Part shown: one piece after another, positions 1-64,000 of the stretch
Layout of the letters: the number at the start of each line of letters is the position of its first letter
Numbering within the stretch: the first letter of the stretch is position 1
From: an uncultured Actinomycetes bacterium
Lineage (GTDB): Bacteria > Actinomycetota > Thermoleophilia > Gaiellales > JAICJC01
Reading direction: 5' to 3'
Assembly (NCBI GenBank): GCA_963797565.1
Contig: CAWCPM010000005.1
Coordinates: forward strand, 164,256 to 228,255
Length of the DNA: 64,000 bases
The notes under the pieces: model-generated
Database searches by the model: none
What the model was told of the DNA's origin: nothing
What the model saw: only the letters and a program-made list of their open reading frames with translations
Made by a program: the position numbers and the translations under genes

Positions 1-1211
1 CGCTTGCGGACAGCGACTTGAACACGTGCGCCTTGTCCAGGGTCGACTTGGGCGGGAAGATCAGCGGGTTGTCGGCCACCTTGGGGTCGCCCGGCAAGGC
101 CGATCGAGGGATCGCCGGCCTTCAGCACGTCGGCCGCACCGTTGACCGGGCAGATGTAGTTGACCCAGTCCTCCACCAGCGCCGCGATGTTCGGCTGGTA
201 GTAGTAGTTCATCCAGAGGTGCGCGTTGTAGGGGTTCTTCGCGTGCTTCGGGATCATCATGTTGTCGGTCCAGAGCATGCAGCCCTCATCCGGCACCACG
301 AACTTGAGGTGGGGGTTGTCGGGCAGCAGCTGCACCATGTCGCCAGACCACACCATCGCAGCCGTGAGGTCGCCGTTGGCCAGATGGTTCGAGTAGTCGT
401 TGCCGTAGAAGGCGCGGATCTGCTGGTTGTCGACGTAGGGCTTGATCGCGTCGTGGGCCTTCTGCGCGTCGGCGGTGGTGCACGTGGATGGATCGATTCC
501 CAGGTTCAGCATCACCAGGCCGAACGTGTCGCGCATCTCGGTCAGGAGGCTGACCTTGCCCTTGAACTTGGGATCCCACAGGTCGCTGACGGTGGTCAGG
601 TCACGGCCGGTCAGCTCGCTGTTGTAGCCGATGCCGGTGAGACCGGACTGCCAGGGCACGAGGAACTCGTCGTTGGGGTCGATCGAGCGGCCGTGGTAGG
701 TGGGCAGCAGGTTCGACTTGACGTTGGGCAGGATGTCCCACTCGAGCGGCTCGACGTAGCCGAACTGCACCCACTTGCCGGCCATCCAGTCGGTCAGCGT
801 GACCAGGTCGCGGCCGATGTCCTGGCCGGCCTGCAGCGTCGCCTGGAACTTCCCGAAGAACTCCTCGTTGTCGTTGATGTCCTCGATGTAGTTGGTGTGG
901 GTCTTGTACTTGGCGTCGAACATATCGATCGAGGGGTGGCGGTGGTTCTTCTCGTCGATGTAGAGCGTCCAGTTCGACCAGTTCCAGTCCGAGGAGACCG
1001 TGTGCGGGTACTTGACCGCAGCGCCGGTGGAGCTCAGGTTCTGGGTGCTGGCGCCACCCACCGAACCGCCGCAGGCGGCCAGCAGGTTGGCGGCGGCCAG
1101 CGAGCCTCCGGCAAGGCCGACACGGCGCATGAAGTCGCGGCGGGTAAGGGCGCCACGGGCGAAGGCCAGGGCCTCGATGTCGGCGCGCGAGCGTCGGGGC
1201 TCGGTGGTCAT
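1..1211 (-). CDS. potD: Spermidine/putrescine ABC transporter substrate-binding lipoprotein with Tat signal (3' end runs off the window)
   Basis: Not in the ORF track; my translation from ATG 1211 (ATGA overlap with the potA stop): MTTEPRR...LTRRDFMRR (twin-Arg)...LLAACGG (lipobox)...YIEDINDN...LTDWM...VPWQSGLTGIGYN, typical of PotD/PotF. Confidence 0.85.
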   Translation of the reverse strand, partial: MTTEPRRSRADIEALAFARGALTRRDFMRRVGLAGGSLAAANLLAACGGSVGGASTQNLSSTGAAVKYPHTVSSDWNWSNWTLYIDEKNHRHPSIDMFDAKYKTHTNYIEDINDNEEFFGKFQATLQAGQDIGRDLVTLTDWMAGKWVQFGYVEPLEWDILPNVKSNLLPTYHGRSIDPNDEFLVPWQSGLTGIGYNSELTGRDLTTVSDLWDPKFKGKVSLLTEMRDTFGLVMLNLGIDPSTCTTADAQKAHDAIKPYVDNQQIRAFYGNDYSNHLANGDLTAAMVWSGDMVQLLPDNPHLKFVVPDEGCMLWTDNMMIPKHAKNPYNAHLWMNYYYQPNIAALVEDWVNYICPVNGAADVLKAGDPSIGLAGRPQGGRQPADLPAQVDPGQGARVQVAVRK

Positions 1212-2326
1212 ATTTGCTCCTCCAGGGTCGGTACTTCTCGGGTATCGGTGATGACGAAGGTGTGCTCGGGATCCCACAGCACACCCACCTTCTGGCCGGG
1301 CGCCACACGGTCTGCGCTACGGCCCACGTTCTGTGCGAACACGGTCAGCTCGTCGCCGGCCGCTGTCTCGATGATGTACTGGGTGCTGACGCCGATGTAG
1401 CTGACGTCCTTGACGGTGCCCTCGAGCCGGTTGGCGTCGCCGGCACCGTCTCCGCTGCCGTTGGCAACGATCCGCATCTTCTCGGGCCGCACGCCGATTC
1501 GCAGCTCCTTGTGTCCGCCCTCCAGGCTCTCCTGCGGCACGCGGGCGACGGTGCCCTCGTGCAGCTGCACGGTGCCGGGCCCGGTGACGGTCGCCCAGAC
1601 CATGTTGGAGACACCCAGGAACCCGGCCACGAATGCCGTGCGCGGCTGCTCGTAGAGCTCGCCGGGAGGGCCTATCTGCTCGACCTGGCCCTGGTTCATG
1701 ACGGCGATCCGATCGGCCATGGTCATGGCCTCTTCCTGGTCGTGCGTGACGTGGATGAAGGTGATGTTGACCTCGGTCTGGATCCGCTTCAGCTCGATCT
1801 GCATCTGCTTGCGGAGCTTCAGGTCGAGCGCGCCCAGCGGCTCGTCGAGCAGCAGCACCCGCGGCTTGTTGATGAGCGCCCGCGCCAGCGCCACGCGCTG
1901 CGCCTGACCGCCGGACAGCTGTGTCGGCTTGCGCCGCTCGAAGCCGGCCAGCTGCACCAGCTCCAGCATCTCGCCCACCTGCTGCGCGATCTGGTGCTTG
2001 GAGCCACCGCCGCGCTGGCGGATGCCGAACGCGACGTTGTCGAAGATGGTCATGTGCGGGAACAGCGCGTAGTTCTGGAAGACGGTGTTCACCTCGCGCT
2101 TGTACGGGGGCAGGCCGGTGACGTCCTGCTCTCCCAGGTAGACGGTGCCGGCGGTCGGCTCCTCGAAGCCGCCGATCATCCGCAGCGTGGTGGTCTTTCC
2201 GCAGCCTGAGGGGCCGAGCAGGGCCACGAAGCCGCCACGGTCGAAGGACAGCGACAGATCATCGACCGCCTTCACATCCCCGAACTGCTTCGTCACCCGC
2301 TCGAGGCGGACATCAGGCTGCTCCAC
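1208..2326 (-). CDS. potA: Polyamine ABC transporter ATP-binding protein
   Basis: Walker A GPSGCGKT, LSGGQ signature, LLLDEPLGALD, TOBE-like C-terminus. Start set at GTG 2326 downstream of GGAGGGAG. Confidence 0.9.
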   Translation of the reverse strand: MEQPDVRLERVTKQFGDVKAVDDLSLSFDRGGFVALLGPSGCGKTTTLRMIGGFEEPTAGTVYLGEQDVTGLPPYKREVNTVFQNYALFPHMTIFDNVAFGIRQRGGGSKHQIAQQVGEMLELVQLAGFERRKPTQLSGGQAQRVALARALINKPRVLLLDEPLGALDLKLRKQMQIELKRIQTEVNITFIHVTHDQEEAMTMADRIAVMNQGQVEQIGPPGELYEQPRTAFVAGFLGVSNMVWATVTGPGTVQLHEGTVARVPQESLEGGHKELRIGVRPEKMRIVANGSGDGAGDANRLEGTVKDVSYIGVSTQYIIETAAGDELTVFAQNVGRSADRVAPGQKVGVLWDPEHTFVITDTREVPTLEEQI

Positions 2327-2492
2327 GCAAAGCTCCCTCCCAGCGATGGTCGGCGTGTTCGTGGCTTTGGAGCGACGGACCGTGGGTGGCTCGAACGCCA
2401 TCGACACGCCGAAAAACGGGAGTGTACAGACCGATCGCCATGCTGTATATCCAAGCGGTCACAATCCCGGCGGCCGTGATGTGGGCGCCCGG

Positions 2493-3425
2493 TCAGGCCA
2501 TGACCATGGCCATCAGCGCCTTCTGGGCGTGGAGGCGGTTCTCGGCCTCGTCCCAGGCGGCCGAGCTGGGGCCGTGCAGCACCTCGTGCGTGATCTCCTC
2601 GCCGTAGTGCGCGGGCAGGCAGTGCAGCACGATGTGGCCCGGCGCCGCCGACCGAAGCAGCTCGCGGTTGACCTGGTAGGGCGTCAGGTTGGAGACGCGC
2701 TGGTCGCGCTCGGCCTCCTGGCCCATGCTCGTCCAGACGTCCGTGACGACCGCGTCGGCTCCGGCCACCGCTTCCAGCGGATCGTCCGTGACGGTCACCT
2801 CGCCGGCGGCGGCCACGACGGCGGGGTCCGGCTCGAAGCCGAGCGGTGTGGCCACGCGCACCTCCATGCCCAGCATGCCGGCGGCCGTGATCAGCGAGTG
2901 GCAGACGTTGTTGCAGCCGTCGCCGACCCAGGCCAGCGTGCGGCCGTCCAGGTCGCCCAGCCGCTCGCGCAGCGTCTGCACGTCGGCCAGGGCCTGGCAG
3001 GGGTGGTGGAGGTCGGTGAGGCCGTTGATGACGGGCACGCAGGCGGCGGCGGCGAGCGCCTCGACCTCCGCGTGCGCCCCGGCCCGGATCATGATGGCGT
3101 CTACGTAACGGGAAAGGACGAGGCCGGTGTCCTCGATCGACTCGCCGCGTCCCAGCTGCATCTCGGACACCGACAGCACGACCGCGCTGCCGCCCAGCTG
3201 GCCGATGCCGACCTCGAACGAGACGCGGGTGCGGGTGGACGCCTTCTGGAAGATCATTGCCAGCGTGCGGCCGGGCAGCAGCCGGTGCGGGACGCCGCGC
3301 CCCTGCAGCAGCTTGAGGTGGTCAGCGAGATCGAGCAGCTCGATCAGCTGGTCGCGGTCGAGCTGGTCGATCGACAGCAGGTCGCGGCCGGCGAGGCCGG
3401 CCTGGGTGGGGGCGAGCATGGCCAT
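2493..3425 (-). CDS. argF: Ornithine carbamoyltransferase
   Basis: STRTR carbamoyl-phosphate motif, HPCQ, DVWTSMGQ, HCLP motifs. Start at ATG 3425 or 3419. Confidence 0.95.
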   Translation of the reverse strand: MAMLAPTQAGLAGRDLLSIDQLDRDQLIELLDLADHLKLLQGRGVPHRLLPGRTLAMIFQKASTRTRVSFEVGIGQLGGSAVVLSVSEMQLGRGESIEDTGLVLSRYVDAIMIRAGAHAEVEALAAAACVPVINGLTDLHHPCQALADVQTLRERLGDLDGRTLAWVGDGCNNVCHSLITAAGMLGMEVRVATPLGFEPDPAVVAAAGEVTVTDDPLEAVAGADAVVTDVWTSMGQEAERDQRVSNLTPYQVNRELLRSAAPGHIVLHCLPAHYGEEITHEVLHGPSSAAWDEAENRLHAQKALMAMVMA

Positions 3426-3428
3426 GGA

Positions 3429-3463
3429 CGCAAAAGTATGCCACAGATGTGCATGAATATGCA
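3429..3463. promoter_or_regulatory. Tandem ArgR operators (ARG boxes) upstream of argF
   Basis: TGCATGAATATGCA at 3450-3463 (perfect TGCAT-N4-ATGCA) and degenerate CGCAAAAGTATGCC at 3429-3442, 21 bp apart. Confidence 0.8.
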
Positions 3464-3481
3464 ATGCGGTACGATCGGTCG

Positions 3482-3871
3482 ATGCCCGGGATCGCGCTGG
3501 CAACCGACCGGCGAGAGCAGCTCGTCGACGTGACCGAGGCGGTGGCCGCGGCCGTTTTGGAGCTGGGAGTGACCGACGGCGCGGTGCTGCTGCACGTGCC
3601 GCATACGACGGCAGCGGTGACCATCAACGAGGGGTTCGACCCGGACGTGGCCGCCGATGTTGTGGACGTGCTGGGTCGGCTGGTACCGCGCGATGACGGC
3701 TACGCGCATCTCGAGGGCAACTCCGATTCGCACGCGAAGTCGATCCTGGTCGGTTGCTCTCAGCTGGTGCCCGTGGCCGGCGGCGCGCCGGTGCTGGGGC
3801 GCTGGCAGCGCATCTTCTTCTGCGAGTTCGACGGCCCGCGGCAACGGCAGCTGCTGGTGCTCCGCGTCTGA
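3482..3871 (+). CDS. yjbQ: YjbQ/UPF0047 family protein (secondary thiamine-phosphate synthase-like)
   Basis: VPHTTAAVTINE, HLEGNSDSHAK, LGRWQRIFFCEFDGPR motifs. TACGAT -10 box 6 nt before ATG 3482. Confidence 0.9.
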   Translation: MPGIALATDRREQLVDVTEAVAAAVLELGVTDGAVLLHVPHTTAAVTINEGFDPDVAADVVDVLGRLVPRDDGYAHLEGNSDSHAKSILVGCSQLVPVAGGAPVLGRWQRIFFCEFDGPRQRQLLVLRV

Positions 3872-3977
3872 GCGGGGGAGCCCGCGTACCGGTTCGGGGG
3901 ATGCGTCAGCGCGCGTAAATCGCCGATACCGCGAGCAGGAGCTGGTGGGCTCCGCCCCCTCCCCTTAGAGGTGCACC

Positions 3978-6605
3978 ATGGTACGACGCGGATCATCCCA
4001 TCCGCGCCGACGTCGCGCGGTACTGCTCCTGGCTCTCGCGATGGGCCTGGTTGCGGCTGCACCCGCGTACGCGATGCCCTACATGCCCCGGCTGACGGCG
4101 CACACCGCCACGAGGCTGACGGTGATGATGGTGAGGAGGCCGGCGGCCTACGTGCACGTCACCAGGGCCTCGTTCTCGTGGACCCACACCGGCACGGTCC
4201 GCAGCACGTCGTGCAAGCTGGACACCAGGAGGGCGGTGTCCTGCCGGACGGGCAGGATCAGCTACAGCAAGCTCGCAGCCGGCCACCACACGTTCGTGCT
4301 GACGGTGAAGGGCATCTCGTCGCGCCGAACGATCACGGTCAGGTGGCTGATCGACCTCGATGCTCCGCTACCGCCCACGTCCGTGCTGGGCGGCTCCACC
4401 GCGTGGAGCACGGTGCCGGTGACGCTGACGGCGGCCGGAGGCAGCGACGCCACCAGCGGGCTGGCCGGCTACCAGTATCAGGTGTCCGTGAACGGCGGTG
4501 CCTGGCGGCTGCCGGTGCAGAGGAATCCGGCTGCGATCGGGATCGAGGGGGCGTCGATCGTGCAGTTTCGAAGCGTCGACAAGGCCGGCAACACGTCGAG
4601 CTGGGTGCCGACCGTTTCCGGCCCCGACAACACCGTCATGATCGACAGAACGCCCCCGGCCGTGCCGACACTGACGGGAGGGGCGCCGGCATGGCAGAAC
4701 GTGGCATCCGTGACCGTGAACGCGAGCGGCGGGGCGGACGCCGGCTCCGGGTTTGCGCACTTCGGGTACCGCCTCTCCACGGACGGCGGCACCACCTGGA
4801 GCACGGAGCTGTCGGGAACCGGGGTGACGGTGACGGCGGAGGGCTCGACGCTGGTGCAGTTCCGAAGCTACGACCTGGTCGGCAACGCGTCAGCATGGGC
4901 CACCGCCACGGTCATGATCGACCGCGCGAATCCCACCGATCCGGTCGTCAGCGGCGGGTCGGCGGCGTGGCAGAGCGTAACGTCCCTGCACCTGGCGGCG
5001 GCCGGCTCGACCGACACGGGGTCGGGGATCCACGGGTATCAGCTGGAAACGTCGACGGACGGCGGTCTCACCTGGTCGGCGCCGGCGGATGCGTCCAGCC
5101 TGACGGTGACGGCGCAGGGGGAGACGCTGGTGCGGTTCCGTGCGGTCGACGTGTCCCTCCGGTTCAGCAACTGGGTGACGGGGATCGCGCGCATCGACCA
5201 CACCGCTCCGGTCACACCGACGCTGACGGGTGGGTCGCCGGCATGGCAGAACGTGGCGTCGGTGGACGTGGCGGCGACCGGGACGACGGACACCGGTGGC
5301 TCCGGGTTCGACCACCTCAGCTACCGCACGTCCACGGACGGCGGCACGACCTGGGGTCCCGAGACAACCGGGACGCACGTGACGGTGTCCAGCCAGGGCG
5401 CGACGCTGGTGCAGTTCCGAGGGCGTGACTTCGCCGGGAACGTGACCCCGTGGGTGAGCGCGTCGGTCAACATCGACCGCGCTAATCCCACCGACCCGGT
5501 GATCGCGAACAGCTCGACCGCATGGCAGAGCGTGACATCGATCAACCTCGTGGCGAGCTCCACCGACTCGCCCGGCTCCGGCATCGCCGGCTACCAGCGG
5601 CAGGTCTCGACGGACGGAGGCGCCACCTGGGGGGCGATGTCGACCGGTGCGTCGCGGTTGGTGACTGCCGAGGGCGAGACGCTGGTGAAGTTCCGGGCGG
5701 TGGACGTGTCCGGCAGGACCAGCAACTGGGTGGTCGCGACGGCCCGGATCGACCGCACCAACCCGACCGACCCGAGCGTGAGCAGCGCCGGCGCAGGCTG
5801 GCAGAACACTTCGATGCTGCCGCTGAGCGCGTCCGGATCGACCGACACCGGTGGCTCCGGCCTGGTCGGATACCAGAGCGAGATGTCGACGAACGGGGCG
5901 GCGTACACGTCGCCGGTGCTGGGATCGAGCCTGTACGTGACAAGCGACGGCGTGACGGTGGTGCGGTTCCGGTCGATCGACGGGGCGGGGAACACGTCGG
6001 CGTGGAGCCAGGTGACCGCGAGGCTGGATTCGTCGCCGCCGTCGGATCCGACGCTGACGGGATGGTCGCCGGGGTGGGTGAATGCGGCGTCGGTGGTGGT
6101 GAAGGCGGCCGGCTCGGCCGATCCCTGGAGCGGCCTCGGGAACTACCAGTGGCAGACGTCCACGGACGGCGGCGCATTGTGGTCGTCGCTGCTGTCGGGA
6201 AACCAGGTTACGGTGACGAGCGAGGGATCGACGGTCGTGCGGTTCCGGGCCACGGACAACGTCGGGAACACGTCGAACTGGGTGTCTGCGACGGTCAGGA
6301 TCGACCGCAGCGCGCCGAGCGCGCCGACCGTGACCGGTGGCGGCGGCGCGACGACCTGCTACCTGAGTAAGACGGTGACCGCGTCGGGGAGCAGCGACGG
6401 GGCCGGATCGGGGCTGGCGCACTACCAGTACCGGGTGTCGCCGGACAACGGCCTGACGTGGGGCGCGACGACATCGGCATCATCGGTGCTGCTGGCGACG
6501 CACGGGGTCTACCTGGTGCAGTTCCAGGCGGTGGACAACGTCGGGCTGCTGTCAGCCTGGGCGCCGGCCAACCCCGGCACGGCGAACACGGTCTGCATCA
6601 CCTGA
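3978..6605 (+). CDS. Secreted protein with eight ~92-aa tandem beta-rich (Ig-like) repeats
   Basis: N-terminal signal peptide (RRRRAVLLLALAMGLVAAAPAYA). Repeats begin ID/LD at nt 4350, 4641, 4917, 5193, 5472, 5748, 6024, 6300 and share P..P...GG...W, D..SG...Y....DGG.TW, EG...V.FR..D..GN.S.W. Confidence 0.8.
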   Translation: MVRRGSSHPRRRRAVLLLALAMGLVAAAPAYAMPYMPRLTAHTATRLTVMMVRRPAAYVHVTRASFSWTHTGTVRSTSCKLDTRRAVSCRTGRISYSKLAAGHHTFVLTVKGISSRRTITVRWLIDLDAPLPPTSVLGGSTAWSTVPVTLTAAGGSDATSGLAGYQYQVSVNGGAWRLPVQRNPAAIGIEGASIVQFRSVDKAGNTSSWVPTVSGPDNTVMIDRTPPAVPTLTGGAPAWQNVASVTVNASGGADAGSGFAHFGYRLSTDGGTTWSTELSGTGVTVTAEGSTLVQFRSYDLVGNASAWATATVMIDRANPTDPVVSGGSAAWQSVTSLHLAAAGSTDTGSGIHGYQLETSTDGGLTWSAPADASSLTVTAQGETLVRFRAVDVSLRFSNWVTGIARIDHTAPVTPTLTGGSPAWQNVASVDVAATGTTDTGGSGFDHLSYRTSTDGGTTWGPETTGTHVTVSSQGATLVQFRGRDFAGNVTPWVSASVNIDRANPTDPVIANSSTAWQSVTSINLVASSTDSPGSGIAGYQRQVSTDGGATWGAMSTGASRLVTAEGETLVKFRAVDVSGRTSNWVVATARIDRTNPTDPSVSSAGAGWQNTSMLPLSASGSTDTGGSGLVGYQSEMSTNGAAYTSPVLGSSLYVTSDGVTVVRFRSIDGAGNTSAWSQVTARLDSSPPSDPTLTGWSPGWVNAASVVVKAAGSADPWSGLGNYQWQTSTDGGALWSSLLSGNQVTVTSEGSTVVRFRATDNVGNTSNWVSATVRIDRSAPSAPTVTGGGGATTCYLSKTVTASGSSDGAGSGLAHYQYRVSPDNGLTWGATTSASSVLLATHGVYLVQFQAVDNVGLLSAWAPANPGTANTVCIT

Positions 6606-7288
6606 CGCAGCGCAGGCGGCGCAAGACGGTCGACGGGTCGACGCCGGCCGCGGCGCCGATCTCGCGCAGCGAGTAGCCGGCTCCGCGGGCAGCGGCCAGG
6701 TCGGGGAGCACCGCGGCAAGGAGCGGGCGGGTGGGAGGCTCCTGCTCGACCAGCTGACGGAAGCGGGCGCGGGCCTCGCGGATGCCGAGGTGGGCGTCGA
6801 ACAGGGCCAGGATCAGGTCGAGGGTGACGTGTGACGGGCGCGAGGTGATGCCGAGCGCCATGGGGTAGGTCGACCACGGCCACAGCTCGGCGCGATCGCA
6901 AAGGCCGGCGCGGAGCGGGTTGGCGGCGATGTAACGGGCAACCTCGATGATGGCCTTGGCGCCGGCGACAGGCGACGCCCAGTAGCGATCCTGGAACAGG
7001 TGGCCGTCGACGCAGTGGGTGGCGTTGAAGCGGGCCGCGTAGACCCCGTTCAGCCAGTGCATTCCCTTGCCGAGGTTGGCGTTCGGTGTCTCGACCAGCA
7101 GGTGGTAGTGGTTCCCCATCAGGCAGTAGGCGTGGTAACGGAAGCCGAACCTGGGCAGGGTGGCGGCCATCAGGTCCAGGAACAGGCGACGGTCCTGGTC
7201 AGTCTCGTAGATGGCCTGGCGTCTGTTGCCTCGCTGAACAACGTGGTAGATGCCCCCGCGGCAGGGTGTTCGGCGGTCTGCGCGACAT
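6598..7288 (-). mobile_element. REP-associated tyrosine transposase (RAYT; HUH/Y1 family) with C-terminal HTH; apparent +1 frameshift near 7258
   Basis: YHVVQRGN, YCLMGNHYHLL (HUH), GHLFQDRY, YIAANPLRAG (catalytic Tyr), WPWSTY. Removing one base near 7258 joins ATG 7288 (MSRRPPNTLPGGIYH). TAGGCT -10 lies 7 nt upstream of that ATG. Confidence 0.85.
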
Positions 7289-7347
7289 GCCGGCCAGCCT
7301 ACGGCCGCCCGCTGCCACGAATCGCCCCCCGGCCGATCACAACTCCG

Positions 7348-7439
7348 CGCCAAGGGTGCGACGCAACACGTGCGTCTGGCACCGGTGTTGCACGCCAAGG
7401 GTGCGACGCAACACGTGCGTCTGGCACCGGTGTTGCACG
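7348..7439. repeat. Two tandem 45-bp direct repeats, each containing a 29-bp REP-like palindrome
   Basis: Unit CGCCAAGGGTGCGACGCAACACGTGCGTCTGGCACCGGTGTTGCA at 7348 and 7393; hairpins at 7363-7391 and 7408-7436. Confidence 0.9.
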
Positions 7440-7511
7440 AATTCCGATAGTGAAACGGGCATCCGACCACTAATATCGTAGTTTTCGGGCTAAAAATTGC
7501 CAGGAATTCCG

Positions 7512-7597
7512 TAGAATCGGGCGCAACACCGGTGCCAGGCGCCGGTGTTGCATCTAGAATCGGGCGCAACACCGGTGCCAGGCGCCGGTGTTGCATC
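7512..7597. repeat. Two tandem 43-bp direct repeats with the REP-like palindrome in the opposite orientation
   Basis: Unit TAGAATCGGGCGCAACACCGGTGCCAGGCGCCGGTGTTGCATC at 7512 and 7555; palindrome is 26/29 identical to the reverse complement of the first pair. Confidence 0.9.
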
Positions 7598-7631
7598 CGC
7601 GGGTGTGCGAAGCCGCGGGTTGAGCGCGGAG

Positions 7632-7754
7632 CTAGGCGATGATGCCGTGCGCGAGAGCGATGACGCAGGCGACCGCAAACAGTGCGATCAGCAGGTTGAC
7701 GGGACGCATGGTGCCGGGTCGGGCGGCCTGCGCCTCGTTGGTGCGAGGGGACAT
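7632..7754 (-). CDS. 40-aa single-pass membrane protein (not in the ORF track)
   Basis: MSPRTNEAQAARPGTMRPVNLLIALFAVACVIALAHGIIA*; AGGAGAG RBS upstream; hydrophobic C-terminal half. Confidence 0.6.
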   Translation of the reverse strand: MSPRTNEAQAARPGTMRPVNLLIALFAVACVIALAHGIIA

Positions 7755-7809
7755 GTGGCTGGGACTCTCCTGGAAGGCGATGGACGGTTGGAGCATCGGG
7801 TCACCCGTC

Positions 7810-8850
7810 CTATCGGCGCTTCGTCGTCTTGAGGTAACCGGTATCCCTCAATTCGTTGACCGGCGGTACGCCTGAGTCGTCGATCTGGGTGCGTGGCCGC
7901 ACCGCGCCGATCCCGTACCTGACCCACCGCAGCGCCAGGATCAGCGCCCCAACCAGCGACGTGGCCGTGCCCACCGCGAAGAACGCCACTCCCAGCGCGA
8001 TCGCCTGCTCCGCCGTCGTCGAGTCGTGCAGGAACGACACGAACACCGCCTCGCGCACCCCGATGCCGTTCAGCGACACAGGGAGCACCAGCGCCGCGAA
8101 CAGCACCGGCCCGGTGGCGTAGATCTCCGTGATCGGCACGTCCAGACCCAGCGCCTTCACCAGCATCCAGATCGTCCCCACCCGTACGATCTGCACCGCC
8201 AGCGCCAGCCCGAACACCGCCGCCAGCGCCGCCCGCTGGTCGCGGTACCCGTGCAGCGCCTCGTAGAACCGCTGCCCCGCCGCCAGCCGCTTCTCGCCCA
8301 CCCGCGGCTCCAGCACGCGCGCGGCCAGACCACGCAGCCGCGCGGAGAACAGCAGCCCCATCACCAGCAGCGCCGCGAGCCCGAACGTCGTCTCGGCCAC
8401 GACCACCTCCGGCCCCCCGGCCGAGTGCCCGCCTGCCGCGTACGCCAGCACCGCCAGCCCCACAAGTGAAACGACACCCACCAGCCGGTCGATCAGCACC
8501 GACGCCACCGCCTCCGGCCCGTCGTGCGTGCGCCTTCCCAGCTCGACCGCCCGCACCGCGTCCCCTCCCACCGCCGCCGGCAGGAACTGCCCCAGGAACA
8601 ACGCCACGAAGTACGTCCTCACCAGCCACCAGAACGGTGCGAACATGCCCTTCGCGCGGATCAGGATGCTCCAGCGCCACGCCATCACCGGTACCGTTGC
8701 CACGTTCACGACCATCGCCAGCGCCACCCACTTGAGATCCGCCTGCGACAGCGTTCTCCAGATCTCGCGTGGGTCCGTGAACCACAGGAGCGCCACCAGC
8801 AGCACCGCCGAGACGACCGCTCCCGCCGCCACCCGCGTGCGCCGGCTCAT
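7810..8850 (-). CDS. Lysylphosphatidylglycerol-synthase TM / flippase-like domain protein (UPF0104 type)
   Basis: RWSILI, FLGQFLPAAVGGDAVR, SVLIDRLVG, PVSLNGIGVRE motifs. ATG 8850 overlaps the upstream stop (ATGA). Confidence 0.8.
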   Translation of the reverse strand: MSRRTRVAAGAVVSAVLLVALLWFTDPREIWRTLSQADLKWVALAMVVNVATVPVMAWRWSILIRAKGMFAPFWWLVRTYFVALFLGQFLPAAVGGDAVRAVELGRRTHDGPEAVASVLIDRLVGVVSLVGLAVLAYAAGGHSAGGPEVVVAETTFGLAALLVMGLLFSARLRGLAARVLEPRVGEKRLAAGQRFYEALHGYRDQRAALAAVFGLALAVQIVRVGTIWMLVKALGLDVPITEIYATGPVLFAALVLPVSLNGIGVREAVFVSFLHDSTTAEQAIALGVAFFAVGTATSLVGALILALRWVRYGIGAVRPRTQIDDSGVPPVNELRDTGYLKTTKRR

Positions 8851-10051
8851 CGCGTGAACGCGGCGTGAAGCTTGTGGAGGGCCGCCAGCACGTCGTCGAC
8901 GTCCTGCTCCGTGTGCGCCCCACCCAACGGCAGCGATAGCACCGTCTCGCCCGCCGCCTCCGTGGCCGGCAGCGACGCCGCAGCCAGGTTTTCCCGGTAC
9001 CACGTCAGCGTGTGCACCGGCAGGAAGTGCAGCCCGGTCGCGATGTTCTCGGCCGTGAGCGCCGTCGCGTAGCGGTCGCGGTCCCCGCCCGCCGCGATCC
9101 GGGTCGATCCGCACCACGTACAGGTGGTGCGCGTGCCGCCCGAAGCGGCGAGCGCCCGATCGGCTCGATCCCGGCCAGCCCCTCCAGCCCGCGGTCATAC
9201 CGCTCCACCAGCGCCGTCCTGCGCCGGTGCATGTCGTCCAGCCGGTCGAACTTGGGCAGCGCCACCGCCGCCTGCAGGTCCGCCAGGTTCGCCTTGAACC
9301 CGGGCACCGTGACGTCGTAGTGCCCGAGGCTGCGCGACAGCTGCCGTCGCCACGGATCGCGCGTGATGCCCTGCGACCGCAGCAGCCGCAGCTGCTCCGC
9401 CGCCTCGGCAGACCTGGTCGTGACCACTCCGCCCTCGCCTCCCGCCAGGCTCTTCGTCGCGTACAGCGAGAAGCACGTGAAGTCCCCGATCGATCCCACC
9501 TTGCGGTCGCCCACGGTTGCCTCGACCGCGTGCGCCGCATCCTCGATCACCAGCAGCGAGTGCTCGCGCGCGATCGCGCACAGCGCGTCCATGTCGCACG
9601 GCCCGCCCGCGAAGTGCACCGGCAGCACCGCCCGCGTGCGCGGCCCGACCAGCGCCCGCACCGCGTCCGGGTCGATGTTCAGCGTGTCCGCGTCCACGTC
9701 GGCGAACACGGGCGTCGCCCCCGCGTGCAGCACCGCGTTCGTCGTCGCCGGCCAGGTGAACGAGGTCGTGATCACCTCATCGCCCTCGCCCAGCCCCGCC
9801 GCCACCATCGCCAGGTGCAGCGCCGCCGTGCACGACGACGTCGCGATCGCATGGCCCGTTCCCACCCGCGCCGCGAACCGCTCCTCCAGCTCCTGCGTCC
9901 GCGGCCCGCTGGTCAGCCAGCCCGACCGCAGCGTCTCGATCACAGACGCGATCTCCTCGTCACCCAGCATCGGCGGCGAGAACGACAGCATGCTGTCGCG
10001 CACGGGCGTGCCGCCGTCGATGGCCAGGGTTGCGGGTATGGCGCTGCTCAT
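8847..10051 (-). CDS. DegT/DnrJ/EryC1/StrS family PLP-dependent sugar aminotransferase (two apparent +1 frameshifts near 9145 and 9093)
   Basis: SGWLTSGP, ATSSCTAALHL, EDAAHA, FSLYATKSLAGGEGG. Removing two bases restores ...HAHHLYVVRI...GLHFLPVH...SLPL; span 1205 nt = 401 codons + 2. Confidence 0.85.
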
Positions 10052-11148
10052 GCGACCTCGAATCGAACCGCCTCGACCGCCGTTCGCGCTCGTTGGAGCG
10101 CCTCCTGCCGCGTCGCCCCCTGCGCGATCACGTATCCGGCCCGGTCGGTGGCGGTGCGCAGGGGGCCGTACCGGTGCCCGGCGGCATGATAGAAGCTGAC
10201 CTCCGCCGGTCCGCCGGTCGATACCAGTTCGCCCTCCGGCGCGCGCAGGAACTCGATCACGCACGCGCCCTGCGGCCGCGGCTCCACCTCCGCCGCCGCG
10301 ACGGTCTGGCCGACCGCGACCCGCACCGCCGCGCCGGCCAGATCGACCCCGGCCGCCCGCCGGCAGATCTCGCTGTCATGCCCGCCTCCCAGCCGCGCGG
10401 CCACCTCCATGATCCGCGGCCCCTGCGGCGACAGGATCAGCTGCGTGTAGCTGGGCCCGTCTGTGATCCCAAGCGCCGTCACCGCCGCCTCCGCCGCCGC
10501 CGACGCACCTGCGTCGTCCAGCCCGCTCGGGTACACGTGCCGCTGCGCCACGCCGGGCACACCGGCGAAGTGCTCCCGAGCCGCCACCGCCACCGGCACG
10601 AACCGCCCCCCGACCGAGAAGCCGTTCACCGTCACCTCCGGCCCCTCCACGAACGACTCGAACAGCACCCGGCCGCTGCGCGACCCGCGCCGCGCCGTCA
10701 GCTCCGCCTGCCCTGCCTCGTCCGCATTCGCGACGATCGACATCGCGCGCTGTCCCTGCCGGTCGGGCGCCTTGACGACGCACGGGTACGCCGGTGGTGC
10801 CTCCACCGACCACTCCGGCTGCGGCACGCCCGCACCGTCGAACGCCTCCCGCTGCAACACCTTGTTCGTGGACAGCACCGCGGTCGCCACCGACAGCGGG
10901 TGGGTGAGGCCGAGGTCCTCGGCCACGTAGGCCGCGATCCGCACCGGCCAGTCGGTGCCGGGCGCGATCAGCCCGACCGCACCGTGCTCGACCGCCGCCC
11001 GCCGGACGCCGGCCGAGTCCTCGCTCGAGACCTCGACGTCACCAACCCCCGGCTGGCTGTCGCACACCACCGTCGGGATCCCCACGGCGGCGGCCGCCTC
11101 GATCGCCTGCCGCTGCGCCGGAGCGCCGCCGAGGACGATCAGCGTCAC
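10048..11148 (-). CDS. ATP-grasp domain ligase
   Basis: TNKVLQR, YPCVVKAPDRQGQRAM, FESFVEGPEVTVNG, IMEVAARLGGG. GTGA overlap with the upstream stop. Confidence 0.8.
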   Translation of the reverse strand: MTLIVLGGAPAQRQAIEAAAAVGIPTVVCDSQPGVGDVEVSSEDSAGVRRAAVEHGAVGLIAPGTDWPVRIAAYVAEDLGLTHPLSVATAVLSTNKVLQREAFDGAGVPQPEWSVEAPPAYPCVVKAPDRQGQRAMSIVANADEAGQAELTARRGSRSGRVLFESFVEGPEVTVNGFSVGGRFVPVAVAAREHFAGVPGVAQRHVYPSGLDDAGASAAAEAAVTALGITDGPSYTQLILSPQGPRIMEVAARLGGGHDSEICRRAAGVDLAGAAVRVAVGQTVAAAEVEPRPQGACVIEFLRAPEGELVSTGGPAEVSFYHAAGHRYGPLRTATDRAGYVIAQGATRQEALQRARTAVEAVRFEVA

Positions 11149-12140
11149 ACGGTCTGGGCCGTCTGCTCGGCCGCCAGCACCTTCTGCCACCACTCGGGGT
11201 GGTTCCGGTACCAGGCGATCGTGCGCTCCAGCCCGTCAGCGAACGCGATCTTGGACGTCCAGCCCAGCAGCTGCTCGGCCCTGTCCGTCGATCCGATGTG
11301 GCGGTCGACCTGGCCCGGCCGATCGTCGATGTTGGCCTTGAGGGCGGCCGGCTTGCCGAGCAGCTCCAGGATCATGTCCGCGATCTGCTCGACCGACTCG
11401 TCCACTCCGGTGGCGACGTTGATCGTCTCGCCCTTGATCTGCTCCAGCGGCACCTCGCAGGCCTGCGTGATCGCCTCGGCCGTGTCGAACACGTGCAGCC
11501 AGTCGCGGCTGGCGCGGCCGTTGCCGTGGATCGTCAGCGGCTGATCGGTCAGCGCCTGGATGATGAAGCGCGGGATCACCTTCTCCGGATGCTGGTAGGG
11601 CCCGTAGTTGTTGAACGGCCGGATCACGGTGATCGGCAGGTCGTACGTGCACCAGTACGAGTAGGCCAGGCGGTCGCCGCCGGCCTTGGTGCCCGCGTAG
11701 GGCGAGCGCGGGTTGAGCGGGTGATCCTCCGACATCGGGTCGCTCTCCGCCGTGCCGTACACCTCGGACGACGAGATCAGGATGAACCGCTCCACGGGGC
11801 GCTCCCGGATAGCGTCCAGCAGCACCTGCGTGCCCACCACGTTGGTGGTCACGAACTCGGCGCCGCCCTGCTCGATCGACTTGGACACGTGCGACTCCGC
11901 CGCCGCGTTCACGATCACGTCCACGCCGTCCAGCGCCTCGGCCACGTCCTGAATGTCGCGGATGTCGCCCCGGATGAACCGCAGGCGGTCGTGCGAGATC
12001 ACGTCGTCGAGGTTCTCGAGGTTCCCGGCGTAGGTGAGGGCATCCATCGTCACCACCTGGTGCTCGGTGTGTTCCAGCAGGTAGCGGATCATGTTGCTGG
12101 AGATGAACCCGGCGCCGCCGGTCACGAGGATGCGCTTCAT
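11145..12140 (-). CDS. NDP-glucose 4,6-dehydratase (RmlB-like SDR)
   Basis: GGAGFI Rossmann motif, AAESHV, SSSEVYG, YAGTK (YxxxK), NNYGPYQHPEKVIP. Confidence 0.85.
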   Translation of the reverse strand: MKRILVTGGAGFISSNMIRYLLEHTEHQVVTMDALTYAGNLENLDDVISHDRLRFIRGDIRDIQDVAEALDGVDVIVNAAAESHVSKSIEQGGAEFVTTNVVGTQVLLDAIRERPVERFILISSSEVYGTAESDPMSEDHPLNPRSPYAGTKAGGDRLAYSYWCTYDLPITVIRPFNNYGPYQHPEKVIPRFIIQALTDQPLTIHGNGRASRDWLHVFDTAEAITQACEVPLEQIKGETINVATGVDESVEQIADMILELLGKPAALKANIDDRPGQVDRHIGSTDRAEQLLGWTSKIAFADGLERTIAWYRNHPEWWQKVLAAEQTAQTV

Positions 12141-12144
12141 GTGC

Positions 12145-13110
12145 CTACCCAAGTTCGCGATCGATGTAGTAGATGGGCCGTTGCTCGACGTCGCGCTGGA
12201 TGCGGCCGAGGTACTCCCCCAGCACGGCCATCAGAAACCCCTGCAGCCCCAGGACGAACAACACCAGCCCGCCCAGGAACAGCGGGCCCGGAAAGTCTCC
12301 GTGACGGATCCAGAACACGGTGCCCCAGAGCGCCACGATCGACGCCATCAGGATACCTCCGATCGCCAGGACGGCCCCCACCCACTGCACCATCTGGGCC
12401 CAGAAGCCGGTCAGGACGTGCAGCGCCAACTTGATCAGCTTGATCATGCCGTAGCGGCTCTGGTCGTCACGTGCAGCGTGCTGCAGGTCGACCTCCGTCA
12501 CCGACGCGCCGGTCGTGCAGACCAGTGCCTTGGTGAACTTCTGGCGGCCGATCCTGTGCATCACCGGCTCGATCGCGTCGCGCCGGTAGGCGTTGAAGGC
12601 GCAGCCGAAGTCGGAGATGGGGGCGCCGGTCAGCCGCGCCAGCAGCCCGTTGATGACGCGGGACGGCACCCGTCGCAGGAAGAAGCCGTCCTGCCGCAGC
12701 ACCCGCCGGCCGCTGGCCACGTCGGCGCCGGCATGGATCGCGGCCACCAGCTTGGGGATGTCGCTGGGCTGGTTCTGGAGGTCGCCGTCCATCGTCACCA
12801 CGATCCGCCCGCGAGCCCGTGCGATGCCGGCGTGCATGGCCGGGTGCTGCCCGAAGTTGCGCTTGAACGAGACCACCCGCACCCGCGGGTCGCGCTCGTG
12901 CAGCTCCTCCAGCAGCGCCATCGTGCCGTCGGTCGACCCGTCGTCGATGAAGATCACCTCGGCCGCGATGCGGGAGTCGTCCAGCGTCTGGTCGATCCCC
13001 TCCCACAGCCTGGTCACGGTCGCCTGCTCGTTCAGGAGCGGGATCACGATCGTCACCTCGGGGGCATGCAGCCGGCTCTCGACCGTCTGCGGGGCGGCTT
13101 CGGTGGCCAT
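12145..13110 (-). CDS. GT2 polyprenol-phosphate glycosyltransferase (ArnC/GtrB-like)
   Basis: VIPLLNE, DDGSTD, RNFGQ, TMDGDLQN, two C-terminal TM helices. TACGCT -10 6 nt before ATG 13110. Confidence 0.9.
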   Translation of the reverse strand: MATEAAPQTVESRLHAPEVTIVIPLLNEQATVTRLWEGIDQTLDDSRIAAEVIFIDDGSTDGTMALLEELHERDPRVRVVSFKRNFGQHPAMHAGIARARGRIVVTMDGDLQNQPSDIPKLVAAIHAGADVASGRRVLRQDGFFLRRVPSRVINGLLARLTGAPISDFGCAFNAYRRDAIEPVMHRIGRQKFTKALVCTTGASVTEVDLQHAARDDQSRYGMIKLIKLALHVLTGFWAQMVQWVGAVLAIGGILMASIVALWGTVFWIRHGDFPGPLFLGGLVLFVLGLQGFLMAVLGEYLGRIQRDVEQRPIYYIDRELG

Positions 13111-13190
13111 GGCGAAAGCGTACCGGTTCGTGCGGATCGGGACGTGCGCCTGCGCGCTGCGGGCCGGTCCCGGCGTCATAATGCCGCCCG

Positions 13191-14816
13191 ATGCGCGCCT
13201 TCCTGACCGCCCGCTGGGCTCCGCTCACGGCGGTGATCGCAACCGTGGCCTACGCCGTCACCGTGATCGGTTTCGGGCTCAACTACCGGCCGTTGCACAA
13301 CGACGAGGGCGTGACGCTGTCGGTGGCCTCGCGGCCATCGGCACGCGACGTGCTGGATGTCGCCATCGACGACCGCCACGGCCCGCCGCTGCATTACCTG
13401 GCCGTGCACGCATCGCTGGTGCTGCGCGACGACATGCTGGGGCTGCGCCTGCCCTCCGCGCTGTTCGGCATCCTCGCCATCGCGCTGGCCTACGGCTTCG
13501 GTCGCGAGCTGCTGGGCCGATCCGGCGGCGCCGTGCTGGCCGTGCTGGTCGCGACCATCCCGGAGGTCGTGCACCTCGCCCAGTTCGCGCGCGGGTACAC
13601 CGCCATGCTGGCCGCCTCCTTCGGCAGCATGTGGCTGCTGCTATTGCTCGTGCGCACGCGCCGCGCCCGCTACGTCGCGCCCTACGCCGTGTCGGCGCTG
13701 CTGCTGGTGGCCGCGCACCCCTTCGGCCTGTTCGCCCTGGCGTCGGAGATGGTGCTGCTGGTGCTGCTGGGCCTGGCGCCGCTGCGGCACGGCTGGCGCT
13801 CGCAGCGGCGCAACGTGATCGTGCTGAGCCTGGCTCTGGGAACGGGGCTGCTGGCGATGCTGCTGCTGTGGCGTGTGTACTCGCAGCTGCAGCCCAAGTA
13901 CGGCGTCGGTCAGGGCGGGGCGGTGGTCGACCTCGGGTCGTCGGAGTTCTGGCGCCGGATCGGAGACGCCTGGACGGGTTCCTCCTACGTCATCGTGTGG
14001 TTGGGGCTGGCCGCTGCCGCGCTGGCCGGGCTCGTGATGCTGGCCATGCGCGACCGTCGCGCCGCGCTGATCCTGGCCGTCTGGCTGGTGCAGCCGGTGG
14101 TGCTGTTGTCGATCCTGACAGCGACCTCCCCCGACTTCGCGCCGGAGCGGCATCTGTCGTTCATGATCCCCGCCTACGTCGCCGCACTGGCCACCTTCCT
14201 GGTCGAGGTGGGGCGCCGGGCAGGCCGCTACGGACCGTGGCTGGCGGCGTTGCTGACGCTGGCCGCGATCACGCCGGGTGTGATCGCGCTCAGCCGCGAC
14301 GTCGGAAACTTCACCCCCGACCTGCGGCACGCAAGCCTCTACCTGAGCAGCCAGTTCGGCAGCGACGACGTGCTGCTCTCGACCGGCGGCGTGCCGGAGC
14401 CGGGGGTCGATGCCCGGCTCTACGGTGCCTACGCGGCCCTGGACGCTTCCGACAGCGACTCGCTGTCGCGGTGGCGCGACCTCGGCCAGGACACCGGTTG
14501 CGACCTGGTCGAGCGCCTCGGCGACCAGCCGACTCCGGTCGCGGCCTGGGTGCTCTTGCGGTCGTCGGACCCGGCCTCGCTGGCGACCGGCCTGCGGGTG
14601 AAGGGCTTCGATCACGTGGAGGAGTTCGGCCCGTTCGTGGTGGCCAGGCGACCGCTGCGGCACCAGACCACGGTGGCCGCGCTGTCGGCCGGGATCCGTG
14701 CCTACCGGGTGGCCGCGCAGCTGACCCCGGGCACGCCCGACTTCGGGCACCTGGCCGGCGTGTATCGCTCCGCCCGCAGGGACGCCCGGCACCCGGAGCT
14801 GTGCTCGACGGCCTAG
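13191..14816 (+). CDS. GT-C fold membrane glycosyltransferase (ArnT/PMT-like, GT39/83 type)
   Basis: LHNDE motif after TM1, HGPPLHY, LRLPSALFG, ARGYT, many TM helices. Confidence 0.75.
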   Translation: MRAFLTARWAPLTAVIATVAYAVTVIGFGLNYRPLHNDEGVTLSVASRPSARDVLDVAIDDRHGPPLHYLAVHASLVLRDDMLGLRLPSALFGILAIALAYGFGRELLGRSGGAVLAVLVATIPEVVHLAQFARGYTAMLAASFGSMWLLLLLVRTRRARYVAPYAVSALLLVAAHPFGLFALASEMVLLVLLGLAPLRHGWRSQRRNVIVLSLALGTGLLAMLLLWRVYSQLQPKYGVGQGGAVVDLGSSEFWRRIGDAWTGSSYVIVWLGLAAAALAGLVMLAMRDRRAALILAVWLVQPVVLLSILTATSPDFAPERHLSFMIPAYVAALATFLVEVGRRAGRYGPWLAALLTLAAITPGVIALSRDVGNFTPDLRHASLYLSSQFGSDDVLLSTGGVPEPGVDARLYGAYAALDASDSDSLSRWRDLGQDTGCDLVERLGDQPTPVAAWVLLRSSDPASLATGLRVKGFDHVEEFGPFVVARRPLRHQTTVAALSAGIRAYRVAAQLTPGTPDFGHLAGVYRSARRDARHPELCSTA

Positions 14817-16273
14817 CCGAGCGCCTCGCGGGCGCGGTCGGAGAGCACGCCGAAGTCGATGTTCTGGCCGGTCACCTCACGCAGCAGCGCGTCGGCGTTC
14901 AGCGACTGGCCCAGCTCCCACAGCTCCCTCACCAGCGAGCCCGCCTCGCGCTGGGCGAACCAGGTCTGGCCGTAGCGCTCGCGCAGCCAATCGGACAGCT
15001 GCGCCTCGAACGCCCAGGCCCGCAGGTAGCACGTGCAGTAGAACCCGCCGTCCACGTCCTCGAGGAAGTCCGACTCGGGATAGCGGACGCCGACGGCGCT
15101 CGACAGCAGCTGCGCGTAGCGGCCGGGCAGGGACTCAAGCGGCGCCCCTGAGTGCAGCTCCAGCTCGTACGACAGCTTCGCGCAGTACCGGCGCAGGAAG
15201 AACAGCGTGACGAAGGCCGAGAAGCGCACGAACTGGTCGCTTCGGGGCATGTCCAGCCGCGCGGCCAGCCAGCGTGCGTCACCCGTCAGGTGCTCCAGCA
15301 GGAAGGCGAACCCCTCGGTGACCGCGTTGTCGCCCAGCACCCGTTCCTCGGCAGGCAACGTGCGGCGCGCGTGCGCGAAGTGCTCCGTGTGCCCGGCCTC
15401 GTGGAACAGCGCGGCGTAGTCCTCCTGGCCGCCCTGCGGCAGCACCACCAGCACCACCCGGTCGGGCACCCGGATCGGCGCGCAGAAGGCGCGGGGTACC
15501 TTGCCCGGCCGCGCCTCCACGTCCAGCTCCACGTTGGGCTGGCGGTCGAGGTCGATGCCGAGCCCGGCCAGCGTCTCGCGCAGCGCCGGCAGCGCGCGCT
15601 CACCCGGGAAGCCGGCGTCGAACTCGGGCGCGCGCATCAGCCGCGACAGGTCGGACGGGCCCGCCTCGTCGAGCGACACGCCCAGCCGGCTGCGCAGCTG
15701 GCGGTCGAGCTCGTCCGTATACCGCGACTCCGTGTCCGCCAGGAACGCCTCGGTGCGCGCGGCCAGCCCGGCCGGGTCGAACCCGAGCCGCTCGTACAGC
15801 GACAGCACCGTGGGCGCGCCCAGCTCGGCCGCCAGCACCCGTTCGCGCTCCGCGAGCTCGGCCAGCACCGGGTTCAGGTGGCGCTCGGTGACCTCGCATC
15901 GGCTCCGGTACAGCTCTCGCCGGCGTGCCGCGTCCGGCTCGTTCAGGAGCAGCGGGCGGACCTGCCGGTAGGGCACCTGCCCCCCGTCGAACGGCACCGT
16001 CAGGCTGGCCTCGAGGTTGGCCGCCTGGTCGGTCAGCTGCTTGGTGCCGTCACCCACGTAGGCCTCGGCCGCGAACCGCTGCAGCTCGGTGGGGGCGTCC
16101 ATCGCGGCCAGCTCCAGCGCGCTCTCCAGCGAGGTGAGGTGGGCGTAGTGGTCGTACACCCGGGTCATCTCCATGGTCGGCTTGAGGCCGGCGCTGTGGT
16201 TGTAGTACTCGGTCAGCGCCTCCGCCGTCATGTCCTCCAGGTCGTCGCGGTAGGAGACGAGGTCGAGGGCCAC
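14813..16273 (-). CDS. Zinc metallopeptidase, M3-like (gluzincin)
   Basis: FHEAGH (HExxH) followed by a third-ligand Glu in VTEGFAFLLE; RAFCAPI motif. TAGTGT -10 6 nt before GTG. Confidence 0.7.
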   Translation of the reverse strand: MALDLVSYRDDLEDMTAEALTEYYNHSAGLKPTMEMTRVYDHYAHLTSLESALELAAMDAPTELQRFAAEAYVGDGTKQLTDQAANLEASLTVPFDGGQVPYRQVRPLLLNEPDAARRRELYRSRCEVTERHLNPVLAELAERERVLAAELGAPTVLSLYERLGFDPAGLAARTEAFLADTESRYTDELDRQLRSRLGVSLDEAGPSDLSRLMRAPEFDAGFPGERALPALRETLAGLGIDLDRQPNVELDVEARPGKVPRAFCAPIRVPDRVVLVVLPQGGQEDYAALFHEAGHTEHFAHARRTLPAEERVLGDNAVTEGFAFLLEHLTGDARWLAARLDMPRSDQFVRFSAFVTLFFLRRYCAKLSYELELHSGAPLESLPGRYAQLLSSAVGVRYPESDFLEDVDGGFYCTCYLRAWAFEAQLSDWLRERYGQTWFAQREAGSLVRELWELGQSLNADALLREVTGQNIDFGVLSDRAREALG

Positions 16274-16296
16274 GCTCGTACACTACCGGGGAGGCC

Positions 16297-17670
16297 ATGC
16301 CCGCACTCGTCCGAGACCAGGAGCTGGAGCTTGTGATCGACAGCCTCGCCTACGGCGGCCGCGGCGTTGCCCGTCACGGCGAGCTGGTCGTGTTCGTTGC
16401 CCGCGCGCTGCCCGGCGACAGGGTGCGGGCCAGGGTCACGAAGTTCAAGCGGCGCTACGCCGAGGCGCGCACCGTCGAGCTGCTGGAGGCGGGGCCGGGG
16501 CGCGTCACCCCCCGCTGCGAGCACTTCGGCGTATGCGGCGGCTGCACCTGGCAGGACCTGGACTACGCCGAGCAGCTGCGCCATAAGCAGGCGCAGGTAT
16601 CCGACGCCCTGGAGCGGCTGGGCCGGCTGGAGGGTTACCACCTGGCGCCGATCGAGCCTGCCCGCCAGATCTGGGGCTACCGCAACAAGTTCGAGTACTC
16701 GTGGTCGCAGCCGGCCGACGGCGCGGCGCTGGGGTTCCACGTCGCCGGTCGCTGGGACCGGCTGATGGCTGTGAACACCTGTCACATCGCATCGCCGGTC
16801 TCGAACGAGCTGCGCCGTGCGTTCGAGCGGTGGGCGCGCGAGCAGGGCCTGCAGGCGTACGACCAGCGCACCGGCGCCGGCTTCCTGCGCCACCTGGTGG
16901 TGCGCGAGGGCCGCAACACCGGCCAGCTGCTGGCGATGCTCGTAACCGCGCCCGGCCCGGTGCCGGCGGTCGACCACCTGCAGCGACTGCTGCCGGAGGG
17001 CGTCGTGGGGGTGGTGCACGCGGTCAACGACGGCGTGGCCGAGGTCACGGCCGGGCTGGCGCAGACCACGCTGTTCGGAGCCGACGAGTTCGAGGAGCGG
17101 ATCGGCGGGCTGACGCTGAGCCTGTCGGCCGGCGCGTTCATGCAGACCAACAGTGAGATGTCGCAGGTGCTGTACAGGCATGCCATCGAGCAGGCGCGGC
17201 TGCGCCCAAGCGACGTCGCCTGGGACCTTTACTGCGGTGCCGGCGCGATCGGCCTGCTGGCGGCGCCGTACGTCGACCGGGTGATCGGCGTCGAGATCTC
17301 GTCGGAGTCCGTCGCCCGCGCCCGTGAGAACGCGGCCCGAAACGCCGTCGCCAACGCCGAGTTCGTGGAGGGCGACGTCGCCAAGCAGCTGCGGCCGCTG
17401 CTCGAGCGGGTGCCCCGGCCCAGCGTCGTGTTCGTCGACCCGCCTCGGGCCGGCCTCACGCCCCGGGCCGTGCGGCGCGTGCTGGAGCTGGCGCCGGAGC
17501 GGATCAGCTACGTCTCGTGCAACCCCACCACACTGGCGCCGAACGCACGCCAGCTCGTGGATGGCGGCTACCGGCTGGAGCGGGTGCAGCCGGTGGACAT
17601 GTTCCCCCACACGCACCACATCGAATGCGTCGCGCAGCTCACCCGGCAGGCGCCGGACGCGGCCGCCTGA
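16297..17670 (+). CDS. rlmD: 23S rRNA (uracil-C5)-methyltransferase with TRAM domain
   Basis: TRAM N-terminus, CEHFGVCGGC Fe-S motif, YRNK, DLYCGAG, DPPRAG, YVSCNP, DMFPHTHHIE. Confidence 0.9.
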   Translation: MPALVRDQELELVIDSLAYGGRGVARHGELVVFVARALPGDRVRARVTKFKRRYAEARTVELLEAGPGRVTPRCEHFGVCGGCTWQDLDYAEQLRHKQAQVSDALERLGRLEGYHLAPIEPARQIWGYRNKFEYSWSQPADGAALGFHVAGRWDRLMAVNTCHIASPVSNELRRAFERWAREQGLQAYDQRTGAGFLRHLVVREGRNTGQLLAMLVTAPGPVPAVDHLQRLLPEGVVGVVHAVNDGVAEVTAGLAQTTLFGADEFEERIGGLTLSLSAGAFMQTNSEMSQVLYRHAIEQARLRPSDVAWDLYCGAGAIGLLAAPYVDRVIGVEISSESVARARENAARNAVANAEFVEGDVAKQLRPLLERVPRPSVVFVDPPRAGLTPRAVRRVLELAPERISYVSCNPTTLAPNARQLVDGGYRLERVQPVDMFPHTHHIECVAQLTRQAPDAAA

Positions 17671-18514
17671 CGGCCCGCACGCCGTGCAGGATCTCGGCCA
17701 GCTGGGCGACGCCCTCCGCGATCCGCGGTGCCGGGCGCGAGAAGTAGGCGTTCGCGTCCACGCACACCGACGGTGCCGGCAGCTCGATCCCGGCCGCCTC
17801 GGCCTCGGCGCGGACGCGGTCAAAGCCGCAGGGCGCAACCACGATCAGCTCCGGCTGCTCAGCGGCAACGGCGTCCCACGTGGTCGCGTATGACGGGCGC
17901 CCGGCCGTGCCCAGCACGTCCTCGCCGCCCGCCAGGTCGACCATCTCCGGCACCCAGTGCCCGGCGGCGAATGGCGGGTCGAGCCATTCGGCCACGAACA
18001 CCCGCCGCACCGGCCGGCCGGCGACGGCGTCCATCGCCGCGATGATCGTCCGTCGCATGCGGGCGACCACGTCGGCACCGCGCTCGCAGGTGCCCGCCCG
18101 GCACGTGTCCAGGCGATCGGCCAGCAACCGCACGCTGGCCTCGACCTCGCCGATCGTGTGTGGGTCGAGCGAGACCACCTCGGCCGCCACGGTGCGCAGC
18201 TGCGACACCTCGTCGCTCGACACCGCGCACACACGGCACAGGTCCTGGGTGATGATCAGGTCGGGCTCGAGCTCGGCCAGCACCTGCTCGTCGATCGCAT
18301 ACAGCGAGCGGCCCTCGAGCAGCGCCGCTCGCACGGCCGCGTCGATCTCCGCGCTCCGCAGCTGCTCGGTGTCCACCCTGGCCGCGGTCACCACCGGCAA
18401 CGTGCACACCTGCGGCGGCCAGTCGCACTCGGCGGAGCGGCCGACCAGCAGGTCGTCCATGCCCAGGTCGGCCACGATCTCGGTCGCGCTGGGAAGCAGC
18501 GAGACGATGCGCAT
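17639..18514 (-). CDS. Cobalamin/Fe-siderophore-binding (BtuF-like) protein
   Basis: MRIVSLLPSATEI, ECDWP, PDLIITQDLCRVCA, EWLDPPFAAGHWVPEM, FSRPAPR. Confidence 0.8.
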   Translation of the reverse strand: MRIVSLLPSATEIVADLGMDDLLVGRSAECDWPPQVCTLPVVTAARVDTEQLRSAEIDAAVRAALLEGRSLYAIDEQVLAELEPDLIITQDLCRVCAVSSDEVSQLRTVAAEVVSLDPHTIGEVEASVRLLADRLDTCRAGTCERGADVVARMRRTIIAAMDAVAGRPVRRVFVAEWLDPPFAAGHWVPEMVDLAGGEDVLGTAGRPSYATTWDAVAAEQPELIVVAPCGFDRVRAEAEAAGIELPAPSVCVDANAYFSRPAPRIAEGVAQLAEILHGVRAVRRPRPAPAG

Positions 18515-18521
18515 GGTCGAA

Positions 18522-20414
18522 CTATCGCAGCGCGAGCACCAGCTGCAGGGCACGTGGCGAGCCGAGGCCCGTGACGTCGTCCCAGCCTGGCGCCGTGGCC
18601 AGCGATGAGTCGCGGTCGAGCGAGCGAAGCATCGTGGCAATCTTGCCGTTCGGCTTCAGCCGGTGGCGCAGCACGGCCAGGGTGCGGCCGCTGGGCGTGA
18701 TGTCGTTGAAGGCCGAGCTGCCGGCCAGCCCGTACAGCTGCGGGTTGAGGAACCCGAGGGGCTGGTGCCGGGCCTCGTTGGCGAGCGTGGCTATGCCCGC
18801 CATCAGCGGCGCCGACAGGCTGGTGCCGCCGATCCACGACTCCTTCTGAACCGTGCCGCCGCCCGGCTTCGAGTAGGTCTGCGTGAACAGCACGCCGGTC
18901 TGCGGGTCGGCCACGAGCGACACGTCGGGCTCGGAGCGCTGGGTGCCGGGCACGATCCCGTCCTGGTATGAGGGCTTCGCGTAGATGGCGCTGGCACCGC
19001 CGCCGGCGCCGTACAGGAAGTAGCCCGGGAATCCCTCGTCCCAGGCGCCCTGCGACCAGTTCATCTCGGTCGTGCCCCAGCCCGTCTCCCACAGGCGCTG
19101 CCCGCTGGAGCCGACCGCCAGGCTGGTGCCGCCGACCGAGGTCACGAGCGGGCTCGAGTCGGGGAACCCGCCCGACACCGACCCGAAGGCCTCGCGGTTG
19201 TCGCCGTCGTCGCCCGACGCGAAGAAGATGCCCATCCCCTGCGCCTGCGCCTGCTGGAACACCGAGTTCAGCGACCGCACCTCGCCCTTCGAGGCGTCGC
19301 TCTCGGGCATGCCCCAGCTGTTGGAGACGACGTTCGCCAGGTGCTTGTCGACCACCTCGTTCAGCGCCAGGTCGAGCCCCTTCGACGTGTTAGCCGCACC
19401 CACGTAGAGGATGTGGGCGCGTGGGGCGACCGCGTGCGTCCACTCCACGTCCAGCGCCTGCTCGATATACCACTCCTGCGTGTCGGCGGGGTCACGCGGG
19501 TACTTGGTGGTGCCGGGGGCGACCAGCTCCGAGTAGTCGGCGTGCGGCAGGCCGAACTTCCGCGAGAAGCGGTTGAGGTCGGCGCGGATCGTGGGCGAGA
19601 AGAACGCCCCCGTGATCGCGATCGTCTGGCCGCGGCCGTCCAGGTGCTGCTTCTGCAGCTGGTCGATCCCGTAGGCCGACGCGATCTGCTGGGGCGTGTA
19701 CCCACAGATCAGCCACGGCAGCGGCTTGCCCGGGGCGTACGGATTGGGGAAGTGGCTGCTGGTGTGCTCACCCCAGTAGTGCGAGCAGGGGCCGACGGAG
19801 GTGCCGTTGGGCGGCGGCGGCGCCGGCGTCTTGGTCTGCGGCCGCGCCAGCGCGTAGGCGTTGTCGAGCCCCGTGATCGCCGTCACGCTCCCCGCCAGGT
19901 CGTCCGGGATCCTGGGGTTGGCGTCCGGGGCGCGCACCGTCTGCCCGCTCACCTGGTACAGCGACTCGTTCACCTGGAACGCGCGCTCGACCTGAGCCAC
20001 CGTCCCGCTGGCGGTCACGAACAGGTGGTTCTGGGGCACGTTCACCAGGTCGAAGCCCTGCGCCCGCAGCCAGTCCGACACGCTCGCAACGGAGCTTTGA
20101 TCCGGCGCGAACAGGGAGCGGAACTGCTGCGGCGACAACCATTGGTGATACTCGACGCTGGAGGGATCCTGCTGGGCGGCCAGGAGCGCATCCAGCTGGG
20201 GCTTGTCGCGCCAGCCCAGCCACATCGAGAACACGACCGTGCCGCTGTCGGAGGCTTCACCCGAGCTGTTGGCCGGCGTAGCCCATGCCGGCTTCGTGTC
20301 GGGCACCGTGGTGCTGCCGCCGGCGTGGGCGTTCTGCGCCGCGCCGGACAACAGCAGCGACAGCCCGATCAGAACCGGGCAGCTGAGGCGACGGAGCAGG
20401 CCGTGGGGAGCCAT
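18522..20414 (-). CDS. Secreted S53 (sedolisin/kumamolisin) serine peptidase with pro-domain
   Basis: Signal peptide; EQALDVEW (Glu/Asp), ASGDDG (oxyanion Asp), GGTSLSAP (Ser); FNDIT...GWDDVTGLGSP. Confidence 0.9.
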   Translation of the reverse strand: MAPHGLLRRLSCPVLIGLSLLLSGAAQNAHAGGSTTVPDTKPAWATPANSSGEASDSGTVVFSMWLGWRDKPQLDALLAAQQDPSSVEYHQWLSPQQFRSLFAPDQSSVASVSDWLRAQGFDLVNVPQNHLFVTASGTVAQVERAFQVNESLYQVSGQTVRAPDANPRIPDDLAGSVTAITGLDNAYALARPQTKTPAPPPPNGTSVGPCSHYWGEHTSSHFPNPYAPGKPLPWLICGYTPQQIASAYGIDQLQKQHLDGRGQTIAITGAFFSPTIRADLNRFSRKFGLPHADYSELVAPGTTKYPRDPADTQEWYIEQALDVEWTHAVAPRAHILYVGAANTSKGLDLALNEVVDKHLANVVSNSWGMPESDASKGEVRSLNSVFQQAQAQGMGIFFASGDDGDNREAFGSVSGGFPDSSPLVTSVGGTSLAVGSSGQRLWETGWGTTEMNWSQGAWDEGFPGYFLYGAGGGASAIYAKPSYQDGIVPGTQRSEPDVSLVADPQTGVLFTQTYSKPGGGTVQKESWIGGTSLSAPLMAGIATLANEARHQPLGFLNPQLYGLAGSSAFNDITPSGRTLAVLRHRLKPNGKIATMLRSLDRDSSLATAPGWDDVTGLGSPRALQLVLALR

Positions 20415-20446
20415 CAGAGATACATCGGCGCGCGCCGCGCCGGCGG

Positions 20447-21160
20447 CTAGTCCCCTTCGGGTGACCCGGTTCTCCCCCCAATGCGCCCGGCCAGCAGGTC
20501 GGCGTTGGCGGTCAGGAACGCCAGTGACAGCAGCGGCAGCGCCGGCAGCGCCCGGTCGAACTGGTAGGACAGCAGCAGCGTCAGCCCGAACGATGCCGTC
20601 ATCGCCGCCCAGGTCAGCGTCGGGCGCAGGTCAAACCGCGCTGCCGCGGCCAGGAACACCGAGAAGAACACGAAGTCGCTGGCACCGATCTGTGCCACTC
20701 CGTTGCTGCCGAGCGGATGGAACGCCAGCGTGAAGGCGTTCAGCACCTGCTCGTGGTGCTCGACGATCACCTTGGTCGGCCCGGCCGCGACGCTGTAGAT
20801 GTCCACCGCCGCGATCAGCACGGCGATGCCGACGATCTCGACCGGCGTCTGCAGCAGCGACCCCAGGCCCAGGCCGATCAGGCTGGCCGCCACCAGCTTG
20901 GCCAGCGTTGCCGGCGTGCCCGAGTAGCCGGTCCAGATCAGGACCGCCGTGGCCAGTACGGCCGGCACCGCCCACAGCAGCAGCCGCGAGCCCACCCCCG
21001 CCGCCGGTGCCAGCGCCAGCGGCACCAGCGTGGCCAGCGGGATCGAGATCAGCGCCAGGCCTGCGATCTGAATCGCCGTGCCGGGGCTGTTCCCGATGTG
21101 CGGAGCGAGCCGGTCGAACGCGGCCAGGGCGGCCAGCGCCCCGGCCACGCGCAGCGTCAG
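20447..21160 (-). CDS. Polytopic membrane protein with presenilin/signal-peptide-peptidase-like motifs
   Basis: About 7-8 TM helices; AVDIYSV, IGASDFVF and LPALP in the order of the YD, GxGD and PAL motifs. Start uncertain (CTG 21160 or GTG 21148). Confidence 0.55.
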   Translation of the reverse strand: MTLRVAGALAALAAFDRLAPHIGNSPGTAIQIAGLALISIPLATLVPLALAPAAGVGSRLLLWAVPAVLATAVLIWTGYSGTPATLAKLVAASLIGLGLGSLLQTPVEIVGIAVLIAAVDIYSVAAGPTKVIVEHHEQVLNAFTLAFHPLGSNGVAQIGASDFVFFSVFLAAAARFDLRPTLTWAAMTASFGLTLLLSYQFDRALPALPLLSLAFLTANADLLAGRIGGRTGSPEGD

Positions 21161-21756
21161 TACGGCGGCAGGTTGTCGTACCACTCGCCCAGCGCCTTGA
21201 ACGCCGCCCAGAACTCGCGCTTGGCGGCGGAGTCGTTCAGCGAGCTGTCGATGTCGGGTACGGCCAGCAGGTCGATCGTGGGGGTGAACGGCCGCACCTG
21301 GCCGCAGCCGAACTCGACCGGCGATGAGAGTGGGAACTCCAGCGATCCCAGGAACGCGACGGCGTCGGAGCCCATCGCGACGACGATGCCGGGCTGGGTG
21401 ATGTGCAGCTCGTGGGTGAGCCAGGCGCGCGCCTGAGCGAGGTCGTCCGGTCCGGGGTCGATGTCGACCTTCAGGCAGACGCTGCCGTACAGCTTCAACG
21501 GGTCGATGCGCAGCCGCTCGATGCTCTTCAGCACCGCCTGGCCGGCACGGCCGAAGAAGGCCACGCCCTCCTGCACCTCCGCCGCGGCCGGCCGGTACTT
21601 GAGCAGGAAGATGTCGGCCAGCGGGTGGCCGGTGCCGATCACCGGCGCCTGTGCGGGGTGGTGGTCGCCGACCCAGGTCGCGATCTCATGGCCGAGCTGG
21701 TTGGTCTCGGCGATGGCGCGGGCCTGGTAGCGCTCGTAGATCTGATCGTCGGGCAC
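21157..21756 (-). CDS. Uracil-DNA glycosylase family 4-fold protein with degenerate active site
   Basis: VIGTGHPLADIFL, FFGRAGQ, QPGIVVAMG match UDG-4; GEGPG, HPS and Fe-S cysteines are absent. GGAG RBS before GTG 21756. Confidence 0.65.
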   Translation of the reverse strand: MPDDQIYERYQARAIAETNQLGHEIATWVGDHHPAQAPVIGTGHPLADIFLLKYRPAAAEVQEGVAFFGRAGQAVLKSIERLRIDPLKLYGSVCLKVDIDPGPDDLAQARAWLTHELHITQPGIVVAMGSDAVAFLGSLEFPLSSPVEFGCGQVRPFTPTIDLLAVPDIDSSLNDSAAKREFWAAFKALGEWYDNLPPY

Positions 21757-21848
21757 GCTCACTCCGACATATTGGCGCATCCGCGGCCGAAACCTCTACC
21801 CCGCGATGCGTTCAAGCTTGTGGAGCGCGCGGTCGATCATCTCCACAA

Positions 21849-23306
21849 ATGCCTCGCATCTCCCGAGCTGCGGCGGCAGCCTGCCTGGCCGCATTCACCC
21901 CTGCTGCGCTGGTGGCGCTGGCATCGCGCCGCGTGAACGGCGAGTTCGAGCTGCCCACGCTGCACGTGCTGGCGGTCACGGGTACCGCCGCCGTCGCCGC
22001 CGCGGTGTCGGTGCTGATGACACGGGCGGCGATCCGCAGGAACGACACGCGAGCAGGGCTCGTGGGCGTCGCCTTCACCGTCATGGCCGGGCTGATGACG
22101 ATCCACGGCCTGGCCACGCCGGGCGTGTTCCTCGGGGAGTACGCCCGCAACGCCACCGTCGGCCTGGCCGGCGTGCTGGCGGTTCCGGCCGGGGGCGTGA
22201 TCCTGGCCGCGGCGGTGCTGGCACCGTCCGCCCGGGCCGGTGCCACCCGCGTGGTCGTGCGCTGCCAGGCGGCCGCCATCGGGGCGCTGTTGGTGTTCGG
22301 GGTGGTCGGGCTGGTGCATCCGGAGCTGATTCCGCTGGTGCCGCTGCAGGTGGAGCCATGGGTGTACTTCGTGCTGTTCCCGGTCAGCATCGTCTACCTC
22401 TGGATCGCGCGCCGGGCCTTCGTCACGCACCAGCTGACCGGCCGCCGCGCCGATCTCACGGTCGCCGTCGGCCTGATCTGGCTGGGCTGCTCGATCGTGA
22501 TCTACCTGCTCTCGGAGACGTGGACGTTCGGGTTCTGGGCGGCGCACGCGATGGAGGCGATCGGCTTCGTGGCCGTGGCCGGCTCGGTCGCCGTCGACCT
22601 TGCCCGGCAGGTGCCCTCCTACCACCTCTACCGCCGGGTGGAGGGCAGCGACCTGCTGGAGTCCGAGGAGAGCCTGCTGGGCGGCTACGTCCGCAGCATG
22701 ACCGCGACCATGGAGCTGCGCGATCCCTCCACCCGCGAGCACTCGAGGCGGGTGGCCGCTCTGGCCGTGCGGGTGGGCATGAAGATGGGGCTGCCGGCAC
22801 CGGCGCTGCGCCGTCTGGCCGTTGCCGGGCTGCTCCACGACATCGGCAAGCTGCAGGTGCCCGAGCGGATCCTGAACAAGCCGGGCCGGCTCACCGATGA
22901 GGAGTTCGCGGTGATCAAGACGCATCCCCGCAAGGGCGCCGACCTGCTGGCGCACCTGGGCGGGTTCGAGCGAGAGCTGCCGATCGTGCTGTGGCATCAC
23001 GAGCGGTTCGGCGGCGGCGGATACCCGGACGGCATCGCCGGCCAGGCGATCCCGCTGGAGGCCCGCATCATGACGGTCTGCGACGTGTACGACGCGCTGA
23101 TCAGCCGGCGCGCGTACCGCGAACCGTGGTCACACGAGCGGGCGATGGCCCAGATCGTGAGCGAGACCGGCACCACGTTCGACCCTGCCTGCGTGGATGC
23201 GCTGGCAGCGGTGCTCGAGGGCGCCGGCGATCCGCAGGTGCAGGTGCTGCACCAGTCGCTCGGCATCGTCCGCGCTGCCGCCCGCGGAAGCCTAGGTCGA
23301 AGGTGA
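21849..23306 (+). CDS. Membrane-anchored HD-GYP cyclic-dinucleotide phosphodiesterase
   Basis: Multi-TM N-terminus; TREHSRRV, LLHDIGK, HHERFGGGGYPDG, DVYDAL..RRAYR. Confidence 0.9.
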   Translation: MPRISRAAAAACLAAFTPAALVALASRRVNGEFELPTLHVLAVTGTAAVAAAVSVLMTRAAIRRNDTRAGLVGVAFTVMAGLMTIHGLATPGVFLGEYARNATVGLAGVLAVPAGGVILAAAVLAPSARAGATRVVVRCQAAAIGALLVFGVVGLVHPELIPLVPLQVEPWVYFVLFPVSIVYLWIARRAFVTHQLTGRRADLTVAVGLIWLGCSIVIYLLSETWTFGFWAAHAMEAIGFVAVAGSVAVDLARQVPSYHLYRRVEGSDLLESEESLLGGYVRSMTATMELRDPSTREHSRRVAALAVRVGMKMGLPAPALRRLAVAGLLHDIGKLQVPERILNKPGRLTDEEFAVIKTHPRKGADLLAHLGGFERELPIVLWHHERFGGGGYPDGIAGQAIPLEARIMTVCDVYDALISRRAYREPWSHERAMAQIVSETGTTFDPACVDALAAVLEGAGDPQVQVLHQSLGIVRAAARGSLGRR

Positions 23307-23503
23307 GATGGGTGATCGGTATCTCCCGCGAGCCTGGCCGCTGCGACCGGTTTGAGGTCAGCGGCGGCTGGGGTGGCTACGGCTGCAAACCGTCGTCTCG
23401 CTATGTCCTCGGTCGCGCCAATACGACCCGGTATTGACGCTCCCTGCCATTGCGAGACTCGTTCTCGCCGTCCAGGACATCACGAATACCGATCACCCAT
23501 CTC
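23305..23503. ncRNA. 199-bp structured non-coding element (candidate ncRNA or MITE-like element)
   Basis: Perfect 18-bp inverted repeats GAGATGGGTGATCGGTAT (23305-23322) and ATACCGATCACCCATCTC (23486-23503), with at least five internal stems; lies between convergent genes. Confidence 0.55.
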
Positions 23504-23506
23504 GGG

Positions 23507-25306
23507 CTAGCTCCCCGTCTTCCCGACCTGCTGCATCCACTTCAAGCCCTGCAGGTAGAGCAGGTTGCGGGGCCGCCGCACGATCTGGTTGTGCCGCATC
23601 GCGACCAGGAACTCCTCCGGCCCGTCGAAGGCCGGGATGCGGTTGACGGCGGTGCCGATGCCCTGCAGCACGTGCGCGTCGGAGCCCGCCGACTGCACCA
23701 GGTTGTACTTGGTCGCGAATCGCAGGGCGTCGTCGTTGAACGAGTCGAACAGCAGCCGTGAGTTGTAGACCTCGAACACGTCGATCTCATCGAGGTGGCG
23801 GAGCAACGTGGCGGAGTCCGGGATCGTGTGCAGGCGGTCGAAGGGGTGGGGCATCAGCACCAGGCCGCCCTGCTGCTGGATCTCGGCGATGGTGTCGGAC
23901 ATGGTCATGCCCCGCTCGATCCGCTCGTGCAGGAACAGCCCGATCACCTCGCCCTGTGAGGTCTTGACCTCCTCGCCCACGATCACCGTGATCGGCTTGT
24001 CCAGGGCGGCTGCCTCGAGCGCGCCCGAGATCTCGTTGTGGTCGGTGATCGCGATGGCGCCCAGGCCCTGGGCGATGCAGTGGTCGACCAGCGCCTCGGG
24101 GTCGGTGGCGCAGTCGTGCGAGTGGCTCGTGTGCATGTGCAGGTCGGCGTCGATCAGCACCGGCCGCGCCGGCGCCGCCTGGGGCCGAGCCCGGCGCCGC
24201 CGCAGCAGGCCGGTGTAGAGCGACTCCAGCCGCTCGGCCAGCGCCGCCGCGCCGCGCTCGGATGCGGCCCGTTCGCCCTCGGCGGCCAGCCGCCCGCGCA
24301 GCTCGGGCTGCTCCAGCAGGCGGGCCACCGCGGCGGCGGCCAGCGGCGGCTGGTCGGCCGCGTAGCGCAGCCCCGTCCCATCACCGACCGAGACCACGAC
24401 GGCGCCGCTGGCGCGAGCCTCCCAGGCCAGGAGGGCGTTCCCATCCGGCGCTGCCACGAACACGTCGGCGGCTCCCAGCAGCCGGGCTCGCTGCTCGTCC
24501 CGCTCCAGCCCCTCGGTGCGCACACGCCCCCGCGCCCGTGGTGGCACGTACGGCCGCATCGGCCTGCGGCCGCGCCTATCCCAGACCAGCGTCAGCTCGA
24601 CGCCGGGCATGTCGGCGACGGTGCGGATCAGGCTGCGGGCGACGCCACGGCCCTCGCCCGTCCACTCGGCCACGACCCTGGTGCCGGTCTTGGCGGCGGG
24701 GGTGAAGATGCCGGAGATGGGGTCGGGCATGACCTCGTAGTCGCCCGGGTACAGCGTGCGGGCAAGCTCGGCCGAGCGCGTGCTGGCCGCGAGCAACGCA
24801 TCGATGCGCGACCCGTAGCGCTTCCGCCGGCCGCTGCGGATCGGATAGCTGAGTGCGCGCTCGGTCTCGGCGTGGAAGGTGGCCACGATCAGACCGCGGG
24901 TGTGGCGCAGCGCGGCGGTGGCCAGCCCCGGCACGATCGGCTCGTGGGCGTGCACGATGTCGAAGCCGCCCTCGCCGACGGCCAGCGCGACGTTGGCGGA
25001 GGCCGCGATCGGCAGCCCGGCGCCACGCCCGCGGCCGCGCGCCCCGCTGGGCACGGCAGGGCCGACGGCCACGGCCAGCGGCTCACCGGGCAGCGCGTGC
25101 AGCGCCTCGCCGTCGCCGGCGGCCAGCGAGCGCAGCCGGCGACGGCCGCTGCGAAGCGACTGCGAGGACGCGCTGGGCGCGAGCACCGTCACCCGGTGCC
25201 CGCGCCCAGCCAATCCCGTCGCCTCGTTCCGCACGTACTCGGCCACCGGATGGCCGCCGGCCAGTGCGTAGGGCGAGACGAGGCAGATGTTCAGCGCATC
25301 GGCCAC
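23507..25306 (-). CDS. Fusion of PimA-like GT4 glycosyltransferase domain and PHP phosphoesterase domain
   Basis: ICLVSPY...GHRVTVLAP, FDIVHAHEP, VATFH (PimA-like); DLHMHTSHS, ITDHNE, GEEV, PHPFD, GSDAH (PHP metal ligands). Confidence 0.8.
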   Translation of the reverse strand: MADALNICLVSPYALAGGHPVAEYVRNEATGLAGRGHRVTVLAPSASSQSLRSGRRRLRSLAAGDGEALHALPGEPLAVAVGPAVPSGARGRGRGAGLPIAASANVALAVGEGGFDIVHAHEPIVPGLATAALRHTRGLIVATFHAETERALSYPIRSGRRKRYGSRIDALLAASTRSAELARTLYPGDYEVMPDPISGIFTPAAKTGTRVVAEWTGEGRGVARSLIRTVADMPGVELTLVWDRRGRRPMRPYVPPRARGRVRTEGLERDEQRARLLGAADVFVAAPDGNALLAWEARASGAVVVSVGDGTGLRYAADQPPLAAAAVARLLEQPELRGRLAAEGERAASERGAAALAERLESLYTGLLRRRRARPQAAPARPVLIDADLHMHTSHSHDCATDPEALVDHCIAQGLGAIAITDHNEISGALEAAALDKPITVIVGEEVKTSQGEVIGLFLHERIERGMTMSDTIAEIQQQGGLVLMPHPFDRLHTIPDSATLLRHLDEIDVFEVYNSRLLFDSFNDDALRFATKYNLVQSAGSDAHVLQGIGTAVNRIPAFDGPEEFLVAMRHNQIVRRPRNLLYLQGLKWMQQVGKTGS

Positions 25307-25313
25307 GCGGTGG

Positions 25314-26468
25314 TCACCCCTTGGCCGCGGCCTTCTCCTTGGTGCCCGACTTCTTCGGCGTGTACTTCTCGATGAAGGTCTCGACCTGCGTGTGGCACTC
25401 GTCGTCGGGGTGCTGTACCGGGGGCGACTTCATGAAGTAGGCGGACGGCCACTCGAGCGCGCCTCCGATGCCGTTGTCGAGGGCCAGCTTGGCACAGCGC
25501 ACGGCGTCGATCACGATGCCCGCCGAGTTGGGGGAGTCGACCACCTCGAGCTTGAGCTCGATGTTCAGGGGCACGTCGCCGAACGCGCGGCCCTCGAGGC
25601 GGATGTAGGCCCACTTCCGATCCTCCAGCCAGGCGACGTGATCGGACGGGCCGATGTGCACGTTCTTGGCGCCGAGGTCGTGGTCGAGCTGCGAGGTGAC
25701 CGCGTTGGTCTTGGAGATCTTCTTGCTCTCCAGGCGCTCACGCTCGAGCATGTTCAGGAAGTCGGTGTTGCCGCCCACGTTCAGCTGGTGGGTGCGCTCC
25801 AGCCGCACACCCCGCTCCTGGAACAGGCGCGCCAGCTTGCGGTGGACGATCGTCGCGCCGACCTGCGACTTGATGTCGTCGCCGACGATGGGCAGGCCCT
25901 TCTCCTCGAAGCGGCGGCGCCAGTAGGGCTCGCGGGCGATGAACACGGGGATGCAGTTGACGAAACCGCAGCCGGCGGCGAGCACCTGCTCGACGTACCA
26001 CTTGGTCGCCTCCTCGGAGCCGACCGGCAGGTAGCTGACGACCACGTCGGTCTTCGTGTCCTGCAGGATCTTGACGACGTCGGCGGTCTCGCCCGATGCC
26101 TTCGTGATCACCTGCGACAGGTACTTGCCGATGCCGTCGTGGGTCATGCCCCGGTAGACGGGCACGTCCAGCTTGGGCACGTCGGAGAACTTGACGGTGT
26201 TGTTCTGGCCGCTGAAGATCGCCTGCGACAGATCCTTGCCGACCTTGTCGGCGTCGATATCGAACGCGGCGCTGAACTCGATGTCCGAGATGTGGTAGCC
26301 GCCCAGGTCGACGTGCATCAGACCGGGCACGCTCACCCCGACCTTGGCGTCCTGGTAGTACTGAACTCCCTGTACGAACGACGAGGCGCAGTTGCCGACG
26401 CCGACGACGGCGACGCGCACCTTTCCGTTCGAGGCGCGATGTCCGTTTTGCGAGGCCGTTTCGGCCAT
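25314..26468 (-). CDS. ino1: myo-inositol-1-phosphate synthase
   Basis: [50 protein letters not shown]. Confidence 0.95.
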
Positions 26469-26470
26469 AC

Positions 26471-27091
26471 CTATCCCTCCGATTTCGCGTTCAGTTGTGT
26501 GCGTACGTAGGCGATGCGCTGGACGACGGTGATCGCCGTCAGGGCGGCCAGGATGTAGATCGCGTAGGGCAGCACGCTGCCCACGCCGGCGAACGGCAGC
26601 ACCACGGCCAGCAGCACGATCCGCTCGGCACGAGCCATCAGGCCGACGTCGCCCTTCAGGCCCAGCGCCTCGGCCTTGGCGCGGGTGTAGCTGACCAGGA
26701 ACGACCCGACCAGCGCCACGAACACGCAGGCCAGGGCAAGGCTGTCGCCGCGGTCGGCCAGCACCAGGGCGATGGCACCCAGGATCACGCCCTCGCTCAT
26801 GCGGTCGAGGGTCGAATCGAGGAAGCCGCCGAACGGTGTCATCTTGTCGTGCGCCCGCGCCAGCGCGCCGTCCAGGGCGTCGATCACGGAGCCGGCCACG
26901 AACACAACCGTCGCCCACACCCAGTGCTGCTCGTAGATCAGCACACCGGCCACCACGTTCAGCAGGAACCCGCCGGTGGTGAGCTGGTTGGGGGTGAGCG
27001 GGATGCTGCGGAAGCTCTGCATGAAGCGCAGCGCGACGCTGCGACCGCCGTTGGTATACCCGTCCTTGAGACGCGCGAGCGAGGTGGTCAT
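26471..27091 (-). CDS. pgsA: CDP-alcohol phosphatidyltransferase (phosphatidylinositol-phosphate synthase-like)
   Basis: [15 protein letters not shown]...[10 protein letters not shown] signature, SYTRAKAE; adjacent to ino1. Confidence 0.85.
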
Positions 27092-27145
27092 CGCGCGTAC
27101 TATACCACGCGCGCTATCACGTGCATGCGGTGCCGTGAATCCCGG

Positions 27146-27937
27146 TCAGGAGGCCGGATCAAGCCGCAACCGGTGCCGGGCCGAGGCCGGCAGCGTGGGG
27201 TGGAAGCGCTCGATCGTCCAGGCGACGCCGAGGGCGACGCCGGCCAGGGCGGCGCCCAGGATCGCGTCCAGCCAGAAGTGGTTGCCGGTTGCCACGATCG
27301 AAAACACGATCAGGCAGGGGTAGAACAGCCAGATGACGCGGACGGCGGGCCGGCGCACCAGGAAGAAGCAGCTGGTTCCGATGATCAGCGAGAAGCAGGT
27401 GTGCACGCTGGGCACGGCCGCGAACGGGTTCGAGAGCAGCGACACGGCGCCGGTGTTGAAGTTGACATCGGCCGTCTTCTCGAGGGTGTCGATGAAGCCG
27501 AGATCGGTGAGCATGCGCGGCGGTGCGGTCGGGAACAGGACGTAGCCGATCAGGGCCAGCGCCATCGCCGAGAAGATGATGTTGCGCACGAAGTAGTAGT
27601 GGTGGTTGCGGCGCAGGTACAGCCAGAACATGAAGCAGGTGGTGACCGCGAAGTGCGCGTGGAAGTAGGTCGTGTTGGCCACGTCGAGCACCCACGGCCG
27701 CGCCAGCGCCCAGTGCTGGACGTCCAGCTCCGTGAAGATGCCCATGCTCTTCTCGATCGAGACGACGTCGCGGGCGTGTACGAATGCGACCGCCAGGTCG
27801 CCCTTGGCGAGGGTGCGGGAGATCTCGTACAGCAGGTCCGCGACCGCGAACAGCACCAGCTGGAGCACGAAGTCGGGCCACCCTTTGGGAAGCACTCGTG
27901 CGCGTTCCCTGGTCCGTGCAGACGCCAACGTCGCCAT
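27146..27937 (-). CDS. PAP2 family (AUR1/inositol-phosphotransferase-like) membrane protein
   Basis: YFHAHF, FPTAPPRM, NPFAAVPSVH, TGNHFWLDA. TACCAT -10 6 nt before ATG 27937. Confidence 0.8.
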   Translation of the reverse strand: MATLASARTRERARVLPKGWPDFVLQLVLFAVADLLYEISRTLAKGDLAVAFVHARDVVSIEKSMGIFTELDVQHWALARPWVLDVANTTYFHAHFAVTTCFMFWLYLRRNHHYYFVRNIIFSAMALALIGYVLFPTAPPRMLTDLGFIDTLEKTADVNFNTGAVSLLSNPFAAVPSVHTCFSLIIGTSCFFLVRRPAVRVIWLFYPCLIVFSIVATGNHFWLDAILGAALAGVALGVAWTIERFHPTLPASARHRLRLDPAS

Positions 27938-27987
27938 CGCGGGATGGTACCCGATGTTGCGGATCGCGCGGCCCCCCGGCGGGTGCG

Positions 27988-29001
<1,014 letters not shown>

Positions 29002-29021
29002 CTGCTGAAAGAGTACCCGTC

Positions 29022-29680
29022 ATGCCGTTTCCGGCGATCCTCGACCGGCTGCGCGCCGCCTACGGCGTGCGGCCGCACCGGGTGCTGGAGCCGCTGGACG
29101 AGCTGATCCTGACGGTGCTGTCTCAGAACACCAGCGACATCAACTGCGAGCGCGCCTACGCGGCGATGCGGGAGCGCTACCCGCGCTGGCAGGACGTGCT
29201 GGAGGCCACACCGGCGCAGCTGGTCGCGGTGCTGCGCCCGGGCGGCCTGGCCAACCAGAAGGCGCCGCGGATCCAGGCGATCCTGGCCGAGTTGGACGAG
29301 ACGCCGGCCGGGCTCGACCTGGGCTGGCTGGCGGAGCTGGAGCCGGAGGCGGCGATGGCGTTCCTGACCGCGCTTCCGGGAGTGGGAGCGAAGACCGCCA
29401 GCTGCGTGCTCCTGTTCTCGCTGGGCATGCCGGTGATGCCGGTTGATACGCACATCCACCGGATCGCGCTGCGGCTGGGGCTGATCGGCCCGCGGGTCGG
29501 CGCCGAGGCCGCGCATCCCCTGCTGACGGCGATCACGCCGCCTGACCGCATGCTGGAGGGGCACCTGCTCCTGATCGAGCATGGCCGTCGCACCTGCAAG
29601 GCGCGGCGGCCGCGCTGCGACGGCTGCGTGCTGCTCGACCTGTGCCCGTCGGAGCGGAGTTCCTGGCGCAGCCGGGGTAG
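29022..29680 (+). CDS. nth: Endonuclease III family DNA glycosylase (stop lost through an apparent 1-nt deletion at 29677/29678)
   Basis: LSQNTSD, HhH LPGVGAKTA, VDTHIHR, C-x6-C-x2-C-x5-C Fe-S motif. Confidence 0.85.
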
Positions 29681-30686
29681 TCGGCCGACTCGACGGCCGC
29701 GCCCGCGCCGGCCGGCGGCGTGGCGGGGCGCATCGCCGGCTGCTTGCCGCGGCGGGGAGGGCGGGTCACCCGGATCTCCTGGGCGACGGCGTAGGAGCCG
29801 ATCACGAGCGTGGCTGCGAGCAGCTGTGCTGCCAGCCCCTCGGCGGTCGGGAAGATCGCGAGCCAAAGGCCAAGCGAGTCGGAGATGGGCAGGGCCACGT
29901 TTGTGGCCGGGATCCAGCCCGCCAGCTGCATCTCCTGGACGGACTCGCCGACCATCACGATCAGCACCAGCCCGATGGTGACCCCGGTCGCCACCAGCAT
30001 CCGCCGGTAGGGCAGGCGGCGCTGCAGCCGGAACGTAACGACGCCCACCAGCGAAGTCAGCGCCAGGCCGATCGCGACGCCCTCCAGCACGGTCGCCGAG
30101 CCGTATACCAGCCGTAGGTTCTGCAGGAAGATGACGACTTCGAAGCCCTCGCGGTAGACCGAGGTGAACCCGAGCGCGGCCAGGCCCAGCAGCAGCGCGC
30201 GTCGACCCTGGTTGCCGTCGTCGGTGAGGCGCTTGCGGCGCCGGTTGTGGTGCGTGATCCAGCCGGTCCAGTAGACCTTGTGGAAGAACCAGTTCATGAC
30301 CACGAGCAGCACGCCCACCGCCAGCAGGCTGGTGGCAGCCTGAATGCCCAGACCCGGGTTCCCGAACATGCCGATCACCCAGATCGCCAGGAACCAGGTG
30401 CCGATGCTGGCGAGCATGGCGGCGCCGGCGCCGATCGCGACCGGGCGCCGGTGGGCTCGGTTAGCGCCCATCATGCTGGCGGTGATCGCGGCCAGCACCA
30501 GGATCGATTCCAGCCCCTCGCGGAACACGAGCACGGCACTGTCAACGACCCGGAGCCGTGGCTGAGGCGCTGGTCGGCGGTCGGATCGGAGACGTTGCCC
30601 GAGCCTGCCGCGAGTTGCCTGATCGCGACGACGGCCGCGACCGCGGCGAGCGACCACCAGATGAACGTCCGTGAGTTTGGGCGCAG
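29677..30686 (-). CDS. FTR1/EfeU family high-affinity iron permease (apparent 1-nt deletions at ~30550 and 29677)
   Basis: Two RExxE motifs (FREGLE, YREGFE). N-terminus with TM segment lies in another frame (30471..30833). Start uncertain. Confidence 0.8.
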
Positions 30687-30698
30687 CCGCTGCCTCGA

Positions 30699-30714
30699 GT
30701 TAGGGCACCCTAAC
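30699..30714. promoter_or_regulatory. Palindromic operator upstream of the iron permease (DtxR/IdeR-like half-sites)
   Basis: GTTAGGG-CA-CCCTAAC, perfect 7-bp arms containing TTAGG/CCTAA. Confidence 0.55.
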
Positions 30715-30775
30715 CACCCACGCCGGACCCGCGAACGAGAGGTGTCCGGGAGCACCATGCCGGGCGGTGCTGCGG

Positions 30776-31450
30776 CTACGCGTGCACGCGCTGCGGGCGC
30801 CGGCGCCGCGGTGGCCAGCCGCTCACGGCCCACAGGTAGAAGCCGGACAGCGCCAGCGCGCCGAGCGAGTAGTTGATGCGGATCTCGGAGGCGTGGTCTG
30901 TGGCAACACAGTCCCGGTCCAGATGAGGTGTCTCCGAGTCACTGTAGGCGCGTCTGAGCAATGGTCTCGGCCATCACCGGTACGTGCGGAACTCGGCGCG
31001 TGACGGCGGCAGGTCGAGCAGCACCACCGCCGCCGTCACCGCCACCATGGCGAGCAGCGGCGCGGCCAGCCGCGCCCCCAGGGGTCGGCGTCGCAGCACC
31101 GCCAGGCACGACACCAGCGCCACGACCGCCGTCGGCGCGAGGAACGCGAAGAACCAGGACCAGGCGTGCGACGGATCCAGCGTGCGCGCCAGCGGCAGGC
31201 TGGCCGCCATCGCCCCCAGCATCAGCAGCGCCGCCAGCCGGTCGCGCTGCTCGAACAGCCGGTCGGCCACGCGCGGGGTGAACGACTCCGCGACCGACCT
31301 CGCGTCTCCCATCCGCCGCACCGCCTCCGGCTCACCGTGTGCCGCGGCGCCCTCGCGCAGGTGAGCGTCCAGCTCCTCGATCACCCTCCGCCTGCGGCGC
31401 CCGTGCACCCGCAGGTGGCGGTCGAACTCCGCCAGCCAGTGTTCGATCAC
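30776..31450 (-). CDS. PadR-associated membrane protein (HAAS/permease-prefix-like N-terminus), interrupted by an in-frame TGA at 30974-30976
   Basis: N-terminus WLAEFDRHL...IEELDAHLRE...EAVRRMGD; ORFs 30974..31450 and 30776..30961 are in the same frame. Confidence 0.55.
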
Positions 31451-31764
31451 TGTGCGATCACCGCCTGCATCGCCCCCGCGAACGCCGCCCAGTCCCGTCG
31501 CCTGGTCGCCAGCGAGCCGCGGCCCGCCTGCGTCACGGCGTACACCCGCCGCCGCCGCGGCGCGTCGTCCGACCAGTGGCTCTCCAAAAGGCCGCTTCGC
31601 TCCAGCCGGTGCAGCGCCGGGTAGACGGTGCCCTCGGTCAGGTCGAACGTCCCCTCGCTCTGCTCACGCAGCCGCTCGATCACGCGGTATCCGTGGGCGG
31701 GCTCGGCGACCAGCACGCTCAGCAGCAGCAGGTCGATCTGTCCGCGCAGGTCGGTGGCACTCAT
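31447..31764 (-). CDS. PadR family transcriptional regulator
   Basis: LLLLSVL..EPAHGYRVI, EGTVYPALHRLE..GLL, RRRVYAVT. Confidence 0.9.
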   Translation of the reverse strand: MSATDLRGQIDLLLLSVLVAEPAHGYRVIERLREQSEGTFDLTEGTVYPALHRLERSGLLESHWSDDAPRRRRVYAVTQAGRGSLATRRRDWAAFAGAMQAVIAQ

Positions 31765-31801
31765 ACCTAGACAGCCTAGGTATAAATCGGTGCGGTGTCA
31801 A
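31763..31801 (-). promoter_or_regulatory. Leaderless sigma70-type promoter of padR overlapped by a palindromic operator
   Basis: Minus strand TTGACA-17-TAGGCT-8-ATG; inverted repeat ATACCTAG-N5-CTAGGTAT (31763-31783) covers the -10 and start codon. Confidence 0.8.
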
Positions 31802-31890
31802 GGCTGGCCCGACATCCAAGAATCTGCTACAACTCGACTGAGATTTTCTACATCTGACCAACTGAATCAACTCGCAAGGAGCAGCACCGT

Positions 31891-33801
31891 ATGAGCAAAG
31901 TGATTGGCATCGATCTTGGCACCACCAACTCGTGCATGGCGGTGATGGAGGGCGGCGAGCCCACCGTCATCCCCAACGCCGAGGGCGGTCGCACCACCCC
32001 GTCGGTGGTCGCGTTCACCAAGGACGGCCAGCGCCTGGTCGGCACCCCGGCCAAGCGGCAGGCGGTCACCAACCCCCAGAACACCGTCTTCTCGATCAAG
32101 CGCTTCATGGGCCGCAAGGCCTCGGAGGTCAGCGAGGAGCAGAAGATCGTCCCCTACGAGGTCGTCTCCGGCCCCAACGGCGACGCCCGCGTACAGGCCG
32201 GCGACAAGACCTTCCCGCCGCAGGAGATCTCCGCGATGATCCTGCAGAAGCTGAAGGCCGACGCCGAGGCCTACCTGGGCGAGCCCGTCAGCGAGGCCGT
32301 GATCACGGTCCCCGCCTACTTCAACGACGCCCAGCGCAACGCCACCAAGGATGCCGGCAAGATCGCCGGCCTCGAGGTGCTGCGCATCATCAACGAGCCG
32401 ACCGCGGCCTCCCTGGCCTACGGTCTCGACAAGGAGCACGACCAGACCATCCTCGTCTTCGACCTGGGCGGCGGCACCTTCGACGTCTCGGTGCTGGAGC
32501 TGGGCGACGGCGTGTTCGAGGTGAAGGCCACCTCCGGTGACAACCATCTGGGCGGCGACAACTTCGACAAGGCCATCGTCGACTGGCTGGCCGCCGAGTT
32601 CAAGCGCGACCAGGGCATCGACCTGAGCAAGGACCCGATGGCGCTGCAGCGGCTCTACGAGGCCGGCGAGAAGGCCAAGATCGAGCTGTCCACGACCCAG
32701 TCCACCAACATCAACCTGCCGTTCATCACCGCCGATGCGGACGGCCCCAAGCACCTCGACACGACCCTCACCCGCGCCAAGCTGGGCGAGCTCACCCACG
32801 ACCTGATCGAGCGCACCGTCGGCCCGTCCAAGCAGGCGCTGTCCGACTCCGGCCTGTCGGCCTCCCAGATCGACCAGGTGATCCTGGTCGGTGGCATGAC
32901 ACGCATGCCGGCCGTGCAGGACAAGGTCAAGGAGCTGATCGGCAAGGAGCCGCACCGCGGCGTCAACCCGGATGAGGTGGTCGCGATCGGCGCCGCCATC
33001 CAGGCCGGCGTGCTGAAGGGCGAGGTCAAGGACGTGCTGCTGCTGGACGTGACCCCGCTGTCGCTCGGCATCGAGACCAAGGGCGGAGTCATGACCCGGC
33101 TGATCGATCGCAACACCACGATCCCCACCCGCAAGGCCGAGATCTTCTCGACCGCGGAGGACGGCCAGCCGTCGGTGGAGATCCACGTGCTGCAGGGCGA
33201 GCGCGAGATGGCCACCTACAACAAGACCCTGGGCAAGTTCCAGCTGGTCGGCATCCCGCCGGCCCCGCGCGGAGTGCCCCAGATCGAGGTCGCGTTCGAC
33301 ATCGACGCCAACGGCATCATGCACGTGTCGGCCAAGGACATGGGTACCGGCAACGAGCAGAAGATCCAGATCCAGGGCGGCTCCGGGCTGTCCGACGACG
33401 AGGTGCAGGGCATGGTCAAGGATGCCGAGGCACACGCCGACGAGGATCGCCGCATGAAGGACCTGGCCGAGGCCCGCAACGAGGCCGAGGGCTATGCCTT
33501 CTCCGTCGAGAAGTCGCTGAAGGAGAACGATGAGCGGCTGGACGACGCCACCCGTACCGACATCCGCTCGAAGATCGACGCGGTCAAGGCCTCGCTCGAG
33601 TCCGAGGACGCGACCGAGATCCGGGCCAAGCTGGAGGCGCTGCAGGAGGCCTCCTACGAGCTCGGCAAGCTGGTCTACGAGCAGGCCACGCAGGCCGGCA
33701 ACGCACCGACGGGCGCAGCCGGCGATGACGGCACGGCCGCCGAGGGCGACGAGGAGATCGTCGACGCCGAGGTGGTCGACGAGGCGGGCGATCGCGCGTG
33801 A
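31891..33801 (+). CDS. dnaK: Chaperone DnaK
   Basis: [42 protein letters not shown]. Confidence 0.98.
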
Positions 33802-34360
33802 CCGAGCACGGTCCCTGCCCGGGGCCCGATCCCGCACCTGCGGGGCCGGGCCCCGAGCCCGCGGGCGCGGACATGGCCGAGGTGGTCGAGTCCGAGCTCG
33901 ACCAGGCGCGGCGCGCCGCCGACGAGTACCTCGCCGACCTGCGCCGCGTCGCGGCCGACTTCGACAACTACCGCAAGCGGGTCGCCCGCGACGCTGAGTC
34001 CCAGTCCACCCGGGCCGCCGAGTCGCTGGTGTCCGAGCTGCTGCCCGTGCTCGACAACCTGGAGCGGGCGCTCGACGCCTCCGAGCACCACGAGGAGGCG
34101 AAGGTGTCCGAGGGCGTGCAGCTGGTGCGCCAGCAGCTGGTCGACCTGCTGCGCCGCCGCGGCCTCGAGGAGATCGCCAGCGAGCCCGGCAGCGAGTTTG
34201 ACCCGCACCTGCACGAGGCCCTGTCGCAGCAGCCGTCCGACCATCCGGAGGGTGCGATCTCCGAGGTCTGGCAGCGCGGATACACGCTGGGCGACCGCGT
34301 GATGCGGCCTGCCCGCGTGGTCGTCTCCAGCGGTTCGCCCGCCACCGTCGAGGAGGACTA

Positions 34361-34361
<1 letters not shown>
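33798..34361 (+). CDS. grpE: Nucleotide exchange factor GrpE
   Basis: [47 protein letters not shown]. Confidence 0.95.
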
Positions 34362-35466
<1,105 letters not shown>

Positions 35467-35470
<4 letters not shown>

Positions 35471-35852
35471 CCGATCCCTCAGAGCACCCCCGCTACTCGA
35501 TCTCGGTGGCCGCCGAGCTGGCCGGCATGCACCCCCAGACGCTGCGCATGTACGACGCCAAGGGGCTGGTCAGCCCCCGCCGCACGCCCGGCGGTACCCG
35601 CCGCTACTCGGACTCTGACGTCGCCCGGCTGCGCAAGGTCACGCACCTCACCACCGTGCTGGGCCTGAGCCTGTCCGGCGCCACCCACGTGCTCGCTCTT
35701 GAGCAGACGGTGGTGGAGCTGCTGAGCCGCGTGGACGCGCTGGAGGCGCAGCTCGACCTGCAGGCGCGGCGCCTGCACCAGGAGGTATCCGCGGTGCATC
35801 GGCGCTACCGTCGGGATCTCGTCCCCTACACACCCGCGAAACACCCATTGCG

Positions 35853-35871
<19 letters not shown>
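35467..35871 (+). CDS. hspR: MerR-family heat-shock repressor HspR
   Basis: [33 protein letters not shown]; position after dnaJ. Confidence 0.9.
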
Positions 35872-38362
<2,491 letters not shown>

Positions 38363-38366
<4 letters not shown>

Positions 38367-39050
38367 GCGAGGCGGGGAAGGCGGCGGTAGCGCAAGAAGG
38401 CGCCGCTGGGCGACCTGTTCGCCACTGCCGTGCACCGCTTCGGCAGCGCCTGGGCCGACCTGGTGGTGGCCACCGCGGCCGCGCTGGGGCTGGCCACGGT
38501 GCCCGTGCTGGTGGTGGGCTCGCGGGGGACCGACACGGCCACGTTCGTGGCCAGCGTGTTCAGCTACGGCGTCGCCTACTTTCTGCTGCTCTCGCACGTG
38601 ATGCTGCGCGGCCTGCCGGAGCCGGCACCCCGCTCACGGGTGGCGGCGACGTATCTGACCGCCATCATCGTGGGGCTGGTGGCGTCCCTGGTGGTGCTGG
38701 TGTTCCAGCCCTACTCGGTGGCGCCGATGCCGCTGCTGCTGCTGATCGTGCCGGCCGTGGCCGCCGGCGACCGCTCGCCGGCGGGCGCGCTGTGGCGGGG
38801 GCCGCAGATGGCGATGGCCCACTTCGGCCGCGTCTGGGGGGTCTGGATGGTCACGCTCCTGTTCTGCGCGCCGGTCGCGATCTCGATGTTCCTGGTCGTG
38901 CAGTCGGTGGCCGGATCGATCACCGGTACGCTGCTGGCACTGGCGCTGGCGGCGCCGGTGGCCTGGCCGTTCTCGGCGCTGTTCATCCGCGCGCTCTACG
39001 GCGACCTCACCGGGCGCACCGTGGTTGCCCCGCAGGACCGCACCGATTGA
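38363..39050 (+). CDS. Hypothetical membrane protein (apparent +1 frameshift near 38390)
   Basis: Hydrophobic ORF 38430..39050; GTG 38363 overlapping the clpB stop joins it after removing one base. Confidence 0.55.
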
Positions 39051-39055
39051 GCCAG

Positions 39056-39086
39056 TTCCCCCGCGCGGCACCTGCCGCGCGGGGAA
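39056..39086. terminator. Hairpin between convergent genes (probable bidirectional terminator)
   Basis: TTCCCCCGCGCGGCA-CC-TGCCGCGCGGGGAA, about 14-bp stem. Confidence 0.6.
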
Positions 39087-39096
39087 TCGACCATGT

Positions 39097-40479
39097 CTAC
39101 GCCGCCGGTGCGATCGGGTGGTTCGAGCGGATCACGTCGGTGGGGTCGTACCAGCGCTTCAGCTCCGCCAGCCGGCGGTGCACGGTGGAGGGGTACACGT
39201 CCGCCGGATCCACCGATCGCTCGTGGAAGTTGATGTAGCTGGTATCCGATCGGTGCTGCTCGAGGGCGGCCGTTACCGTGCCGACCGCTGCCAGCACCGC
39301 CTGCTTGGCCGGCGGCACCGGCGCGATGCCGACTGCGTACATCGCGTACGCGGCGTCGAAGTGGCCGACCGCGCCCTGGCCCGGCGTGGGCCGGCCGATC
39401 GCCCCGCCCAGCTGACGCAGCTCGACAGACAGCAGGGCATCGAGCGCACCTGACATGCCCAGGCTTGCGATCTCGCTGATCGTGTCCGTCGAAAGCTCAC
39501 CCAGCAGCATGCCGTCGCCGGCACCGGGCACCGGGTGCTCCGGGTCCATGTGCAGCGCCGAAAGCGCCGACGTCGGGATGGTTGCGACCGTGTCCATCTC
39601 GGGCGCGAGCTTGCGCAGCGGCGCCAGCAGCTCGGCGCCCTCCCGCTCGTCGCCGAGGTGGATGGCCTCGACCACCACGAACTTGCGTCCGCGCAGCGGC
39701 TCCGGGATCTCCGGGATCGGCGGCAGCATCAGCAGCCGGCCGACGGTCGTCATCGACTCCGGCAGCGATGGCACGAGGTCGTGCCACGCGTGCAGCACTT
39801 CGGCTGCCCGCTCGATCGGCCAGAACATGACGCCGGCGTAGACCTCAGGGACCGGGTAGAGGGTGAACTCGATCGCGGTGACGATGCCGAAGCTGCCGCC
39901 GCCGCCGCGCAGCGCCCAGAACAGCGCCGGATCGTTGTCCGCGTCGGTGCGGATGATCTGGCCGTCGGCGGTCACGACCTCGATCGCCGTGACGCTGTTC
40001 GCGGCCACCCCGTAGGTGCGGCTGAGCCAGCTGAGGCCGCCGCCGAGGGTGTAGCCGACCACGCCCACGTCGGGCGAGGATCCGGACAGGGCGGCGAGGC
40101 CGTGCTCGTGGGCGGGGACGGTGACGTCCATCCAGAGCGCGCCCGCCTGGGCGCGGGCGGTGCGCGTGTCCGGGTCGATCTCGACGCCGCGCATCTCGTG
40201 CGTCTTGATCAGGATCACGCCGTCCAGCCGGCTCGCGAGCGCCGCGGCGCCGTGGCCGGTCCCCTGGGCGGTGACGCCGTACCCGTTGTCGGCGGCGAAG
40301 CGGACGGTCTCCGCGATGTCCTCGGCGGACGCGGCCACCACCACCGCGGCCGGGTGCAGGTCCGCGGTCAGGTTCCACGCGGAGCGCGCCTCGTCCCACG
40401 ACTCATGGCCGGGCTCAACGACCCGGCCGGCGAGACGGTCACGCAGTGCTGCAAAGTCCTCTACACGAAGGGTGCTCAT
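39097..40479 (-). CDS. FAD-binding oxidoreductase (VAO/berberine-bridge family)
   Basis: PAAVV, QGTGHG (covalent FAD His), VGVVGYTLGGG, LFWALRGGGGSFGIVT, LKRWYDP. AGGAG RBS before ATG 40479. Confidence 0.9.
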   Translation of the reverse strand: MSTLRVEDFAALRDRLAGRVVEPGHESWDEARSAWNLTADLHPAAVVVAASAEDIAETVRFAADNGYGVTAQGTGHGAAALASRLDGVILIKTHEMRGVEIDPDTRTARAQAGALWMDVTVPAHEHGLAALSGSSPDVGVVGYTLGGGLSWLSRTYGVAANSVTAIEVVTADGQIIRTDADNDPALFWALRGGGGSFGIVTAIEFTLYPVPEVYAGVMFWPIERAAEVLHAWHDLVPSLPESMTTVGRLLMLPPIPEIPEPLRGRKFVVVEAIHLGDEREGAELLAPLRKLAPEMDTVATIPTSALSALHMDPEHPVPGAGDGMLLGELSTDTISEIASLGMSGALDALLSVELRQLGGAIGRPTPGQGAVGHFDAAYAMYAVGIAPVPPAKQAVLAAVGTVTAALEQHRSDTSYINFHERSVDPADVYPSTVHRRLAELKRWYDPTDVIRSNHPIAPAA

Positions 40480-40630
40480 TGTCGTACTCCTGTCGTCGGT
40501 CCGTTCCCGGGCGCGGCCGGGCCGGCGTGTGTTCGTCCGTGCGCCAATCATCCGGCACCTGCGGAGCGTTGCCGGTGTGGTTAACCCCCCAAGCGCGTGG
40601 GGCTGCCACCCGGCGAGCGATACTAGGCAG

Positions 40631-41482
40631 ATGGAGGTCAGGCACTTCGCAGACGCGCAGGCAGCGCTCGATCAGGTGGCCGCGCCGCTGGGTGCGGCCG
40701 GCGCCGAGGGTGAGCTGTCGCTGGGCCTGCTGCGCCGCCTGGTGGATACGCCCGACGCGTTCGGGAGCGAGGTGACCATGATCGCCGCTGAGCGGTCGGG
40801 GCGGCTGGACGCGTTCGTGCTCATGACCGGCGATCACCCCGCCCTGGTGGCCGGGTTCGCTGAGCCGGCCGAGATCCGGTTCGATGATCTGGTCTCGGCG
40901 ATGCTCGAGGTGGGGCGCAGGCCGACCGGGGTGAACGGCGCCCGGCACGTCAGCGAGCCGTTCGCCCGCGCCTGGCGCGACGTGGCCGGTGCGCAGGTGG
41001 AGGTTCGCCGCGATCTGCACGCCTTCGAGCTGCGCGTCGTGCGCCGGCCGGCGCCGCCGCCGGGCGCGTTTCGGACGGCGGGTGCCGGCGACACGGATCT
41101 GCTTGAGCGCTGGGTGCTCGCGTTCGCCGAGGCCATCGACGAGACGATCTCGCCCGCCGACGCATCGCAGACGGTCGCTCGCATGCTGCCGAACGACGAC
41201 CTGGTGGTTTGGGAACGTGACGGTGAGGTGGTCTCGATGGCGGCGGTGGTGCGACGCACGCCCTGGTCGTCCTCCGTCGCCTACGTGTACACCCCGCCGC
41301 CGCTGCGCGGCCGTGGCTTCGCGAGCGCCGTCGTGGCCGAGCTGTCGCAGCGCGAGCTGGATGCGGGGCAGTCGTGGTGCTCGCTGTTCACCGACGCGGC
41401 CAACCCCACCAGCAATCACATCTACACCGAGATCGGGTACGAGCCGCGCTGCGACTTCCGTTACCTCAGCCTCACCTGGTGA
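40631..41482 (+). CDS. GNAT family N-acetyltransferase
   Basis: VAYVYTPPPLRGRGFAS, LFTDAANPTSNHIY..IGY. Confidence 0.85.
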   Translation: MEVRHFADAQAALDQVAAPLGAAGAEGELSLGLLRRLVDTPDAFGSEVTMIAAERSGRLDAFVLMTGDHPALVAGFAEPAEIRFDDLVSAMLEVGRRPTGVNGARHVSEPFARAWRDVAGAQVEVRRDLHAFELRVVRRPAPPPGAFRTAGAGDTDLLERWVLAFAEAIDETISPADASQTVARMLPNDDLVVWERDGEVVSMAAVVRRTPWSSSVAYVYTPPPLRGRGFASAVVAELSQRELDAGQSWCSLFTDAANPTSNHIYTEIGYEPRCDFRYLSLTW

Positions 41483-41492
41483 CGGGGCGACG

Positions 41493-42416
41493 CTACTCCG
41501 CGTAGTAGGCGCGGGCGATCTCCGCCGCCAGGGCGGCGTTGTCCTCGATCAGCCGGCGGTTGGCGGCCAGGCTGCGGCCCTCGGTCAGCTCGTGCACGCG
41601 TCCCAGCACGAACGGCGTAACGTCGGCGCCGCGAATGCCTGCGACCTCCGCCTCGGCCAGCGCCTGGTCGACCGCCGGCTCGATCTCGTCGGCCGACAGC
41701 GCGACCTCCTCCGCCACCGGGTTGGCCACGACCACCCCGGCCGCGCGGGCGAACCCCCAGTGCGTGGCGGCCAGCGCTGCCACCGTGGCCGGGTCGTCGA
41801 CGCGGTCGGGCAGGAGGTGGGGGCTGTCGCGCTGGTAGAACAGCGGGAAGCGGTCGGTGCCGTATCCGATCACCGGAATCCCGCGTGTCTCCAGCTCCTC
41901 GAGCGTGGCCGATACGTCCAGCAGCGACTTGACCCCGGAGCAGACCACGCACACGGCCGCGAAGGCGATCTCGTAGGTGTCGGCCGACACGTCCCGTGTC
42001 TGCTGCCAGCCGCGATGCACGCCGCCCAGTCCGCCCGTCGCCATGAAGTGGATTCCCGCGATCCGGCAGACCGCCAGCGCGCCGGCCACCGTGGTCGCGC
42101 CCAGGCCGCCGGACACGACGCTCGCAGCAAGGTCGCGCGGGCCCACCTTGCGCGCCGTGCGGGCCACCGACAGACGCTCCAGCTCCTCCTCGTCGAGGCC
42201 GACCCGAACCGCCCCGTCCACGACCGCGATCGTGGCCGGGACCACGCCGGCCTCGCGGACGCGGTCCTCGCAGCGCAGCGCGACCTCCAGCCCGTCGGGA
42301 TGCGGCAGGCCGTGGGCCACCAGCGACGTCTCCAGCGCCACAACCGGCTGCGATCGGATCAGGGCGCGCTCGACCTCCGGCGCCAGGCGCAGCAGCCCGG
42401 TGAAGCCGCGGGTCAC
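41493..42416 (-). CDS. psuG: Pseudouridine-5'-phosphate glycosidase
   Basis: VALETSLVAHG, PATIA, ATTVAG, ATGGLGGVHRG, SGVKSLLD, VTPFVL. Confidence 0.9.
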   Translation of the reverse strand: MTRGFTGLLRLAPEVERALIRSQPVVALETSLVAHGLPHPDGLEVALRCEDRVREAGVVPATIAVVDGAVRVGLDEEELERLSVARTARKVGPRDLAASVVSGGLGATTVAGALAVCRIAGIHFMATGGLGGVHRGWQQTRDVSADTYEIAFAAVCVVCSGVKSLLDVSATLEELETRGIPVIGYGTDRFPLFYQRDSPHLLPDRVDDPATVAALAATHWGFARAAGVVVANPVAEEVALSADEIEPAVDQALAEAEVAGIRGADVTPFVLGRVHELTEGRSLAANRRLIEDNAALAAEIARAYYAE

Positions 42417-43207
42417 GGCAACGGCCCGTCGAGGCCCGCGCAGTGGTCGGCCAGCAGACGGCCGTCGTCCAGTGCATCGTCCTCGTCGGCGCCGGCCGCC
42501 AGGGCGGACAGGAACCCGGCCGCGAAGGCGTCGGCCACGCCCATCGGATCGATCGCCGGCAGCGCCCCGTCGTCGCTGATCACGGGAAGGTCGGCGAGGT
42601 CGTCGATGCCGCCGATTGCCTCGGCCTGCGCCGCGGTGGCCAGCGCCACGTCGGGCTGCAGCTGAACGATCCGCTCGCGCACCAGCGGCGACACGATGTC
42701 GGCGCAGGCGAGGTCGATCGAGAGGCTGGCGCCGGCTCCGCGCGCCATCTCGCAGGCGCGCTCGACCGCGCCGGCCGAGGGCTGCTCGAGCAGCGCGTAG
42801 CCGCTCACGTGCAGCACGTCGGCGTCCTCGAACCATTCCGGCCGGAGCAGCTCGTGCGCCAGCTTCGTGCAGACGCCGCGGTCGGTGAGCGCGGTGCGCC
42901 GTGCACCGGGCGTGCGCACGACGGTGGCAACGCCCGTGCGGCCTTCGACGCCCGGCCCCTCCAGCTCGACTCCGCGGTCGGCCAGCTCCGCCTCCACCAG
43001 GTCGCCCAGCCGGTCATACGAGCGGGCCGACACCGCCCGCCCGCGGGCTCCGGCCGCCACCACCCAGCATGCGCAGACCGCGGCCTGGCCACCCACGGTC
43101 AGCCGCGTCTCGGCCGGTTCGGCCGACGCCGCCAGCAGCCCATCGGGCGGGGTGATCAGCGACAGGGCCAGCACGTCTCCGAGCGTCACGATCAAGGGCT
43201 CCGGCAT
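42413..43207 (-). CDS. PfkB family carbohydrate kinase (pseudouridine kinase-like)
   Basis: GGQAA, LHVSGYALL, DPMGVADAFAAG (degenerate PfkB signature); GTGA-coupled to psuG. Confidence 0.75.
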   Translation of the reverse strand: MPEPLIVTLGDVLALSLITPPDGLLAASAEPAETRLTVGGQAAVCACWVVAAGARGRAVSARSYDRLGDLVEAELADRGVELEGPGVEGRTGVATVVRTPGARRTALTDRGVCTKLAHELLRPEWFEDADVLHVSGYALLEQPSAGAVERACEMARGAGASLSIDLACADIVSPLVRERIVQLQPDVALATAAQAEAIGGIDDLADLPVISDDGALPAIDPMGVADAFAAGFLSALAAGADEDDALDDGRLLADHCAGLDGPLP

Positions 43208-43231
43208 GGGCGCGATGCTACACTCGGCCTC

Positions 43232-43757
43232 GTGTCAGCCGCCGCAGGGACCGACCCCACCACCGGCCCGCGGATGTGCGCGAATCACCCGCAACGTGGA
43301 GACCTACGTCTCCTGCTCCAACTGCGGCAAGCCGATCTGCCCGGACTGCATGGTGCAGGCACCCGTCGGCATCAAGTGCCGCGACTGCGCCCGGCTGCCG
43401 CGCTCCGCGCGGGTGATCCTGAAGCCGAGCACGGCGGCCCGTGCGATCGGGGCCGCGTTCGGCGTGGGTACCGCCTTCGGCGTGGGGCTGGCGTTCGTCG
43501 GCGGCTACGGACTGGGGTTCGTGACCTTCATCATCGCCTACATCGTCGGGCTCGCCTGCGGCCGGGCCGTGCTGGCGGCGTCCGGCCGCTACCGTGCTCC
43601 CGCCACCGCCTGGATCGCCGCTGCCGGGGCCGCCTGGGCGTACGTCGTGCCGGCGGTGGTGATCGCCGTGGCGGCGGGCGGTGCCGCGTCGGCGGGGGTG
43701 CAGGCGATCGGCCTGCTGATCGCGGGGTTCATCGCGCACCGTGAGGTGATCGGATGA
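43232..43757 (+). CDS. B-box-like zinc finger plus membrane domain protein (apparent +1 frameshift at ~43292)
   Basis: Removing one C gives CANHPNVETYVSCSNCGKPICPDCMVQAPVGIKCRDC followed by TM helices; TACACT -10 7 nt before GTG 43232. Confidence 0.7.
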
Positions 43758-43969
43758 GCGACGGCAGGCGCCGGCGGCCGCGGCTGCGCTCGTTCGTGTT
43801 CGGCAGCGTGGTGGGCGGCCTGGTCGCGGTGGCGGCGCCGCGGCTGCGGCGCGGCCTCGATCAGCGCGAGGGGCCACAGCCGGTGGCCGGGCTGGAGGCG
43901 TTCGAGGGCGCACCGTGCTGGCAGCACGACCGGCGCCGATCCGGCGCCGGTGAGCCGCCGCCAGAGTAG
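43754..43969 (+). CDS. Small hypothetical protein, one TM segment
   Basis: ATGA-coupled to the upstream gene; FVFGSVVGGLVAVAA hydrophobic stretch. Confidence 0.55.
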   Translation: MSDGRRRRPRLRSFVFGSVVGGLVAVAAPRLRRGLDQREGPQPVAGLEAFEGAPCWQHDRRRSGAGEPPPE

Positions 43970-43978
43970 GCTGCCGCG

Positions 43979-44893
43979 ATGCCGTCCGCGGTCGTCACCG
44001 GCGGGGCCGGGTTCATCGGCTCCACGCTCACCCGCCTGCTGCTGGAGCGCGGCTACTCGGTGCGCGTGTACGACGACCTCTCGAGCGGCTCGCGTGAGCA
44101 CCTCGAGGGACTGGACGTCGAGCTGGTCATGGGCGACGTCCGCGACCTCGAGTCGCTGCAGCGCGCCTGCGACGGGATCGATGCGATGTTCCACCTGGCG
44201 GCGGGAGCGGGGGTCGTGGACTCGATCGAGAACCCGATCGAGAACTTCGACCTGAACGCGCGCGGCACGCTGCTGGCGCTGTGGGCCGCCAAGCAGGCCG
44301 GCGTCGGCCGGTTCGTGTTCTCGTCCAGCAATGCGCCGCTCGGGGACAACGCCTACCCGGCCTCCGAGGACAAGCCGGTGGCGCCGCTGTCGCCCTACGG
44401 CGCCGGCAAGGCCACCGGCGAGGCCTACTGCTCCGCCTTCTTCGGCGCCTACGGATTCGAGGCCGTGGCGGTGCGCTTCTCGAACGCGTACGGCCCGCGC
44501 TCGGCGCGCAAGTCGAACGTGATCCCGCTGTTCATCCGCAAGATCATGGCGGGAGAACCACTCACGATCTACGGCGACGGCACCCAGACACGCGACTTCG
44601 TGTTCGTGACCGATCTCGCCAACGGCCTGATCCGGGCGGCCGAGACGCCGGGAGCGGGCGGGGAGATCTTCCAGCTGGCAAGCGGCGTCGAGACCAGCCT
44701 CAACGACCTGGTGGCGATGCTGGCGGAGGTGTCGGGCAAACAGCCGCAGCTGCAGCACGAGCCGCCCCGCGCCGGCGAGATCCAGCGCAACTACTCGCTG
44801 GTGGACAAGGCCCGCGACCGGCTGGGGCATGCACCGCAGGTGCCGCTCGCCGAGGGGCTGGCCTGGACGTGGGAGTGGTTCCAGGAGCGCTAG
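43979..44893 (+). CDS. NAD-dependent epimerase/dehydratase (GalE-like)
   Basis: TGGAGFIG, SPYGAGK, RFSNAYGP, TRDFVFV. Confidence 0.9.
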   Translation: MPSAVVTGGAGFIGSTLTRLLLERGYSVRVYDDLSSGSREHLEGLDVELVMGDVRDLESLQRACDGIDAMFHLAAGAGVVDSIENPIENFDLNARGTLLALWAAKQAGVGRFVFSSSNAPLGDNAYPASEDKPVAPLSPYGAGKATGEAYCSAFFGAYGFEAVAVRFSNAYGPRSARKSNVIPLFIRKIMAGEPLTIYGDGTQTRDFVFVTDLANGLIRAAETPGAGGEIFQLASGVETSLNDLVAMLAEVSGKQPQLQHEPPRAGEIQRNYSLVDKARDRLGHAPQVPLAEGLAWTWEWFQER

Positions 44894-45888
44894 GCCAAGG
44901 GACGCGTTACCGAGCGTCCGGCAGACGCGACGTCGACCGGCATCTGGTCGGCCTTGCGCACCATGTTCTCGGCCATCTTGATCGACGCGGCGTCGATCAG
45001 CTTGCCGTCCAGCGAGACCGCGCCCTTGCCCTCGGCCGCCGCCTGCTGCATCGCCTCGATGATCCGGCGGGCCCTGTCGATCTCCTCCGGTGACGGCGTG
45101 AACACCTCGTTCGCAAGCGCGATCTGGGAGGGGTGGATCGCCCACTTGCCCTCGCAGCCGAGCTGGGCTGCGCTGCGCGCGGCGGCGGTGTAGCCCTCCG
45201 CGTCCTGGTAGTCGCCGAACGGCCCGTCGATCGGCCGCAGCCCGTAGGCGCGGCAGGCGACGACCATGCGTGACAGCGCGAAGTGCCACTGGTCGCCCCA
45301 GTGCCGCTCGCGCACGCCTGACTCGCCGGCGTGGGTCAGCGTCGCGTAGTCGGGATTGGATCCGCCGATGTTGGTGGTGCGCGCCTGCGTGGAGGCCGCG
45401 TAGTCGGCGACGCCGAACACCATCGCCTCCAGGCGCTCCGGGCAGGTCTGCGCGATCGCCTCGACGTTGGCCATGCCCAGCGCCGTCTCGATCAGGATGT
45501 GCAGGTTGATCGGCTCCAGGCCGAACGCCGCCTCGATCTGGTCGAGCATCGTGGCCACGAACAGGACGTCGGCCGGGGTCCCGACCTTCGGGATCAGGAT
45601 CGTGTCCAGGTGCGAGCCGGCCCGCTCGACCACCTCGACGATGTCGCGGTAGCACCAGTGGGTGTCCAGCCCGTTGATCCGCACCGACACGGTGCAGGCC
45701 GACCAGTCCTGGCCGGTCAGCGCCGCGATCACATTCTCGCGGGCCTGCTCCTTGTCGTCCGGCGCCACGGCGTCCTCGAGGTCGAGGAACACCACGTCGG
45801 CGCCCAGCCCCGGCGCCTTCTCCATCGCCCGCGTGTTGCTGCCGGGGACGGCCAGCTCGCTGCGGTGCAGCCGATCGCGAACCGCCAT
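44890..45888 (-). CDS. mcl: CoA-ester lyase, malyl-CoA lyase-like (CitE/Mcl family)
   Basis: RSELAVPGSN, LDLEDAVAP, SVRINGLDTHWCYRD, LIETALG, FGVADY, IDGPFGD, GKWAIHPSQI. Confidence 0.8.
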   Translation of the reverse strand: MAVRDRLHRSELAVPGSNTRAMEKAPGLGADVVFLDLEDAVAPDDKEQARENVIAALTGQDWSACTVSVRINGLDTHWCYRDIVEVVERAGSHLDTILIPKVGTPADVLFVATMLDQIEAAFGLEPINLHILIETALGMANVEAIAQTCPERLEAMVFGVADYAASTQARTTNIGGSNPDYATLTHAGESGVRERHWGDQWHFALSRMVVACRAYGLRPIDGPFGDYQDAEGYTAAARSAAQLGCEGKWAIHPSQIALANEVFTPSPEEIDRARRIIEAMQQAAAEGKGAVSLDGKLIDAASIKMAENMVRKADQMPVDVASAGRSVTRPLA

Positions 45889-47039
45889 CAGGCGCGGCTC
45901 GCCGAGACGCCTGCGCGCGGTGCTTCGAGCACCGCGTCGAACGCCTCGAGCAGGCGGTCGGCGGTCTCGGTGTGGGCGTTGGTGCCCATCATGCCGATGC
46001 GCCAGATGTCAGGTGCGTCCGGCCCCAGGCCGCCGCCCACCTCGATGCTGTGCTCGCGCAGCAGCCGCATCTGGACGTCCTTTCCGTCCACGCCCTCCGG
46101 CACGCACACGGCCGACAGCTGTGCCAGCTGCACCTCCGGATCCGCCAGCAGCCGGTAGCCGCGGTCGGCCAGCCCGGCCTGCAGGTGCGCTCCGGCCTCC
46201 GCGTGCCGCGCCCAGCGCGCCTCCAGCCCCTCCTCCAGCGCCAGCCGCAGGCCCTCGTAGAGCGCGTAGTACTGGGTGTTGGGCGTGGTGTGGTGGTAGA
46301 CCGCCGGCCGCCCCACCCAGTAGCGGGCCAGCTGCTCGAAGTCGAAGCTGAAGGGCACCGGCTGGGTGCGTGCCCGGATCCGCTCCATCGCCCGCTCCGA
46401 GAGCGACACCGGCGAGATGCCGGGAGGCGCGCCCAGGCACTTCTGGCTGCACGAGTAGCAGTAGTCGACGCCCCAGCCCTCGGCCTCGAGCGGCATGCCG
46501 CCCAGCGACGTCACGCAGTCGGCCAGGAGCAGCGCGTCCGACCCGCGCATCGCCTCGCCCAGCTGCTCGAGCGGGTGAGCCACGCCGGTCGAGGTCTCCG
46601 CGTGCACGACCGCGACCAGCCGCGCCTCGGGATGGTCGGCCAGCGCCTCGGTGATCTGCTCGTTGGGCACCGCCCGGCCGAACGGCGCCCGCACCTCGAT
46701 CACGTTCAGGCGTTGTCGCCTGGCGATGTCGATCATGCGGTTTCCGAAGAAGCCGCAGGTCGCCACGATCACGGTCTCGCCCGGCTCGGCCAGCGACGCC
46801 AGGCCGGCCTCCATGCCGGAGGTGCCGCTCGCGGAGAGTGCGATCGTGAATCCGTCGCTGCGGCGGTAGGCCGCCTTCAGGAGCTCCATCAGGTCCTCGA
46901 GGATCTTGTGGAAATCGGGGTCGAGATGGCCCAGCATCGGCCGCTGCATGGCCTCGAGCACGCGCGGGTCGATGTTGGACGGGCCCGGGCCGCACAGCAG
47001 GCGCTCGGGCGGATCGAGTGGTGCAGGCAGGTCGCTCAT
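45888..47039 (-). CDS. Class V PLP aminotransferase (alanine/serine:glyoxylate type)
   Basis: LLCGPGPS, VHAETSTG, DCVTSLGG, SCSQKCLGAPPG, YHHT, WRIGMMG. Confidence 0.9.
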   Translation of the reverse strand: MSDLPAPLDPPERLLCGPGPSNIDPRVLEAMQRPMLGHLDPDFHKILEDLMELLKAAYRRSDGFTIALSASGTSGMEAGLASLAEPGETVIVATCGFFGNRMIDIARRQRLNVIEVRAPFGRAVPNEQITEALADHPEARLVAVVHAETSTGVAHPLEQLGEAMRGSDALLLADCVTSLGGMPLEAEGWGVDYCYSCSQKCLGAPPGISPVSLSERAMERIRARTQPVPFSFDFEQLARYWVGRPAVYHHTTPNTQYYALYEGLRLALEEGLEARWARHAEAGAHLQAGLADRGYRLLADPEVQLAQLSAVCVPEGVDGKDVQMRLLREHSIEVGGGLGPDAPDIWRIGMMGTNAHTETADRLLEAFDAVLEAPRAGVSASRA

Positions 47040-47117
47040 CGCACGATTCTCCACCACCTAGGCTCGATCCGCCAGTGAAGAGAGTGCTACGACGCCTAAG
47101 CGAATGGTTAAGTGGCG

Positions 47118-47873
47118 TCAGCCGGCGTAGGCCCGGGCGGCCTCGACCAGGTCCTGGAACGGGCGCAGAAACCGCTCGTCGTGGCGCCACATCAGCTCGT
47201 TGTGCCACTGCATCCCGGCGGCCCAGCCGCGGCCGTCGACGCGCTCGATCGTCTCGATCACGCCGTCCGTGCCGCGCGCGGTGGCGTGCATGATGCCGCC
47301 GGTGGTGGCCACGCACTGGTGGTGGAACGAGTTGACGCGCGGCTGGCCGCCCGCCAGCCAGCGCTCGACCGCCGAGCCCGGCTCCGTCTGCACGGTGTGC
47401 CAGTGCTCACCGGGCGGCTCCAGCGCCAGGTCGCGCCAGCTGCGCCGGTGCTGGATGGCGCCCTCGTGCATGGTCTCGACGTCCTGAGTGAGCGTGCCGC
47501 CGTCGGCCACCGCCATCACCTGGATGCCCCGGCAGATGCCCATCACCGGCATCCCCCGTGCGTACGCGCGGCGGGCCAGCTCCAGCTCGAAGGCGTCCTC
47601 GATCTGGTCGCCGGGCCTGGTCAGCTCGTGGGCATCGTGGCCGTAGTGGCTGGGGTGCACGTCGGCGCCGCCGCACAGCTGCAGGCCGTCCACCATGTCC
47701 AGCAGCTGGTCGATGGCGTCGGCCGGGGTGGCCCGTGGCAGCACCACCGGCACCGCGCCGAACCGCTGCAGCGGCGCCCGCAGCGAGGGCTCCACCTCGA
47801 GCAGCAGCGGGTCCTGCAGCTCGATCGTGTAGCCGATCACCGGTCGCCCGGCGTCGCCGTTCAGCGCAGCCAT
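47118..47873 (-). CDS. Gamma-glutamyl-gamma-aminobutyrate hydrolase family (peptidase C26, PuuD-like)
   Basis: DGLQLCGGADVHP, GICRGIQ (catalytic Cys), VNSFHHQ, QWHNE. Confidence 0.85.
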   Translation of the reverse strand: MAALNGDAGRPVIGYTIELQDPLLLEVEPSLRAPLQRFGAVPVVLPRATPADAIDQLLDMVDGLQLCGGADVHPSHYGHDAHELTRPGDQIEDAFELELARRAYARGMPVMGICRGIQVMAVADGGTLTQDVETMHEGAIQHRRSWRDLALEPPGEHWHTVQTEPGSAVERWLAGGQPRVNSFHHQCVATTGGIMHATARGTDGVIETIERVDGRGWAAGMQWHNELMWRHDERFLRPFQDLVEAARAYAG

Positions 47874-48913
47874 GCGCGGACGAGCGCGTTCGCGAAGCCC
47901 ATGCCGTAGCGGAAGTGGGCCGGCTTCTTGCTGACGCCGGAGATGCGCTGGGTGATCGTCACCGGCACCTCCATCGAGCGCAGCCCCTTCTTCGACGCCT
48001 CCACGATGAACTCCGAGTTGTGGAACTGGTCCTGGCGGAACTCGAGCCCGCGCAGCGCCTCGGTGCGAACCGCCCGGTAGCCGCAGGCCGGGTCGGTGAC
48101 CTTGCTCCAGGTCAGCAGCGACAGCAGCTGGGCGAACAGCTTCACGCCCAGCTCGCGCGCGGCGTGGTTGGGGTCGGCCTCGCCCAGCACCCGCGAGCCG
48201 CCCACCACGTCGGCCTCGCCGGCGACGATCGGGCCCACCAGCCGCGACAGCTCGGACGGCTGGTGCTGCCCGTCCGCGTCCATGGTGACGACGATCTCGG
48301 CGCCGGTCACCAGCGCCAGCCGGTATCCGGTGCGAAGCGCCGCGCCCTGGCCGCGGTTCATGGGCAGCCGGATCGCGGCTGCACCGGCCGCCCGCGCGGC
48401 CTCGGTGGTGCGGTCGTTCGACCCGTCGTCGATCACGATCGCGTGCAGGGGCAGGTCGCAGACCCGCTCCGGCAGGGCGCCGAGCACGTGGTGGATGTTC
48501 TCGGACTCGTTGTAGGCCGGGACCACCACGGCGATGCCGCCGGAGAACGCCTCCGGATGGCCGAACTGCTCGAACTGCTCCAGCGCCAGGTTCTCGATCA
48601 GCCGCGTCAGGTCGCGCCGCGACCGCTCCTGGCGGCCCGACAGCGAGAACGCGAACAGGTAGAGGATGCCGACCGCGAGCACGGTTGCGCCCAGCACCTG
48701 GCGGCCGCCGCCGCGCTTGAAGCTGAACTCGTCGAAGCCCCACCCGATCAGGTCGGGCAGCGCCGACAGCACCAGCAGCGGCAGCACGAACACGACGAAC
48801 CGCACCAGCAGGTCGCCGTTTCCGATCTTGCCCTGCCGGTAGCTGCGAATCGTCAGCGCGGCGAACAGCACCGCGACGATCAGACCCGCCGTGCGAAGCG
48901 GCGTCAGCGGCAC
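47861..48913 (-). CDS. GT2 glycosyltransferase with three N-terminal TM helices
   Basis: VVVPAYNE, DDGSND, NRGQGAA, TMDADGQH, GSRV, DPACGYRA. Confidence 0.85.
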   Translation of the reverse strand: MPLTPLRTAGLIVAVLFAALTIRSYRQGKIGNGDLLVRFVVFVLPLLVLSALPDLIGWGFDEFSFKRGGGRQVLGATVLAVGILYLFAFSLSGRQERSRRDLTRLIENLALEQFEQFGHPEAFSGGIAVVVPAYNESENIHHVLGALPERVCDLPLHAIVIDDGSNDRTTEAARAAGAAAIRLPMNRGQGAALRTGYRLALVTGAEIVVTMDADGQHQPSELSRLVGPIVAGEADVVGGSRVLGEADPNHAARELGVKLFAQLLSLLTWSKVTDPACGYRAVRTEALRGLEFRQDQFHNSEFIVEASKKGLRSMEVPVTITQRISGVSKKPAHFRYGMGFANALVRAWLR

Positions 48914-48920
48914 GAGCGGC

Positions 48921-50132
<1,212 letters not shown>

Positions 50133-50193
50133 TCAGCAGCCGTAACGGCGGGATTCTCCCACACGCCGTCATAGCGCGGGGGAGGTTAGCGGT

Positions 50194-52050
50194 CTAGCCG
50201 GATGATCGAGGCCGGTAGACCTGGACGTCGACCGAGTGGTGGAGGCCTCCGGCCCTGCAGCTGGTGACCTTGACCAGCGAGCGACCGGGTGCCGCCCCCG
50301 GCAGCACCACCCAGTCGATGCCGGCCGGCACGCGACCGCGCGCGATCTCGCGCGTCTCGGCGGCCCGCTCGCCCTGCCCTTTGATGATCGAGAACACGTC
50401 GCGGTAGCGAAGCTGCGCAGGTGGCACCCAGTGGAACAGCCAGGCGCCCGTGCTGCGGAACACCGAGCTGTCGACCAGCAGGGTCGCCTGGGCCGGCATG
50501 CCCGCCACCGCGACCACGTCGCCGGCGCCCATCGGCGCGCCGCCCCGGCAGTGCAGGCCGCGCGGCTCAGCGCTTCTGAAGTCGCCGGCCAGCCCGATCG
50601 ACGTCAGCACCGTCGAGGCGCAGGCGGCCGCGACCAGCGCCGTCGCCAGCACGATCGCGCCCCTGCGCGACATCCGCGCCAGCACCGCGTCCGCCGCCCA
50701 CCCGGCCGGCATGGCCAGCGCCAGCACGAAGAACGGCAGGTACCGCTGCAGCTTGACGACGGGTGCCACGCCGGCCAGGCTGTGGCCGGGCAACAGGCCC
50801 GCGAGCAGGCACAGCACTGCGGGAACCGCCACCAGCGGCACCAGCGCACCCAGGTCGATGCCCGGAGGACGGGTGCGAAGCATCCAGACCACGCCGATCA
50901 GCCCGAGCGGCAGCACCACGCCCATCGCCACCAGCGCCTGCGACGCGGTCACGCTGGGCAGCGGCTGGTGGGGTGAGAATCCGCCCAGCCGTACGTAGTT
51001 GAGCGCGACCCGTCCCAGCCAGGGTGCGACCACGACGGCCGCCACCGCCACGCCGGCCGCGGCGTGCCGCACCGGGATCCGTCGCCGCAGCGCCACCGGG
51101 CCGCAGACGAGCACCGCCACGACGGCGGCGACCGGCCCGATCAGCAGCAGGCAGCCGGCGAGCGCCCCGGCGGCCGCGACATCGCGCATGCGCCGCCCGG
51201 CGACTGCGCGAAGCGCGAACCAGACGGTCAGCGGGAACAGCGCGAGCGCGAGGTCGCGGGGCAGGATGGCGGGCATGTTGGCGAGCGCCGGGGTCACGGC
51301 CGGACCGACCAGGAAGTCGCCGTGCACCAGCCCGTAGCGGCTGGACGAGACGACCGCGACAGCGTGGTGCACCCAGATCCAGCCGACGCCGCCCGCCAGC
51401 GACGCGAACCCCACCGCCCAGGTCGCGGGCCGTTCGCGCAGGCCCAGCTCGCGCGCCAGCAGCCATGTGCCCAGCGCCAGCGACCCGACGGCGAACACCT
51501 GCAGCGCCCAGTACACCTCGACCATCCCTCCGGGCAGCAGCTCCAGCCATGCCGCCAGCGCGTGGTACAGCCACGGGTAGCTGTTGGGCACGTGGGCGTA
51601 CACGCCGCTGGGCTCGGGCAGGCCGCCGACCAGCTGCCGGATCCAACCCTCGTGCAACTGCATGTCGGAGATGGGCGCGACGGCAGACGGTCCCCAGACC
51701 AGCGGGAGCACGGACACGGCGAGTGCGACGGCCGCCACCAGCACCACGGGCCGGCGGACGTCCGGGGCGGTGCGCCAGGCCCGCGTCCGAGCGCCGACGA
51801 CGATCGTGCAGACCACCACGATTACCGCCATCAGCGTGCGGTGGCCGAGCCAGGAGACGCCCAGCACCGGCTGCCACAGGGTCGCCCACGCCACGGCCAG
51901 CATCGCCACCACGCCCCAGGCCAGCCGTTCGGCGGGCGGCCGGGCCGGCGCCAGCGCGCAGCCCGCGATCCACACCACCAGCATCCCCACGGCGGCGCCT
52001 GCCAGCCCCAGAACGGTGTGGGACGCCCCTGTCGAAAGCGGCGCGATCAC
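50194..52050 (-). CDS. Large polytopic membrane protein (GT-C-like)
   Basis: More than 10 TM helices, SDMQLH and NSYPWLYH loop motifs, short soluble C-terminus. Confidence 0.6.
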   Translation of the reverse strand: MIAPLSTGASHTVLGLAGAAVGMLVVWIAGCALAPARPPAERLAWGVVAMLAVAWATLWQPVLGVSWLGHRTLMAVIVVVCTIVVGARTRAWRTAPDVRRPVVLVAAVALAVSVLPLVWGPSAVAPISDMQLHEGWIRQLVGGLPEPSGVYAHVPNSYPWLYHALAAWLELLPGGMVEVYWALQVFAVGSLALGTWLLARELGLRERPATWAVGFASLAGGVGWIWVHHAVAVVSSSRYGLVHGDFLVGPAVTPALANMPAILPRDLALALFPLTVWFALRAVAGRRMRDVAAAGALAGCLLLIGPVAAVVAVLVCGPVALRRRIPVRHAAAGVAVAAVVVAPWLGRVALNYVRLGGFSPHQPLPSVTASQALVAMGVVLPLGLIGVVWMLRTRPPGIDLGALVPLVAVPAVLCLLAGLLPGHSLAGVAPVVKLQRYLPFFVLALAMPAGWAADAVLARMSRRGAIVLATALVAAACASTVLTSIGLAGDFRSAEPRGLHCRGGAPMGAGDVVAVAGMPAQATLLVDSSVFRSTGAWLFHWVPPAQLRYRDVFSIIKGQGERAAETREIARGRVPAGIDWVVLPGAAPGRSLVKVTSCRAGGLHHSVDVQVYRPRSSG

Positions 52051-52135
52051 CGGGGGTTGAGGGGTATGGCGCTCGGCACCACGGGCTCATTCTCCCACAG
52101 CCGTCAGACCGCGTCGTCGATAGACTCCCGCGCCG

Positions 52136-54169
52136 ATGTCCTCCCGTCTCGAACCGGCCGCGCTGCTGGTGGCACCGGTTGTTCTGGTGGCGGCCCGGCT
52201 GGCCGGCATCGATGCGCTGGCGGTGTGGTGCGCATTCGCCGTCTGCGTGATGCTGCCGGGGTGGGGCGCGATGCGGCTGCTGCGGATCGAACGCGGCCTG
52301 GGCCTGTCCGGCGCCGCCGTGGTCTCGACCTCGCTGGGCCTTGCGATCTGGATCGCACCGCTCGCCGCCGCCTTCGCCGTGCACCTGCCGCTGACCGCGC
52401 CGCTCGTGGCGGTGCTGATCGCGGGGGTGGCGCTGTGCAGCGTGGCCGTGACCCGGCCGTTGCTGTTCGACCGGGTGTCGGTCTGGGAGGCGGTGGCCGG
52501 GGCGCTCGCCGCCGGCCTGTTCGCGTTCCTCGCCTGGCGGATCTCGACCGGGGTGATCTCCGATGCCCTGTTCCACGTCGGCCGCATGCGCAAGCTCGAG
52601 GACATCGGCTCGCTGTCACTGACGGCGATCTCGTCCTACAAGGACGGCGCTCCCCACGCCGGCTACGCCTTCCCGCTGCTGCACGCGGCGTTCGCCGGCG
52701 TTGCCGACCTGGCCGGCGTCGACGTCGCAACGGCGTTCATCTACCTGCAGCCGCTGTGCGCGCTCCTGACGATGTTCGGCGCGTTCGCCGTCGCCCGCTC
52801 GCTGACCGGCTGGCGCACGGCCGGCTACCTGGCGGCCGCGGTGCTGGCCTGGGATCTGGTGACGCTCATCAACGGCCTCATCCAGCAGGTCAACCAGCCA
52901 CCGGTCTTCACCTTCTTCGTGCTGACGCCCGCCGCTCTGCTGCTGTTCGTGGGGGCGATGCGCGGCTCCCGCTCCGCCGCGTGGTCGGCGATGGCGGCGG
53001 TGACGGTGATCGCGCTGGTGCATCCCACCTACGCGGTGCCCTGTCTTGCGATCGCGGCCGGCATCGCACTCGGCTCCTGGCGGGCGCACCTGCGGATGCC
53101 GCCGGTGGCGCTGGAGGCGCTGGGCGCGTCGTTTCTGGCCAGTGCCGCGGTGGCGGCCTGGATCTGGTGGGTGGCGATCCGCGGCGGGGAACGGCGCGCG
53201 ATCATCACCCACTCCGACGAGTTCCTGCACCACGGCGCCCACGCGATCCTGATGTACCCGTGGGCGCCCGTGTTCGGGCGCGGCTACGTGCTGGTCGCGA
53301 TCCTGTGCCTGATCCTGCTGGTGCGCTTCCGAGACCTGCTGCCGGCGGCCGGCGCGATGCTCGCGCCGCTGACGCTGCTGCTGCTGCCGGGGTTGAGCAC
53401 CGTCGTGCTGGCGGCCAGCGGGATGGGCCAGTTCCACCGGTTCTGGCAGGTGCTGCCGTGGCCGCTCGTCCTGGCCGCGGGCGCCTGCGTCGCCGCCGGC
53501 GTGCTGGGAGTGCGGCGCGGCCTGGCGCTGGCGCTGGTGCTGGCGGTGGTGTTTGACCAGCTGCGCGAGCAGGGGTCGTTCTGGCGCCTGCCCACCAGCG
53601 TCGTGGTGGTGGCAGCGCTGCTCGCGGTGGTGGTGGCGCTGTGGCTGCGTCCGCGGCGGATGGTTGAGAGCGGGCCCTGGTGGCTGGCCTCGCTGCTGGT
53701 CGTGGCGGTGATGGTGGGGCCGGTCGTGCACGGCGTCTCGCGGGTGGCCGACGAGGCCCGGGCCGGCCCGTACCGCGCGCCCAGGGCCGATCTCGCAACC
53801 GTTCTGACGCCGGACGTGTGGCGCTACTTCCGCGCACAGCCCGGACCGCCGCCGGTGGTGCTGGGCGAGGAGCACCGCGTGTTCGAGCTGCTTGCCTACG
53901 CCGACGTGTACGCGGCCGCTCTGCCCGAGGCGCGCTCCCGTGCCGAGCCGAAGGAGAACACCCAGGCCCGCCGGCAGCTGGAGCAGGCGTTCTTCGACCC
54001 CGACACCAGCAGCGCACGGCGAGCGCAGATCCTGAAGCAGCTGGACGTCGACTACGTCCTGCTCGACACCCAGGGGCAGGCCGACGTGGCGCCCCAGATC
54101 CTGGCCCAGCCGGGGCTGACCGTGGCCTACCGCGGCCCCAGGTTCGTGATCCTGCGCGTCGACCGGTAG
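52136..54169 (+). CDS. Large polytopic membrane protein (GT-C-like)
   Basis: More than 12 TM helices, SDALFH, GYAFPLLH, HPTY, C-terminal LDVDYVL motif. Confidence 0.6.
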   Translation: MSSRLEPAALLVAPVVLVAARLAGIDALAVWCAFAVCVMLPGWGAMRLLRIERGLGLSGAAVVSTSLGLAIWIAPLAAAFAVHLPLTAPLVAVLIAGVALCSVAVTRPLLFDRVSVWEAVAGALAAGLFAFLAWRISTGVISDALFHVGRMRKLEDIGSLSLTAISSYKDGAPHAGYAFPLLHAAFAGVADLAGVDVATAFIYLQPLCALLTMFGAFAVARSLTGWRTAGYLAAAVLAWDLVTLINGLIQQVNQPPVFTFFVLTPAALLLFVGAMRGSRSAAWSAMAAVTVIALVHPTYAVPCLAIAAGIALGSWRAHLRMPPVALEALGASFLASAAVAAWIWWVAIRGGERRAIITHSDEFLHHGAHAILMYPWAPVFGRGYVLVAILCLILLVRFRDLLPAAGAMLAPLTLLLLPGLSTVVLAASGMGQFHRFWQVLPWPLVLAAGACVAAGVLGVRRGLALALVLAVVFDQLREQGSFWRLPTSVVVVAALLAVVVALWLRPRRMVESGPWWLASLLVVAVMVGPVVHGVSRVADEARAGPYRAPRADLATVLTPDVWRYFRAQPGPPPVVLGEEHRVFELLAYADVYAAALPEARSRAEPKENTQARRQLEQAFFDPDTSSARRAQILKQLDVDYVLLDTQGQADVAPQILAQPGLTVAYRGPRFVILRVDR

Positions 54170-55596
54170 AGCACCGTCCGCTCGCGCGCCGGCAGGCCGA
54201 CGGGCAGGAGCGCCAGGTAGGCGGCCCCGGCCGCGAACCCGGTCGCGAACAGGCCGACGTACCAGGCGCTCTGGGAGGTGGCGGAGTGCACGATCCAGGC
54301 CGCCGCCAGGCAGGCGCCCGTGGGCAGTGCCAGGCGTAGGTAGTCGAGCGTGTAGGGCTGGATCCGCACCAGGTGCTTGACCTGGCCAAGCCGCAGCAGG
54401 TTGACGCTGCCGAGAGTCACCGCCGAGGCGACCGCCGCACCCTCGATGCCGTAGGCCGATGACAGCGGCGCGGCCAGCCCCACCATCACGAGCACCGCCA
54501 CCGCGTTGTCCGCCAGGTCAATGCCGGTGCGACCGACCATGATCAGCACGAAGGCGACCCCGCCGGTGGCGACGTTCACAAGCTGGCCGGCCAGCAGGAT
54601 CCGGAGCGCAGTCTCGCCGCCCTCGTAGCGGGGGCCGAAGGCCGCCAGCACGTCGGCGGCCGACACCCACAGGATGATCACGGTCGGTATCGTGGCGGCC
54701 AGCGCCCAGCGGGTCGCGCTCTTGAACAACGAGTCCAGGCGCTCGTGCTGGCCGCGCGCATAGAGGTCGGCGGCGAACGGTGAGAACAGCAGGTTGACGG
54801 ACGTCAGGAACAGCAGCAGCACCTGCGAGATCCGCCCGACGGCGGCGTAGGTGCCCACCTGGGCGCTCGACACGTAGTACTCGACCACCCACAGGTCGGC
54901 CCAGAACAGGGTCTGGGCGAGCAGCGCGGACGGGGCGCGGGGGAAGCCGAAGCGGACGGCGGCCCGAAACTCCTCGCGCGTCGCCGGCTCGTCCCCGAAG
55001 CCGGCGCTCGACCTGCGCCAGAACCACCAGGCACCGACCGCGGCCACCGCCCAGGAGGCGTTGTAACACCAGCAGGCGGCGTCGGTGCCACCGCCGGCCG
55101 CGAAGGCCAGGACGGCCAGCACGATCCAGGCCAGTGGCTGGCCGATCCAGAACACCCACAGGGTCGGCGCCATCGCCTTCAGCCCGCGCGTGGCGCCCAG
55201 GTAGACGGCGGTCGCAGCAGCGAACGGGATCGATCCGGCGGCCACCGCAACCTGGCTGCTGCCGGCCGCCAGCGCGCACGCGGCGATCACGGCGGTCGCG
55301 GCCACGCTGACGCCGACGGCCAGGAGCGTGCAGCGGTCGACCAGGCTGCGCAGCGTGGCCGAGCGGTCGCTGCCGCGGCCGATGGCCACGTCGCGCACGG
55401 CCGAGAGGTCCATGCCGAAGCGGCTGCCCGCGGCGGCCACGAACGCGACCTGCACCGCCACGGTCACCAGGCCCAGCCCTGAGCGCCCGAGGTGGCGCCC
55501 CATCAGGATCTGCACGCCGAAGGCTGCGGCCACGCCCGCCACCAGCCCGGCGATGTTCACTGCGGTGCCCGACAGCAGGGTGCGCTCGTCGCTCAT
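54127..55596 (-). CDS. Oligosaccharide flippase (Wzx/MOP family)
   Basis: About 12-14 TM helices, GSRFGMD, LFWADLW, GTYAAVGR, YGIEGAAVAS. Confidence 0.8.
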   Translation of the reverse strand: MSDERTLLSGTAVNIAGLVAGVAAAFGVQILMGRHLGRSGLGLVTVAVQVAFVAAAGSRFGMDLSAVRDVAIGRGSDRSATLRSLVDRCTLLAVGVSVAATAVIAACALAAGSSQVAVAAGSIPFAAATAVYLGATRGLKAMAPTLWVFWIGQPLAWIVLAVLAFAAGGGTDAACWCYNASWAVAAVGAWWFWRRSSAGFGDEPATREEFRAAVRFGFPRAPSALLAQTLFWADLWVVEYYVSSAQVGTYAAVGRISQVLLLFLTSVNLLFSPFAADLYARGQHERLDSLFKSATRWALAATIPTVIILWVSAADVLAAFGPRYEGGETALRILLAGQLVNVATGGVAFVLIMVGRTGIDLADNAVAVLVMVGLAAPLSSAYGIEGAAVASAVTLGSVNLLRLGQVKHLVRIQPYTLDYLRLALPTGACLAAAWIVHSATSQSAWYVGLFATGFAAGAAYLALLPVGLPARERTVLYRSTRRITNLGPR

Positions 55597-55661
55597 GTCG
55601 GCATAGTGTTTCTCACGGGCCGGCGATCTCCCCCGTTCCACACCCGAAAGGATGGTGTGAC

Positions 55662-55778
55662 ATGGGTGCCGTGATCGTGATCTCGTTGTTCGTGCTGTTT
55701 CTGGTGGCCGCCGTGCGTGATGGCGTGGACTCGCGCGAGTGGCGACCGCAGGGCTGGTGGCCGGGCAGCCCCCGCTGA
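55662..55778 (+). CDS. 38-aa small membrane protein (not in the ORF track)
   Basis: MGAVIVISLFVLFLVAAVRDGVDSREWRPQGWWPGSPR*; AAGGA RBS upstream. Confidence 0.6.
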   Translation: MGAVIVISLFVLFLVAAVRDGVDSREWRPQGWWPGSPR

Positions 55779-55793
55779 GGGCGAGTCCCCCGG

Positions 55794-57296
55794 TCAGTCG
55801 AGATAGCCGAGACCGCGAAGCCGCTCCTCGACTTCGCGCTCCTCGTCGTCCGAGAATACGCCCACCGCCTGCTGCTCGGGCGCGTCGGCGCCGGCCGCGA
55901 CCTCGACGCCCAGCGCCCCTCTGATCCAGCCGGCGAAGTCGGCCAGGGAGATCTCGTCGCCTGCGCCGGCGGCGATGCCGGGACCGGCGGCGACGTAGAC
56001 GCCCTCCGGCCGGTGGTCGCCCGACAGCCAGTCGGCCGGCTCGACGATCTGGCGCGCGTGCGTGAGGCTGTACAGCGGGGCCGGCTCCAGCAGCAGGTCT
56101 GGCGCGCGGTCGAGGTAGCGGCCGTGCAGCACGTCCTCCTTGCGCAACACCCGCGCGATCGGGTGGCGGCCCGTGGTGGGGTCGACGAAGCCCAGCAGCG
56201 CGTCCGCGACCTCGGTGCGCACCCGCTCGTAATCCTCGGCCGGGACGGTGCCCTGCGGCTCGCGCCCGGCCAGCGCGATCGAGACGCCTTCGCCGGTCGA
56301 GGTGACGCTCGTGTAGGCGGTGGTGTGGGCCCAGTCGATCGGCGTGGTCGGCACCTTCACCTTGCCGTGCAGGCCCAGCCGGTCGTAGGCGACACGCGCC
56401 AGCGAGCGGATCCGGCCCCAGGCCAGCAGCGAGACCAGCGCCGAGCCGCGGCCCATGCGCAGGGCACCCATGCTCTCCAGCACGCGGTTCATGTTGAGGG
56501 CGCGCGTGACCGGCTGGTGGCCGTGATCTGACATCAGCAGCACGAGGTCGTCGGCGTCGGTGCGCTCGAGCAGCGTCCCCAGCTCGCGGTCGAGCAGCCG
56601 GTACACGTCGATCACGCGCTCGGCCACCGGCGTCCGGGACGCGGTGGCGTGGTCGGGATGACCGGGGTGCACGTACTCGAGCAGGCAGTGCTGGATGCGG
56701 TCGGGAGACACGAAGACCATGCAGGCCGCATCCCAGGGCTGCTCGTCCATCAGCCGGCGCATGGCCTCGGCGCGGCGGCGGGTGACGTCCTCGACGTCGG
56801 CCACCAGCTCCAGCGGCTTGCCCCGGAAGGTCGTCCAGGAGCCGCCGTTGATCGGCCAGCCCAGGTCGGGCCCGGCCTCGGGCGGGTGGCTGAAGGGGGC
56901 GCCCTGCGGGATCACGCCGCCGGCGATGACGACGCCCTTGATCTCGGGAGCGGGATAGGTCAGCGGCACGTTCACGATCAGGCTGGTACGGCCGGCATCG
57001 GTCAGCTGAGACGGCCACGTCGGTGCCAGGATCGAGCGCGAGGAGACCGGCAGCCTGCGGGTGGCGCCGAGCCGGTACTCGAGGATGTCGAACACGCCGT
57101 GCCCGGCCGGGTCGCATCCGGTCAGGAAGGTCGGCCAGGCCGCCCAGGAGTGCGACGGCAGGCATGAGCGGGAGACGCCCTTGCGGCCGCGCTCGATCAG
57201 CGCTGCGAGGTTCGGCAGCTCGCCCGCCGCAAGCAGCGGATCGAGGATCTCCCAGTCGGCGCCGTCCCAGCCGACGATCAGGACGCGATCTGCCAT
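55794..57296 (-). CDS. Alkaline-phosphatase superfamily protein (type I phosphodiesterase/nucleotide pyrophosphatase-like)
   Basis: IVGWDGAD, PSHSWAAWPTFLTG..P..HG, DRIQH, MSDHG, GDHRPEG, C-terminal ERLRGLGYL. Confidence 0.8.
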   Translation of the reverse strand: MADRVLIVGWDGADWEILDPLLAAGELPNLAALIERGRKGVSRSCLPSHSWAAWPTFLTGCDPAGHGVFDILEYRLGATRRLPVSSRSILAPTWPSQLTDAGRTSLIVNVPLTYPAPEIKGVVIAGGVIPQGAPFSHPPEAGPDLGWPINGGSWTTFRGKPLELVADVEDVTRRRAEAMRRLMDEQPWDAACMVFVSPDRIQHCLLEYVHPGHPDHATASRTPVAERVIDVYRLLDRELGTLLERTDADDLVLLMSDHGHQPVTRALNMNRVLESMGALRMGRGSALVSLLAWGRIRSLARVAYDRLGLHGKVKVPTTPIDWAHTTAYTSVTSTGEGVSIALAGREPQGTVPAEDYERVRTEVADALLGFVDPTTGRHPIARVLRKEDVLHGRYLDRAPDLLLEPAPLYSLTHARQIVEPADWLSGDHRPEGVYVAAGPGIAAGAGDEISLADFAGWIRGALGVEVAAGADAPEQQAVGVFSDDEEREVEERLRGLGYLD

Positions 57297-57350
57297 GTGC
57301 CGCACCTTAGTGCGACGGCGGATTCTGCTGAACCACCACGACGTGTGATG

Positions 57351-57385
57351 TGCATACTCTTACCGGTCTTGTGTATACTCTTGCA
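57351..57385. promoter_or_regulatory. Tandem ArgR operators upstream of argC
   Basis: TGCATACTCTTACC (57351) and TGTATACTCTTGCA (57372), 21 bp apart, ending 2 nt before the argC ATG. Confidence 0.75.
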
Positions 57386-57386
57386 C

Positions 57387-58295
57387 ATGTCCGTGCTGGC
57401 ACCACCCGCCGTCGCCACCGCCGCCGTCTTCGGTTCCACCGGCCTTGCCGGGCGTGAGCTGATGCGGCTGCTGGCGTCGCATCCCCGGATGAGGGCGGTT
57501 GCCTGCGCGGCCGATACGCGCGCACCGGTCGAGTGCGATCTCGTCCTGCTGGCGCTGCCCCATGGCGTCGCGGGTGAGGTCGGTCGGGACCTGGCCGGTG
57601 CGCGCGTCCCTGTCATCGATCTCTCCGCCGATCTGCGCGGGGAGTGGCAGTACGGCCTGCCCGAGCTGCACCGCGGCGCCATCGCCGGCGCCCGTCAGGT
57701 GGCGAACCCCGGCTGCTACGCCACCGCCGCCATCCTGGCGCTGGCACCGATCGTGGCCGCCGGCCTGGTCGAGCCGGACCTCGTGGTGGACGGCAAGTCG
57801 GGCGTGTCCGGCGCCGGTAAGACGCCGACCGAGCGCAACAGCTTCTGCGCGGCGGCCGAGGGCATCGCCCCCTACCAGCCGGTCGGCCACCACCACCAGC
57901 TCGAGATCGAGGCCCAGCTCTCCGAGGTCGGCGGCGGCCCGGTCTCGGTCACGTTCACGCCGCACCTCGCGCCGTTCACGCGTGGCCTGCTGGTGACCGC
58001 GTACGCGCGGCTGCGGCCGGGCGCGGGCCAGGCCGAGGTGGAGGCGGCGCTGCTCGGCGCCTACCAGGGCGAGCCGTTCGTGCAGCTGGTGGACGGCGTG
58101 CGCACGCAGGCGCTGCGCGGCAGCAACCTCTGTCAGCTGCAGGCCTGGGTCGACCCGGAGCGGAGCCGCGTGATCGTGGCCGCCGCCATCGACAACCTGG
58201 TCAAGGGCGCGGCCGGCCAGGCCGTCCAGAACGGCAACCTGATGCTGGGCCTGGACGAGACCCTGGGGCTGCCCGGAGAGCCGGCATGGCTGTAG
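57387..58295 (+). CDS. argC: N-acetyl-gamma-glutamyl-phosphate reductase
   Basis: GSTGLAG, LALPHG, DLSAD, ANPGCYAT, KSGVSGAG, IDNLVKGAAGQAVQN. Confidence 0.95.
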   Translation: MSVLAPPAVATAAVFGSTGLAGRELMRLLASHPRMRAVACAADTRAPVECDLVLLALPHGVAGEVGRDLAGARVPVIDLSADLRGEWQYGLPELHRGAIAGARQVANPGCYATAAILALAPIVAAGLVEPDLVVDGKSGVSGAGKTPTERNSFCAAAEGIAPYQPVGHHHQLEIEAQLSEVGGGPVSVTFTPHLAPFTRGLLVTAYARLRPGAGQAEVEAALLGAYQGEPFVQLVDGVRTQALRGSNLCQLQAWVDPERSRVIVAAAIDNLVKGAAGQAVQNGNLMLGLDETLGLPGEPAWL

Positions 58296-59473
58296 GAGCC
58301 TGCTACCCGGCCGGGTTCGCCGCCGGCGTCGCCGCCTGCGGCATGAAGCGCAGCGGCAAGTCGGACCTGACGCTGCTGGTCTCCGATCGCCCCGCCACCG
58401 CCGCGGGCGTGTTCACCACCAACCGCGTGGTGGCCGCACCGGTCACGGTCAGCCGTGCCCAGATCCAGGGCGGCCTGGCGCGGGCGATCGTGACCAACTC
58501 CGGCTCGGCCAACGCCTGCACCGGTACCGCCGGCCGCGACAACGCCTGGACGATGGTGGCCGAGGCCGGTGTCGCGCTGGGCATCCCGTCCTCGCAGGTG
58601 CTGGTCGCGTCGACCGGCGTGATCGGCACCCAGCTCCCGATCGACGACGTCGTGGCGGGCATCCACAGCGCGGCCGGTTCGCTGGCCGGGACCAACGGCC
58701 GCCGGTCGGCCAACGCGATCCGCACCACCGACCGCTACCCGAAGCTGGCGCAGTCCCAGGTCGAGCTGGCCGGCGGCCCCGTGCGCATCGGCGGCATGGC
58801 CAAGGGCGCCGGCATGATCCGGCCGGACATGGCCACCACGCTGGCGCAGGTGACGCTGGACGCCGAGCTGCCGCAGGCCGCCCTGCGCCGGATCCTGCGC
58901 AACGCCGTGGCCGGCTCCTTCAACGCGATCTCGGTGGACGGATGCACCAGCACGAACGACTGCGTATTCATGCTTGCCAACGGCGCCTCCGGTGTGGCCG
59001 TGGACGGGCCGCGGCAGCTGCGGGTGCTGAGCGGCGCCGTGTCCGAGCTGATGCTCGACCTGGCCAAGCAGGTGGTGCGCGACGGCGAGGGATCGACACG
59101 CGTCTGCGTCTACACGGTGGACGGCGCGCTGAGCGAGCCGGAGGCCCGCGCGGCCGCCCGCGGCGTGGCGGAGAACGTGCTGGTCAAGTGCGCCCTGCAC
59201 GGCGGCGACCCGAACTGGGGCCGGATCCTGGCGGCGCTCGGCGCCGCCGGCGTGCACCTCGATCCCGACCGCGTCTCGGTGGCGGTGGGCGGGGTGCCGA
59301 TCGTCGCGGGCGGCGGCGGCATCGACGGCACGATGGCCCGGGCGCGACAGGAATTGTCTAAGGATGAGGTAGAGGTCGAGATATCGCTGGGCGTGGGCGC
59401 CGGCAGCGCGACCGTGATCGCCTCCGACCTGTCGCCCGACTACGTTCAGTTCAACAGCGCGAGCACGACATGA
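58286..59473 (+). CDS. argJ: Ornithine acetyltransferase / N-acetylglutamate synthase
   Basis: NSGSANACTG, STGVIG, AKGAGMIRPDMATTL, STNDCV, DGEGST, GDPNWGRI. Confidence 0.95.
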   Translation: MAVGACYPAGFAAGVAACGMKRSGKSDLTLLVSDRPATAAGVFTTNRVVAAPVTVSRAQIQGGLARAIVTNSGSANACTGTAGRDNAWTMVAEAGVALGIPSSQVLVASTGVIGTQLPIDDVVAGIHSAAGSLAGTNGRRSANAIRTTDRYPKLAQSQVELAGGPVRIGGMAKGAGMIRPDMATTLAQVTLDAELPQAALRRILRNAVAGSFNAISVDGCTSTNDCVFMLANGASGVAVDGPRQLRVLSGAVSELMLDLAKQVVRDGEGSTRVCVYTVDGALSEPEARAAARGVAENVLVKCALHGGDPNWGRILAALGAAGVHLDPDRVSVAVGGVPIVAGGGGIDGTMARARQELSKDEVEVEISLGVGAGSATVIASDLSPDYVQFNSASTT

Positions 59474-60145
59474 TCGCGGTCGTCAAGGTCGGCGGCGCGA
59501 CGTCCGGCGCGGCCGCGCAGGTGGCGGCGCTGGGACGGGCCGGCCGGCAGGTGGTGGTCGTGCACGGCGCCGGCCCCAAGATCACCGCACGGCTGCATCG
59601 CGGCCGGACTGGAGCCGCGCTTCGTTGACGGCCAGCGCGTGACCGACGCCTCCGTGATGCGCGTGGTCGAGACCGCCATCGCCGAGGCCAACGCTGCGCT
59701 GTGCGCCGAGCTGGAGGTACAGGGCGTCGCCTGCCGGCCGATGCGGGACGCGCTGACGGCGGAGCCGTGGGGCGACAGCCGGCTGGGCATGGTCGGCCGC
59801 ATCACCTCGGTCGAGCAGATCGGCGTGCGAGCGTTGCTGGCCGCCGGGATCGTGCCGGTGATCGCGCCCACCGCATCCGGCCTCAATGTCAACGCGGACA
59901 ACGCCGCCGCTGCCGTGGCCGGCGCGCTCGGCGCATCCGAGCTGGTCTTCCTGTCGGACGTGCCCGGGCTGATGGGGCCAAGCGGCGAGGTGATCCGCCG
60001 CGTCACGGCCGCCTCCGCCGCGCAGCTGGTGGCGTCGGGGAGCATCACCGGCGGCATGATCCCCAAGCTGGATGCCGGGTTCGCGGCTCTCGCCGACGGC
60101 GTCCGGCGCGTCCGGATCGGAGCTGAGACGATGGTGACGGCATGA
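59470..60145 (+). CDS. argB: Acetylglutamate kinase (apparent +1 frameshift at ~59602)
   Basis: VVKVGG, VVHGAGPKI; after removing one G, RFVDGQRVTD...NVNADNAA...SDVPG...GGMIPKL. Confidence 0.9.
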
Positions 60146-60600
60146 ACGAACGACAGCAGGCGATCACCGAGCTGCTCGACGAGCACGAGGTCTCGACGCA
60201 GCTGCAGCTGCAGCGGCTGCTGGCACGGCGCGGCCACGACGTCACCCAGGCGACGGTGTCGCGCGACCTCGACCGCCTGGGCGTGGTGCGGGTGCGCCGC
60301 CACGGCCGGCTGGTCTACGCGCTGTCCGAGGACTCCGACGCCGCACCCGCCGACCCGATCGGGCAGGTGGTGCTGGCGCTGGGCCTCGTGCGCAGCATGG
60401 AGGCGTCCGGCCATATGGCTGTGCTGAAGACCGGGCCCGCGAACGCCCATCCCGTCGCCTTCGCCTTCGACAACGCGTCCTTCCCCGAGATCATCGGCAC
60501 CATCGCCGGTGACGACACCCTGGCACTGATCGCCCGCGAGCCACATACCGGGCACGACCTGATCCGCTTGATCGAGCGGCTGCAAGAGGAGACTCCGTGA
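60142..60600 (+). CDS. argR: Arginine repressor
   Basis: RQQAI, TQLQL, VTQATVSRDL, KTGPA.A, GTIAGDDT. Confidence 0.95.
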   Translation: MNERQQAITELLDEHEVSTQLQLQRLLARRGHDVTQATVSRDLDRLGVVRVRRHGRLVYALSEDSDAAPADPIGQVVLALGLVRSMEASGHMAVLKTGPANAHPVAFAFDNASFPEIIGTIAGDDTLALIAREPHTGHDLIRLIERLQEETP

Positions 60601-61805
60601 AAGACACCATCGTTCTTGCCTATTCCGGCGGCCTCGACACATCGGTCGCCCTGCGCTGGCTGGCCGACGAGTACGACGCCGACGTGATCGCCCTGCTGAT
60701 CGACGTCGGCCAGGGCATCGACGCCGAGGCGGTCACCGCCCGCGCGCTGGCCGCCGGCGCCAGCGACGTCGAGGTGATCGACGCGCGCGACGAGTTCGCC
60801 GCCGACTACGTGCTGCCGGTGCTGCAGGCGGGCGCGCTCTACGAGGGCCGCTACCCGCTGGTGTCGGCGCTGTCACGGCCGCTGATCGGGAGGCACCTGG
60901 TGGCGGCTGCCCGCGCCCGCGGCGCGACGGCGGTCGCCCACGGCTGCACGGGCAAGGGCAACGACCAGGTGCGGTTCGAGACGGCGGTGGCGGCGCTCGC
61001 GCCCGACCTGGCGGTGCTGGCGCCGGTGCGGGACTGGGGCATGACCCGCGAGCAGGAGATCGCCTACGCCGAGGAGCACGGCATCGAGGTGCCGGTCAAG
61101 TCAGGCGAGGCCTTCTCGATCGACCACAACCTGTGGGGCCGCTCGATCGAGGCCGGCCCGCTCGAGGATCCCTGGGTGGAGGCGCCGGAGCAGGCATTCG
61201 CCCTGACCATCTCGCCGGAGCGGGCGCTGCCCGCGCCGCAGGTGGTCGAGATCGAGTTCGAGCAGGGCCTGCCGATCGCGATCGACGGTGAGCGGCTTGA
61301 TCTGGTCTCGCTGATCGGGCGCGCGGGAGCGCTGGCCGGTGCCCACGGGGTCGGCCGCATCGACATGATCGAGAACCGGCTGGTCGGGATCAAGAGCCGC
61401 GAGATCTACGAGGCGCCGGCCGCCGCGCTGCTGATGGCCGCCTACGGTGGCGTGGAGGAGCTGGTCTGCGAGCGCGACCTCGCCCACACCAAGCAGGAGC
61501 TGGCGCTGCAGTACGCGACCCTGATCTACAACGGCCTCTGGTACTCGCCGCTGCGGGCGGCGCTGCAGGCGTTCATGCAGCACGTCACCGCTTCGGTCAC
61601 GGGCACTGCCAAGGTCAAGCTCTATCGCGGCAGCTGCGCGGTGGTGGGACGGACGGCCGAGGGGTCGCTGTACGACCACGGCCTGGCCACCTACGAGGAG
61701 GGCGACAGCTTCCACCACGGGGCTGCCGCCGGCTTCATCCACGTGTGGTCGCTGCCGACCAAGACCTGGGCCGCGGCCACGCAGCCGGATACGATCGAGG
61801 TGTGA
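60597..61805 (+). CDS. argG: Argininosuccinate synthase
   Basis: LAYSGGLDTS, SALSRPLI, HGCTGKGNDQVRF, ENRLVGIKSREIYEAP. Confidence 0.97.
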   Translation: MKDTIVLAYSGGLDTSVALRWLADEYDADVIALLIDVGQGIDAEAVTARALAAGASDVEVIDARDEFAADYVLPVLQAGALYEGRYPLVSALSRPLIGRHLVAAARARGATAVAHGCTGKGNDQVRFETAVAALAPDLAVLAPVRDWGMTREQEIAYAEEHGIEVPVKSGEAFSIDHNLWGRSIEAGPLEDPWVEAPEQAFALTISPERALPAPQVVEIEFEQGLPIAIDGERLDLVSLIGRAGALAGAHGVGRIDMIENRLVGIKSREIYEAPAAALLMAAYGGVEELVCERDLAHTKQELALQYATLIYNGLWYSPLRAALQAFMQHVTASVTGTAKVKLYRGSCAVVGRTAEGSLYDHGLATYEEGDSFHHGAAAGFIHVWSLPTKTWAAATQPDTIEV

Positions 61806-63074
61806 CAGGCACACCTGAACCGCTCTGGGCATGGCCGCCTGTCCGGCGGCCTCGATCCTGCCATCCTCGACTTCACCGCCTCGCTGGCGGTCGACCGGCG
61901 GCTGCTGCCGTACGACCTGCGCGCCAGCGCCGTGCACGTGCGGATGCTGGCCCGCCAGGGGCTGATCGACCCGGCGGAGGCCGACGCGATCGTGGCGGCG
62001 CTGGCCTCGGTGGAGGTGGAGCCGGACGCGCGCGACGAGGATGTGCACTCGGCGATCGAGCGGCTGCTGGGCGAGCTGGGACCGCGCGTCCACGCCGGCC
62101 GCAGCCGCAACGACCAGGTGCAGACCGCGATGCGGCTGTGGGCCAAGCAGGCCTGCGGCGACCTGATCGAGCGCGTACGCGGCCTGGCGTCTGCGCTGCT
62201 CGACCGCGCCGACGCCGAGGGCGACGCCGTGCTGCCGGGCTACACCCACGGCCAGCGCGCTCAGCCGGTGTGGCTGGGCCAGCACCTGGCCGCCCACGTC
62301 TGGGCGCTGACCCGCGACGGCCGGCGGTTGTCGCAGGTGCGCGAGGCGGCCGACGTGTGCCCGCTGGGCGCGGGTGCGCTTGCCGGCTCGAGCCTGCCGC
62401 TCGACCCGCAGTGGGTGGCCGCGGAGCTGGGCTTCGCCCGATCGTTTGCGAACTCTCTGGATGCGGTGTCCGACCGCGACTACCTGACCGGTCTCTGCTA
62501 CGCGGCCGCGCTGGCGATGGTGCACCTGTCGCGGATCGGCGAGGAGCTGGTGCTGTGGACGTCGGCCGAGTACGGCTTCGCCGAGCTGGACGACAGCGCC
62601 GCCACCGGCAGCTCGATGATGCCGCAGAAGAAGAACCCGGACGCGGCGGAACTGGTGCGGGGCAAGGCGGGCACAGCGATCGGGCGGTTGACCGGTCTGC
62701 TGTCCACCCTCAAGGGGCTGCCGCTTGCCTACAACCGCGACCTGCAGGAGGACAAGCGGGCCAGCTTCGACCAGGTCGACGACCTGGCGGGGTCGCTGGC
62801 GGCGCTGACGGTATGCGTGCGGGGGCTGCGTTTCGACCGCGAGCGGATGGCGGCGGCCGCGGGCGACGGCCGCACCGTCGCCACCGATCTGGCCGAGCAG
62901 CTGGTGCGCGAGGGCGTGCCCTTCCGCGAGGCGCACTCGCGGGTGGCGGAGCGGGTGGCTGCCGGCGAGCGGTTCGCAGATCCGACCGCCGAGCAGGCCG
63001 CGGCCGGCCGGCTGGCGCCGGACGACCTGCGTGCGCAGCTGGCGGCGGCCCGCGCGGCGGTCGCAGCGTTGTGA
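61802..63074 (+). CDS. argH: Argininosuccinate lyase (apparent +1 frameshift at ~61829)
   Basis: EDVH, HAGRSRNDQV, GYTHGQRAQ, GSSMMPQKKNPD. GTG 61802 joins after removing one G (PLWHGRLSGG). Confidence 0.93.
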
Positions 63075-64000
63075 GCGAGCTGCTGCTGGGTGGCGTCGCG
63101 GCATCCGCGCTGGCGGCCGAGTTCGGGACGCCGCTGTACGTCTACGACGAGCTCGAGCTGAGGGCCCGGGCGCGGGCCTACCTGGCGGGGCTGGAGAGCT
63201 ACCCCGGAGCCTCTCGGGCGGTGTACGCCTGTAAGGCCAACGCCACGGTGGCGGTGATCGCGGCGGTGGTGGGGGAGGGGCTTGGCGCCGACGTGGCCTC
63301 GGCCGGCGAGCTGGCGGCGGCGCTGCGTGCCGGCGCCAAGCCGGAGTCGGTGATCGTCCACGGCAACAACAAGTCCGACGCCGACCTGTCGGCGGCGATC
63401 GAGGCCGGGTGCGGGCTGGTGGTCGTCGACCACATGGGCGAGCTCGACCAGGTGGAGCGGCTGGCGGCGGCCGCCGGACGCGTGCAGCCGGTGCTGGTGC
63501 GCGTCACGCCCGGCATCGACGCCGACACGCACGACAAGATCAGGACCGGCCACCACGGCTCCAAGTTCGGGTTCGCGGCTCCGGACGCGCTGGACGCGCT
63601 CGACCGCGCGGGGTCGCTGCTGCACGTGCAGCCGGCCGGGCTGCACGTGCACCTGGGATCGCAGATCAACCAGCTGGGGACGTACGCGAGCGCGGTCGAC
63701 TGGCTGGTCGCGTTCATCGAGGAGCACGGCCTGGGCGAGCTGCCGGTGCTCGACCTGGGCGGCGGGCTGGGCATCGCCCACGCGCCGGGCGACATCGAGC
63801 TCGCGATCCAGCCGTCGCTGGAGGCGATCTGCGCGCACCTGACCGACGCGCTGATCGCCCACGGGCTGCCGATGCCGGAGCTGGTGGTGGAGCCGGGCCG
63901 CTCGATCGCCGGGCCGGCCGGGACGACGCTGTACCGGGTCGGATCGATCAAGCACGCGGCCGACGGCACCGTCTACGCAGCGGTGGACGGCGGCATGTCC
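63071..64000 (+). CDS. lysA: Diaminopimelate decarboxylase (runs off the window)
   Basis: Not in the ORF track; my translation: FGTPLYVYD, YACKAN, HGNNKS, SKFG, HVHLGSQI, DLGGGLG, EPGRSI. Confidence 0.92.
   Translation, partial: MSELLLGGVAASALAAEFGTPLYVYDELELRARARAYLAGLESYPGASRAVYACKANATVAVIAAVVGEGLGADVASAGELAAALRAGAKPESVIVHGNNKSDADLSAAIEAGCGLVVVDHMGELDQVERLAAAAGRVQPVLVRVTPGIDADTHDKIRTGHHGSKFGFAAPDALDALDRAGSLLHVQPAGLHVHLGSQINQLGTYASAVDWLVAFIEEHGLGELPVLDLGGGLGIAHAPGDIELAIQPSLEAICAHLTDALIAHGLPMPELVVEPGRSIAGPAGTTLYRVGSIKHAADGTVYAAVDGGMS

What the first reader, a model, noticed from the sequence alone, without database searches (positions are those of the whole stretch)
23305..23503. 199-bp multi-branched non-coding element with perfect 18-bp terminal inverted repeats, downstream of an HD-GYP gene
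Seen: closing stem 23305-23322/23486-23503 (18/18). Arm A: AGCC/GGCT + GCCGCT/AGCGGC + GACC/GGTC (about 23331-23369). Arm B: ACGG-CTGCAAA-CCGT (23379-23393). Arm C: ATGTCCT/AGGACAT (23403-23409/23474-23480) enclosing GCGCCAATAC/GTATTGACGC (23415-23440) and GCGAGA/TCTCGC (23452-23468). Two C-A mismatches on the plus strand become G-U pairs on the minus strand, which favours a minus-strand RNA. It fills the gap between convergent genes, so it cannot be a 5' riboswitch of either. No target-site duplication is visible. I do not recognise it as a known family. Inference: an uncharacterised trans-acting structured RNA (6S/Ms1-sized) or a MITE-like element.
Basis: partly seen in the sequence, partly recalled or inferred. 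Interest (0 to 1): 0.8.

Follow-up and report, generated by a model that had tools for sequence, protein, structure and literature searches.

The report
Small mobile inverted-repeat element (MITE)
The 199-bp hairpin-forming sequence is one copy of a small, non-coding mobile DNA element (a MITE) that inserted between two convergent genes of an uncultured soil actinobacterium (Gaiellales); it is a new family of an ordinary kind, not a new RNA gene.

Summary
A perfect 18/18 inverted repeat (23305-23322 / 23486-23503) closes a strongly folding 199-bp segment that exactly fills the gap between an HD-GYP gene and a GT4-PHP gene. There is no Rfam match.

The element is not a conserved gene. The two closest relatives (93-94% nucleotide identity in the flanks) lack it: there the two genes abut, with a 4-nt CTAG overlap or a 9-nt spacer.

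Related copies (80-90% identical; 126, 203 and 259 bp) lie at three unrelated loci in other metagenome contigs. Three more copies are visible only as spurious ORF translations.

For one copy, 20 orthologous empty sites show a clean TA target-site duplication inside overlapping convergent stop codons (TTAG). There the element's terminal G...C rebuilds a TAG stop for both genes.

All five compensatory changes fall in the terminal repeats. The internal arms show none, and whole arms are gained or lost between copies.

Verdict: a new, low-copy MITE family in Gaiellales that behaves like Correia, RUP and ERIC elements. The transposase is unknown; a TA-duplicating IS630/Tc1-type enzyme is inferred. 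The trans-acting RNA reading is not supported. A cis effect of the hairpin on neighbouring transcripts is possible but untested.

The parts
23305..23322 (.). Left terminal inverted repeat, GAGATGGGTGATCGGTAT. The first two bases (GA) sit where other copies have the duplicated TA. They complete the TGA stop of the HD-GYP gene.
23486..23503 (.). Right terminal inverted repeat, ATACCGATCACCCATCTC, an 18/18 complement of the left repeat.
23328..23377 (.). Internal arm A, a long imperfect hairpin. The 5' half is conserved in all four DNA copies. The 3' half is replaced in the L045 copy. Variation is one-sided only (G-C to G-U) or breaks the pair.
23379..23396 (.). Internal arm B, a short hairpin (ACGGC...GCCGT region). 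It is nearly invariant between copies.
23398..23485 (.). Internal arm C with two inner hairpins (23415-23440 and 23452-23468). The block of about 23400-23472 is absent from the 126-bp L045 copy. The L047 copy has about 60 extra bases inserted after about 23447.
23283..23304 (+). Left junction. These are the last codons of the HD-GYP reading frame. They have no counterpart in the two empty-site relatives and include CTAG at 23292-23295. The origin is unresolved. One reading is a TA duplication within CTAG, with the inserted unit spanning 23295-23506.
23504..23510 (.). Right junction, gggCTAG. It matches the empty-site sequence gggCTAG of the relative L022. The CTA at 23507-23509 is the stop codon of the GT4-PHP gene on the - strand.
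21651..23306 (+). HD-GYP-type (HD_5 domain) membrane protein gene, given as the longest ORF; the true start is probably further downstream. Its stop codon is built from one flank base plus the first two bases of the element. Its C-terminal tail differs from both relatives.
23507..25306 (-). Gene for a glycosyltransferase family 4 plus PHP phosphoesterase fusion protein, convergent with the HD-GYP gene. Homologues are named Gaiellales in public records.

Best explanation
The element is one copy of a non-autonomous DNA transposon (a MITE) of a previously undescribed family in uncultured Gaiellales (Actinomycetota).

**Shown**
- It is an insertion specific to this lineage, at the junction of two convergent genes that abut in close relatives.
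- Related copies sit at unrelated loci.
- At the one locus where the empty site is cleanly available, insertion duplicated a TA that lay inside overlapping convergent stop codons (TTAG). The element's terminal G...C restored a TAG stop for both genes.

**Inferred**
- It is moved in trans by a DDE transposase that binds the 18-21-bp terminal repeats and makes a 2-bp staggered cut at TA. IS630/Tc1-mariner-like is the most likely type.
- TA is rare in this 71% G+C genome and is concentrated in stop codons. Gene ends, and above all convergent junctions without promoters, are therefore where insertions both land and survive.
- When read through from a neighbouring gene, the transcript would fold into a long hairpin, so the element may incidentally affect 3'-end processing or stability. 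That is not its reason for being there.
For: **Empty sites at the window locus**
- L022 (GT4-PHP 94% aa; flanks 93-94% nt): the two genes overlap by CTAG.
- L024 (95% aa): the two stops are separated by a 9-nt spacer.

**Dispersed copies with DNA**
- L045 1528-1653(-), 126 bp, between a cupredoxin-like ORF and another convergent ORF.
- L047 11029-11287, 259 bp, between a sigma-70 gene and a LigD_N gene.
- L177 4943-5145, 203 bp, between two co-directional genes.
- Pairwise identity between copies is 80-90%.

**Further copies seen only as translations:** P0122, P0244 and P0246.

**Target duplication.** Twenty orthologous loci lack the L047 copy.
- Closest empty site: ...cccggtTAgacgag...
- Filled site...ccaggtTA[GATGG...CCATC]TAgacgag...

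**Other MITE features**
- Size variants arise by loss or gain of whole hairpin modules.
- There is no coding capacity and no Rfam family.
- TA is at 46% of expectation in the window. Of 27 YTAR sites, 11 fall in stops of long ORFs.
- Bacterial MITEs are described as about 100-200 bp with terminal repeats, TA termini, a target duplication and stably folding transcripts (PMC2229807).
Against: - No autonomous partner (a transposase flanked by the same repeats) was found, and the search could not be done properly.
- Copy number inside any one genome is unknown. It looks low: one copy in this 64-kb window and none in about 100 kb of other Gaiellales DNA.
- The window copy shows no direct duplication. 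It has GA...TC where TA...TA is expected, and 14-17 nt to the left of the repeat have no counterpart in the relatives.
- Exact-18-mer scans of 185,579 species genomes and of the JGI metagenome collection returned only one true relative.
- The two terminal repeats stay complementary within a copy while differing between copies (five compensatory pairs). A pure two-independent-ends model does not predict this.
Confidence: 0.8

Rival explanations
1. The element is a MITE by origin, but its long terminal hairpin has been taken over as a cis-acting element between tightly packed genes. In RNA, or in single-stranded DNA, it could act as a bidirectional 3'-end stabiliser, an RNase III site, a terminator or an insulator. 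Selection on the stem would keep the two repeats complementary.
For: - Five stem positions change on both sides between copies. Window, L047 and L177 each keep matching left and right repeats, apart from one G-T wobble in L047 and the four unmatched outermost bases of L177's left repeat, while differing from each other.
- Copies lie 0-14 nt after stop codons.
- One-sided changes in arm A are all G-C to G-U on the + strand.
- Correia elements are cleaved by RNase III at their terminal repeats, and ERIC elements at 3' ends alter expression (PMC10969869).
Against: - Covariation is confined to the terminal repeats. A transposase must recognise both ends, so subfamily co-evolution or conversion between the arms explains it equally well.
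- L045 combines a window-type left repeat with an L047-type right repeat and carries three mismatches.
- There is no U-tract and no terminator-like site.
- Close relatives manage without the element.
- There are only four DNA copies, so the statistics are weak.
Confidence: 0.12
2. An independent, trans-acting structured small RNA gene of 6S/Ms1 size, transcribed from its own promoter.
For: - Both strands fold far better than shuffles.
- The sequence is non-coding and intergenic.
- There is no Rfam match, so it would be new.
Against: - It is absent from the same locus in relatives at 93-94% nucleotide identity.
- Copies occur at unrelated loci and in different lengths, with entire arms missing or added.
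- The internal helices have no compensatory changes.
- No promoter-like or terminator-like site was found.
- Its ends coincide with the stop codons of the neighbouring genes.
Confidence: 0.03
3. An in-situ remnant of a full-length insertion sequence that once sat at this junction and lost its interior by deletion. On this reading it was never mobilised as a small element.
For: - The same CTAG junction carries a full IS481-like insertion sequence in another relative, L023, so the site is a hot spot.
- CTAG occurs on both sides of the window element.
Against: - The same ~200-bp internal architecture recurs at three other loci.
- The IS in L023 has unrelated ends (TGTAGGACC...).
- No transposase fragment is detectable in the six-frame translation.
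Confidence: 0.03

Closest known systems
Correia elements / NEMIS of Neisseria
   Same: - About 100-160 bp and non-coding, with long terminal inverted repeats (about 24-26 bp).
- TA at the termini and a target duplication.
- Size classes made by an internal block.
- Left and right repeat subtypes that combine into hybrids.
- Transcripts fold into a long hairpin that RNase III cleaves (PMC2229807; PMC10969869; subtype hybrids from my own knowledge).
   Different: - No sequence similarity and a different phylum.
- Hundreds of copies per Neisseria genome, against apparently few here.
- No IHF-site or promoter evidence here.
- The interior is a mosaic of several G+C-rich hairpins.
RUP of Streptococcus pneumoniae and other IS630-mobilised MITEs
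   Same: - A TA target duplication.
- Small size and terminal repeats.
- Presumed trans-mobilisation by an IS630-family transposase (PMC2229807; the IS630-Spn1 link from my own knowledge).
   Different: - No cognate IS630-like element with matching repeats has been identified here.
- The repeats are twice as long.
- The host is high in G+C, so TA targets are largely confined to stop codons.
ERIC / IRU and YPAL elements of enterobacteria
   Same: - Imperfect palindromes of about 127-170 bp in transcribed intergenic regions, often at 3' ends.
- Length variants from internal insertions or deletions at fixed points.
- Effects on mRNA stability (PMC2229807; PMC10969869).
   Different: - ERIC terminal repeats are short (7 bp of contiguous pairing).
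- There is no sequence similarity.
- ERIC elements are largely immobile and conserved in position, whereas this element is polymorphic between close relatives.
REP / BIME elements mobilised by RAYT (IS200/IS605-like) transposases
   Same: Palindromic intergenic repeats enriched between convergent genes.
   Different: REPs are 20-40-nt single hairpins, usually in clusters, with no terminal repeats and no target duplication. This element is about 200 bp, has 18-21-bp terminal repeats and shows a TA duplication.

Membership tests
Bacterial MITE (non-autonomous element with terminal inverted repeats) | Small size (under about 300-500 bp) and no transposase or other coding capacity | tested here: met
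   The copies are 126-259 bp. The six-frame translation has no protein-like ORF, and translations match only spurious extensions of unrelated genes.
Bacterial MITE (non-autonomous element with terminal inverted repeats) | Terminal inverted repeats | tested here: met
   18/18 in the window, 20/21 in L047, 17/17 in L177, and 15/18 in L045.
Bacterial MITE (non-autonomous element with terminal inverted repeats) | Target-site duplication flanking the element | tested here: inconclusive
   - Met at the L047 locus: TA, judged against 20 empty sites.
- Not visible at the window copy (GA...TC) or on the left side of L045.
- An alternative reading of the window junction gives C-TA-[23295-23506]-TA-G.
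Bacterial MITE (non-autonomous element with terminal inverted repeats) | Several copies dispersed at unrelated loci | tested here: met
   Four loci have DNA and three more are seen as translations, all with different neighbouring genes. This is a count across metagenome contigs. Copy number within a single genome could not be tested.
Bacterial MITE (non-autonomous element with terminal inverted repeats) | Presence/absence polymorphism between close relatives (empty sites) | tested here: met
   There are two empty sites for the window copy and 20 for the L047 copy.
Bacterial MITE (non-autonomous element with terminal inverted repeats) | A cognate autonomous insertion sequence sharing the terminal repeats | not testable with these tools
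- No partner lies in the window.
- ISfinder was not available.
IS630 / Tc1-mariner-derived MITE | Duplication of a TA dinucleotide at the target | tested here: met
   Comparison of the L047 filled site with the L176 empty site. The direct repeat can also be read as TAG or TAGA, so a 3-4-bp duplication is not strictly excluded.
IS630 / Tc1-mariner-derived MITE | Terminal repeats matching those of an IS630-family member | not tested
   No reference set of IS ends was available.
Any Rfam RNA family | Covariance-model match at or near the gathering score | tested here: not met
   No hit overlaps 23305-23503 even at E<=10. There is none at gathering score in the window.
REP / BIME | Single imperfect palindromes of 20-40 nt, no terminal repeats, no target duplication, usually clustered | tested here: not met
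   The unit is about 200 bp with 18-21-bp terminal repeats and a TA duplication. It is solitary at each locus.
Integron attC site | R''/R' core sites (RYYYAAC...GTTRRRY), an unpaired central spacer with extrahelical bases, and location after cassette ORFs in co-directional arrays | tested here: not met
   - GTTAGAT fits GTTRRRY in L047 only, and no copy has the inverse core.
- The stem is perfect, without bulges.
- The loci are convergent housekeeping genes, not cassette arrays.

The most novel reading that the evidence does not exclude
This MITE family may be adapted to the overlapping convergent stop codons of compact, high-G+C genomes. It targets the TA of YTAG, and its terminal G...C rebuild a TAG stop on both strands, so insertion costs neither gene anything. 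Its terminal stem is kept complementary by compensatory evolution, or by conversion between the arms, because the hairpin works as a separator between convergent transcripts that would otherwise collide. Such a separator could be a terminator, an RNase III site or an insulator.
Probability: 0.2. Interest if true: 0.55.

Novelty: new member of a known kind. Interest (0 to 1): 0.3.

Why it matters
- **It removes a false lead.** The striking fold is a property of a mobile element, not evidence for a new regulatory RNA.
- **It adds a MITE family for Gaiellales.** This is an abundant but uncultured soil lineage, and the literature searches here found no such element described for it.
- **It gives a clean example of target choice in a G+C-rich genome.** A TA-targeting transposon is channelled to stop codons. 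Two convergent genes that overlap at their stops can take up 200-260 bp without losing either stop.
- **It flags an annotation hazard.** Gene callers read through these copies and produce chimeric proteins (P0121, P0122, P0243).
- **It leaves one open question.** The co-variation of the two terminal repeats is worth testing on a larger sample.

Tried and rejected
**Searches that found nothing useful**
- Exact scans with the 18-mer repeat returned only single, unpaired hits in unrelated taxa, about the number expected by chance. This applied to 20 hits in genome contigs and to 21 of 22 in metagenome contigs. Only L045 was real.
- Three viral-contig scans used two conserved internal 16-mers and the L047-type repeat. 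nhmmer showed that all hits were chance.
- blastn 'distant' searches against plasmids and phages found no match.
- Rfam gave nothing at E<=10 locally or at gathering score over the window.
- The promoter and terminator consensus scan found none.
- nhmmer with the 3-copy and 4-copy profiles found no further copies in the window or in about 200-400 kb of fetched Gaiellales loci.
- The 3-mismatch repeat-like site at 30368-30385 lies inside coding sequence with no partner. I treat it as chance.

**Look-ups that failed**
- P0122, P0244 and P0246 are not on record, so their DNA could not be read.

**Ideas considered and dropped**
- attC site.
- REP/BIME element.
- A remnant of the IS481-like element seen in L023.
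- A 4-bp CTAG duplication produced by an IS5-type enzyme. The other copies end at TA|GATGG...CCATC|TA and do not share the window's extra outer bases.
G-U pairs occur on both strands.
Full report
**1. The observation**

The sequence is as described.
- Arms 23305-23322 and 23486-23503 are 18/18 complementary. The 18-mer, even with three mismatches allowed, is expected 0.02 times in shuffles of the window.
- The 199-nt segment folds far better than shuffles on both strands: -106.5 kcal/mol with z = -6.6 on +, and -109.6 kcal/mol with z = -7.5 on -.
- Without the terminal stem the interior is only modestly unusual, z = -2.5 and -3.4.
- The segment exactly fills the space between two convergent genes. 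One is an HD_5/HD-GYP membrane protein gene whose TGA (23304-23306) is made of one flank base plus the first two bases of the repeat. The other is a glycosyltransferase-4/PHP fusion gene whose stop is at 23507-23509.
- G+C falls to about 62% over the element, against 71% for the window.
- Rfam has nothing on the element at E<=10 and nothing at gathering score in the whole window.
- No sigma-70-like promoter or intrinsic-terminator-like site lies within 22900-23900.
- The window holds a single copy.

**2. It is an insertion, not a conserved gene**

Homologues of the GT4-PHP protein carry the name Gaiellales in public records. I fetched the orthologous locus from three relatives.
- **L022** (protein 94% identical; flanking DNA 93-94%). 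The two genes overlap by the 4-nt palindrome CTAG, which holds both stop codons. There is no intergenic DNA at all.
- **L024** (95%). The stops are TGA and TCA, separated by 9 nt.
- **L023** (83%). A complete IS481-like insertion sequence sits in the same CTAG with a CCTAGC duplication. It encodes a 314-aa rve transposase and has ends TGTAGGACC.../...GGTCCTTCA.

The junction is therefore a hot spot for insertions, and the 199-bp element is specific to the window's lineage. A short contig carrying exactly the window's GT4-PHP protein (L021) ends at that gene's stop codon, 3 nt short of the element. This fits an assembly break at a repeated or polymorphic sequence, but it proves nothing.

**3. 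Other copies exist at unrelated loci**

Exact scans with the 18-mer in 185,579 species genomes and in the JGI metagenome collection gave about 20 single hits each, roughly the chance expectation. Only L045 showed extended similarity.

Queries were translations of the element in six frames and in its one fully open frame. These recovered spurious ORFs that read through other copies.

| Copy | Source of evidence | What it shows |
|---|---|---|
| L045 1528-1653(-) | DNA | 126 bp, between a cupredoxin-like ORF and a convergent ORF |
| L047 11029-11287 | DNA, via P0121 | 259 bp, between a sigma-70 gene and a convergent LigD_N gene |
| L177 4943-5145 | DNA, via P0243 | 203 bp, between two co-directional genes: 10 nt after one stop, 16 nt before the next ATG |
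| P0122 | translation only | N-terminal extension of an ABC ATPase, covering two frames of the element's minus strand |
| P0244 | translation only | DNA not on record |
| P0246 | translation only | DNA not on record |

- The copies are 80-90% identical over the aligned parts. They differ by whole modules.
  - L045 lacks the block corresponding to about 23400-23472.
  - L047 has about 60 extra bases that themselves form two hairpins.
- No copy was found on plasmids, in phages or in viral contigs.
- No extra copy was found in the other Gaiellales DNA I held.
- The family is dispersed but appears to be low in copy number.

**4. How it inserts**

For the L047 copy I obtained 20 orthologous loci from independent samples. 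All lack the element, and in all of them the two genes overlap by 4 nt.
- Closest empty site (L176): ...gctgcccggtTAgacgagc...
- Filled site (L047)...gctgccaggtTA[GATGGTTGG...CCAACCATC]TAgacgagt...

This is a clean duplication of TA. The direct repeat can be read as up to TAGA, but only TA leaves symmetrical ends.

In the empty site the sigma gene ends TAG and the LigD_N gene ends TAA, sharing TTAG. After insertion the sigma stop is TA plus the element's first G. The LigD_N stop is the element's last C plus TA, read on the other strand. Both genes keep a TAG at the same codon.

In L045 the right-hand gene likewise ends in a TAG whose G comes from the element.

In the three copies whose left terminus is intact (window, L045, L047), the base before the left dinucleotide is T. 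In all four copies the base after the right one is G.

TA is at 46% of expectation in the window. Of 27 YTAR sites, 11 have their TA inside the stop of a long ORF. A TA-targeting element in this genome will therefore often meet stop codons. That last step is inference.

**5. What does not fit neatly**

- The window copy has GA...TC where TA...TA is expected. These bases are complementary, so they count in the 18-bp repeat.
- L045 has GA...TA.
- In the window, 14-17 nt to the left of the repeat (aagcctaggtcgaaggt) have no counterpart in L022 or L024. CTAG occurs on both sides, at 23292-23295 and 23507-23510.
  - One consistent reading is C-TA-[23295-23506]-TA-G. That is a TA duplication within the ancestral CTAG, with a 212-bp unit that starts with G and ends with C.
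  - The outer 12 and 6 nt of that unit would not be shared with other copies.
  - In the current frame the HD-GYP ORF reads through that TAG and stops 4 codons later at the TGA built with the element's first two bases. This would require a 2-nt indel in the tail after insertion.
  - I could not resolve this without a closer relative.
- Several contigs named 'contig_N' (L023, L047, L176, L177) carry frameshifted gene calls. Single-base indels in those copies should be treated with caution.

**6. Structure and covariation**

I counted the window's fold on the 4-copy alignment.
- 94% of cells pair.
- Five pairs change on both sides, and all five are in the terminal stem. The 52 pairs of the internal helices show none; they show only one-sided changes (mostly G-C to G-U on the + strand) or breaks.
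- The terminal repeats come in three types.
  - Window: GAGATGGGTGATCGG...
  - L047: TAGATGGTTGGTCGG...
  - L177: ....TGATTGATCGA...
- In each of those three copies the left and right repeats match each other. L045 joins a window-type left repeat to an L047-type right repeat and has three mismatches.

With four sequences this is suggestive only. Three explanations fit:
- subfamilies co-evolving with their transposases;
- conversion between the arms in a snap-back hairpin;
- selection on an RNA stem.

It gives no support to a conserved multi-branched RNA. Strand preference is also undecided, because each strand has wobble pairs that are mismatches on the other.

**7. Comparison with what is known**

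The anatomy matches the published description of bacterial MITEs: about 100-200 bp, terminal repeats, a target duplication, 5'-TA-3' at the termini, and transcripts that form long stable stem-loops (Delihas 2007, PMC2229807).

It behaves most like Correia elements (long repeats, TA, size classes, hybrid repeat types) and RUP (TA, linked to IS630). Like ERIC it shows modular length variants and sits at 3' ends. It shares no sequence with any of them.

Correia transcripts are cut by RNase III at the repeats, and ERIC at 3' ends changes expression (PMC10969869). A cis effect here is therefore plausible but untested.

I found no description of MITEs in Gaiellales.

**8. Verdict**

This is a new, low-copy MITE family in uncultured Gaiellales. 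It is a new member of a known kind, and the trans-acting RNA reading is not supported.

The unknowns are the transposase, the copy number per genome, the exact left boundary of this copy, and the reason the two repeats stay matched.

Noticed in passing
L023:4797-5845 (orthologous junction in an 83% relative): A complete IS481-like insertion sequence sits in the very same CTAG that holds the two convergent stop codons. It encodes a 314-aa HTH+rve transposase, has ends TGTAGGACCT.../...AGGTCCTTCA, and is flanked by a 6-bp CCTAGC duplication. The junction is a hot spot for two unrelated mobile elements.
   Followed up: partly
window 7340-7630: An intergenic region holds two tandem 45-nt repeats (7360-7391 and 7405-7436 cores), then an unusually A+T-rich stretch of about 80 nt, then two tandem 43-nt repeats (7523-7554 and 7566-7597). 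Each repeat carries the palindrome GCAACACCGGTG...CGCCGGTGTTGC. It looks like an array of four operator-like sites around a promoter region.
   Followed up: no
L022:3197-3200; L125:10447-10450 and 19 sister loci: In these Gaiellales genomes convergent genes commonly overlap by 4 nt at their stop codons (CTAG or TTAG). No intergenic DNA is left, and therefore no room for a terminator.
   Followed up: partly
L021 (ENA ERZ25421896 NODE_79210, 1905 bp), end of contig = window 23507: A short-read contig encoding exactly the window's GT4-PHP protein stops at that gene's stop codon, 3 nt before the element. This may be an assembly break at a repeated or polymorphic sequence.
   Followed up: no
P0121 (L047:10001-11188), P0122, P0243 (L177:5001-6857): Gene callers read through copies of the element and produce chimeric or N-terminally extended proteins: a sigma-70 factor, an ABC ATPase and a GH38 mannosidase. 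Much of P0121 and P0243 looks like out-of-frame translation, which suggests indel errors in these 'contig_N' assemblies.
   Followed up: partly
window 23507-26500; L022:238-3200: The GT4-PHP fusion gene lies directly downstream of an inositol-1-phosphate synthase gene in a relative. It has more than 7,000 full-length homologues at E<=1e-30. This is a conserved pairing of unknown pathway in this lineage.
   Followed up: no
window 30368-30385: A 15/18 match to the terminal repeat (GATCTGGGTGATCGGCAT on the - strand) lies inside a coding region, with no partner repeat. I judged it chance.
   Followed up: yes
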